Below are positions 1 through 64,000 of a DNA stretch of 64,000 bases, piece after piece. The stretch spans positions 96,001-160,000 of the forward strand of contig BK006941.2 of the NCBI GenBank assembly GCA_000146045.2, written 5' to 3'. The notes under the pieces are model-generated. The model was not told where the DNA came from. It worked only from the letters and a program-made list of their open reading frames with translations, and searched no databases. Within the stretch, counting starts at the first letter, position 1. The number at the start of each line of letters is the position of its first letter. The translations under genes and the position numbers were made by a program. This DNA is from TPA_inf: Saccharomyces (Eukaryota).

Positions 1-11504: not shown

Positions 11505-11882
11505 TGGTTAGAACTTTCGTGATAATTTATTTTTATAGTTGAATATCTTCTTTCTCTCTCAACTCTGATCCGGATTGTCGAGGTTTCAATAAGTTACTCT
11601 GAACAACTAATCAAAATATCTCCTTATTTCTGTAGATTCCTTCAGTTCCACTTTTTACTTTTCTTAATTCTCTTTGTATTTATTCCTAGCGACGAAAAAT
11701 GCGAGATCTCGACCAAAAAAAGGGGGTAGGGTAATAAAATTAACCCTATTATTTTTTAACTTTAAAACCTATAATGTGCTAATATTTTATTATAAACCTC
11801 CTTTTTTTGCGTTCAAACCCTGACACATTTTAAGCCCTATATTTACGGTATTAGTTGATTAAACTCCGAAGCGAAAGGAATT

Positions 11883-11905
11883 CGGTCATTAGCGGCTAAT
11901 AGCCG
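11883..11905. promoter_or_regulatory. oleate response element (ORE) candidate, CGG-N3-T-N-A-N11-CCG, about 255 bp upstream of POX1
   Basis: CGGTCATTAGCGGCTAATAGCCG fits the Oaf1/Pip2 ORE consensus CGGN3TNA(N9-12)CCG on both strands (near-palindromic). It lies in the CHC1-POX1 divergent intergenic region. POX1 is the classic ORE-driven gene. Confidence 0.5.
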
Positions 11906-12157
11906 TTGGGGTAAATCACCTACAAGCAAGTACACAAGAGAACGTTGGCGTTGTTAAGTCAAAGCACTAATACATTGGGGCTTTAAGAGTGTTTATAAAG
12001 GTCTAACCTGTAAAAATTATTTAAACAACTTGAACAGGCCTTAAAGTTTTCCTCATTCCGCTCATCATCACTAATATTGCTCTCCGTTTTTGAATACACA
12101 CTTGACACTAATAAGTATCACAGAAAAAAAGAAAATATAATAAATTAGTATTGCGAT

Positions 12158-14404
12158 ATGACGAGACGTACTACTATTAATCCCGATTCGGTGGTTCTGA
12201 ATCCTCAAAAATTTATCCAGAAAGAAAGGGCGGATTCGAAAATCAAAGTTGACCAAGTTAACACATTTTTAGAGTCATCCCCGGAGAGGAGAACTCTGAC
12301 GCACGCCTTAATAGACCAAATAGTGAATGATCCTATATTGAAAACTGATACGGACTATTACGATGCTAAAAAAATGCAAGAGAGAGAAATTACTGCCAAA
12401 AAAATAGCTAGGCTTGCTAGTTATATGGAGCACGATATCAAAACAGTGCGCAAACACTTTCGCGACACTGACCTGATGAAAGAGTTGCAAGCAAATGATC
12501 CAGACAAAGCTTCGCCTTTAACAAACAAAGACCTTTTTATATTCGATAAGAGATTGTCACTTGTAGCAAATATTGATCCTCAATTGGGTACGCGCGTGGG
12601 TGTACACTTGGGGCTATTTGGTAATTGTATCAAGGGCAATGGTACTGATGAGCAAATCCGGTATTGGTTGCAGGAGAGAGGTGCCACTTTGATGAAAGGT
12701 ATATATGGCTGTTTTGCAATGACTGAGTTAGGACATGGTTCCAATGTTGCCCAGCTGCAGACTAGGGCTGTGTACGATAAGCAAAATGATACTTTTGTAA
12801 TTGATACACCTGATCTAACTGCCACCAAATGGTGGATTGGTGGGGCTGCCCATTCTGCCACGCACGCTGCCGTGTACGCCAGATTGATCGTTGAAGGTAA
12901 AGACTACGGTGTAAAAACATTCGTTGTTCCTCTGAGAGACCCTTCGACTTTCCAACTGTTAGCTGGTGTTTCCATAGGGGATATTGGAGCGAAGATGGGT
13001 CGTGACGGTATTGATAATGGCTGGATCCAGTTCAGAAACGTAGTTATCCCTAGAGAATTTATGCTAAGTAGATTTACCAAAGTTGTCCGTTCTCCAGATG
13101 GTTCAGTCACCGTCAAAACTGAGCCACAATTGGATCAAATTTCTGGTTATAGTGCATTGTTAAGTGGTAGAGTTAACATGGTCATGGATTCATTTAGGTT
13201 TGGCTCCAAATTTGCTACTATTGCTGTACGTTACGCGGTTGGTCGTCAGCAATTCGCACCTAGAAAGGGATTGTCTGAAACACAATTAATCGACTATCCC
13301 CTTCACCAATATCGTGTTTTACCACAATTGTGTGTTCCATATTTGGTGTCACCTGTAGCTTTTAAGTTAATGGACAACTATTATTCCACTTTGGACGAGT
13401 TATACAACGCTTCCTCATCTGCATACAAAGCTGCTCTGGTTACCGTGAGTAAAAAGTTGAAGAATTTATTTATTGATAGCGCCAGCTTGAAAGCCACCAA
13501 TACTTGGTTAATTGCTACACTGATTGATGAGTTGAGACAGACTTGCGGAGGACATGGGTATTCACAGTATAACGGATTTGGTAAAGGCTATGACGACTGG
13601 GTGGTTCAGTGCACATGGGAGGGTGATAATAATGTTTTATCTTTAACTTCAGCAAAATCAATATTGAAAAAATTTATCGATTCAGCCACAAAGGGTAGAT
13701 TTGACAACACACTGGATGTGGACTCATTCTCTTACTTAAAACCTCAGTACATAGGATCTGTGGTTTCTGGAGAAATAAAGAGTGGTTTAAAGGAGTTGGG
13801 TGATTATACTGAAATTTGGTCTATCACCTTAATCAAATTACTGGCACATATTGGTACTTTAGTTGAAAAATCAAGAAGTATTGATAGCGTTTCTAAGCTT
13901 TTAGTCTTAGTATCCAAATTTCATGCCTTGCGCTGCATGTTGAAAACCTATTACGACAAGTTAAACTCTCGTGATTCACATATTTCCGATGAAATTACAA
14001 AGGAATCTATGTGGAATGTTTATAAGTTATTTTCCTTGTATTTTATTGACAAGCATTCCGGAGAATTCCAACAATTCAAGATCTTCACTCCTGATCAGAT
14101 CTCTAAAGTTGTGCAGCCACAACTATTGGCTCTTTTGCCAATTGTGAGGAAAGACTGTATAGGTCTGACAGACTCCTTTGAATTACCTGACGCGATGTTA
14201 AATTCTCCTATAGGTTACTTTGATGGCGATATCTATCACAATTACTTCAATGAAGTTTGCCGCAATAATCCAGTGGAGGCAGATGGGGCAGGGAAGCCTT
14301 CTTATCATGCGCTGTTGAGCAGCATGCTCGGTAGAGGTTTCGAATTTGACCAAAAGTTAGGTGGTGCAGCTAATGCGGAAATTTTATCGAAAATAAACAA
14401 GTGA
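12158..14404 (+). CDS. POX1: peroxisomal fatty-acyl-CoA oxidase, 748 aa
   Basis: Starts MTRRTTINPDSVVLNPQKF. Acyl-CoA oxidase motifs are present (GCFAMTELGHGSNV, YAVGRQQF). Length 748 aa. Confidence 0.95.
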   Translation: MTRRTTINPDSVVLNPQKFIQKERADSKIKVDQVNTFLESSPERRTLTHALIDQIVNDPILKTDTDYYDAKKMQEREITAKKIARLASYMEHDIKTVRKHFRDTDLMKELQANDPDKASPLTNKDLFIFDKRLSLVANIDPQLGTRVGVHLGLFGNCIKGNGTDEQIRYWLQERGATLMKGIYGCFAMTELGHGSNVAQLQTRAVYDKQNDTFVIDTPDLTATKWWIGGAAHSATHAAVYARLIVEGKDYGVKTFVVPLRDPSTFQLLAGVSIGDIGAKMGRDGIDNGWIQFRNVVIPREFMLSRFTKVVRSPDGSVTVKTEPQLDQISGYSALLSGRVNMVMDSFRFGSKFATIAVRYAVGRQQFAPRKGLSETQLIDYPLHQYRVLPQLCVPYLVSPVAFKLMDNYYSTLDELYNASSSAYKAALVTVSKKLKNLFIDSASLKATNTWLIATLIDELRQTCGGHGYSQYNGFGKGYDDWVVQCTWEGDNNVLSLTSAKSILKKFIDSATKGRFDNTLDVDSFSYLKPQYIGSVVSGEIKSGLKELGDYTEIWSITLIKLLAHIGTLVEKSRSIDSVSKLLVLVSKFHALRCMLKTYYDKLNSRDSHISDEITKESMWNVYKLFSLYFIDKHSGEFQQFKIFTPDQISKVVQPQLLALLPIVRKDCIGLTDSFELPDAMLNSPIGYFDGDIYHNYFNEVCRNNPVEADGAGKPSYHALLSSMLGRGFEFDQKLGGAANAEILSKINK

Positions 14405-14624
14405 GTAGAGGTTTCCTGTTTTCCTTCGAACCCTCTGTTTTGCGACTTTTGTTTCAATTCAACTAGTGTCGCCAAGTTTTAACAAAAAGTTACAAAATCC
14501 TAGTGAGAGGCCATCTTATGTGCATAACGGTACTCTCTATCTATTTACATATCTAATACTATTCACATAACTATGACGAATCAATGACATGACTACATTT
14601 ACCAATGTATAGTAGTAAAAAAAT

Positions 14625-14696
14625 TGCCATCTCCTAGAATCGAACCAGGGTTTCATCGGCCACAACGATGTGTACTAACCACTATACTAAGATGGC
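14625..14696 (-). tRNA. tH(GUG): tRNA-His (anticodon GUG), 72 nt, no intron
   Basis: Reverse complement reads GCCATCTTAGTATAGTGGTTAGTACACATCGTTGTGGCCGATGAAACCCTGGTTCGATTCTAGGAGATGGCA. It has an A box (TAGTGGTTAG), a B box (GGTTCGATTC) and a GTG anticodon loop. This matches remembered yeast tRNA-His. Confidence 0.9.
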
Positions 14697-14796
14697 AGGT
14701 AATTATTGAGTGTTTACTCAATATCTCAGAATTATATACATAACAAATAATAAATGTGCTGTGTTGGCACTTGTTGGAATGAAGCTCTAAAACATC

Positions 14797-15505
14797 ATGA
14801 TGATTGTGTGGATTCTGATGTAATTGTTGGGATTCCATTTTTAATAAGGCAATATGTTGGAACGAGAGTAATTAATAGTGACATGAGTTGCTATGGTAAC
14901 AATCTAATGCTTACATCGTATATTAATGTACACATCGTATACGTTTAAGTGTGATTGCGCCTATTGCAGAAGGAATGTTAAACGAGAAGCTCAGACAATA
15001 CTGAAGCTGTGTTAAAGACCTATTAGCTGAACATGATATGGTAGGTACATATATGAGGAATATGAGTCGTCACATCAATGTATAGTAACTACCGGAATCA
15101 CTATTATATTGGTCATGATTAATATGACCAATCGGCGTGTGTTTTATATACCTCTCTTATTTAGTATAAGAAGATCAGTACTCACTTCTTCATTAATACT
15201 AATTTTTAACCTCTAATTATCAACACAATAATATTAGGTATGTAGATATACTAGAAGTTCTCCTCCAGGATTTAGGAATCCATAAAAGGGAGTCTGCAAT
15301 TCTACACAATTCTATAAATATTATCATCATCGTTTTATATGTTAATATTCATTGATCCTATTACATTATCAATCCTTGCGTTTCAGCTTCCACTAATTTA
15401 GATGACTATTTCTCATCATTTGCGTCATCTTCTAACACCGAATATCATAATATACTAGTAACGTAAATACTAGTTAGTAGATGATAGTTGATTTTTATTC
15501 CAACA
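14797..15505 (-). mobile_element. solo Ty1 delta LTR, about 332 bp of delta sequence split by a nested LTR insertion
   Basis: Right part 15231..15505 is the reverse complement of canonical delta (…TGTTGGAATAAAAATCAACTATCATCTACTAACTAGTATTTACGTTACTAGTATATTATCATATACGGTGTTAGAAGATGACGCAAATGATGAGAAATAGTCATCTAAATTAGTGGAAGCTGAAACGCAAGG…). Left part 14797..14853 is the reverse complement of the delta 3' end (…TTGCCTTATTAAAAATGGAATCCCAACAATTACATCAGAATCCACACAATCATCA). The element lies upstream (5') of the minus-strand tRNA-His. Confidence 0.8.
14854..15225 (+). mobile_element. solo Ty4 tau LTR (372 bp) nested inside the delta; 5-bp TSD CAATA at 14849-14853 and 15226-15230
   Basis: Begins TGTTGGAACGAGAGTAATTAATAGTGACATGAG and ends TCTAATTATCAACA, i.e. 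TGTTG…CAACA termini, about 371 bp, matching my memory of tau. The flanking delta sequence is continuous once the element and one copy of CAATA are removed. Ty4 makes 5-bp duplications. Confidence 0.65.
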
Positions 15506-15706
15506 GTTTATCAACTAGTAGTCACACTACCAATATATTATCATATACGGTGTTAGAAGATGACATAAGGTATGAGAAGCTTTCATCGAAGGTAGAGGAA
15601 GCAGAAATACAAGGATTTATAATGTAATAGGGTAATGGAACATATAAGGGAGGAGAAATGATGGTGATATTAATATGCAGAAATATCGATTCCATTTTTT
15701 CAAAAA
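15506..15706 (+). mobile_element. 5'-truncated delta-like LTR fragment, about 200 bp, abutting the Ty1 delta
   Basis: GTTTATCAACTAGTAGTCACACTACCAATATATTATCATATACGGTGTTAGAAGATGACATAAGGTATGAGAAGC… aligns to positions ~27-230 of the LTR at 18939-19269. The first ~26 nt are missing. Similarity ends near GTAGAAATATCGATTCCATTTTT. Confidence 0.6.
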
Positions 15707-16005
15707 AATAGTGCCAAACTATTAAGAAGTAGCGAAACAGCAAAGGCATATTTCCACATTTCGCTTTTAGCAATATACATAACTATGGTGGCAAGATACC
15801 ATGCAACTAATAACTTTGCCGCAATGACACCTCTATTTCTACTTGTTGTCGTTTTACCTCTTACTTGTTTGAACATTGCTGTTCTAAGACCTAACAATAA
15901 TAGTCCTAATACAAACAGAGGGCATGCTGTTATAAGTATAAAATGTTTGCTGTAACTAATGGTGGGGGAAGATTGCAAAAAACGAAGGATATCAGTTCCA
16001 TTCAT
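15700..16005 (-). CDS. small hypothetical membrane ORF, 101 aa, two predicted TM helices; position corresponds to YGL204C
   Basis: [43 protein letters not shown]…[28 protein letters not shown] lies between the LTR cluster and KEX1. Its 3' end runs into the truncated LTR. No recognisable domain, so coding status is uncertain. Confidence 0.3.
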
Positions 16006-16474
16006 TTCCAGGGATTTGTGTTGATATGTGGGGCTATGAATGCGTTGAAGTTTTCAACTTCTGTGAAGGAGTTAAAACAACCACTAAACAATCTCGTTCA
16101 AAAGCTCTAATTACTTGTATATTATTTTATACGTTTATGTCTATTTCAATGCAATTACGTGAAAAATAAAAGAACGCTACCATAAAAATGTTAAAAACTG
16201 GTTAAAAATGTCAAAAAATGGTCCGAAAACTGAAAAAATATTCGTGATACAGTTTGCATAAAAAAAAACTATTGTGCGCGATTAATATAACCTACTAGAC
16301 TTAAATGACGACACTTTAATATGAAGTTCAGTAGTGTGAATTAAATAAAACAGTCAGTTCTTGATGGATTGTACCCTTTAAAGAATTTATCTTTATGTCG
16401 CTGTTACTACGAAAAGCGTGTGCGAGGTATTATAACTATTTTTCTGTATTTTTTATATATTTTTATTTGCCAAG

Positions 16475-18664
16475 TTAAAAATCAGTCATCTCAAAAGATT
16501 CATCGATTTCAGTGTTCGGAAGGCTAGTATACTTCTTCTTTTTCTTAGTTTTCAATTTAGATCCTGCTTTGTTAGAAGTGCTACTTATGGGTGCTCCGCC
16601 TTCTAACTGCTCATCTTGTTCTAAATCATCTTCTGCCCCGAGTCCGCTTTCCAGATCATCTGCCCATGAAACTGTCTTATTGGGACTGTCATGTTGTCTA
16701 TTATTTGGATCAACTAAAATTGTGTGACGCGCTTTTCTCCTCACTCTTCTATCATACGCATAAACTCCTAAAACCACTATCAAAAATGTAACGATGGTAA
16801 CTACTACCGCTTTGTGTTTATACATTGAAATCTCTTCTGCAAATTCTTCTACCTCTTCCTCTTCTTGTTCATATTCTGAAGATTTATGTCTACTATCCTC
16901 GAGGCCTTGATTACTTTGTTTTTCATTATTATCGTCTTCATCATCGTCATCGTCATCATCGTCGTCGCCCTCGGAGTTGTGATCGTCTTCATCGTCGTCA
17001 TCATTGTCGTTATCATCATCGCCATCTTTATCTTTATTGCCTTCTTTTTCCTTTCCTTCCTCATTCTGCGCTTCCTGTTCTTCCTCTTCGAGGTTTTCTT
17101 TTGGCTTATCACCGCTTTCAGTAGTAGCATCTTGATCACTATCGTCGTCAGTAGTAATCATAACATTTTTCCCATTGTTGTCAATGATCATAACATCGTT
17201 CGAGTAAATATCGACAATGCCTCTACTCACTAAACTTTTATCGAAGGGTACCATGTGAGAAGCATTATAAACGCTAACAAACGTCAAATTTCTATCATAC
17301 TTCACGTATCCGCTAAATTCTTCGCTGTCGTCTGTACTCTTCGATTTATGGATCCAATCGAACGAAACAGCATCGTCGCTAAATCCCTTTATTCCACCCC
17401 ATTTTAGATTGTCTATAGTATCTAATACGCCCTTGTTATTACAAATCAAGTCTTTGTCACCATTGAACAAGACAATCTCTATTCCACTTTCAAGTAGACC
17501 AGGTAATAAATGGATAGATGGCTTTGAAATAGGATTAGACAATTTAGTTCCAACGCTATTAGTGCATTCCTTCCAATGATCAATTTTATCAGAATCAAGA
17601 TGCAACGAATCAATAACACCAGGTGTGCTGAAGAATTTACTGACAAAGGAAATATCTTTCGGCCAATTCATACCACAAGATGGATAACTATCTTTTAAAT
17701 TGAAGTTATACATGTTCAAGCAATCCGCTGTTCCCTTTTGCGAAGATTCCCTGGTATAAGACAATAGAAGGTTTAAAATATTCTCACATTCCTGATACGA
17801 AAAATGGGCTGCCTCATCTGTACTGGCAGAGTTTATCAGATTCTGGCAATTCTCGTGTGCGTTCGTTAAGTGTTTGAAATTGGGGTTGCTTTCATCAATC
17901 AGTTTCTTCTCCATAGCAAACGGAAGGTACGATAGGGACTGTGTATTGGGGTCAATCCAACCGTTACCAATCAATAGCGCCTTCAAGTCGTATGTATCCC
18001 CGTCGATCTTTGAAAATTTGTTATGGTTCAAAATTGCATTGGCAAAGAATGGTATGTATTGGCCAGCGTAACTTTCACCCGATAGTATGATTTTCCTAGT
18101 GAGGTCTTCTGGAAAAATCTTGAAATAGTTCTCCAGAAAATCCATAAAATGCTTGGTCACATCTTCTAGGTCTTCGTCAAATTTGTTTTTGTCGATTTTA
18201 CCTTCGTCTTTATTTTGTTCGACAGAAAACCCAGTACCAGTAGGTTGGTCGATAAATAAAAGATCGCCTTTGGATATCCAGGACCCTTCATTTAGATAAA
18301 GTTTACCGTCTGAATTCACCCTAAAAGGGCCGGATTCGACCAAGGCACCATCCATGGAAGAGCAACCGGGTCCACCATTTAACCATATAATTAAGGGACG
18401 GTCGACATTGCCATTAGAGTCGTTATTGGTAAACTTCCAAAAAAAGTACTCCAAGTCAGAGCTATCCTGTTCATCCGCATCTTCGGAACGTAAAGGAATA
18501 TGGCCAGCATGCATCTGTGGAATATTTGAAGGGTCTGGCACTTCAGATAACCCTGGCAACAGCTCATATGCCACTTTGTACTCCTCAGATGACGGAAGGG
18601 ATACTGAGATCCTTATTAAAGCAGACATGGCTAGCCACGTTCCGAGCCACCTATTGTAAAACAT
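16475..18664 (-). CDS. KEX1: Kex1 serine carboxypeptidase (S10 family), 729 aa, with acidic D/E tract and C-terminal TM segment
   Basis: Starts MFYNRWLGTWLAMSALIRISVSLPSSEEY. S10 motifs are present (GESYAGQYIPFFA, WLNGGPGCSS). A long DDDDEDD acidic region is followed by a hydrophobic TM segment (AVVVTIVTFLIVVLGVYAY). Confidence 0.95.
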   Translation of the reverse strand: MFYNRWLGTWLAMSALIRISVSLPSSEEYKVAYELLPGLSEVPDPSNIPQMHAGHIPLRSEDADEQDSSDLEYFFWKFTNNDSNGNVDRPLIIWLNGGPGCSSMDGALVESGPFRVNSDGKLYLNEGSWISKGDLLFIDQPTGTGFSVEQNKDEGKIDKNKFDEDLEDVTKHFMDFLENYFKIFPEDLTRKIILSGESYAGQYIPFFANAILNHNKFSKIDGDTYDLKALLIGNGWIDPNTQSLSYLPFAMEKKLIDESNPNFKHLTNAHENCQNLINSASTDEAAHFSYQECENILNLLLSYTRESSQKGTADCLNMYNFNLKDSYPSCGMNWPKDISFVSKFFSTPGVIDSLHLDSDKIDHWKECTNSVGTKLSNPISKPSIHLLPGLLESGIEIVLFNGDKDLICNNKGVLDTIDNLKWGGIKGFSDDAVSFDWIHKSKSTDDSEEFSGYVKYDRNLTFVSVYNASHMVPFDKSLVSRGIVDIYSNDVMIIDNNGKNVMITTDDDSDQDATTESGDKPKENLEEEEQEAQNEEGKEKEGNKDKDGDDDNDNDDDDEDDHNSEGDDDDDDDDDEDDNNEKQSNQGLEDSRHKSSEYEQEEEEVEEFAEEISMYKHKAVVVTIVTFLIVVLGVYAYDRRVRRKARHTILVDPNNRQHDSPNKTVSWADDLESGLGAEDDLEQDEQLEGGAPISSTSNKAGSKLKTKKKKKYTSLPNTEIDESFEMTDF
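16921..17040. repeat. GAT/GAC triplet-rich tract encoding the Kex1 poly-Asp/Glu region
   Basis: Plus strand reads tcatcatcgtcatcgtcatcatcgtcgtcgccctcggagttgtgatcgtcttcatcgtcgtcatcattgtcgttatcatcatcgcc. Off-frame translations give the spurious His/Arg-rich and Ile/Val-rich track ORFs at 16825-17233. Confidence 0.85.
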
Positions 18665-18938
18665 CTATTCAGGTCTTTATCTCTACGGTATTCTATAGCC
18701 AAGGTACTCTTTAACCAAAGTATGCTTCAGCAAGCTTTTTCAAATAGATGGGAGTTGAAGACAATGATAAGAAATCGCTTTTCTTAATGTTTCCTATATT
18801 ATCAAAATATTCCACTTTTTTTTCTTTTTCCACATTGTTTTTCGGTTCCGGGCTGCAGTAAGCAAATATAAATGTTGGTGACAAAACTTGAAAGTTATAG
18901 CCAAAAAGCTCGCAATTCCTCACCTAACAAAATGATCC

Positions 18939-19269
18939 TGTTGGAATAAAAATCAACTATCGTCTATAAACTAGTAGTCACACTACCAGTATATTATCAT
19001 ATACGGTGTTAGACGATGACATAAGGTATGAGAAACTGTCATCGAAGTTAGAGGAAGCTGAAGTGCAAGGATTGATAATGTAATAGGATAATGAAACATA
19101 TAAAACGGAATGAGGAATAATCGTAATAATATTATGTAGAAATATCGCTTCCCCTTTGAGGATTCCTCTACCCTCGAGGAGAACTTTTAGTATATTCTGT
19201 ATACATAATATTGTAGCCTTGATCAACAATGAAATGCCTACAATCATCTTAAAATTCACCAATCTCTCA
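18939..19269 (+). mobile_element. solo delta-like LTR (diverged Ty1/Ty2 family), 331 bp, about 220 bp upstream of tRNA-Lys(UUU)
   Basis: TGTTGGAATAAAAATCAACTATCGTCTATAAACTAGTAGTCACACTACCAGTATATTATCATATACGGTGTTAGACGATGAC…TTCACCAATCTCTCA has TG…CA termini and the conserved ATATACGGTGTTAGA block. Flanking 5-mers (GATCC / GCTCT) are not identical, so no intact target-site duplication. Confidence 0.75.
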
Positions 19270-19487
19270 GCTCTTATTTAAGCTTTGTTGAGACGAGAGT
19301 TAGTTATCCGACAATACTATACAAGACATTAACATCATTTTTCGTGCTGTTAGGGTGGTGTCTTTTCATTTGTTGCAATAAATGATAAGTAGTTTACCGT
19401 CCATTAACATGTGCATTAAATAATAGCATTATGTGAACATAATGTATATTTAACTAAAACTATTATCGAAGAAATCCGAAGAACTCA

Positions 19488-19583
19488 TCCTTGTTAGCTC
19501 AGTTGGTAGAGCGTTCGGCTTTTAAGCGCATTTGCTTAAGCAAGGATACCGAAATGTCAGGGGTTCGAGCCCCCTATGAGGAG
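19488..19583 (+). tRNA. tK(UUU): tRNA-Lys (anticodon UUU), 96 nt, with 23-nt intron at 19526-19548
   Basis: TCCTTGTTAGCTCAGTTGGTAGAGCGTTCGGCTTTTAA[GCGCATTTGCTTAAGCAAGGATA]CCGAAATGTCAGGGGTTCGAGCCCCCTATGAGGAG. It has an A box (TAGCTCAGTTGG), a B box (GGTTCGAGC), an acceptor stem TCCTTGT/ATGAGGA and a TTT anticodon. The intron sits one nt 3' of the anticodon. Confidence 0.9.
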
Positions 19584-20058
19584 TTCTTCTTTATTTTTTT
19601 CCCGGTTCACTATTTTTCCAAGATTAAACATGGCTCATATACACCATCCAAAAATCTCTTAATTAACCTATAACCATTGTTCTCCTTCACCTCATTCAAG
19701 AATCTGGCTTCTGAATTGCCATTGATAGAAGAACAGTACTAAATTGCGCCGGAATAATGAAGAACATCCGGGTTACCTTAGATGTCTTTTTTTCCTTTTT
19801 TTATCACATTTTTCACTCTGCACTTTTTCACTTTCTCGAGGTCCAATCTATGACTAATATTAAGCGCATTTCATTTGAAGATATGTGTATCGCAATCTTT
19901 TTTCTTATCTTGTAGACCCTCCTATACACATCTCTAGACTATATATTTGGTTTGGTTATATCTTTAAGAACTTATTTCTTTTTCTTATTTTTCCATTCCA
20001 CTAAGTTAAACCCTGCAGTTGATACAGACATTGAATAGGACAACCGATCGTTACTATC

Positions 20059-21561
20059 ATGACTTTACCTGAATCAAAAGACTTTTCTTACTTGTTTTCG
20101 GATGAAACCAATGCTCGTAAACCATCCCCATTGAAAACCTGCATCCATCTTTTCCAAGATCCTAACATTATCTTTTTGGGTGGTGGCCTGCCATTAAAAG
20201 ATTATTTCCCATGGGATAATCTATCTGTAGATTCACCCAAGCCTCCTTTTCCCCAGGGTATTGGAGCTCCAATTGACGAGCAGAATTGCATAAAATACAC
20301 CGTCAACAAAGATTACGCTGATAAAAGTGCCAATCCTTCCAACGATATTCCTTTGTCAAGAGCTTTGCAATACGGGTTCAGTGCTGGTCAACCTGAACTA
20401 TTAAACTTCATTAGAGATCATACCAAGATTATCCACGATTTGAAGTATAAGGACTGGGACGTTTTAGCCACTGCAGGTAACACAAATGCCTGGGAATCTA
20501 CTTTAAGAGTCTTTTGTAACCGAGGTGATGTCATCTTAGTTGAGGCACATTCTTTTTCCTCTTCATTGGCTTCTGCAGAGGCTCAAGGTGTCATTACCTT
20601 CCCCGTGCCAATTGACGCTGATGGTATCATTCCTGAAAAATTAGCTAAAGTCATGGAAAACTGGACACCTGGTGCTCCTAAACCAAAGTTGTTATACACT
20701 ATTCCAACGGGCCAAAATCCAACTGGTACTTCCATTGCAGACCATAGAAAGGAGGCAATTTACAAGATCGCTCAAAAGTACGACTTCCTAATTGTGGAAG
20801 ATGAACCTTATTATTTCTTACAAATGAATCCCTACATCAAAGACTTGAAGGAAAGAGAGAAGGCACAAAGTTCTCCAAAGCAGGACCATGACGAATTTTT
20901 GAAGTCCTTGGCAAACACTTTCCTTTCCTTGGATACAGAAGGCCGTGTTATTAGAATGGATTCCTTTTCAAAAGTTTTGGCCCCAGGGACAAGATTGGGT
21001 TGGATTACTGGTTCATCCAAAATCTTGAAGCCTTACTTGAGTTTGCATGAAATGACGATTCAAGCCCCAGCAGGTTTTACACAAGTTTTGGTCAACGCTA
21101 CGCTATCCAGGTGGGGTCAAAAGGGTTACTTGGACTGGTTGCTTGGCCTGCGTCATGAATACACTTTGAAACGTGACTGTGCCATCGATGCCCTTTACAA
21201 GTATCTACCACAATCTGATGCTTTCGTGATCAATCCTCCAATTGCAGGTATGTTTTTCACCGTGAACATTGACGCATCTGTCCACCCTGAGTTTAAAACA
21301 AAATACAACTCAGACCCTTACCAGCTAGAACAGAGTCTTTACCACAAAGTGGTTGAACGTGGTGTTTTAGTGGTTCCCGGTTCTTGGTTCAAGAGTGAGG
21401 GTGAGACGGAACCTCCTCAACCCGCTGAATCTAAAGAAGTCAGTAATCCAAACATAATTTTCTTCAGAGGTACCTATGCAGCTGTCTCTCCTGAGAAACT
21501 GACTGAAGGTCTGAAGAGATTAGGTGATACTTTATACGAAGAATTTGGTATTTCCAAATAG
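20059..21561 (+). CDS. ARO8: aromatic aminotransferase I (PLP-dependent, class I), 500 aa
   Basis: Starts [26 protein letters not shown]. Aminotransferase class I/II fold with the PLP lysine region ([14 protein letters not shown]). Length 500 aa. Confidence 0.93.
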
Positions 21562-21853
21562 AGAGGTAAATACGTTGGAAGAATATATATAAGGTGAAAA
21601 AAGGACGTACGTATTTTTGTATTGCTTAAATTTCGAAGTATTTTTTCTTTTTGTAAAAGACTGCAAGTGGAAGCCAAAATATAATATTTTGTTTTTTCAT
21701 TAAGAGTACAACTTTATACAACAATTATAACTTGATTTGAGAGCCAAGTTATGTAAGATATTTTTCTCCCACAAAGAGAAATGCACACGATAGGAATTTA
21801 CAACGTGAACGATACTTGAAACGAAATATGAAAATCCGCAAGAGTGCACTGAA

Positions 21854-24922
<3,069 letters not shown>

Positions 24923-25069
24923 TTAACCTTTGGTAAGTCTATTTTTCCTATCCACCGGTGGCGAAGTGTAAGATACTCGCTGTAAATCACTTAAGAATGA
25001 AATATTTTGTTATTATTGTAGATTAAAGAAAGAAAAAAAAAAAGCTTCAAGAAAGGCCTATTAGGCGCT

Positions 25070-35524: not shown

Positions 35525-38500
35525 ATGACAGCTATCTTAAACTGGGAAGATATATCCCCTGTTTTAGAGAAAGGCACCCGCGAATCACACGTGTCTAAAA
35601 GAGTTCCCTTTTTGCAAGATATATCACAATTAGTTCGTCAAGAAACATTGGAAAAACCTCAATTATCTGAAATTGCTTTCGTTTTATTGAATACCTTCAC
35701 GATTTACGAAGACAATAGGTCTAAAAGTTTGGTAACTTCAATATTGCTTGACATCTTAAATCTAGAGCCATGTCTCCTAGAAAACTTTATCCGATTCATT
35801 TCCGACGTGGTCATCAGTAATCCGGCTACCAAAGCAGTCGCTGATTACCTTAATTTGTTAGATTGGATTAATTCTTTCTTGATTTTTGTGTCGCATAATT
35901 CTAATTTATTTGAAGAGTACATTCCAAAATTGTTGGTCGCCCATTCTTATGCAACGTTCGGTGTGGAAACTATTCTTGACAATCAAGAAGAAGGCAAGAA
36001 ATCCCAAGATAAGCAGAACCAGCATAGAAAGAGAATTCGTTATTGCATTTTCCAAACAACGGTCAAAGCATTCCTTAAGTGCTTGAAGGATAATGACGAC
36101 AGTATTTCCTTCATGAAGATTTCAATTAAAACTGTACTGGAGAGCTACTCTAAGCTGAAGATAACCAGTGTTGGAGTAGTTATGATAATGGGTGCACTAA
36201 CTCAGGCTGCACTTCAGTTATTATCGAGGCAACCAGCTCTGCACTCCGTTTTAAAGGAAAATTCTGCAGAGAAATATTGCGAATATTTGGGCAAAGAAGT
36301 GTTTTTAGGCAAAAACCCACCATCTTCCTTTTGCTTAGAGATTGGTTTGAAGCCATTTTTAAAAGAATTTGTTTCACAAGAGTTATTCATTAAGTTTTTC
36401 ATCCCTAATATTGAAAAAGCAGTTTTAAGATCTCCTGAGGTTGGTTTTTCGATTTTATCTGAGTTATATGCTGGTGTTTCTCCTGAAAAAGTAAATCTCT
36501 TAAATGCCTTTGCTTCCTCGAAACTGATTAATCAATACTTCTCGTCATTTAAAAGCTCAAAAGAGGTAGTTAGATCCGTCTCGCTTCAGTCTATGATAAT
36601 CTTATTGAGAAAAATTTCCAATACTGACACTACCTTGGAAGATTTGACCAAGCTTATTGACGAAATATTTAAGAACATCAAATCGAACTTAAATGCAGAT
36701 TACAAATCACTTATTTCCAAAATTCTCATAGAAATACCCTTAACGCACTATGAGGTTTCAGAAAAAATCTGCAAAGGGCTGTCCCCATATATTGGTAAAG
36801 AAGGTAATGAAGCAGCCTTGACTCTAATGCTTAACGCTTTTTTTGTTCATTATTTTAGTCTGGGCAAACCTATTGAAGACTTGGATAAAATTATATCAGC
36901 TGGTTTTGCAGATAAAAAACCTGCTTTGAAAAAATGCTGGTTTGCCGCATTTTTGAACAATTCCAATGCTGCCTCTGAAGAGGTGATTTTAAACTTTATA
37001 GACGGTTGTTTGGAATTTGTGAAAGACTCCATCATACATTATCAGACTCACGGGCATGCATGTATTCTAGCATCAATTGAATTTACAAACAAAATTTTGG
37101 CATTGGACAATACTGAGCTAAATGATCGTGTTATGCAGCTCATAGAAACCCTTCCTGAAAATTCTTCGATAGGTGATGCTATCTTAACTGCTGCATTATC
37201 AACAGAGCTATCCATCGAAAACCGTATTCATGCTGTTAATTTACTACAAGAATTGTTCTACAAGAAACCCGAATTTATTGGGTTTAGCGTGATTGATGCA
37301 ATTGAAAGGAGAATGCGTGTCCAAGAATTAATACCTCAACAAAATACATCCTTTAAATATGTCACTTCTGTACTACTGGCCATTACGTCTGAGTTACCTG
37401 ACAAGGAAGCCTCGATAAAGGTATTAATCAATGCTCTGGTCATAGCGCAATGGAATATTTTCAACATTAAGAATGGCTGGGCTGGTTTAGTTTTACGTGC
37501 AAGGCTTGATCCAGCTGAAGTTGTCAAAGAACATGCTAGCGTTATCATGGAGAAGATTCTTGAAATCACAGGTAGTTGTGAATGGATAGATACAATTTAT
37601 GGTGCATGCGGTTTGCAAGCAGCTGCCTATGCAGCATTTATTCAGCCTAATGAGTTCACACCGATCCTTTGTAAGACTATCGAAGCAGATTTAACCGCGG
37701 ATGATTTCTCACGTTTATCTGAAGAGGACTTCGAAATTTTTGCAGGAGAGGAAGGTGTTCTGGTGGTTGACGTCCTGGAAGAAAGCATGAATAAGAAACT
37801 TTCCAATAAAAATTCTAAAGAGTACGAAACTCTAATGTGGGAACAAAAAATAAGGAAGGAGCAAGCCAAAAAGAATGTGAAAAAACTTTCAAAAGAGGAA
37901 CAAGAGCTCGTTAATGAACAGTTAGCGAAAGAATCTGCAGTTAGATCACACGTTTCGGAAATTTCCACTCGTTTAAAGCGTGGTATTAGATTGGTATCTG
38001 AACTTTCCAAAGCTGCTTGCTTAGTCCAAAATGGCATCGCTACTTGGTTCCCCTTGGCAGTCACAAAGCTTTTGTACCTATGCTCGGAACCAAATATTTC
38101 AAAGCTAACAGAGGATGTAAATAATGTGTTCTTGCAGCTTTCTCAAAATGTCTCCGAGAGATTAGGTAATATCAGACTTTTCTTAGGTTTGGCGACTTTG
38201 CGTGTGCACAATGCTAATGGCATCTCGCAAGATTATTTACAAGAACCACTGGTTGAATTACTTACAAGAGTTCTTTTTAGGATCAAGTTCGTCTCCAACC
38301 AAGCAGCAATAGATTCCATCAGTTTGACATATATTTTACCATTGTTGATTAATGTTTTAGAAAAGGGTAAGGCGATTGCATTAAAGAATGCGGACAAGCC
38401 TGTTGTTAAGGCTGAGTTTGTTGAAGAAGATGAAGAAGAAGAACATCTGTTACTGGCCATGGAAATTATTTCTGTACACGCTGAAGCTTTTGAGGATCCT

Positions 38501-41500
38501 TCCATTCCGAGAATTTCCATTGTTGAAGTGTTACTATCTCTTCTATCTTTACCCTCAAAAGCGAAGATTGCTAAAGATTGTTTCAACGCTCTGTGCCAAA
38601 GCATATCTGTTGCACCAAATCAAGAAGACCTTGATATGATACTATCAAATTTACTATCACCAAATCAATTTGTCCGTTCAACAATATTAGAAACTCTTGA
38701 TAACGAATTCGAATTAGAACCTTTTATGAAATATTCACCTGAAGTTTTCATTTGCAGATTTGATTCGGATCCTTCCAACCGCGAGATTGCAGATTTCATT
38801 TGGGAGTTCAACAAATTTGTAGTCAACGATGAATTACTAAAAAGCTTATTCCCACTATTCAATCAGGATGATAGTGGCTTGAGATTATTTGCGGCAAACG
38901 CGTACGCATTTGGTGCGGTAAGTCTGTTTACCTCTGAAGAGAACTCCTCGAAAGATTACTTAAATGATTTGCTGAACTTTTATAAAGAAAAGGCAAAGCC
39001 ATTGGAGCCAATTCTTGATCAATTTGGCTTGGTTCTTGTTTCTGCGAGTGAACAAAAAGATCCATGGCAAGGAAGAAGTACCGTTGCTATTACATTAAAA
39101 ATCATGGCTAAGGCTTTTTCTGCAGAGGATGATACTGTCGTTAACATTATAAAATTTTTGGTCGATGATGGAGGTCTAGTAGACAGAGAGCCTATTGTTC
39201 GTCAAGAAATGAAAGAAGCTGGTGTTGAATTAATTACGTTACATGGCTCACAAAACTCGAAGGATTTAATTCCTATATTTGAAGAAGCATTAAGCTCCAG
39301 TACGGACAGTGCCTTAAAAGAGAACGTTATTATTTTGTATGGTACATTAGCAAGACATTTACAGCAAAGTGATGCAAGGATTCACACGATCATTGAAAGA
39401 TTGCTTTCAACTTTGGATACTCCTTCTGCGGATATTCAACAGGCTGTGTCGGCTTGTATAGCACCACTAGTTTTCCAGTTCAAACAAAAAGTTGGTGATT
39501 ACTTGGGTATCCTAATGGAGAAACTGCTGAATCCAACTGTTGCTTCTTCTATGCGGAAAGGTGCCGCTTGGGGTATCGCTGGTTTAGTGAAAGGTTACGG
39601 TATCTCGGCTCTCTCGGAGTTTGACATTATTCGCAACCTCATCGAAGCTGCAGAAGATAAAAAGGAGCCAAAAAGACGTGAATCTGTTGGCTTCTGCTTT
39701 CAATATTTGTCTGAATCTCTAGGAAAGTTTTTTGAACCATATGTGATAGAAATTCTTCCAAATATTTTAAAGAATTTAGGGGATGCTGTTCCTGAAGTTA
39801 GAGATGCAACCGCTCGTGCCACTAAGGCTATAATGGCGCATACTACAGGTTACGGTGTTAAAAAGTTAATTCCAGTTGCTGTTTCTAATTTGGATGAAAT
39901 TGCTTGGAGAACTAAGAGGGGCTCTGTTCAATTGTTGGGTAATATGGCTTATTTAGATCCTACTCAATTGTCAGCTTCTTTGTCCACCATTGTCCCAGAA
40001 ATTGTTGGTGTATTGAACGACTCTCACAAAGAGGTGCGTAAGGCCGCTGATGAATCCTTGAAAAGATTCGGTGAAGTTATCAGAAATCCGGAAATTCAGA
40101 AATTGGTGCCCGTACTTTTGCAAGCTATCGGTGATCCAACAAAATACACTGAAGAGGCCTTGGATTCGTTAATTCAAACACAATTTGTCCATTATATTGA
40201 TGGTCCTTCACTAGCACTAATTATTCATATTATTCATCGTGGTATGCATGATAGATCTGCCAACATTAAGAGGAAAGCATGTAAGATCGTGGGCAATATG
40301 GCCATTTTGGTTGATACCAAAGATCTCATCCCATATTTACAACAGCTGATAGATGAAGTGGAGATTGCTATGGTGGATCCAGTTCCAAATACTAGAGCCA
40401 CAGCAGCACGTGCTTTGGGTGCTTTGGTAGAAAGGTTAGGTGAAGAGCAATTCCCAGATTTGATTCCTCGTCTACTAGATACCTTAAGTGACGAATCAAA
40501 ATCTGGTGATCGTCTCGGTTCTGCTCAAGCTCTAGCTGAAGTTATTAGTGGCTTGGGCTTGACCAAGTTGGATGAGATGTTACCAACCATTTTAGCTGGT
40601 GTAACCAATTTTCGTGCTTATATCAGGGAAGGATTCATGCCTTTGCTGCTTTTCCTTCCTGTTTGTTTTGGATCACAATTTGCTCCATACATTAATCAGA
40701 TTATTCAGCCTATTCTTTCCGGATTGGCCGATAATGATGAAAATATTCGCGATACTGCTTTGAAGGCTGGTAAATTAATTGTCAAAAACTACGCTACAAA
40801 GGCCGTTGATTTGTTGTTGCCTGAATTAGAAAGGGGTATGTTCGATGAAAATGACAGAATTCGCTTATCTTCTGTTCAATTAACCGGAGAACTATTGTTC
40901 CAAGTTACTGGTATTTCCTCCAGGAACGAATTTTCTGAGGAAGATGGTGATCATAATGGTGAATTCTCTGGTAAATTGGTCGATGTACTTGGCCAAGACC
41001 GTCGTGATAGAATTTTAGCCGCATTATTTGTATGCAGGAACGACACTTCTGGTATCGTACGTGCTACGACGGTTGACATTTGGAAGGCATTGGTTCCAAA
41101 TACTCCAAGAGCTGTGAAAGAGATCCTTCCAACATTGACTGGTATGATAGTCACTCACTTGGCTTCATCATCCAATGTATTACGCAACATTGCTGCTCAG
41201 ACCTTAGGTGATCTTGTCCGTCGTGTAGGTGGTAATGCTTTGTCCCAACTGTTACCAAGTTTGGAGGAATCTTTGATAGAAACATCAAACTCAGATTCGA
41301 GACAAGGTGTTTGTATTGCTCTTTATGAGTTAATTGAATCGGCTTCTACGGAAACGATATCACAGTTCCAATCTACCATCGTTAACATTATTCGTACGGC
41401 ATTAATTGATGAGTCGGCTACTGTCAGAGAAGCGGCTGCATTATCTTTTGATGTATTCCAAGATGTTGTAGGAAAAACTGCTGTTGATGAAGTTTTACCA

Positions 41501-43543
41501 TATTTGTTGCATATGCTTGAATCTTCTGATAATTCTGACTTTGCTTTGTTAGGTTTACAAGAAATTATGTCGAAGAAGTCCGACGTAATCTTCCCAATTT
41601 TAATTCCAACCCTATTAGCCCCTCCAATAGACGCCTTCAGGGCTTCTGCTTTAGGTTCTTTGGCGGAAGTTGCTGGCTCAGCCTTATACAAGCGTTTATC
41701 AATTATAATCAACGCACTAGTGGATGCAATCATAGGTACTTCTGAAGATGAATCGACCAAGGGTGCATTAGAACTTGCATTAGACAGGGTATTCTTATCT
41801 GTGAATGATGACGAAGGTCTTCACCCATTACTTCAACAGATTATGTCACTACTAAAGAGTGATAATATAGAGAAACGCATAGCTGTTTTAGAACGTTTGC
41901 CAAATTTCTTCGATAAGACTGTTCTTGATTTTGATGTCTATATTCCGAACTTTGTCTCTCACGCAATTTTATCATTAGATGATGAAGATCAAAGGGTTGT
42001 TAATGGTAACTTCAATGCTTTGTCTACTTTGTTGAAGAAGGTTGATAAGCCCACCTTAGAAAAATTAGTTAAGCCTGCTAAACAGTCATTGGCATTAACA
42101 GGCAGGCAAGGTCAAGATGTCGCTGCATTTAAGCTTCCAAGAGGCCCTAACTGTGTTTTGCCTATTTTCTTGCATGGTTTGATGTATGGTTCGAATGATG
42201 AAAGGGAAGAATCTGCATTAGCCATTGCTGACGTTGTTTCGAAGACCCCTGCCGCTAACTTGAAGCCATTTGTGAGCGTAATTACTGGTCCATTAATTCG
42301 TGTCGTGGGTGAAAGATTTAGTAGTGATATCAAAGCAGCAATTTTATTTGCACTTAATGTGCTATTCATTAAGATTCCAATGTTCTTGAGGCCTTTTATC
42401 CCTCAATTACAAAGAACATTTGTTAAATCCTTGTCTGACGCTACCAATGAAACGTTACGTCTCCGCGCCGCAAAGGCTCTTGGTGCCCTGATTGAACATC
42501 AGCCTCGTGTTGACCCTCTAGTCATTGAACTGGTGACAGGTGCCAAGCAAGCCACAGATGAAGGTGTCAAGACTGCGATGCTTAAAGCTTTACTGGAAGT
42601 TATTATGAAGGCTGGTTCCAAATTAAACGAAAATTCTAAGACAAACATTGTCAATTTAGTTGAGGAAGAAATGTTGGGTAGCAATGACAAATTGGCAGTT
42701 GCTTACGCTAAATTAATCGGATCGTTATCAGAGATTTTGTCGAACGACGAAGCCCACAAGATATTGCAAGACAAGGTTTTGAATGCAGATCTAGATGGAG
42801 AAACCGGTAAGTTTGCTATTCTGACTTTGAATTCCTTTTTGAAAGATGCACCAACACATATATTCAATACGGGCTTGATAGACGAATTTGTAAGTTACAT
42901 TTTGAATGCAATCCGTTCCCCTGATGTTTACTTCGGAGAAAATGGTACCATTGCTGCTGGTAAATTACTTTTATTAGAAGGAGAAAAGAGGTCTCCATTT
43001 GTTAAAAAGGATGCTGCAGAACCATTCAAAATTGGCGATGAAAACATCAATCTGTTAATTAATGAGTTGAGCAAAGCTGTCTTACAACCAGCCAGTAATT
43101 CTACGGATGTAAGAAGGTTGGCCTTGGTGGTTATAAGAACACTAGCCAGATTCAAATTTGACGAGTGCATTAAGCAATACTTCGATGTAGTAGGACCATC
43201 TGTATTTTCTTGCTTGCGTGATCCTGTTATCCCAATTAAGCTCGCAGCAGAAAAAGCATATTTAGCTTTGTTCAAATTGGTTGAAGAAGATGACATGCAT
43301 ACTTTCAACGAGTGGTTTGCTAAAATTTCAGATCGCGGTAACAGCATCGAAACTGTCACAGGTACTACAATTCAATTACGGTCTGTTGGGGACTATACCA
43401 AGAGGGTTGGTAAAAGGTTAGCAAATGTCGAAAGAGAAAGGATTGCTGCCGGAGGAGACGCGGAAACAATGTTTAGTGACAGATTTGAAGATGAAAGAGA
43501 AATATGGGCTGTCGGAGGTGTTGAATTAACCACTGATATTTGA
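35525..43543 (+). CDS. GCN1: Gcn2 activator / ribosome-associated HEAT-repeat protein, 2672 aa
   Basis: MTAILNWEDISPVLEKGTRESHVSKRVPFLQDISQ… The track start at 35522 is GTG; the ATG is at 35525. HEAT repeats run throughout, and the eEF3-like central region is present. Length 2672 aa. Confidence 0.95.
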   Translation: MTAILNWEDISPVLEKGTRESHVSKRVPFLQDISQLVRQETLEKPQLSEIAFVLLNTFTIYEDNRSKSLVTSILLDILNLEPCLLENFIRFISDVVISNPATKAVADYLNLLDWINSFLIFVSHNSNLFEEYIPKLLVAHSYATFGVETILDNQEEGKKSQDKQNQHRKRIRYCIFQTTVKAFLKCLKDNDDSISFMKISIKTVLESYSKLKITSVGVVMIMGALTQAALQLLSRQPALHSVLKENSAEKYCEYLGKEVFLGKNPPSSFCLEIGLKPFLKEFVSQELFIKFFIPNIEKAVLRSPEVGFSILSELYAGVSPEKVNLLNAFASSKLINQYFSSFKSSKEVVRSVSLQSMIILLRKISNTDTTLEDLTKLIDEIFKNIKSNLNADYKSLISKILIEIPLTHYEVSEKICKGLSPYIGKEGNEAALTLMLNAFFVHYFSLGKPIEDLDKIISAGFADKKPALKKCWFAAFLNNSNAASEEVILNFIDGCLEFVKDSIIHYQTHGHACILASIEFTNKILALDNTELNDRVMQLIETLPENSSIGDAILTAALSTELSIENRIHAVNLLQELFYKKPEFIGFSVIDAIERRMRVQELIPQQNTSFKYVTSVLLAITSELPDKEASIKVLINALVIAQWNIFNIKNGWAGLVLRARLDPAEVVKEHASVIMEKILEITGSCEWIDTIYGACGLQAAAYAAFIQPNEFTPILCKTIEADLTADDFSRLSEEDFEIFAGEEGVLVVDVLEESMNKKLSNKNSKEYETLMWEQKIRKEQAKKNVKKLSKEEQELVNEQLAKESAVRSHVSEISTRLKRGIRLVSELSKAACLVQNGIATWFPLAVTKLLYLCSEPNISKLTEDVNNVFLQLSQNVSERLGNIRLFLGLATLRVHNANGISQDYLQEPLVELLTRVLFRIKFVSNQAAIDSISLTYILPLLINVLEKGKAIALKNADKPVVKAEFVEEDEEEEHLLLAMEIISVHAEAFEDPSIPRISIVEVLLSLLSLPSKAKIAKDCFNALCQSISVAPNQEDLDMILSNLLSPNQFVRSTILETLDNEFELEPFMKYSPEVFICRFDSDPSNREIADFIWEFNKFVVNDELLKSLFPLFNQDDSGLRLFAANAYAFGAVSLFTSEENSSKDYLNDLLNFYKEKAKPLEPILDQFGLVLVSASEQKDPWQGRSTVAITLKIMAKAFSAEDDTVVNIIKFLVDDGGLVDREPIVRQEMKEAGVELITLHGSQNSKDLIPIFEEALSSSTDSALKENVIILYGTLARHLQQSDARIHTIIERLLSTLDTPSADIQQAVSACIAPLVFQFKQKVGDYLGILMEKLLNPTVASSMRKGAAWGIAGLVKGYGISALSEFDIIRNLIEAAEDKKEPKRRESVGFCFQYLSESLGKFFEPYVIEILPNILKNLGDAVPEVRDATARATKAIMAHTTGYGVKKLIPVAVSNLDEIAWRTKRGSVQLLGNMAYLDPTQLSASLSTIVPEIVGVLNDSHKEVRKAADESLKRFGEVIRNPEIQKLVPVLLQAIGDPTKYTEEALDSLIQTQFVHYIDGPSLALIIHIIHRGMHDRSANIKRKACKIVGNMAILVDTKDLIPYLQQLIDEVEIAMVDPVPNTRATAARALGALVERLGEEQFPDLIPRLLDTLSDESKSGDRLGSAQALAEVISGLGLTKLDEMLPTILAGVTNFRAYIREGFMPLLLFLPVCFGSQFAPYINQIIQPILSGLADNDENIRDTALKAGKLIVKNYATKAVDLLLPELERGMFDENDRIRLSSVQLTGELLFQVTGISSRNEFSEEDGDHNGEFSGKLVDVLGQDRRDRILAALFVCRNDTSGIVRATTVDIWKALVPNTPRAVKEILPTLTGMIVTHLASSSNVLRNIAAQTLGDLVRRVGGNALSQLLPSLEESLIETSNSDSRQGVCIALYELIESASTETISQFQSTIVNIIRTALIDESATVREAAALSFDVFQDVVGKTAVDEVLPYLLHMLESSDNSDFALLGLQEIMSKKSDVIFPILIPTLLAPPIDAFRASALGSLAEVAGSALYKRLSIIINALVDAIIGTSEDESTKGALELALDRVFLSVNDDEGLHPLLQQIMSLLKSDNIEKRIAVLERLPNFFDKTVLDFDVYIPNFVSHAILSLDDEDQRVVNGNFNALSTLLKKVDKPTLEKLVKPAKQSLALTGRQGQDVAAFKLPRGPNCVLPIFLHGLMYGSNDEREESALAIADVVSKTPAANLKPFVSVITGPLIRVVGERFSSDIKAAILFALNVLFIKIPMFLRPFIPQLQRTFVKSLSDATNETLRLRAAKALGALIEHQPRVDPLVIELVTGAKQATDEGVKTAMLKALLEVIMKAGSKLNENSKTNIVNLVEEEMLGSNDKLAVAYAKLIGSLSEILSNDEAHKILQDKVLNADLDGETGKFAILTLNSFLKDAPTHIFNTGLIDEFVSYILNAIRSPDVYFGENGTIAAGKLLLLEGEKRSPFVKKDAAEPFKIGDENINLLINELSKAVLQPASNSTDVRRLALVVIRTLARFKFDECIKQYFDVVGPSVFSCLRDPVIPIKLAAEKAYLALFKLVEEDDMHTFNEWFAKISDRGNSIETVTGTTIQLRSVGDYTKRVGKRLANVERERIAAGGDAETMFSDRFEDEREIWAVGGVELTTDI

Positions 43544-44293
43544 AGAAAATTCAATGTGGTAACCTCGTTACTTTTTGTATTTGATATATTATTCTCGTTA
43601 TATAATACATACCACATAATGATATAAAAGACAAAGATATTTTGAAGTCTTCCGCTGTGCATAAGGGTTATTTATATATCTATTGCTCCCAGCATTGTAG
43701 CTAATAAGGGCTTGATAATTATTCGTACCCGGATTCATAATTGTCAACTAACTGCCAAACCCAGCGCTCTAATAGTGGCGAGACTTGCCACCACATCATA
43801 TCGTTACGATCTGTATTGGCGATTCCTAAACACCAAATAACTGTCGACTTTAAATAGCGTCTCAGAAATAACTTATAAGAGAGGTTTATTATTAGAACTA
43901 TCAATAAAATTAGAGCAATAATTTTAAACGGTTTGATACAAGTTATCTCTTTATTAGACATAATTGTCCAGATGTATTACATGAACTGAGTGACTTGCTC
44001 TAATGTTGTAGACACTGATGTCCGGTTTAATTAAGAAAGATTTTGGAAGTTTCACGATATCGATAATGCTGCGGGAGAAGCTTTCAAATTATAAGAAAAG
44101 GCTTTTTTTTGTTGTTTTCAGAGTAGTTTGGTGACTTGTCCGTTTCAGAAGTGTCTCGAATACGGAGTGCACCTTCCAAAAATGTTTCTGACGGCATCGA
44201 AGAGCCGAACTCTTATACAATACATGTCATTTTTAACAATGATGCAAATAACTTTTAAGGCCTTAACACTCTACATAATATGCTAAAAACATT

Positions 44294-44336
44294 AAAAAAA
44301 AAAAAAGGAAAATAAAAAAAAAAAAAAAAAAAAAAA
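44294..44336. repeat. bipartite poly(dA:dT) tract (A13…A23) between convergent GCN1 and HOS2 3' ends
   Basis: attaaaaaaaaaaaaaggaaaataaaaaaaaaaaaaaaaaaaaaaacggg. It lies about 30 bp beyond the HOS2 stop and is T-rich on the HOS2 sense strand. Likely part of the 3'-end processing / nucleosome-free region. Confidence 0.9.
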
Positions 44337-44367
44337 CGGGAGATTAACCGAATAGCAAACTCTTAAA

Positions 44368-45726
44368 CTATGAAAAGGCAATCAATCCACTGTTTTCTTT
44401 TTCCATTTCTTCTAGCCTATTTGAACTGTCTGCTTCTGTTTCTTCATTCATTTCTTGAATGATTTTATCCTCTTCTTCTGTCAGGGCACTTATATCTTGT
44501 GTCGGTATGCATTCAGCATCCATTCTGACACTTGGTGCTCCTTGCAAGTATCTGATATTTTCTAGACATCGTATTCTAATGTCTTCCAGTAGTTTTTTAC
44601 TGTTTTTGTTTTCGTATAAGTCATCTAACATAGGATAAAGTGAATAATCCGGCCCGAATGAGTCCCGGAATGGGATATCTTCGGGGATGTCTTCTGGTAG
44701 CAAGACATCATTTAAAATTCCTGTCTCGTAGGTCCAAAGCCGTGATACATTTCTAGGTGTATAACCTCCACCGCCCACTACTAGCATTGGTAGACCAAAT
44801 GATTTGACAAATTTTACGCATTCTCCATGTGCCTTTATATTTAAATTGAAGCATCCTAAGCGATCATGACCTAAGGAATCCGCACCGCATTGTTGGACAA
44901 TAAGTGTTGGTTTGAAAGTCATTATTAGAGGATCTACAATTGACTTGAAAAGGTTTATATATGAGTCGTCATCTATGCCATCTTCTAGGGGTACATTTAA
45001 TGCGAAATGTTTTCCTTTGTCGCAACCAATTTCTGTCAGATCACCAGTTCCTGGGAAAAATTCGCCATTATATTTATGAAAAGACAACGTGAAGACCCTA
45101 TCTGTGGTGTAAAATGCCTCCTGGACACCATCGCCGTGATGTAAGTCGATATCGATATAAAGGATTCTTGGGTGATATCGTAATAAGTTCAAAATAGAAA
45201 GCACAATATCATTTACATAGCAAAACCCAGATGGACTATTCTTTTTTGCATGATGAAGACCACCAGACCAATTTATCGCTATGTCCGATTGATTGTTGAT
45301 TAGTTTCCTGGTGGCGTCAAGGCTCGCACCAGTGTATAGTGTTGTATAATCATATAAATTTTGAAAAATAGGACAGTCGTCTCCAATGTTAAAATTTTCA
45401 AGTGTGCCTCTGGGCAGTTTGTTTGCATTTTCTGGTGAAACCTTCGAGAGAAAATTCACGTAGTCTTCCGAGTGAAATTGTAGTAATTCGTCTCTGGTAG
45501 CGCTTCTTGTTTCATAAAGGTCCATAATCTTGTGCAATCCATAAGAGGAAACTAGGTGATCCGTTAGCATTAACCGAAACGGCTTCATTGGATGCTTAAC
45601 ACCATAATGGTAATGTGAAACTTTGGAGTTAAAATGATACGATACCCTGGGAGAATAAGCAGAATTAAACTCAAATAATGGTTCGTTCTCCTTTGTTTTC
45701 ACATCATAACTAAATGTTCCAGACAT
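44368..45726 (-). CDS. HOS2: class I histone deacetylase (Set3 complex subunit), 452 aa
   Basis: [20 protein letters not shown]…[15 protein letters not shown]…GFCYVNDIV…[14 protein letters not shown]… Classic HDAC class I catalytic motifs. Length 452 aa. Confidence 0.95.
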
Positions 45727-45915
45727 GTTGCGTGTTGTTATTCACTTGATACCTGATTTTAACGTACTTGAGTAATCTGGCGTCTTTTCTATAACTGTAC
45801 ATTGGCGACACACCTAAAACTGATTAGAATCGTTTCAAGATGCTTTCAGTTCAACATTTAGTAACATAGTAGGAATATCACGTTTAACGATGCCCCAAAG
45901 AACATCGAGAATCCT

Positions 45916-46227
45916 CTATATAGAGTATAAACAGGGCATTCTACATTGGTATAGAGGTGCCTTAGGTATATAGTGGTACCGGTCACATAAATTGACGGGA
46001 ATATGCGTCTTTAGGCGGCTTTTGGCGTACAGTATTGTTCTTTCTTTCGTGCTTGTGAAACTTGTTATAAACAAAGAAAGAGAAAGATCTCCCCGGCATT
46101 CTGGAAGATCGGTAACCGCTGGAGCTATAGGAAAGGGAGATGGATAACAGTAAAGAAAACGGACCATATAAGTTAGCATTGGGGGTTTTCGAAAAAAATA
46201 AGAATTGGCATTCAGACTTGAATTCAT
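45916..46227 (-). CDS. small ORF, 103 aa, divergent from IME4 with start codons only 19 bp apart; position corresponds to haploid-specific YGL193C
   Basis: [47 protein letters not shown]… has no recognisable domain. Its ATG at 46227 sits 19 bp from the IME4 ATG at 46246 on the opposite strand. Confidence 0.4.
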
Positions 46228-46245
46228 AAAAGTTGTAAGCAGGCT

Positions 46246-48048
46246 ATGATTAACGATAAACTAGTACATTTTCTGATCCAGAATTATGATGACATCCTAA
46301 GAGCACCGCTTTCTGGACAGCTCAAAGATGTGTATTCACTGTACATCAGTGGCGGATACGATGATGAGATGCAGAAGTTGAGAAACGATAAAGACGAGGT
46401 CTTACAGTTTGAACAGTTTTGGAATGATCTTCAGGATATTATATTTGCAACGCCGCAGTCCATTCAATTTGACCAGAATCTATTAGTGGCAGATAGGCCA
46501 GAAAAAATTGTTTACCTGGACGTTTTTTCCTTGAAAATTCTCTATAACAAGTTCCATGCCTTCTACTATACATTAAAATCGTCCAGTTCTTCATGTGAAG
46601 AAAAAGTGTCGAGTTTAACAACAAAACCGGAAGCTGATTCGGAAAAAGACCAACTGCTGGGTAGACTGCTTGGAGTCCTGAACTGGGACGTTAACGTCAG
46701 CAACCAGGGGTTACCACGTGAACAACTGAGCAATCGCTTACAAAATTTATTGAGGGAAAAACCATCATCTTTTCAGCTTGCTAAAGAAAGAGCCAAATAC
46801 ACGACCGAGGTCATTGAATACATCCCGATATGTAGTGACTATTCGCATGCATCTCTATTGTCCACCTCGGTGTACATTGTCAATAACAAAATCGTTTCTT
46901 TACAATGGTCCAAAATATCCGCATGTCAGGAAAATCACCCAGGATTAATTGAGTGCATTCAATCAAAAATTCACTTTATCCCTAATATCAAACCACAAAC
47001 TGATATTTCGTTAGGAGATTGTTCCTATTTGGATACCTGTCATAAATTAAATACGTGTCGATACATTCATTACCTGCAATATATTCCGTCATGCTTGCAA
47101 GAGCGAGCTGATCGTGAAACTGCGAGTGAAAATAAAAGAATACGGTCAAACGTTTCCATTCCATTTTATACTCTGGGCAATTGCTCCGCACATTGTATCA
47201 AAAAGGCTTTACCTGCACAGTGGATCCGTTGCGATGTGCGGAAATTTGATTTTAGGGTTCTTGGAAAGTTTTCGGTAGTTATTGCAGATCCTGCATGGAA
47301 TATCCATATGAACCTACCATACGGTACTTGCAACGATATTGAACTATTAGGTTTGCCTTTGCACGAACTACAAGATGAAGGTATTATTTTTCTTTGGGTG
47401 ACGGGTAGAGCTATAGAATTGGGTAAAGAGTCTTTGAATAACTGGGGTTACAACGTGATAAATGAAGTTTCATGGATAAAGACAAACCAACTGGGTAGAA
47501 CAATTGTTACAGGTCGTACGGGTCATTGGTTAAATCATTCTAAGGAGCATTTATTGGTGGGCTTAAAGGGTAATCCAAAGTGGATCAACAAACATATTGA
47601 CGTCGATTTGATCGTATCAATGACCAGAGAGACTAGTAGAAAGCCTGATGAACTGTATGGTATAGCAGAACGGTTGGCAGGCACCCATGCCAGAAAACTA
47701 GAGATATTCGGAAGGGATCACAATACGCGGCCTGGCTGGTTTACCATCGGAAACCAGTTGACAGGAAATTGCATTTACGAAATGGATGTCGAGAGGAAGT
47801 ACCAGGAGTTTATGAAGAGCAAAACTGGAACCAGCCACACTGGTACTAAAAAAATCGACAAAAAGCAACCTTCAAAATTACAGCAGCAGCATCAGCAGCA
47901 GTATTGGAATAATATGGATATGGGGAGTGGTAAGTATTATGCTGAGGCCAAGCAGAATCCTATGAATCAAAAACATACTCCCTTTGAATCCAAACAGCAA
48001 CAAAAACAACAATTCCAAACACTAAATAACCTATATTTTGCTCAGTAA
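46246..48048 (+). CDS. IME4: mRNA N6-adenosine methyltransferase (MT-A70 family), meiosis inducer, 600 aa
   Basis: [30 protein letters not shown]…; MT-A70 catalytic region with the DPPW-like motif ([15 protein letters not shown]) and a Gln-rich C-terminus. Length 600 aa. Confidence 0.95.
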
Positions 48049-48203
48049 AGCGTTAAATAATCCTTTTAAACATTAATAGCATTGCATAAAAAAGATGGTC
48101 ATAAAAAAGACTGCAGCGGGAAGTAAATGGTTTCCTGGTCTGTATTAGACAAACTTTGGAATAGAGAAGGATATGGTTTATGTCCAATAATTATTATCCG
48201 AGT

Positions 48204-48223
48204 CCGTGTATTTTTTTACATCA
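48204..48223. promoter_or_regulatory. a1-alpha2 (haploid-specific gene) operator about 155 bp downstream of the IME4 stop, placed to control the IME4 antisense transcript
   Basis: CCGTGTATTTTTTTACATCA matches the a1-alpha2 operator consensus TCRTGTNNWNANNTACATCA at the TGT and ACATCA half-sites with correct spacing. Location matches the known antisense (RME2/IME4-AS) promoter that a1-alpha2 represses in diploids. Confidence 0.6.
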
Positions 48224-48594
48224 ACTGGAACAATTTATTACCCGGATGTTTAAAAATTGTTGTCGCCTGGAGAAAGCTAATACTAGTTCTGGCCATATTT
48301 TCAACCATTAAACACTACTAATGTAATTACTTGACTTATTTGCTCCCACTCTTGGTCGGTTCTTTCCCATGGCGCATTCTACCATTCTTTTTTTCTACTC
48401 CAATCGTTCTTACTGGAAACTGTGGGAATAGCGAAGAACGACTATTATTTGCTAATACAGAGTAAGCTATCCTGCTGAATAGGTAGACGATAGTAGTAAC
48501 CCAACGCCGCTATCCTTTCGATTATACCGCTATGAATGTAGTGATATGGTGCGGTATTGACACAATATAGTAATTTCGGGTAATTTTTTTTCCC

Positions 48595-48602
48595 ACCAAT
48601 GA
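48595..48602 (+). promoter_or_regulatory. HAP2/3/4/5 CCAAT box candidate (ACCAATGA) about 205 bp upstream of COX13
   Basis: tcccACCAATGAgagg fits the ACCAATNA Hap complex consensus. COX13 is a respiratory gene of the kind typically HAP-regulated. Confidence 0.35.
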
Positions 48603-48807
48603 GAGGCGGTACTGGGAGTATCGGTCTAAGAGAATCGAAAAATAACCCCCAGCTGGGATGTGATCACGATGAGTGACGGGATACATTAAATATAACAAAC
48701 ATACACGTTGCCTTGAACGTTTTCACTACACATCGCATGTGTTTTATCTAGATTTAAAATCATATTACTACAGTTCTACAGTTATACAAATAACAAACAA
48801 TAGAAAA

Positions 48808-49197
48808 ATGTTTAGACAGTGTGCTAAGAGATATGCATCTTCATTACCCCCAAATGCTTTGAAACCTGCATTTGGCCCACCAGATAAAGTGGCAGCTCAA
48901 AAATTTAAAGAATCATTAATGGCCACTGAAAAGCATGCGAAGGACACATCTAATATGTGGGTTAAAATCTCAGTTTGGGTCGCCCTACCAGCAATTGCTT
49001 TAACAGCTGTGAACACATACTTTGTTGAAAAGGAGCATGCTGAGCATCGTGAACATTTGAAACATGTGCCAGACTCCGAATGGCCAAGGGATTACGAGTT
49101 TATGAATATCAGGTCTAAGCCTTTTTTCTGGGGTGACGGTGATAAGACATTATTCTGGAATCCTGTTGTCAACAGGCACATCGAGCACGACGATTAA
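48808..49197 (+). CDS. COX13: cytochrome c oxidase subunit VIa, 129 aa
   Basis: MFRQCAKRYASSLPPNALKPAFGPPDKVAAQKFKESL…WNPVVNRHIEHDD. The track ORF begins 45 codons upstream at another in-frame Met; I chose the ATG at 48808, which yields the 129-aa protein. Confidence 0.88.
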   Translation: MFRQCAKRYASSLPPNALKPAFGPPDKVAAQKFKESLMATEKHAKDTSNMWVKISVWVALPAIALTAVNTYFVEKEHAEHREHLKHVPDSEWPRDYEFMNIRSKPFFWGDGDKTLFWNPVVNRHIEHDD

Positions 49198-49808
49198 TTA
49201 ATTGATTAAGTGAGAATAAACTTTTCGAAAAATTTTTATTTATGATAATTTTACTAATTCTTACTTATTTCTTTTATATTCGATAAAAAAAATTCAAAAT
49301 AAAAAAAGATTAATCCTTTGATAGGAACTAAAGGTACTAGGTATTTTGGGCGGCGAAGCATCATTCCGTTCTTAAACATCTATATATATATAATTATATT
49401 GCAAATGTATAAGCATTTAAAAACATAAACATGCACCTATGAAGAAGAATTTAAGACGTTTTATTTTTATGTTCCACGCGTTTTGGTGAAGTGATGAAAG
49501 AAGTCCTGATAAAGGGATGTCGGATTAATAATTGATACAGTGTTTATAAGATAGCTAATCAGAAAAAAAACGAAAGAAAATGGTATAAGTCTCAGAATAA
49601 TGATAATAAAACACGCTTGAAGTAGAATAAAAATATAAGTAGAGAAGATAAAATAAAAAAATAAAGATAGAAAGATTTTCAATGAGGGGCAAATCTAAAT
49701 CTAAAAAATTTGAATTCAAGTTCAATTTAAATTTCAATTAAAACAGTAGTAGTATGTGGGGAAGATATGGGATAAAAAAAAGTAAGGGAAAATAAGGAAT
49801 TATTATAA

Positions 49809-51389
49809 TTATAATGCGGAAAAAATGAATAAATTATTAGTTGCTGCAACAGCAATACTATTTTCTCTTGGATGCCATGAGAAATGTAAAATATTCTTCT
49901 TGAAATCAATATCGTCACCCCAATCCTTATTTCTTGCAGACCTTTGCGCTAGCGAACCGTATCTTTTGTTCCTGAACGCTGTTTTGTCAGCTTGTAACAC
50001 GATTTCATTCATTTCGGTTCCCGAGTCCTCCGAATTTGCTCCTTCTCCTCCCGCTATACTGCTTCTAGAGCTATTACTACTTCCCACCATGCCTGTGTTG
50101 CGTCCGTTACTCCTACGCTTGTGGCTGTTGCCACTACTACTAGAATCTTTATTTTGTATGCTGTTGTGGATATTTTTATTGCTGTTGCTATTAGGTGCGT
50201 TGTGTTCATCAAAAGTTTTGACTATGCCATTATCATTATCACCAGAAGTTACTACATTAGGATAGATCATGAAATTGTTATTGTAAGAACCAGTCATTAC
50301 ACTTGAACTATCACCACTAAAATTAACTTCAAATTTATCGAAAATCGCATCGTTTTCATAGGTATCACTCAATCTTTCCTTCAATTGCTCATGTATGTTT
50401 ATGGTTTTCAAAGGCTTATTATCCATATTTACGTCCCAAATTTTGACAGTTAAATAATCTCTGGATGCAATATACCTACCATTTGGACTAAATTTTATGT
50501 CGGAAATTGACGACGTGATTTCTGTAAAAAAATTATGATTGATTGGATCCAAATATTCTTCAAATGTTTTGGTTTTATTGTCACATAGGGAATTTTGTCT
50601 CATATCACACAACTTTATTGTACCTTTGGAAGAAGAGTACATGAATAAATTACATTCTTGCGGATGAAATTCAGCGCTTGTGATCACTTCGGTAAGTTCT
50701 TCCATATTGGTTGGCTTGATATCTACGATGTTGAAGCTCTGATCTGGTATGTCCAGATTCCATAAATTGATTCTCAAGTCGTCAGCACTTAAAAATGTTT
50801 CCTGATCAGAATTCAACGATATCGAATTAATGTGATAGGTATGTGCATTACTATATATACGCTTTGGGGTGGCAGCAATGATTTTGTCATGCTGTGATAA
50901 TTGAGGCAGTTTCAGCGATTGTAAAGATAATACAGCCCTCACGGAGCCTCCTCTACTGTTATGGTTATCGGGCTTGCCTTTTTTCGCAAACGTAACCCCT
51001 TCTGTTAAGTTGTTCTGGCTTACCAATTTTATATTTTTCTCATAAACTTTCCAAAGTTTTATAGTTTTATCATTTGTGCTCAAAAGAAAGTGTGATCTTT
51101 GAGTTGGTCGTAACCATTTGATTTCATTTATCTTCTCTTCAATTTCTAAGGATTTTAAATAATCAAATTCTGCGTCATGACTTTGAAACTCTGTTAAAAA
51201 CTTATATTCGCAATGTCTACTATTACTTCTTTCAAAAAGTACCACACGGCCACCTTTATCACCAGTGGCCAGATAATTTCCAGTATAGTCAAATTCTACA
51301 GCTGTAATTAGATCCGCCTCTGTCACCACAATATCTGCTTTATCACCAAAACATTGGCTGAATTTAAAATCAAAATTGTTTTGTGCCAT
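49809..51389 (-). CDS. CDC55: PP2A regulatory B (B55) subunit, WD40 repeats, 526 aa
   Basis: [54 protein letters not shown]… B55 family with the yeast-specific Asn/Ser-rich insertion. Length 526 aa. Confidence 0.95.
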
Positions 51390-52228
51390 TGTGCGCTATA
51401 TTATATTTCTTTATGCGTAAGATCTCTCCAGTTTGACCTCGATATGTTGGCTAGATTTTATGAGGTTTACAGTTTATAGAAACACTAGTTTTCCCTTTCT
51501 TAATATGTTGGTGGAGTGGGGGTAATCGTATTAAGCTGCCTTATTCACCCTCTGATAGGAATAAAAATCGAAACAGGACGAAAAAAGGGTGAACTAAAAT
51601 ATAGAAGAGAGCCTAATTGACGTAATCGAATTCTTCTAGAATGCGTTTGTATATTCAATTTTCAATTCTTCCAGTCTCTTCGTGGAAAGTTCTCTAACGT
51701 AATAGTCTTGTCTTGTGCAAACTCCCTTTATCTTTGACGGGAAATGTTAGGCAAAATTGGATGGAAAAGAGAAAAAAGGAAGGAAAAAAACAAAAAAAAT
51801 CTACTTAGTTAAGGATCTATTGACGTGCGCGGGGGGAGTATATGCCAATTGTCTCAAAAAAAAAACGTTTATGCCGTGCCGGAATAGAAATAGTTACTGG
51901 TCGTTTTCCTATCTGATATAAATCTGAGTAAAACGATTATTGTCTAACCCAATGCAATATATACAGATAGCATTCCGCTCATAGTTAATAATTAACTTCA
52001 GACAGTTTTTTTCAATATCTCATTAAAGGGAAGAAAGGGAGGCGAAAAAAAAATCAAAAAAATTATACTTCGTATCAAATTATATTCGTGGAAGGTGACG
52101 ATAGTAATATTTGATGTTGAACATACTTGAAACATTAACATATTTAATAGAAAACTATTGTAATGGTTATTTTTTATTGATTAGAAATAGTAGAAAAATT
52201 TACTTATGTTTCACCTATATTAATCAAG

Positions 52229-52588
52229 TTATAAAGCCTTCTTGGCGGCATCAGCAGGGGAAACCTTGTTTTCTCTGTTGAATCTTGGTCTTTGAGGTGG
52301 AGCTCTGTTCTTTCTGTCTTCTCTGGATCTGACTCTGACAATTCTGGCGTGAATAGCACAAGAAACACAGTAGTGTAACTTGTTGTAAGTCTTTGGCAAA
52401 GCGTATTCAGGGTAGACAGAAGCTTCGGACAAATCTCTGACGGCAGCGGCTTCAACAATGTTTCTGATAGCCATTCTCTTGATAGCCTTATCCTTTGGAA
52501 TAGACTTGGAACAGTTGACACATCTGACTGGTTTGACGTGACCTCTACCTTTCTTGTTTCTACCGTTGGAAGCTCTCTTCTTTGGCAT
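52229..52588 (-). CDS. RPS26A: ribosomal protein S26 (eS26), 119 aa
   Basis: [53 protein letters not shown]…[20 protein letters not shown]. The track ORF has a 50-codon upstream in-frame extension; I chose the ATG at 52588-52586. Confidence 0.92.
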
Positions 52589-53306
52589 TTTGAATGATCT
52601 AATTAAATATTCATCACGAGTATTGCAGGTTTGCAAAGAGTTAAAATAATTAGTTAGTAACTTCTCAATTTTTTTAAAATGATCGTGGCAAAAAGGGAAG
52701 GAGATATTTACGTAACATTTGAAATTTTCTCGGTACAATATTCTTCAATAATAAGTACATTGCATACGATGGGCGACTTCCTTCTTTTTCTTTAGTTAGT
52801 GTGAACTCATGATTGGCACACTTCTAGTGATTAACTGGTTTCCTTTCAGAAAACAAGTTACATTTGCCATGTTTTAATAATATCTTGTCACTATTACTTT
52901 CTCCCAATTCAAAGATCTCATCGTTCTTCCCTTCTCTACTTTCACACTTTTGTGTCGTTAACATACTACTTAAGACTATGGTTCTTTTATCTGTAATAGC
53001 GAACAAATTAAATCATTTACTATAACGAACATTAAATCTAGTAGGTATTTCAAATACCAAGTAATCCCTCAACACTCAATGAGAACGAAGCGGTGTAAGC
53101 TGACACTTCGAGTTCCGCCTATGTTACTGGATATGAGCCCTCCCCCCACGAAGGTTTTTTCCTTCCAGAGCCGAGAACATCTCCCAAGGAGAACGAAGCA
53201 ATACCGGTAAGCTGCTTACCGTCGGGGCAGGGAAGTTCAATTCAACTCCCTGTGCCGAGAATTTACTTTTTTCGAAAAATCGACGTCTTTAAAAAAAGAA
53301 ATCAGT

Positions 53307-53328
53307 ATGTATGGGTGGGTGTATGGAT
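53307..53328. promoter_or_regulatory. tandem Rap1-like sites (ribosomal-protein-gene type) about 720-740 bp upstream of RPS26A
   Basis: TGTATGGGTGGGTGTATGGATG contains two overlapping matches to the Rap1 motif RRTGNNTGGGTKY / ACACCCATACATT (reverse complement). It is followed by T-rich sequence typical of RP promoters. The distance from the ATG is larger than usual. Confidence 0.35.
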
Positions 53329-53703
53329 GCTGTAAGCACAGTCTAGAATCTTTTGGAAGTAACTTCGCAACAACCTCTAGCTAGCCATCTCTGACAGAGA
53401 TAGAAATAGTAATCAGTTATGACATGAATAGTACTAATATTAATAAGAATTTTTAAATAAAAATATATCTCGACCTTTTCTCGATCTTTTTGGTTATGTA
53501 TTTTTTGGCTCTTCATTATAGATAGAGCAAAGCGTTCGCCTTAACCTTCCTGCAAAGAACTTTCTTGTGGAACTTTGTTAACATGACGTGTGTAAAAGCT
53601 CAGACCTGGTAAGAATATTCGCTAGGTTTCCAAAAAAAAAAATATAAATAAAGAAGAAGGTAAAAAGTAAAAGAGAAACAGAAGGGCAACTTGAATGATA
53701 AGA

Positions 53704-54171
53704 TTAGTGATGGTGGTCATCATTTGGAACACCAACAGGGTTTAGTTTGTAAACAGAACCACATTCCCAGCATCTGGCGACTTCGTTAACAGTTGGTTTT
53801 AACCACATAATAGTATGTGAACCAGCGGGAGAACCCGTACAACCGACATAACGATAATCATCATAAGATTCAATGATGATCGGATCTTTCATGGTACCCT
53901 TCCTGGACGAATCTAATGGTTTGGTGTCGAAAACATCGATACCCTCTAATTTACCCAATAATTCTAACCTAGCTAAACCAGTTTCTTGATCTAGGTCTGT
54001 TGGAACGGTACCCTCTTTAGCACCAGGACCAATCAAAGTTTCTGGACCATTAACTTCTGCTAAGTTTTGGGCAGTTTTCACCACGGGTTTTTGCTGAAGC
54101 AGATATCTAGAGCTACACAAAGTTCTTGTGGCTGGCTTGAAAAATCTTATAGATTGACGTAGTGAAAGCAT
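53704..54171 (-). CDS. COX4: cytochrome c oxidase subunit IV (zinc-binding Vb homologue), 155 aa with mitochondrial presequence
   Basis: MLSLRQSIRFFKPATRTLCSSRYLLQQKPVVKTAQ…CTGSPAGSHTIMWL…CWECGSVYKLNPVGVPNDDHHH. The zinc-binding cysteines are present. Length 155 aa. Confidence 0.93.
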   Translation of the reverse strand: MLSLRQSIRFFKPATRTLCSSRYLLQQKPVVKTAQNLAEVNGPETLIGPGAKEGTVPTDLDQETGLARLELLGKLEGIDVFDTKPLDSSRKGTMKDPIIIESYDDYRYVGCTGSPAGSHTIMWLKPTVNEVARCWECGSVYKLNPVGVPNDDHHH

Positions 54172-55036
54172 TGTGCTTGTTATCTATTTGTATGGCAACA
54201 TCAAAATCGAAATGGGTGAGTATTGTTAGTATACTGTTTCTTCAGGGAGAAGAATACGTTGACTAAAGGAAAGTGACAGGGAATATTTCGCATCGAATTC
54301 TTCATTATATGATGGACAATTTGGACAATTATGCAATTATCGTCTCAAGCCAAATAGAAAAGCAGGGAACGAGTTAAACTTGCAAATAAATTTTTTCTTA
54401 AAGTCAAATCCAGATTTGTTTTCTCTTAGTTCTTTTCCGTTTCGTTCGATCTGTTAAATATCTTCTTTCCTGGTAGTTCTTCTCCTACATCTCATGTATT
54501 TTTCAATAAGAGGATTATAACATACATTTCAAAATAATCTTATTTCCTGTTTATGCTAATTTTTACGCAATTAGCGTGCCTAAGTACAAAAAAATGTTTT
54601 GTAAAAAGTATGAAAAAAATTCTAATCTTCGTATATCTTTCTTTCCTGTGTTTATACTTGGAAGAAGCGAAGTATTTTATCCTTGAGTGTGTCTTATTTT
54701 CTCTTCCCTTTATTTGCTACTAACCAAGATGGGAGATATCGCTTTTTCGAAGGACGCCTTTGGAATCCGCTGATCTTATTGGTGGACAGTCAGCTGACAG
54801 AAAACTTAGATCGTGACAGCAAATTAAACGATTTGTGCTACTGTTCAAAGTGTCAGTATATCACTCGATGATTTCAATTGTCCACCAGGCTTAGATTTTC
54901 ATGTGAAAAGATAATGTGTACAAAAAAATATCCTCCCTGAGCGTAATTTAACATACCATGAATCTACCTGCCAATATTATCTAAACTAAAGTTTGCCGCT
55001 GCACCGTAGTTTTAATATATACTTATGTCATTTCAA

Positions 55037-56776
55037 TTAACGACCAAATTTACGTAGCTCTAAGTATCTACAAGGAGGGTATACAACACCTGAGAACGCC
55101 ATACTTAACCACATTGCGACATCACCACCATATTCACCAAATTTGGCAGCAATTGGGCCAATCCAATAGGCTTGCGCCATACCAACTACCACACCAGCAA
55201 CTCCTACAATAAACGCAAATGTTGCTGCATAACCGTGCGTTAAAACCTCATAATCTTCCCATTTGTCCCAATTGTAACGATGTTTAGTCACCTTATGTTT
55301 TCTTTTTAACAAATGGATATTAGTAACTGCATCTTTCTCCACTTCTTTTGAAGATCCAACAAGTTCCGGTCCATTTATTTCTCCTGTAACTGTAGGAAAC
55401 TCTTTGGTGTACAAATGTAAGAAAAACCTTCTGAATACTAAATTCTCTTCGAATAATAAGATAAAGTACATGCTAATCCAGTAGCCTATCATTGGTAGGA
55501 AATTTCCCAAAATAGTACTAAAATGATTACGACCTATTAATGCGCATACCAAACAAATTATAGTACAAACAATAGACCAGAACCAGCGAGGGATTTTTGC
55601 ACAAAACACACTAGAAAGTTGGATGGAGAATGCTGCCGAATACGTATTGATGATGTTGTTGGATACCAAACTGAATACCAGTACTACCACGCAGAACTTT
55701 CCGAAGCCGTTCCAACGCTGAAAACCTGCCCAAAGTAGACCACCCATTCCATGGGAATCGTACTCGACTGACCAAGGCTTATACGACATGGCAACAGAAG
55801 CTAGTAAGAGACCTAAGATTCCGACGAAACAGGTAGGCAAAAATGTTCCAAAAAACGTTAGGCAAAAAATTTGAATATATGGTGTATCTTCTGGGAACAA
55901 TATATAATAGTCTGCTGTAATAGACCCCCAAGTAGCCGTAATACTATAGCATAATGAAAAAAAACTCATCCAGTTGCCCTTTCGGGTGGAAGAGTCCAAA
56001 TTTCCCTTTGAAACGTATGCATTGACGAAGCTGTATTTATCACTTGATGAAATGTACAGTAGTAAAAATGCTGTCAGGACGGGTACGGATAAGTAAGTTT
56101 CCACTTTAATGACTTGTTTGATACCGAAAATGGCAACTAAAAAGGAGCATACGGTCACTATGACAATCCCTACCCATAGGGGTACTTTATCATTAGAAAT
56201 AGCAGCTAACATTTCACCCCCAACCACGGAATTAACCACAGACCAACCCATGACACCGATAATGGAAGCTAATGCAACTAATTTAACAAACCACCATCCG
56301 AACAGGTATCTAGCTGTTACCATCTGTCTGCAACCGGACTGCGGTCCCATGATCGAGCAATAGGCAGCAATTAAGCAACCAATTGTTACCGATATTAAAC
56401 TGGAGGCTACGGATTCTCTAAAGCTTAAACCGAAAAGCAGAGGGCCTAATAAAAACGACGACATGGAAGACAAACCACCTGTGGCACTCAACCATAGCCC
56501 CGCGACATGCAAAAATTGTTTCTTTGATGTTCCTCGTTCATAGGGAGATATCCTCTGAATACCGGTAGACTCTACTCCCATTGCGTCCACTTTCTTAGAA
56601 AGCCATGCCGCCCTGTTGATAATTCTTCTCAAAATGGACGGACTTGAGTTGGCCTTTTCTGTGGCTATGTTTAAAGAAGAAGCTGCGGTTCCTTCTTCGT
56701 AAAATTCTATTACATCAGTAGTATGCTTTGTATGATCTTCTTTGCGCTTTGTTGTGTCCATGTTGTCCCTATTCAT
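55037..56776 (-). CDS. TPN1: plasma-membrane pyridoxine (vitamin B6) transporter, purine-cytosine permease family, 12 TM, 579 aa
   Basis: MNRDNMDTTKRKEDHTKHTTDVIEFYEEGTAASS…; polytopic membrane protein of the NCS1 / purine-cytosine permease family. Length 579 aa. Confidence 0.92.
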   Translation of the reverse strand: MNRDNMDTTKRKEDHTKHTTDVIEFYEEGTAASSLNIATEKANSSPSILRRIINRAAWLSKKVDAMGVESTGIQRISPYERGTSKKQFLHVAGLWLSATGGLSSMSSFLLGPLLFGLSFRESVASSLISVTIGCLIAAYCSIMGPQSGCRQMVTARYLFGWWFVKLVALASIIGVMGWSVVNSVVGGEMLAAISNDKVPLWVGIVIVTVCSFLVAIFGIKQVIKVETYLSVPVLTAFLLLYISSSDKYSFVNAYVSKGNLDSSTRKGNWMSFFSLCYSITATWGSITADYYILFPEDTPYIQIFCLTFFGTFLPTCFVGILGLLLASVAMSYKPWSVEYDSHGMGGLLWAGFQRWNGFGKFCVVVLVFSLVSNNIINTYSAAFSIQLSSVFCAKIPRWFWSIVCTIICLVCALIGRNHFSTILGNFLPMIGYWISMYFILLFEENLVFRRFFLHLYTKEFPTVTGEINGPELVGSSKEVEKDAVTNIHLLKRKHKVTKHRYNWDKWEDYEVLTHGYAATFAFIVGVAGVVVGMAQAYWIGPIAAKFGEYGGDVAMWLSMAFSGVVYPPCRYLELRKFGR

Positions 56777-57166
56777 CTATGATCGAAGTTTTTCAAGTCC
56801 TGTTCTTTGATAAATACTCTATAAAGCTAATAATATTCAACAGTAATATTTTTATACTGAGAACCTCAACATCTGTTCTCTTTTTTAATGGCCTTCTCTT
56901 AGACACCATCAAAGCAGCCTGACGCAGAAAATTTCAGGTGAGATAAGGTGCGGCGAACAAATCCGAAATTTACTTACACGCAAGTACGAGTCATACACCT
57001 ACGGGGCACTGTACTACAATCCATTGTCGAAACAAAAACGGCACTTAATGTTGACTTCTTTTTGAAGTCAAATGCATACGAAAACTCGCACTGCTCTTTT
57101 TTCTTGGTGTGTTGACGTATATGTATATATAGGTATGTTAACATAAGGTTCTTACGTCTCTTACTA

Positions 57167-58306
57167 TCAAACTACACGGGAGAAATGCTCATCGCTTGCG
57201 GCTTCCCCAGACACTACCCGTAAGATTCTTGTCAATGCCAGTTCACAACTTTGCTCAAAAACATCCTTTGTCGCACTACCCAAATGCGGAGTAATTGAAG
57301 TAAGTCTATCAGAAGATCTGATTTTTTCATCTATTTCTGGTTCTTTATTAAAGACGTCTAAACCGAGATGGTTGATTCGTCCCGTTACCAAGGCGTCAGA
57401 AACAGCCCGCAAGTCCAAAATTTTACCTCTTCCCAAGTTGACTAAAATTAGGCCTGGATTGCAGTGTTCCAAAAATTTCCTGTTGATTAAATGTTCTGTT
57501 TGTGGAGTTCCCGGCAATGTGACCACGATTGCATGAAACTGGTATAGTTTTGCATATATTGTTTCATCTAGCAAATGAAATTTCCAGCTTTCGTTTTGAC
57601 TCATTGTGCAATCTTCGCTTCTTTTGCAATAATGTATTTCCATTCCTAGCCCGTATTGCAACTTGTAGGCTACTTGCTTTCCAATACTTCCTAAACCAAG
57701 AATTAAGCATTTCTTTCCTCTTGGTGATTCAGCAAACATATTCCCCAGTTCATGGCCAAAAGCAAATCCGCTCTTTTCTGCAGCTTTCGCCCTTGCAGTT
57801 AATGTATTTCCAGTTTCTCTACTAAGTTTTTGGTAATAGGAGAACTTTCTAAAGCCCTCCAGAATGTGCCACAAGGCACAATCTGCCACATCATTACCGA
57901 CTTGATGAAGCTTTAAATCGTCTATCAATTTTTCATTTTCATCGTCTTGGTAGTTGTATAATCGAATTTCATGCTTGCGTAATGTATCCAGATCCCATCC
58001 GTCGTAACCTCTTGAGCAAAGCACGATACATTTTAAATTTTTCCTTGGAAATGACTTGTGTTCGATGATACTTCGAGTCATCCCACCGATTTTTTTGAAT
58101 GCCGGAAACCCAGCATAAATGGCACATATTTTGTCTTGTTCATGCCTTTCTAAAAAGTTAAGAAATGCTTCTTTGGTGTCCAGCTGATAGCGCAAGATCC
58201 TGAACTTCTCTTTGAATGCCTTGGAATTAAGTGTGGCTGATGTTTCGCACGGATCTGCGATGAAAAGAATAGTAGGCTTTCCAGTCGTTGCAGGAGAATC
58301 GCACAT
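57167..58306 (-). CDS. YGL185C: D-isomer-specific 2-hydroxyacid dehydrogenase family protein (NAD-binding Rossmann), 379 aa
   Basis: MCDSPATTGKPTILFIADPCETSA…; NAD(P)-binding GxGxxG (LGLGSIGKQVA), catalytic region …RGK…, and C-terminal GEAASDEHFSRVV. Length 379 aa. Confidence 0.85.
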   Translation of the reverse strand: MCDSPATTGKPTILFIADPCETSATLNSKAFKEKFRILRYQLDTKEAFLNFLERHEQDKICAIYAGFPAFKKIGGMTRSIIEHKSFPRKNLKCIVLCSRGYDGWDLDTLRKHEIRLYNYQDDENEKLIDDLKLHQVGNDVADCALWHILEGFRKFSYYQKLSRETGNTLTARAKAAEKSGFAFGHELGNMFAESPRGKKCLILGLGSIGKQVAYKLQYGLGMEIHYCKRSEDCTMSQNESWKFHLLDETIYAKLYQFHAIVVTLPGTPQTEHLINRKFLEHCNPGLILVNLGRGKILDLRAVSDALVTGRINHLGLDVFNKEPEIDEKIRSSDRLTSITPHLGSATKDVFEQSCELALTRILRVVSGEAASDEHFSRVV

Positions 58307-58578
58307 TTTTTGTATGCTCTTTTCCTTCTAAATCTGCTGTCAACCCATTGTCGAGTGAAGTTATAAAAGCACAGCTATTTCTATATTCCTTTTACGACCG
58401 CCATTACACACGTTCATTGAGGCAAACTTTCCTCCTTCGCGCGTGCGTTTCCCAAGGGTAGTAGTAAGAGCTTACGGAACAGCCCGAAAGGCTGTAAAAG
58501 TTTAATATACTTACTGTTCTTGAAATTCTGTCTATATACTTGACTATTTAAAGTTACTATCTTTGGATTTGAACCTTA

Positions 58579-58595
58579 TAAAAAAAAAAAAAAAA
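58579..58595. repeat. poly(dA:dT) tract A17 in the YGL185C promoter / STR3 3' region
   Basis: cttataaaaaaaaaaaaaaaaaggtac between the STR3 stop (58615) and the YGL185C ATG (58306). Confidence 0.9.
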
Positions 58596-58614
58596 GGTAC
58601 ATGCATATTTTCCC

Positions 58615-60012
58615 TTACAATTTCGAACTCTTAATATTCAATTCTGAGTCCTTTCTGATGAGATCTTGATTGTAAAATTCTTCGTAAATACTTAAAGGCT
58701 TATGCAGGTCATCGATGGTAGTGTTCACAGCTAGGTTCTTATTCAATTTGTTGAAAAGATATTTGCCATTTTCTCTTACTTCTATAATATCAGCGTCAAC
58801 CATCGCCGCTAATAAATCTTTCTTCAAATCTACTATATTTTCGATACCGCAGCAAAGACGAACCAAATCTTCAGGAAAATCTCTCTCTTTCCTTAATTCG
58901 GGATCAATGGAAGCATGGGACATTTTGCAAGGCATAGATAGAAGCGAATTTACACACCCGAAAGATACCGTCACAGCCCATATACTCAGTTTTTTGGAAC
59001 TGACCAGTCTCTTTGAATGTTCGAAGGACCCCGTTTCGAAGGATAACACGGCACCTGGGCCATTATTGAACGATTTATGCAGCTTGAAATCCGGGTTGGA
59101 GCGTAATCCAACAAATCTAGTTTTCGTAGCCTTGTTTGTTCTGGTAGGTTTGAATCCGCATGAATTTTCTAGCCAATGAGCCAATATCATAGCATTTCTC
59201 TGCTGTTGATATAATCTAACTCCTAGAGTTTTTAGGCCCCTCACAAGTAGCCAAGAATCCATTGGGGATAATCCAGCTCCTGTAGAATTAATGACAAAGT
59301 AAAGCTTCGAGGCTATTTCTGGTGTTTTGCTGATAATAACACCCCCCATCAAATCGTGATGACCATTCAAGTACTTGGTAGCAGATTCGTATACGACATC
59401 GCAGCCTGGATTCAGTTGAAGAGGATTACAATTGAGTCCACTCATCATAGTATTATCAACGACAACTGTAGTGTCGGGAGATATGCATTTCACAAAACGT
59501 AATATTCTAGGGATATCTACAACCTTGCAAAGCGGATTGGTCGGAGACTCTAGAAGAACACAATCAACTTTATCTAAAGACTGGAAAACGGTTTTGAACT
59601 TTTCAAAATCGGAAGTGTCCACATGAACAGAGACTGCATGACTCTGTTGCTTGAAAAAATTCAGCAGCCTTTGGGTGCCTCCATAAAGATCATCGCCGGC
59701 TATTATTGTTGGCGTATGGTTGTCAGTGCCGTTAAGTAAGACGAGCCCACGCAGGATGACGTCTAGCGCCGTCATACCACTGCTCACAGCTAATACGTTT
59801 TCCTGTGGGACACGATAAAGCTTACCAATCTGGTGTTGAAGGACACTTCTGGTCGGGTTTCCCGATCTGGAATAATCGTAGTTCTGTGCATCTTCATTAT
59901 TCAAGTCCACTTTGAAGGTAGTCGACAAATACACCGGTGGCACGGAGGCTGAATGTTGGTCATTTTGAGAGCCGGTATTTACCACAACTGTATCTAATCT
60001 CTTGATCGGCAT
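58615..60012 (-). CDS. STR3: cystathionine beta-lyase (PLP-dependent, Cys/Met metabolism family), 465 aa
   Basis: MPIKRLDTVVVNTGSQNDQHSASVPPVYLSTTFKV…; Cys/Met-metabolism PLP-dependent fold with the PLP-lysine region (SATKYLNGHHDLMGG). Length 465 aa. Confidence 0.92.
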   Translation of the reverse strand: MPIKRLDTVVVNTGSQNDQHSASVPPVYLSTTFKVDLNNEDAQNYDYSRSGNPTRSVLQHQIGKLYRVPQENVLAVSSGMTALDVILRGLVLLNGTDNHTPTIIAGDDLYGGTQRLLNFFKQQSHAVSVHVDTSDFEKFKTVFQSLDKVDCVLLESPTNPLCKVVDIPRILRFVKCISPDTTVVVDNTMMSGLNCNPLQLNPGCDVVYESATKYLNGHHDLMGGVIISKTPEIASKLYFVINSTGAGLSPMDSWLLVRGLKTLGVRLYQQQRNAMILAHWLENSCGFKPTRTNKATKTRFVGLRSNPDFKLHKSFNNGPGAVLSFETGSFEHSKRLVSSKKLSIWAVTVSFGCVNSLLSMPCKMSHASIDPELRKERDFPEDLVRLCCGIENIVDLKKDLLAAMVDADIIEVRENGKYLFNKLNKNLAVNTTIDDLHKPLSIYEEFYNQDLIRKDSELNIKSSKL

Positions 60013-60105
60013 CTTTTTGCTTCTATGCTTTTGTTGTTTGCTTGATATTTTTTGTTTTTAATGAACTGTAAGCACACAGAGCTATGGGATGTGTGGCAAT
60101 GACTG

Positions 60106-60109
60106 TATA

Positions 60110-60148
<39 letters not shown>

Positions 60149-60163
60149 TTATTTATTTATTTA
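60106..60163. repeat. compound microsatellite (TA)n-(TTTA)5 about 100-150 bp upstream of the STR3 ATG
   Basis: tatatatatgtatatatatatatatatatatatatatat then ttatttatttatttatttaaaat. A pure (AT) run spans about 60115-60144. It produces the artefactual track ORF 'YIYIYIYIY' at 60089-60271. Confidence 0.9.
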
Positions 60164-60542
60164 AAATATAGCTACGTATGCGCCAGTTGTTTTTATCAGC
60201 TTTGCTTCTGGCCACATTTCAACCAGGTCTCAGAGGATATATGGCCAGAAGGCCCCTTTACACACTTTTGAGATGCGATGAGTCTTCCAAGGTAGGAGCA
60301 TATGCCTCCAACAGACTTCGGCCCGAAGCATGCTGTGCTCACGGGAATTATATTGTGTGAAGCACATGCCACACTTTCCAAAAAAGAGTCAGAATGAGTC
60401 AGCCGGATAACCAAACGCGGACTGTGGCGCCACGGAAAACAGTGTGGCAAATTTATGGGCGGCTAATCTGCAAGCTCTATGCCTGGAAATGTAGATGTAA
60501 TAATCAAGACACTTTTGTTCTTTCGTGTATAGTGCATGAAGG

Positions 60543-61285
60543 TTAAACCTCCGTAAATTCCTTGAACTCTTCTGGAATTCCAAATTCTTTTCTTATCTGT
60601 TCTGGCTTCAAAAAGAATTTCTTGTATAAATAATCAATGAGAATCTCAATGTTATCAGTAGTTTTCTCCAGATGCACTTTTTTTAGGCGGATCTGTTGTT
60701 TATTCTCTTGTATTTTTGCTGCATCCCATCTAATGCTTTCTATTTTTTGGAGACTATTACTCTTTTTCTTAATTTCATCCTGAATTTTTTTTCTCTTTTC
60801 CAGTAGAGCCTCCCTATTGTATGATTTTTGGCCTACCGTAAATTTTTTACGCCTTCCAGTTGCTAGCGTTTTGTCTAGTTCTTGTTTATAAGTGGCAATA
60901 TCACACTTTACTTCCTGTATCTTTTTTTTTATCAACTCGCTTGAATCATACAATTTTTGCAGTGTCTGATTTTTAAAGCACCAGTAGATGTTAATATTAC
61001 CACATTTTTCCACCGAAATGACGCCGTCTTCATCAATCATTTGTTGCACTAAATCTTTAACGATCATGGGTGAGATTCCGCATTTTTTAGGTATGCTTTT
61101 CTCTAATTCCTTGATGTTGTAGAATGTGTACGTCTCTTGAAAAAAGTTCAGAATCCGGTTCTTTTTCTCTTGGAGTGATACTGTCTGTCTCTTTGGCCCC
61201 TAATAATAAGAAGAGGGTAGCACGCACCCGTCTATAAGTTAGTGTTCAGTCCTGTGTACCATGATGGTTTTATTAGACATACCAT
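60543..61285 (-). CDS. MND1: meiotic recombination protein Mnd1, 219 aa; spliced as join(61285..61283, 61199..60543) with exon 1 consisting of the ATG only
   Basis: Exon 2 reads GPKRQTVSLQEKKNRILNFFQETYTFYNIKELEKSIPKKCGISPMIVKDLVQQ… in frame with track ORF 60543-61067. Upstream on the minus strand the sequence reads CAACA ATG|GTATGT…ACTAAC…TTATTATTAG|GGGCC, i.e. ATG immediately followed by a canonical 5' splice site, a branchpoint-like CACTAAC and a 3' YAG. 1+218 codons gives 219 aa. Confidence 0.85.
61200..61282 (-). other. MND1: spliceosomal intron of MND1 (83 nt): GTATGT 5'SS, CACTAAC branchpoint, TAG 3'SS
   Basis: Minus strand: GTATGTCTAATAAAACCATCATGGTACACAGGACTGAACACTAACTTATAGACGGGTGCGTGCTACCCTCTTCTTATTATTAG. 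Confidence 0.8.
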
Positions 61286-61905
61286 TGTTGAATGTTTATG
61301 ATACTACACATAAAGTTTCCGCCGTTTAGTCTATATCGCAAAGAATAACGGTGGGACGGGAGATCGCCTTTTATATGCAATTTCGTGATCTGGGCGGTTA
61401 TTTTACTTTTTTTCGACGCATAAAAAAGCAGGAAAGATGGTAAATTCGGTTCGTTATTCAAGATTTTTAGAGCCAGAAAGATATTTGAGCGTGCCTTCGT
61501 GAGAAGAGGCTTAGGTTGAGACGATGATGCTGAAATTATGGCAAGACACGAATTCTTCTTCAAGTTTCCCTTGTCATAATAAGAAGAGAAAAACATACCT
61601 TTATGTCGGTTGCAATTAAGAAGGTTGTATAGAGCATCTCAAATGCTGCTTTTACTTTATTAAACGTTGACCAAATAATACGGCGCTTTTGTTTCGACAA
61701 CGACACACTATGATGCAAAGCGGATCCGGGTAATCGATAAATGGGGGCACCCGGAAATTATTGTAAGTTGAAGAAAGTTAGTGTTGATCTCTAAATGCTT
61801 CACAAAAGGGTGGAAGAAGAACATTTTCTCTTGATCAATCATTAATATAGATGGAGGCAGCGTTCTGTCAATCACAGATTATAGTTTATTTATACTTAGT
61901 CAAAA

Positions 61906-63096
61906 ATGAGGTTTAGGAGTTCTTCCCATAGCTTAAAACATGTTGACAGAGAATTAAAGGAGTTGATTAATTCGTCCGAGAATGCCAATAAATGCGGTGA
62001 ATGTGGTAATTTCTACCCAACTTGGTGCTCAGTTAATTTGGGGGTTTTCCTTTGTGGTAGGTGTGCCTCTGTTCATAGAAAAGTTTTCGGTAGCAGAGAC
62101 GACGATGCCTTTTCTAACGTTAAATCACTATCAATGGATAGATGGACAAGAGAGGATATCGATGAATTAGTGAGTCTTGGAGGCAATAAGGGGAATGCTC
62201 GGTTCTGGAATCCTAAAAATGTCCCTTTTCCTTTTGATGGAGATGATGACAAAGCCATCGTGGAGCATTACATTAGAGACAAGTATATTTTGGGTAAATT
62301 CAGGTATGATGAAATAAAGCCTGAAGACTTTGGATCCAGAATGGATGATTTTGATGGGGAATCGGACAGGTTTGATGAAAGAAATAGAAGTAGGAGCAGG
62401 AGCAGATCTCATTCTTTCTATAAAGGGGGCCATAATAGGTCTGACTACGGCGGTTCCAGGGACTCATTCCAAAGCAGTGGAAGCAGATATTCTAGGCAAC
62501 TGGCAGAACTCAAGGACATGGGTTTCGGTGATACAAACAAAAATTTAGATGCATTATCGTCCGCTCACGGAAATATCAATAGAGCAATCGATTATCTAGA
62601 AAAAAGTTCAAGTTCAAGAAATAGTGTATCGGCAGCAGCGACAACATCAACTCCGCCCCTGCCCAGGAGACGTGCGACAACAAGTGGCCCACAGCCAGCT
62701 ATTTTTGATGGTACAAATGTAATCACGCCAGATTTTACTTCAAATTCAGCATCTTTTGTACAAGCAAAGCCAGCAGTTTTCGATGGTACCCTTCAACAGT
62801 ATTACGATCCTGCTACCGGAATGATATATGTAGATCAGCAGCAATACGCCATGGCTATGCAACAGCAGCAACAGCAACAGCAACAGCTTGCTGTCGCACA
62901 GGCTCAGGCTCAGGCACAGGCACAGGCACAGGCTCAAGTTCAGGCTCAGGCTCAGGCTCAGGCCCAGGCTCAGGCTCAAGCACAGCAGATCCAGATGCAA
63001 CAGCTTCAGATGCAGCAACAGCAACAGGCGCCATTATCTTTTCAGCAAATGTCGCAAGGAGGAAACCTGCCACAAGGTTATTTCTACACACAATAA
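61906..63096 (+). CDS. GTS1: ArfGAP-domain protein with UBA-like region and Gln / Ala-Gln-rich C-terminus, 396 aa
   Basis: MRFRSSSHSLKHVDRELKELINSSENANKCGECGNFYPTWCSVNLGVFLCGRCASVHRKV… (ArfGAP C4 zinc finger); C-terminal QQQQQQQQLAVAQAQAQAQAQAQAQVQAQAQAQAQAQAQAQQIQMQQLQMQQQQQ. Confidence 0.93.
   Translation: MRFRSSSHSLKHVDRELKELINSSENANKCGECGNFYPTWCSVNLGVFLCGRCASVHRKVFGSRDDDAFSNVKSLSMDRWTREDIDELVSLGGNKGNARFWNPKNVPFPFDGDDDKAIVEHYIRDKYILGKFRYDEIKPEDFGSRMDDFDGESDRFDERNRSRSRSRSHSFYKGGHNRSDYGGSRDSFQSSGSRYSRQLAELKDMGFGDTNKNLDALSSAHGNINRAIDYLEKSSSSRNSVSAAATTSTPPLPRRRATTSGPQPAIFDGTNVITPDFTSNSASFVQAKPAVFDGTLQQYYDPATGMIYVDQQQYAMAMQQQQQQQQQLAVAQAQAQAQAQAQAQVQAQAQAQAQAQAQAQQIQMQQLQMQQQQQAPLSFQQMSQGGNLPQGYFYTQ
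62860..63027 (+). repeat. GTS1: coding CAG/CAA run followed by (GCN-CAG)n hexanucleotide repeat ((Ala-Gln)~19) and a second Q-run in GTS1
   Basis: cagcagcaacagcaacagcaacag…gcacaggctcaggctcaggcacaggcacaggcacaggctcaagttcaggctcaggctcaggctcaggcccaggctcaggctcaagcacag…cagcaacagcaacag. Antisense and off-frame readings explain the Leu/Ser-rich and Pro/Glu-rich track ORFs at 62746-63139. Confidence 0.9.
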
Positions 63097-64000
63097 AAAT
63101 AAGATACATTGCCGCTGCTCCGCATTACATATCATATAGAGTGACACTAAGTAATTAAATGACACTAAGTAACGAAAGATATCTGTAAACAACGACTATA
63201 TACCAGAATTAGTCATATTCTCTATTGTATTCACCCTACACAGCCGCATTACACAGCTGCTCCGGACGTTTTACGCTGCACATCAATGACTAATACCACT
63301 GTATTTGATCCACACTTAGCGCAAAAGTCACCTGGGTGGCGTTTTCCGCTCGCGCTCCGCCGGTGAGAGCGAGAAAAAAAAAAGGGATTGGGCGGTAATG
63401 TAAGGAAAACCCACTAGTTAAAATCAATGAGATAAGGAACTCTCTTTTTTTCCCGTTAATCATCTTTTCCTTGTTCGTTTCGTGTATCTGTAATGAATCT
63501 TATCGGAGTAACTATTACTGGAAAGCCATACCGTTAAAGAAGCAAGCATATCATTCGTATTCAAGCATCTGTTTTTCTTTTTAACCGCTCGGCTCTGATT
63601 TCTTAAACCATTTCCCCCATCAGCATCAGTTTGTGATTTGTAACTATATCGATCGTGGAATCGATGGAATTCTAAGCGTCATTTAGTTGGCAACAAAAGG
63701 AATCGAGCATCTCATAAAGGAGCTTATATTATTAATATCTTCCTGATCGTACTATTTTTTTTTAGCTTTTTATTTTTTAGGCCGAGGTTAATTCTAGAAC
63801 GCCACATTTCATCACCTTTAAGTTAAGTACCAAGGCCATCTTTTACCCTTTTTAGTTTCTGGGGAAACAGAGAACAGTACTATAGAAGATAAAAAGATAT
63901 AATACAATCGTAGTAATAGTACCCATAATAAAATAACATATAATATAATAAAAACATAAGGCAAAGGAGATAGGAGAATAATCATTGATATCTCCACAAA

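Follow-up and report, generated by a model that had tools for sequence, protein, structure and literature searches.

The window analysed here, a stretch of 64,000 nt, carries the gene order SIP2–SPT16–CHC1–POX1–tH(GUG)G1–YGL204C–KEX1, together with ARO8 and MCM6. The genes were identified by the Pfam domains of those called near an exact match to POX1, and by source names like 'Pox1p [Saccharomyces cerevisiae]'; the stretch belongs to the left arm of Saccharomyces cerevisiae chromosome VII. A stack of Ty long terminal repeats (LTRs) lies between the tRNA-His gene and YGL204C. An initial annotation made from the letters of the sequence had placed this stack in the 5′ flank of the tRNA gene, and ARAGORN and Rfam confirm the placement, because the tRNA at 14624-14697 is encoded on the minus strand. 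The features of the stack and its two borders are as follows.

14624-14697, minus strand: tRNA-His(GUG), tH(GUG)G1 (ARAGORN; Rfam RF00005 at 14625-14696, 61 bits)
14772-14797, plus strand: delta0, read here as the 5′-terminal 26 nt (LTR ~1-23) left from an old delta-type LTR
14798-15505, minus strand: delta1 (YGLCdelta1) as a whole, a Ty2-type solo LTR split by tau
14798-14854, minus strand: 3′ portion of delta1, LTR 332-276, which includes the left CAATA
14850-14854, no strand assigned: left copy of the tau target-site duplication CAATA, read directly
14855-15225, plus strand: tau (YGLWtau1), a solo Ty4 LTR of 371 bp inside delta1
15226-15230, no strand assigned: right copy of the duplication CAATA, read directly
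15226-15505, minus strand: 5′ portion of delta1, LTR 280-1
15506-15698, plus strand: delta2 (YGLWdelta2), an old Ty1-type solo LTR fragment (TY1-LTR 24-226, 82.8%, E = 9.5e-53, blastn)
15700-16005, minus strand: YGL204C, an ORF of 101 aa (ORF listing; Pfam PF23480 on the called gene)

Measured from the 5′ end of tRNA-His (14697), delta0 starts 75 nt upstream, the tau insertion site lies at 157 nt and delta2 ends at 1001 nt. The stack therefore occupies the zone, within ~750-1000 bp upstream of a Pol III gene, into which Pol III-targeted Ty integration falls.

Reference LTRs for Ty1-Ty5 were taken from File S1 of Carr, Bensasson & Bergman 2012 (PMC3511429) and compared with the locus by blastn and global alignment. 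The innermost element had been described as tau-like, and it matches TY4-LTR 1-371 (X67284 262-632) over 371/371 nt without gaps (366/371 identical, 98.7%, 647 bits, E = 0.0). It begins TGTTGGAACG and finishes TTATCAACA, giving the termini TGTTG...CAACA (TGTTGG...ATCAACA), and it is bounded, as the same reading had it, by perfect 5-bp copies of CAATA at 14850-14854 and 15226-15230. That reading had also set the element at 14854-15225 with a length of 372 bp; the element stands, with its start and length corrected to 14855-15225 and 371 bp, base 14854 being the last A of the left CAATA. Five substitutions separate tau from the Ty4 reference, two of which form an adjacent AC/CA swap common to all strains. 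The Ty4 LTR sequence in GenBank X67284 reportedly goes back to Janetzky & Lehle in 1992. Tau resembles that LTR in length (371 bp), in its TGTTG...CAACA ends, in its 5-bp duplication, in lying upstream of a tRNA gene and in its 98.7% identity; it differs in being solo, with the internal domain and primer-binding site missing, and in the five substitutions. No part of a Ty4 internal domain (primer-binding site TGGCGACCCCAG..., gag-pol) was found beside tau, and since delta1 sequence directly adjoins both of its ends, tau is a solo LTR. A scan of viral contigs with the tau 5′ end for a full-length Ty4 returned 0 matches.

The element that tau interrupts had been placed at 14797-15505 and called a Ty1 delta. 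The interruption is real, the start belongs at 14798, and the family assignment has to be changed. The half at 14807-14854 matches TY2-LTR 323-276 (97.9%, E = 1.8e-17, blastn), and the half at 15226-15505 matches TY2-LTR 280-1 (97.9%, E = 6.8e-137, blastn); global alignment carries the first of these beyond the blastn end at 323 to TY2-LTR 332 at 14798. The halves overlap on TY2-LTR 276-280, which is exactly the 5 duplicated bases. When tau and one CAATA are removed in silico, the rejoined delta aligns with TY2-LTR 1-332 at 321/332 positions (96.7%) and without a gap, so that the end-to-end alignment that had been predicted for it is obtained. Against TY1-LTR the rejoined element reaches 83.1%; delta1 is therefore Ty2-type and not Ty1, and it is also labelled TY2 by Carr et al. 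2012. Its terminal 9 nt (14798-14806) contain 4 mismatches to the Ty2 reference (TGATGATTG versus TGAAGAGAA), while the element elsewhere is ~98% identical.

These alignments bear on whether the delta sequences on either side of tau once formed a single element. Delta fragments are frequent in this flank (delta0 and delta2, for instance, as well as the scraps found upstream of tK(CUU)), and tau could on that ground be imagined to have entered between two separate, unrelated pieces. The two pieces, however, share their orientation and subfamily (97.9% each) and meet at TY2-LTR 276-280 with the duplicated 5 bp; moreover, three strains carry the element uninterrupted, and these empty-site alleles already refute a reading as separate fragments, whose probability we put at practically nil. 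Tau is thus nested in delta1: the halves are colinear and in the same orientation, the only overlap between them is the duplication, and intact alleles exist.

Other strains were compared by fetching loci through exact protein look-up (POX1, YGL204C and variants) and applying the same LTR library to each. The comparison covered 15 other S. cerevisiae assemblies, of which two were short-read contigs reaching over only part of the locus, together with one assembly of S. eubayanus. The Logan short-read contigs L002 and L018 end at the tRNA or within LTRs and so do not genotype the site. The outgroup was retrieved via POX1, YGL204C and KEX1 homologues (90% clustering), which yielded S. eubayanus only and not S. 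paradoxus. The structures found were these, with L017 treated separately below.

L001, L003, L004, L006, L007 and L011: structure the same as in the window
L012, L014 and L015: tau absent; delta1 uninterrupted, CAATA present once
L008: a further delta inside tau with the duplication TATAT, giving a delta in tau in delta1
L010: a Ty1 solo LTR inside tau, with the duplication TTAAT
L009: inside tau (position 41/42), a Ty1 LTR adjoined by its primer-binding site; the Ty1 is probably full-length
L013: a Ty3 sigma (100% identity to the reference LTR) with the duplication TTGAG, lying 9-13 nt from the tRNA-His 5′ end on the upstream side (window 14706-14710)
L016: a Ty3 LTR adjoining a truncated delta1, with a deletion of delta2 and of the YGL204C 3′ end

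At least 7 structural alleles are present across the 15 S. cerevisiae assemblies, which shows that the site is still active. In L008, L009 and L010 natural strains carry three-level nests. Ty3 integrates at the Pol III start site, and the position of the sigma in L013 fits this; the insertion looks like a very recent Ty3 event at that start site. The S. eubayanus locus (L005) has its own independent LTR, on the plus strand ~185 bp upstream of tRNA-His, and is uninformative on delta0 and delta2.

Tau occupies the same site with the same CAATA duplication in L001, L003, L004, L006, L007, L011 and L013, and therefore traces to one insertion event. A misassembly was rejected on account of these seven independent assemblies, to which L013 adds only its sigma. 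The tau alleles differ at 1-4 sites between strains. The strain comparison that had been recommended as a check on the tau insertion revealed presence/absence polymorphism: in L012, L014 and L015 tau is missing and the intact delta contains one CAATA, and over 127 nt the L012 sequence does not differ from the one rejoined in silico.

That the delta was inserted first and Ty4 second had been deduced beforehand from the nesting, and both lines of evidence uphold it: the delta1 halves are colinear, and alleles without tau have an intact delta1 with one CAATA, so that delta1 preceded tau. One could suppose instead that the strains without tau once had it and lost it, either when the two CAATA copies recombined or through gene conversion by another Ty2 LTR, in which case the population data would be silent on the order. 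Differences of 3-4 sites between the tau alleles of different strains mean that the insertion is not extremely young, and L012 has the reference delta1 haplotype yet no tau. Nesting alone fixes the order, however, through the colinear halves around tau and their 5-bp overlap. An exact deletion by way of 5 bp of homology is much rarer than a site that never carried tau, and tau is lacking on at least two delta1 haplotypes, one in L012 and another in L014 and L015. Furthermore, tau belongs to a recently active Ty4 clade and was scored as polymorphic (Carr et al. 2012, PMC3511429). We consider secondary loss very unlikely and retain the order of delta1 before tau.

On the side distal to the tRNA, delta1 abuts delta2 head to head, and the pair forms a 131-nt inverted repeat (I1). 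Delta2 lacks LTR positions 1-23 and 227-338, its LTR homology ending at ~15698, and it is 86% identical to YGLWdelta3 at 18962-19152. A third LTR had been described here as diverged, 5′-truncated and head to head with the delta, at 15506-15706. Its divergence and orientation hold; its end lies at 15698 rather than 15706, and it is truncated at both ends rather than at the 5′ end only.

The remaining element, a scrap between the tRNA and delta1, had been given as 33 bp at 14764-14796. In the reference alone the scrap has no significant LTR similarity past the 9-mer TGTTGGAAT (93/300 shuffles reach the score of the scrap), and, TGTTGGAAT apart, the 100 nt that separate the tRNA from delta1 resemble the LTRs no more closely than chance would allow. 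The case for an LTR remnant comes from the allele of L017 (GCA_949124795.1), which lacks both delta1 and tau. In this assembly ...TGTTGGAATGAAGCTCTAAAACATCA is followed by 36 nt absent from the reference, and these are followed in turn by an intact 5′ end of delta2 (positions 1-23), with TGTTGGAATAAAAATCAACTATC joined to GTTTATCAAC... at the junction. From TGTTGGAATG onwards, 62 nt of L017 run colinearly along TY2-LTR 1-60 (score 28, against a maximum of 22 in shuffles, 0/1000), and the extra 36 nt alone are in register with LTR 24-60 (score 20, shuffle maximum 18, 0/1000). The delta1-free allele is represented by one long-read assembly, L017; the short contig L018 covers only the right part.

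Considered on the reference alone, the scrap could be AT-rich intergenic DNA in which TGTTGGAAT happens to occur, leaving three elements rather than four. Nothing past the 9-mer is significant there (tail p ~0.07-0.33), and an identical 9-mer occurs by chance inside POX1 at 14064-14073. Against this, the scrap sequence, up to ...AAAACATCA, is followed in L017 by a delta0 continuation whose 36 nt keep the register of LTR 24-60, a fit matched by 0/1000 shuffles, and a chance origin is accordingly improbable. Since the L017 continuation of the scrap is colinear with an LTR, we take the scrap to be a genuine LTR remnant, delta0, at 14772-14797. The original proposal of an LTR remnant thus survives, through the L017 allele only, with a different extent. 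Delta0 is kept in all strains examined.

The L017 segment at 3656-3999 (reverse-complemented; equivalent to window 14772-15698) consists of tandem 5′ stubs, namely delta0 (1-60), delta2 (1-65) and a hybrid Ty1 LTR (1-226). This arrangement points to repeated insertions in one and the same orientation, near LTR position 60-65, with each new copy then recombining with the remnant.

Comparison with L017 also informs how delta1 arose. No target-site duplication flanks delta1, the adjoining 5-mers being CATCA (14793-14797) and GTTTA (15506-15510). In the reference, delta1 replaces 59 nt of L017, comprising delta0 positions ~24-60 and delta2 positions 1-23. The lack of a duplication and the replacement of 59 nt argue that delta1 is a product of recombination or deletion and not of simple insertion. 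Delta1 is a delta, and its present state would need an additional recombination or deletion; the simplest account is that two Ty2 elements 59 bp apart recombined, or that one insertion was accompanied by a flanking deletion. Two other routes were rejected. Homologous recombination of a cDNA with delta0 or delta2 is ruled out by the opposite orientation of delta1, and a single insertion followed by in-register slippage between delta0 and delta2 predicts, in each of its versions, a retained 5-bp duplicate, which is absent.

The delta1/GTT junction of the reference recurs in L016, which represents a wild lineage that has diverged, and delta1 is therefore old, but not universal. The break points of delta1 fall at the same LTR position (~23/24) in both delta0 and delta2, a coincidence that may be due to chance (roughly 5%). 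It is conceivable, though doubtful, that delta1, which at least one diverged lineage of S. cerevisiae lacks, replaced exactly one 59-nt repeat unit between two tandem 5′ stubs in a register that reflects a preferred Ty2 target in delta sequences or recombination-assisted entry, and not plain integrase insertion.

From the inside outwards, divergence from consensus rises from 1.3% in tau to 3.3% in delta1, 17% in delta2 and ~25-30% in delta0, and this outward increase matches the order obtained from nesting and the population data. We regard it as almost certain that the stack comprises four solo or partial LTRs left by successive Ty integrations upstream of tH(GUG)G1. No Ty internal sequence is left in the window stack, so full-length intermediates and LTR-LTR recombination are inferred. 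In the sequence of events that we propose, old delta-type elements in plus orientation would have left delta0 and delta2, now truncated and 70-83% identical to consensus. One or two minus-orientation Ty2-type elements would then have entered and collapsed to the solo delta1 with the loss of 59 nt, and that loss would explain why delta1 has no target duplication. Ty4 next integrated in delta1, 157 bp upstream of the tRNA, duplicating CAATA, and would finally have been cut down to the solo tau by recombination of its two LTRs.

Much of this locus has been annotated before. In Files S2 and S3 of Carr et al. 2012 (PMC3511429), YGLCdelta1 appears as chrVII_st84-_TY2 (110811-110858 and 111230-111509), a solo, inactive element fixed in 11/11 strains (SGRP). 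YGLWtau1 is chrVII_s164+_TY4 (110859-111229, 'REannotate_1-nested_LTR'), a solo LTR of an active clade, present in 6/9 SGRP strains and polymorphic, and YGLWdelta2 is chrVII_st85+_TY1 (111510-111702), solo, inactive and fixed in 17/17 strains (Carr et al. 2012, PMC3511429). The five LTR features of the window map to sacCer2 coordinates at one constant offset, window + 96004. The SGD and Carr 2012 annotation agrees with ours on families, orientations, nesting and tau polymorphism; the nesting, the family assignments and the polymorphism were therefore already known (Carr et al. 2012, PMC3511429). The differences are of detail. RepeatMasker ends delta1 at LTR 323 (14807) in that annotation, whereas we follow it to 14798; the 26-nt delta0 remnant does not appear there; delta1 is given as 'fixed' in the 11/11 SGRP strains, whereas the L017 assembly lacks it; and neither the missing target duplication of delta1 nor the 59-nt replacement is mentioned. 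Our additions are thus minor: the true 3′ end of delta1, delta0, the missing duplication with the 59-nt replacement, one delta1-free allele and further nested alleles.

The arrangement is readily understood in terms of Pol III targeting. Binding of the Ty1, Ty2 and Ty4 integrases to the Pol III subunit AC40 tethers integration to ~1 kb upstream of Pol III genes. Hotspots of Ty1 and Ty2 upstream of such genes, with nested Ty clusters, are said to have been described by Kim et al. in 1998, and AC40 tethering reportedly by Bridier-Nahmias in 2015 and Asif-Laidin in 2020. IN1, IN2 and IN4 interact with AC40, and Ty1, Ty2 and Ty4 prefer sites upstream of Pol III genes (PMC7459421, PMC10050235). On the strength of this literature, integrase–AC40 tethering would direct insertions to the tRNA-His flank; with the same ~1 kb targeted repeatedly, new copies would land in older ones, and LTR-LTR recombination would then remove the internal domains and leave solo LTRs. 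As at known Ty1/Ty2 hotspots, the LTRs here lie within ~1 kb upstream of a tRNA gene with new copies inside older ones, and in other strains the spot has received further Ty1, Ty2-type and Ty3 copies. We see no difference in kind from those hotspots, of which this locus is one ordinary example. It is a clean textbook case of how Pol III tethering concentrates insertions that nest and decay to solo LTRs, and the combination of nesting with population polymorphism yields a relative chronology, which makes the locus useful as a marker, if unsurprising.

Delta2 also borders a coding sequence. The TGA stop of YGL204C begins 1-2 nt past the 3′ break of delta2, and in L016 the 3′ end of YGL204C is deleted along with delta2. 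A homologue search recovered YGL204C from S. cerevisiae only (4 clusters), and no ORF was called at the YGL204C position of the S. eubayanus locus. YGL204C may be a recent ORF, confined to this species, with an LTR scar setting the limit at its end.

Further LTR remnants lie upstream of two other tRNA genes in the window.

18939-19269: YGLWdelta3, ~220 bp upstream of tRNA-Lys UUU, 87.9% identical to the Ty1 LTR
19488-19583, plus strand: a tRNA reading as tRNA-Lys UUU, intron-containing (Rfam 52.9 bits; missed by ARAGORN in its bacterial setting)
25164-25237 and 26089-26141: short delta scraps upstream of tRNA-Lys(CUU) 26268-26342, equivalent to chrVII_st87 and chrVII_st88 of Carr et al. 2012 (PMC3511429)

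In the YJM strains L003 and L004, an extra Ty2-type solo delta with the duplication TTAAC (13204-13533) lies between YGLWdelta3 and tK(UUU), at a site (~19330) that is empty in the window. The copy in L003 shows yet another variant of the LTR end.

What the first reader, a model, noticed from the sequence alone, without database searches (positions are those of the whole stretch)
48204..48223. a1-alpha2 operator downstream of IME4: the antisense-transcription switch
CCGTGTATTTTTTTACATCA matches the bipartite a1-alpha2 operator at both half-sites with correct spacing. It lies beyond the 3' end of IME4, not in any promoter of a sense gene. This placement is what is expected for cell-type control of an antisense transcript running back through IME4: on in haploids, repressed by a1-alpha2 in a/alpha diploids to allow IME4 sense expression and meiosis. 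A short track ORF (48127-48321) overlaps it but is probably irrelevant.
Basis: partly seen in the sequence, partly recalled or inferred. Interest (0 to 1): 0.55.

Follow-up and report, generated by a model that had tools for sequence, protein, structure and literature searches.

The report
Known a1-alpha2 operator behind IME4

Summary
CCGTGTATTTTTTTACATCA is at 48204-48223, 155 nt past the IME4 stop codon. It is the only exact match in the 64-kb window to the a1-alpha2 core CRTGT-N7-TACATCA, against 0.02 expected by chance.

The gene identities hold: IME4 (MT-A70, METTL3-like) lies upstream and COX13 downstream, on the same strand.

The site is a sharp phylogenetic footprint. In five Saccharomyces species 17 of its 20 bases are invariant, in a spacer that is 28% invariant overall. 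An operator in the same orientation also lies 3' of IME4 in Naumovozyma, Kazachstania, Tetrapisispora phaffii and T. blattae. I found none in Zygosaccharomyces rouxii, Torulaspora, Kluyveromyces lactis or Nakaseomyces bracarensis.

The literature already covers it:
- Nagaraj 2004 showed a1-alpha2 binding to this region by gel shift, reporter repression and ChIP. They filed it as the "COX13 site" and noted that it sits next to the IME4 3' end.
- Reviews citing Hongay 2006 and Gelfand 2011 describe exactly the proposed switch. The antisense RNA RME2 is on in haploids and repressed by a1-alpha2 in a/alpha diploids, which relieves transcriptional interference on IME4.

Verdict: real, functional, correctly interpreted and already known. 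The only modest additions are a conserved Reb1-like site 14 bp beyond the operator and the apparent post-WGD distribution.

The parts
48204..48223 (+). a1-alpha2 (haploid-specific-gene type) operator. The alpha2 half-site CGTGT is at 48205-48209, the A/T spacer at 48210-48216, and the a1 half-site TACATCA at 48217-48223. On the antisense strand it reads TGATGTAAAAAAATACACGG.
   Evidence: Sequence read. It is the only exact core match in the window, 0.02 expected. 17 of 20 bases are invariant in 5 Saccharomyces species. Orthologous sites occur in 4 more post-WGD genera. Gel shift, ChIP and reporter repression are reported in PMC517709.
46246..48048 (+). IME4, the mRNA m6A methyltransferase (600 aa). 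It is the sense gene controlled by the switch.
   Evidence: Pfam MT-A70, E=2.7e-59. METTL3 catalytic subunit in the PDB, E=4e-91. It is 90% identical to S. paradoxus Ime4 and 99% identical to the top-scoring cluster (P0001, which carries no source name).
45916..48200 (-). Approximate extent of the RME2 / IME4-AS antisense transcription unit. The 5' end is inferred to lie between the operator and the IME4 stop codon. The transcript runs back through IME4 and probably through the 103-aa ORF at 45916-46227. Both ends are inferred, not measured.
   Evidence: Existence and regulation come from the literature. A terminator inserted directly after the IME4 stop codon blocks the antisense RNA, so the TSS lies 3' of the stop (PMC4920891). 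YGL193C is strongly haploid-specific yet has no a1-alpha2 site or ChIP signal of its own (PMC517709 table).
48185..48197 (-). TATA-like A/T element (GATAATAATTATT on the minus strand), 7 bp downstream of the operator in the antisense direction. It is a candidate core-promoter element of RME2 (inferred).
   Evidence: Sequence. An ATAA core (48191-48194) is invariant in 5 species. S. arboricola reads CTATAAAC and the others AATAAA-like on the minus strand.
48238..48245 (+). Reb1-like site TTACCCGG, 14 bp beyond the a1 half-site, which is upstream of the operator with respect to the antisense promoter. Its role is inferred.
   Evidence: ACCCGG is invariant in 5 Saccharomyces species. TTACCCG sits at the same offset (+31 to +33) in S. 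cerevisiae, S. arboricola, S. eubayanus and Tetrapisispora phaffii. TTACCCGG occurs 4 times in the window against 0.53 expected. Assigning the motif to Reb1 rests on my own knowledge.
48808..49197 (+). COX13 (cytochrome c oxidase subunit VIa, 129 aa), the downstream neighbour. It is not regulated by the operator.
   Evidence: Pfam COX6A, E=3e-38. COX13 is not haploid-specific although a1-alpha2 is bound upstream of it (PMC517709).

Best explanation
The site is the a1-alpha2 operator of the RME2 (IME4 antisense) promoter of Saccharomyces cerevisiae. In MATa or MATalpha haploids no a1-alpha2 heterodimer exists. A promoter in the IME4-COX13 spacer then fires toward IME4, and the convergent antisense transcription blocks productive IME4 sense transcription in cis by transcriptional interference. 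In a/alpha diploids the a1 and alpha2 homeodomain proteins bind the two half-sites as a heterodimer. Alpha2 contacts CGTGT and a1 contacts TGATGTA, and the bound heterodimer represses the antisense promoter. IME4 can then be transcribed under starvation and promote IME1 expression and meiosis. Recruitment of the Tup1-Cyc8 corepressor is established knowledge for a1-alpha2 generally and was not tested here. Shown here: sequence match, uniqueness, conservation, placement and orientation. Taken from the literature: binding, the antisense RNA, its cell-type regulation and its cis action. Inferred: the exact TSS, the TATA-like element and a role for the adjacent Reb1-like site.
For: There is one exact core match in the window, against 0.02 expected. 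The flanking genes are IME4 and COX13. The 20-mer ties for the best conserved 20-mer in the 759-bp spacer, with 17/20 invariant against a 28% background. The only half-site change is G to A in S. eubayanus, which stays within the R of the consensus. A same-orientation operator lies 3' of IME4 in N. dairenensis and T. phaffii (0 mismatches) and in K. africana and T. blattae (1 mismatch). Each has P<=0.01 in shuffles of its own spacer. On the antisense strand the order is Reb1-like site, then operator, then TATA-like element, then the IME4 3' end, which is the usual activator-site/operator/TATA layout. [quoted passage not shown] Reviews and later experimental papers describe RME2 as haploid-only and repressed by a1-alpha2 bound downstream of IME4.
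Against: Nothing found contradicts it. Four caveats apply. (1) The primary papers (Hongay 2006, Gelfand 2011, van Werven 2012) are not in the held library, so I could not confirm from their text that the mutated or bound site is this exact 20-mer. The identity is inferred, because no other match with 2 or fewer mismatches exists in the IME4-COX13 spacer. (2) No curated a1-alpha2 weight matrix was available, so scoring is by mismatch count against a consensus. (3) No expression or TSS data could be examined. (4) The sequence match alone is modest on a genome scale: the window expectation of 0.02 implies a few chance matches per 12-Mb genome.
Confidence: 0.96

Rival explanations
1. The operator is a conventional upstream repressor site for the downstream sense gene COX13, making COX13 haploid-specific.
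For: The site lies 585 bp upstream of the COX13 ATG on the same strand. It was originally found in a scan of 800-bp upstream regions and listed under COX13.
Against: COX13 expression is not haploid-specific (expression p=0.41), and the authors state that a1-alpha2 is bound but does not repress it (PMC517709). COX13's own conserved promoter blocks (a Reb1-like CGGGTAA at 48577-48583 and a CCAAT box at 48596-48600) lie about 350 bp further downstream. T. blattae has lost COX13 from this position yet keeps the operator 219 nt after IME4.
Confidence: 0.02
2. It is a chance match in A/T-rich 3' flanking DNA, or the conservation reflects IME4 3'-end formation signals rather than a1-alpha2 binding.
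For: The centre of the site is a T7 run typical of yeast 3' regions. A 12-position core is expected a few times per genome by chance (extrapolated).
Against: Conservation covers both G/C-containing half-sites exactly, and the variation falls only at degenerate positions. In distant genera the spacer sequence differs (AAATTTT, TAAAAAT, AAATAAT) while the half-sites and the 7-nt spacing are retained, which is the signature of selection on protein contacts rather than on a poly(A) signal. [quoted passage not shown]
Confidence: 0.01
3. The region encodes a small protein (the 64-aa ORF at 48127-48321), and the conserved block is coding sequence.
For: An ATG-initiated 64-codon ORF spans the site.
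Against: It has no Pfam family. The ORF is absent or in a different frame or length in S. paradoxus, S. arboricola and S. eubayanus. Conservation is confined to about 20 nt plus a 6-8 nt block rather than spread over an ORF-length stretch.
Confidence: 0.01

Closest known systems
The RME2 / IME4-AS a1-alpha2 site of S. cerevisiae (Hongay et al. 2006 Cell 127:735; Gelfand et al. 2011 MCB 31:1701; the 'COX13 site' of Nagaraj et al. 2004, PMC517709)
   Same: It is the same locus (IME4-COX13 spacer of chromosome VII), the same placement downstream of the IME4 coding sequence and the same proposed mechanism. It is the only a1-alpha2-like sequence in the spacer, so it is that very element.
   Different: Nothing of substance differs. 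I could not read the primary papers to match the sequence letter for letter.
Classical haploid-specific-gene operators (HO, RME1, STE5, MATalpha1 and others)
   Same: It has the same bipartite homeodomain half-sites, a fixed 7-nt A/T-rich spacing and a position between an upstream factor site and a TATA-like element of the promoter it represses.
   Different: The repressed promoter drives a non-coding antisense RNA and sits at the 3' end of a protein-coding gene. The net effect on that gene is therefore positive in diploids: repression of a repressor acting in cis.
RME3 / ZIP2 antisense switch (Gelfand et al. 2011, as summarised in PMC9680404 and PMC3857879)
   Same: A meiosis gene is silenced in haploid or vegetative cells by an antisense lncRNA that a1-alpha2 controls from the gene's 3' side.
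   Different: It is a different locus, outside this window. It was not examined here.
IRT1 lncRNA control of IME1 (van Werven et al. 2012)
   Same: It is also mating-type control of meiotic entry through cis-acting non-coding transcription. Together with RME2 it suffices to dictate entry into sporulation.
   Different: IRT1 is a promoter-overlapping sense-direction lncRNA activated by Rme1, and it acts through Set2/Set3 chromatin marks. There a1-alpha2 acts indirectly, by repressing RME1, rather than through an operator at the lncRNA promoter.

Membership tests
a1-alpha2 (hsg) operator | alpha2 half-site C(A/G)TGT | tested here: met
   CGTGT is at 48205-48209. S. eubayanus and the distant genera have CATGT.
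a1-alpha2 (hsg) operator | a1 half-site TACATCA (TGATGTA on the other strand) | tested here: met
   TACATCA is at 48217-48223 and is invariant in 5 Saccharomyces species. K. africana and T. blattae have TGCATCA.
a1-alpha2 (hsg) operator | Fixed spacing of 7 nt between CRTGT and TACATCA, with an A/T-rich centre | tested here: met
   The spacer ATTTTTT is 7 nt. The same 7-nt A/T spacing occurs in all 9 species that carry the site. A similar sequence with 8-nt spacing inside IME4 (46329-46348) does not qualify.
a1-alpha2 (hsg) operator | More than chance: rarity and evolutionary conservation | tested here: met
   There is 1 match against 0.02 expected. 17 of 20 bases are invariant against a 28% background. 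Independent occurrences in 4 other genera each have P<=0.01.
a1-alpha2 (hsg) operator | Bound by the a1-alpha2 heterodimer in vitro and in a/alpha cells | not testable with these tools
   Literature only. PMC517709 reports a gel shift of moderate affinity, positive ChIP and a1-alpha2-dependent repression in a heterologous reporter for the site in this spacer.
RME2-type antisense (transcriptional interference) switch | Operator and promoter located 3' of the sense ORF and oriented convergently | tested here: met
   The site starts 155 nt after the IME4 stop codon. The order Reb1-like site, operator, TATA-like element reads toward IME4 on the minus strand. Promoter polarity is inferred from this motif order.
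RME2-type antisense (transcriptional interference) switch | Antisense transcript present in haploids and absent in a/alpha diploids | not testable with these tools
   Literature only: strand-specific qRT-PCR and tiling arrays; nanopore cDNA, haploid versus diploid.
RME2-type antisense (transcriptional interference) switch | Antisense transcription represses the sense gene in cis | not testable with these tools
   Literature only. Inserting a terminator after the IME4 stop codon lowers the antisense RNA and raises Ime4 mRNA and protein in haploids (PMC4920891). Reviews of Hongay 2006 and Gelfand 2011 say the same.

The most novel reading that the evidence does not exclude
The operator is one half of a conserved composite module. 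The a1-alpha2 site and a Reb1-type site sit 12-14 bp apart, at the same spacing from Saccharomyces to Tetrapisispora. The module appears to have been installed downstream of IME4 in the post-WGD lineage only, since I found none in Z. rouxii, T. globosa or K. lactis. It was apparently lost in Nakaseomyces bracarensis, where COX13 synteny is also broken. If this holds, direct a1-alpha2 control of IME4 antisense transcription is a datable evolutionary innovation. Reb1 might serve both as the factor that keeps the antisense promoter open by default and as a barrier between IME4/RME2 and COX13. The antisense IME4 RNA reported in Z. rouxii (PMC4827841) would then be controlled in some other way.
Probability: 0.35. 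Interest if true: 0.3.

Novelty: already known. Interest (0 to 1): 0.1.

Why it matters
The element is the cis-acting heart of a classic example of gene regulation by antisense transcription. It lets mating-type information (a1-alpha2 exists only in a/alpha diploids) decide whether the m6A methyltransferase Ime4 is made, and so whether a yeast cell can enter meiosis. For the scan its value is as a positive control: a reader working from raw sequence recovered a true, experimentally validated regulatory site and its mechanism. It does not open a new question. The small additions here refine the evolutionary picture but do not change the mechanism. They are the site's presence in four more post-WGD genera, its absence in three pre-WGD species, and a co-conserved Reb1-like motif.

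Tried and rejected
(1) My first pattern used an 8-nt spacer. It missed the site and returned only chance-level hits. The correct spacing is 7 nt.

(2) I tried to read the primary papers (Gelfand 2011 PMC3126345, Hongay 2006 by DOI, van Werven 2012 PMC3472370, van Werven & Amon 2011 PMC3203461). None is held.

(3) I looked for the operator sequence or a weight matrix in the held literature. None was found, so no PWM score could be computed. I used mismatch counts against the consensus and shuffle controls instead.

(4) A search for RME2/YGL193C returned arginine-methylation papers ('Rme2') and nothing useful.

(5) I rejected the 64-aa ORF as a coding feature.

(6) I rejected COX13 as the regulated target.

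(7) In Z. rouxii, T. globosa, K. lactis and N. bracarensis I searched for degenerate operators (6-8 nt spacing, up to 2 mismatches) and for lone a1 half-sites. The spacers held no a1 half-site and only two 2-mismatch hits on the minus strand, which I regard as chance.

(8) The bacterial promoter/terminator scanner, the Rfam search and the phage, plasmid and E. coli collections do not apply to a yeast nuclear locus, so I did not use them.

Full report
**What is there**

The window is a stretch of the left arm of Saccharomyces cerevisiae chromosome VII.
- The 600-aa ORF at 46246-48048 (+) carries an MT-A70 domain (E=2.7e-59).
- It matches the human METTL3 catalytic subunit in the PDB at E=4e-91.
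- It is 90% identical to S. paradoxus Ime4 and 99% identical to the top cluster, which carries no source name. It is IME4.
- Upstream lie a histone deacetylase (HOS2, 44368-45726, -) and a 2673-aa GCN1-type ORF.
- Downstream lie COX13 (48808-49197, +, Pfam COX6A) and a WD40 protein (CDC55, 49809-51389, -).

The reported 20-mer CCGTGTATTTTTTTACATCA is exactly at 48204-48223. It starts 155 nt after the IME4 stop codon and 585 nt before the COX13 ATG.

**Is it more than chance?**

The a1-alpha2 core as I know it is CRTGT, seven unspecified bases, then TACATCA. The 20-nt consensus is TC(A/G)TGTNN(A/T)NANNTACATCA. I could not retrieve this consensus from the held papers, so it rests on my own knowledge.
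- The core occurs once in the 64-kb window on both strands, against 0.02 expected from dinucleotide-preserving shuffles.
- With up to two mismatches the window gives 7 hits against 10 expected. Only the exact hit stands out.
- My first attempt used an 8-nt spacer by mistake and returned only noise.
- Against the 20-nt consensus the site differs only at the two weakest positions, 1 and 11.
- On a whole-genome scale a 12-position core would still arise a few times by chance, so the sequence match alone is suggestive rather than conclusive.

**Conservation in Saccharomyces**

I retrieved the orthologous loci of S. paradoxus, S. kudriavzevii (from the VIN7 hybrid), S. arboricola and S. eubayanus. 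I then aligned the IME4-COX13 spacers.
- The spacer is poorly conserved: 28% of columns are invariant.
- The operator is an island. 17 of its 20 columns are invariant, which ties for the best 20-mer in the spacer, and 48212-48223 is a 12-column invariant run.
- The only half-site substitution is G to A in S. eubayanus (CATGT), which stays within the R of the consensus.
- A second small island, ACCCGG within TTACCCGG (48238-48245), lies 14 bp beyond the a1 half-site.

**Conservation in more distant yeasts**

| Species | Best match 3' of IME4 | Mismatches | Distance after stop |
|---|---|---|---|
| Naumovozyma dairenensis | CGTGTTAAAAATTACATCA | 0 | 213 nt |
| Tetrapisispora phaffii | CATGTAAATTTTTACATCA | 0 | 165 nt |
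| Kazachstania africana | CATGTAAATAATTGCATCA | 1 | 49 nt |
| Tetrapisispora (Henningerozyma) blattae | CATGTAAAAAATTGCATCA | 1 | 219 nt |

- All four sites are on the IME4 sense strand, with the alpha2 half-site nearest IME4.
- In shuffles of each species' own spacer, a match this good on that strand has P<=0.01.
- The spacer bases differ between genera while the half-sites and the 7-nt spacing persist. This is the pattern expected for selection on protein contacts.
- T. phaffii also has TTACCCGG at the same offset as Saccharomyces.
- T. blattae keeps the operator although COX13 is no longer downstream.
- Zygosaccharomyces rouxii, Torulaspora globosa, Kluyveromyces lactis and Nakaseomyces bracarensis have no match with one mismatch or fewer anywhere in the locus. 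Their spacers do not contain even a lone a1 half-site.

**Anatomy on the antisense strand**

Read 5' to 3' on the minus strand, the order is:
1. CCGGGTAA, a Reb1-type motif (assignment from my own knowledge), at 48245-48238.
2. The operator TGATGTAAAAAAATACACGG at 48223-48204.
3. An A/T-rich TATA-like element, GATAATAATTATT, at 48197-48185. Its ATAA core is invariant, and it reads CTATAAAC in S. arboricola.
4. About 135 nt further on, the IME4 stop codon.

This is the usual layout of an a1-alpha2-repressed promoter, with the operator between an upstream factor site and the TATA element, and it points into IME4. The TSS is therefore inferred to lie between roughly 48050 and 48190.

A published experiment fits this. 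A terminator inserted directly after the IME4 stop codon reduces the antisense RNA and raises Ime4 mRNA and protein in haploids (PMC4920891).

**What the literature says**

- Nagaraj et al. 2004 (PMC517709) scanned 800 bp upstream of every ORF with an energy matrix derived from mutational data. They found a site upstream of COX13.
  - It bound purified a1-alpha2 with moderate affinity.
  - It repressed a heterologous reporter significantly.
  - It was occupied in vivo by ChIP.
  - COX13 itself was not haploid-specific.
  - The spacer contains no other match with 2 or fewer mismatches, so that site must be 48204-48223.
- Reviews summarising Hongay et al. 2006 and Gelfand et al. 2011 (PMC9680404 and PMC3857879; also PMC5001618, and PMC4827841) give the mechanism.
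  - Haploids transcribe IME4 antisense (IME4-AS, or RME2) from a relatively strong promoter.
  - That transcription silences IME4 in cis by transcriptional interference, reportedly at elongation.
  - In a/alpha diploids a1-alpha2 binds downstream of IME4, represses RME2 and so permits IME4 expression and meiosis.
- Nanopore cDNA data confirm RME2 as haploid-only and IME4 as diploid-only (PMC7283198).
- The primary papers themselves are not in the held library.

**Rivals**

- Regulation of COX13 is contradicted by the published expression data. It is also contradicted by the fact that COX13's own conserved promoter blocks (CGGGTAA at 48577-48583, CCAAT at 48596-48600) lie about 350 bp away.
- A chance match or a poly(A)-signal explanation is contradicted by the half-site-specific conservation across genera.
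- The 64-aa ORF at 48127-48321 has no family and is not preserved in sister species.

**Verdict**

Novelty: already known. Interest: low (0.1). It is useful mainly as a positive control for the scan.

Two points may go slightly beyond what I could find in the searchable literature. Both are minor and rest on 13 species:
- the co-conserved Reb1-like motif at a fixed distance from the operator;
- the apparent restriction of the 3' operator to post-WGD yeasts.

Noticed in passing
window 48238-48245 (+); L002 about 4975, L003 about 5022, L011 about 4275: A Reb1-like TTACCCGG motif lies 12-14 bp beyond the a1 half-site. ACCCGG is invariant in 5 Saccharomyces species, and the motif sits at the same offset in Tetrapisispora phaffii. 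It could be the factor that keeps the RME2 promoter open in haploids, and/or a roadblock or insulator between IME4 and COX13. I found no mention of it in the held papers.
   Followed up: partly
L006 4607-4625, L007 4395-4413, L011 4244-4262, L012 4574-4592; absent in L005, L008, L009, L010: A same-orientation a1-alpha2 operator lies 3' of IME4 in Naumovozyma, Kazachstania and both Tetrapisispora species, all post-WGD. It is absent from Z. rouxii, T. globosa and K. lactis (pre-WGD) and from Nakaseomyces bracarensis. Yet Z. rouxii haploids are reported to make antisense IME4 RNA (PMC4827841), so that RNA must be controlled differently or from a diverged site.
   Followed up: partly
window 45916-46227 (-): The 103-aa ORF just upstream of IME4 (the YGL193C position) has no Pfam family. 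It decays across species: 103, 80 and 64 aa, then none in S. eubayanus and S. kudriavzevii. Nagaraj 2004 lists YGL193C as strongly haploid-specific but without an a1-alpha2 site or ChIP signal. The simplest reading is that its 'expression' is the 3' part of the RME2 antisense transcript, which runs on the same strand.
   Followed up: partly
window 48577-48583, 48591-48602 and 48613-48624 (+): Three conserved blocks lie about 185-230 bp upstream of COX13. They are a second Reb1-like CGGGTAA, a CCAAT box (CCCACCAATGAGA, plausibly a HAP-complex site for this respiratory gene) and an invariant TGGGAGTATCGG of unknown assignment.
   Followed up: no
window 46329-46348 (+): TGTGTATTCACTGTACATCA lies inside the 5' part of the IME4 ORF. 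It resembles the operator but has an 8-nt spacing and a T in place of the first C. It is probably chance. Operator-like sites within ORFs were reported not to be bound in vivo.
   Followed up: no
window 39370-39388 (-): CGTGTGAATCCTTGCATCA lies inside the GCN1-like ORF and is a 1-mismatch match to the operator core. It carries the same TGCATCA variant seen in the K. africana and T. blattae IME4 sites. Its centre is not A/T-rich and it sits in a long ORF, so it is likely non-functional.
   Followed up: no
L004 3001-4668 and downstream: The S. kudriavzevii (VIN7 hybrid) IME4 gene model is 555 aa and ends early. The DNA after its annotated stop still aligns with the IME4 C-terminal coding sequence of the other species (poly-Q/N region), and the shared stop lies about 140 nt further on. 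This is either a frameshift in that assembly or a gene-model artefact. It inflates the apparent distance from the stop codon to the operator (298 nt).
   Followed up: no
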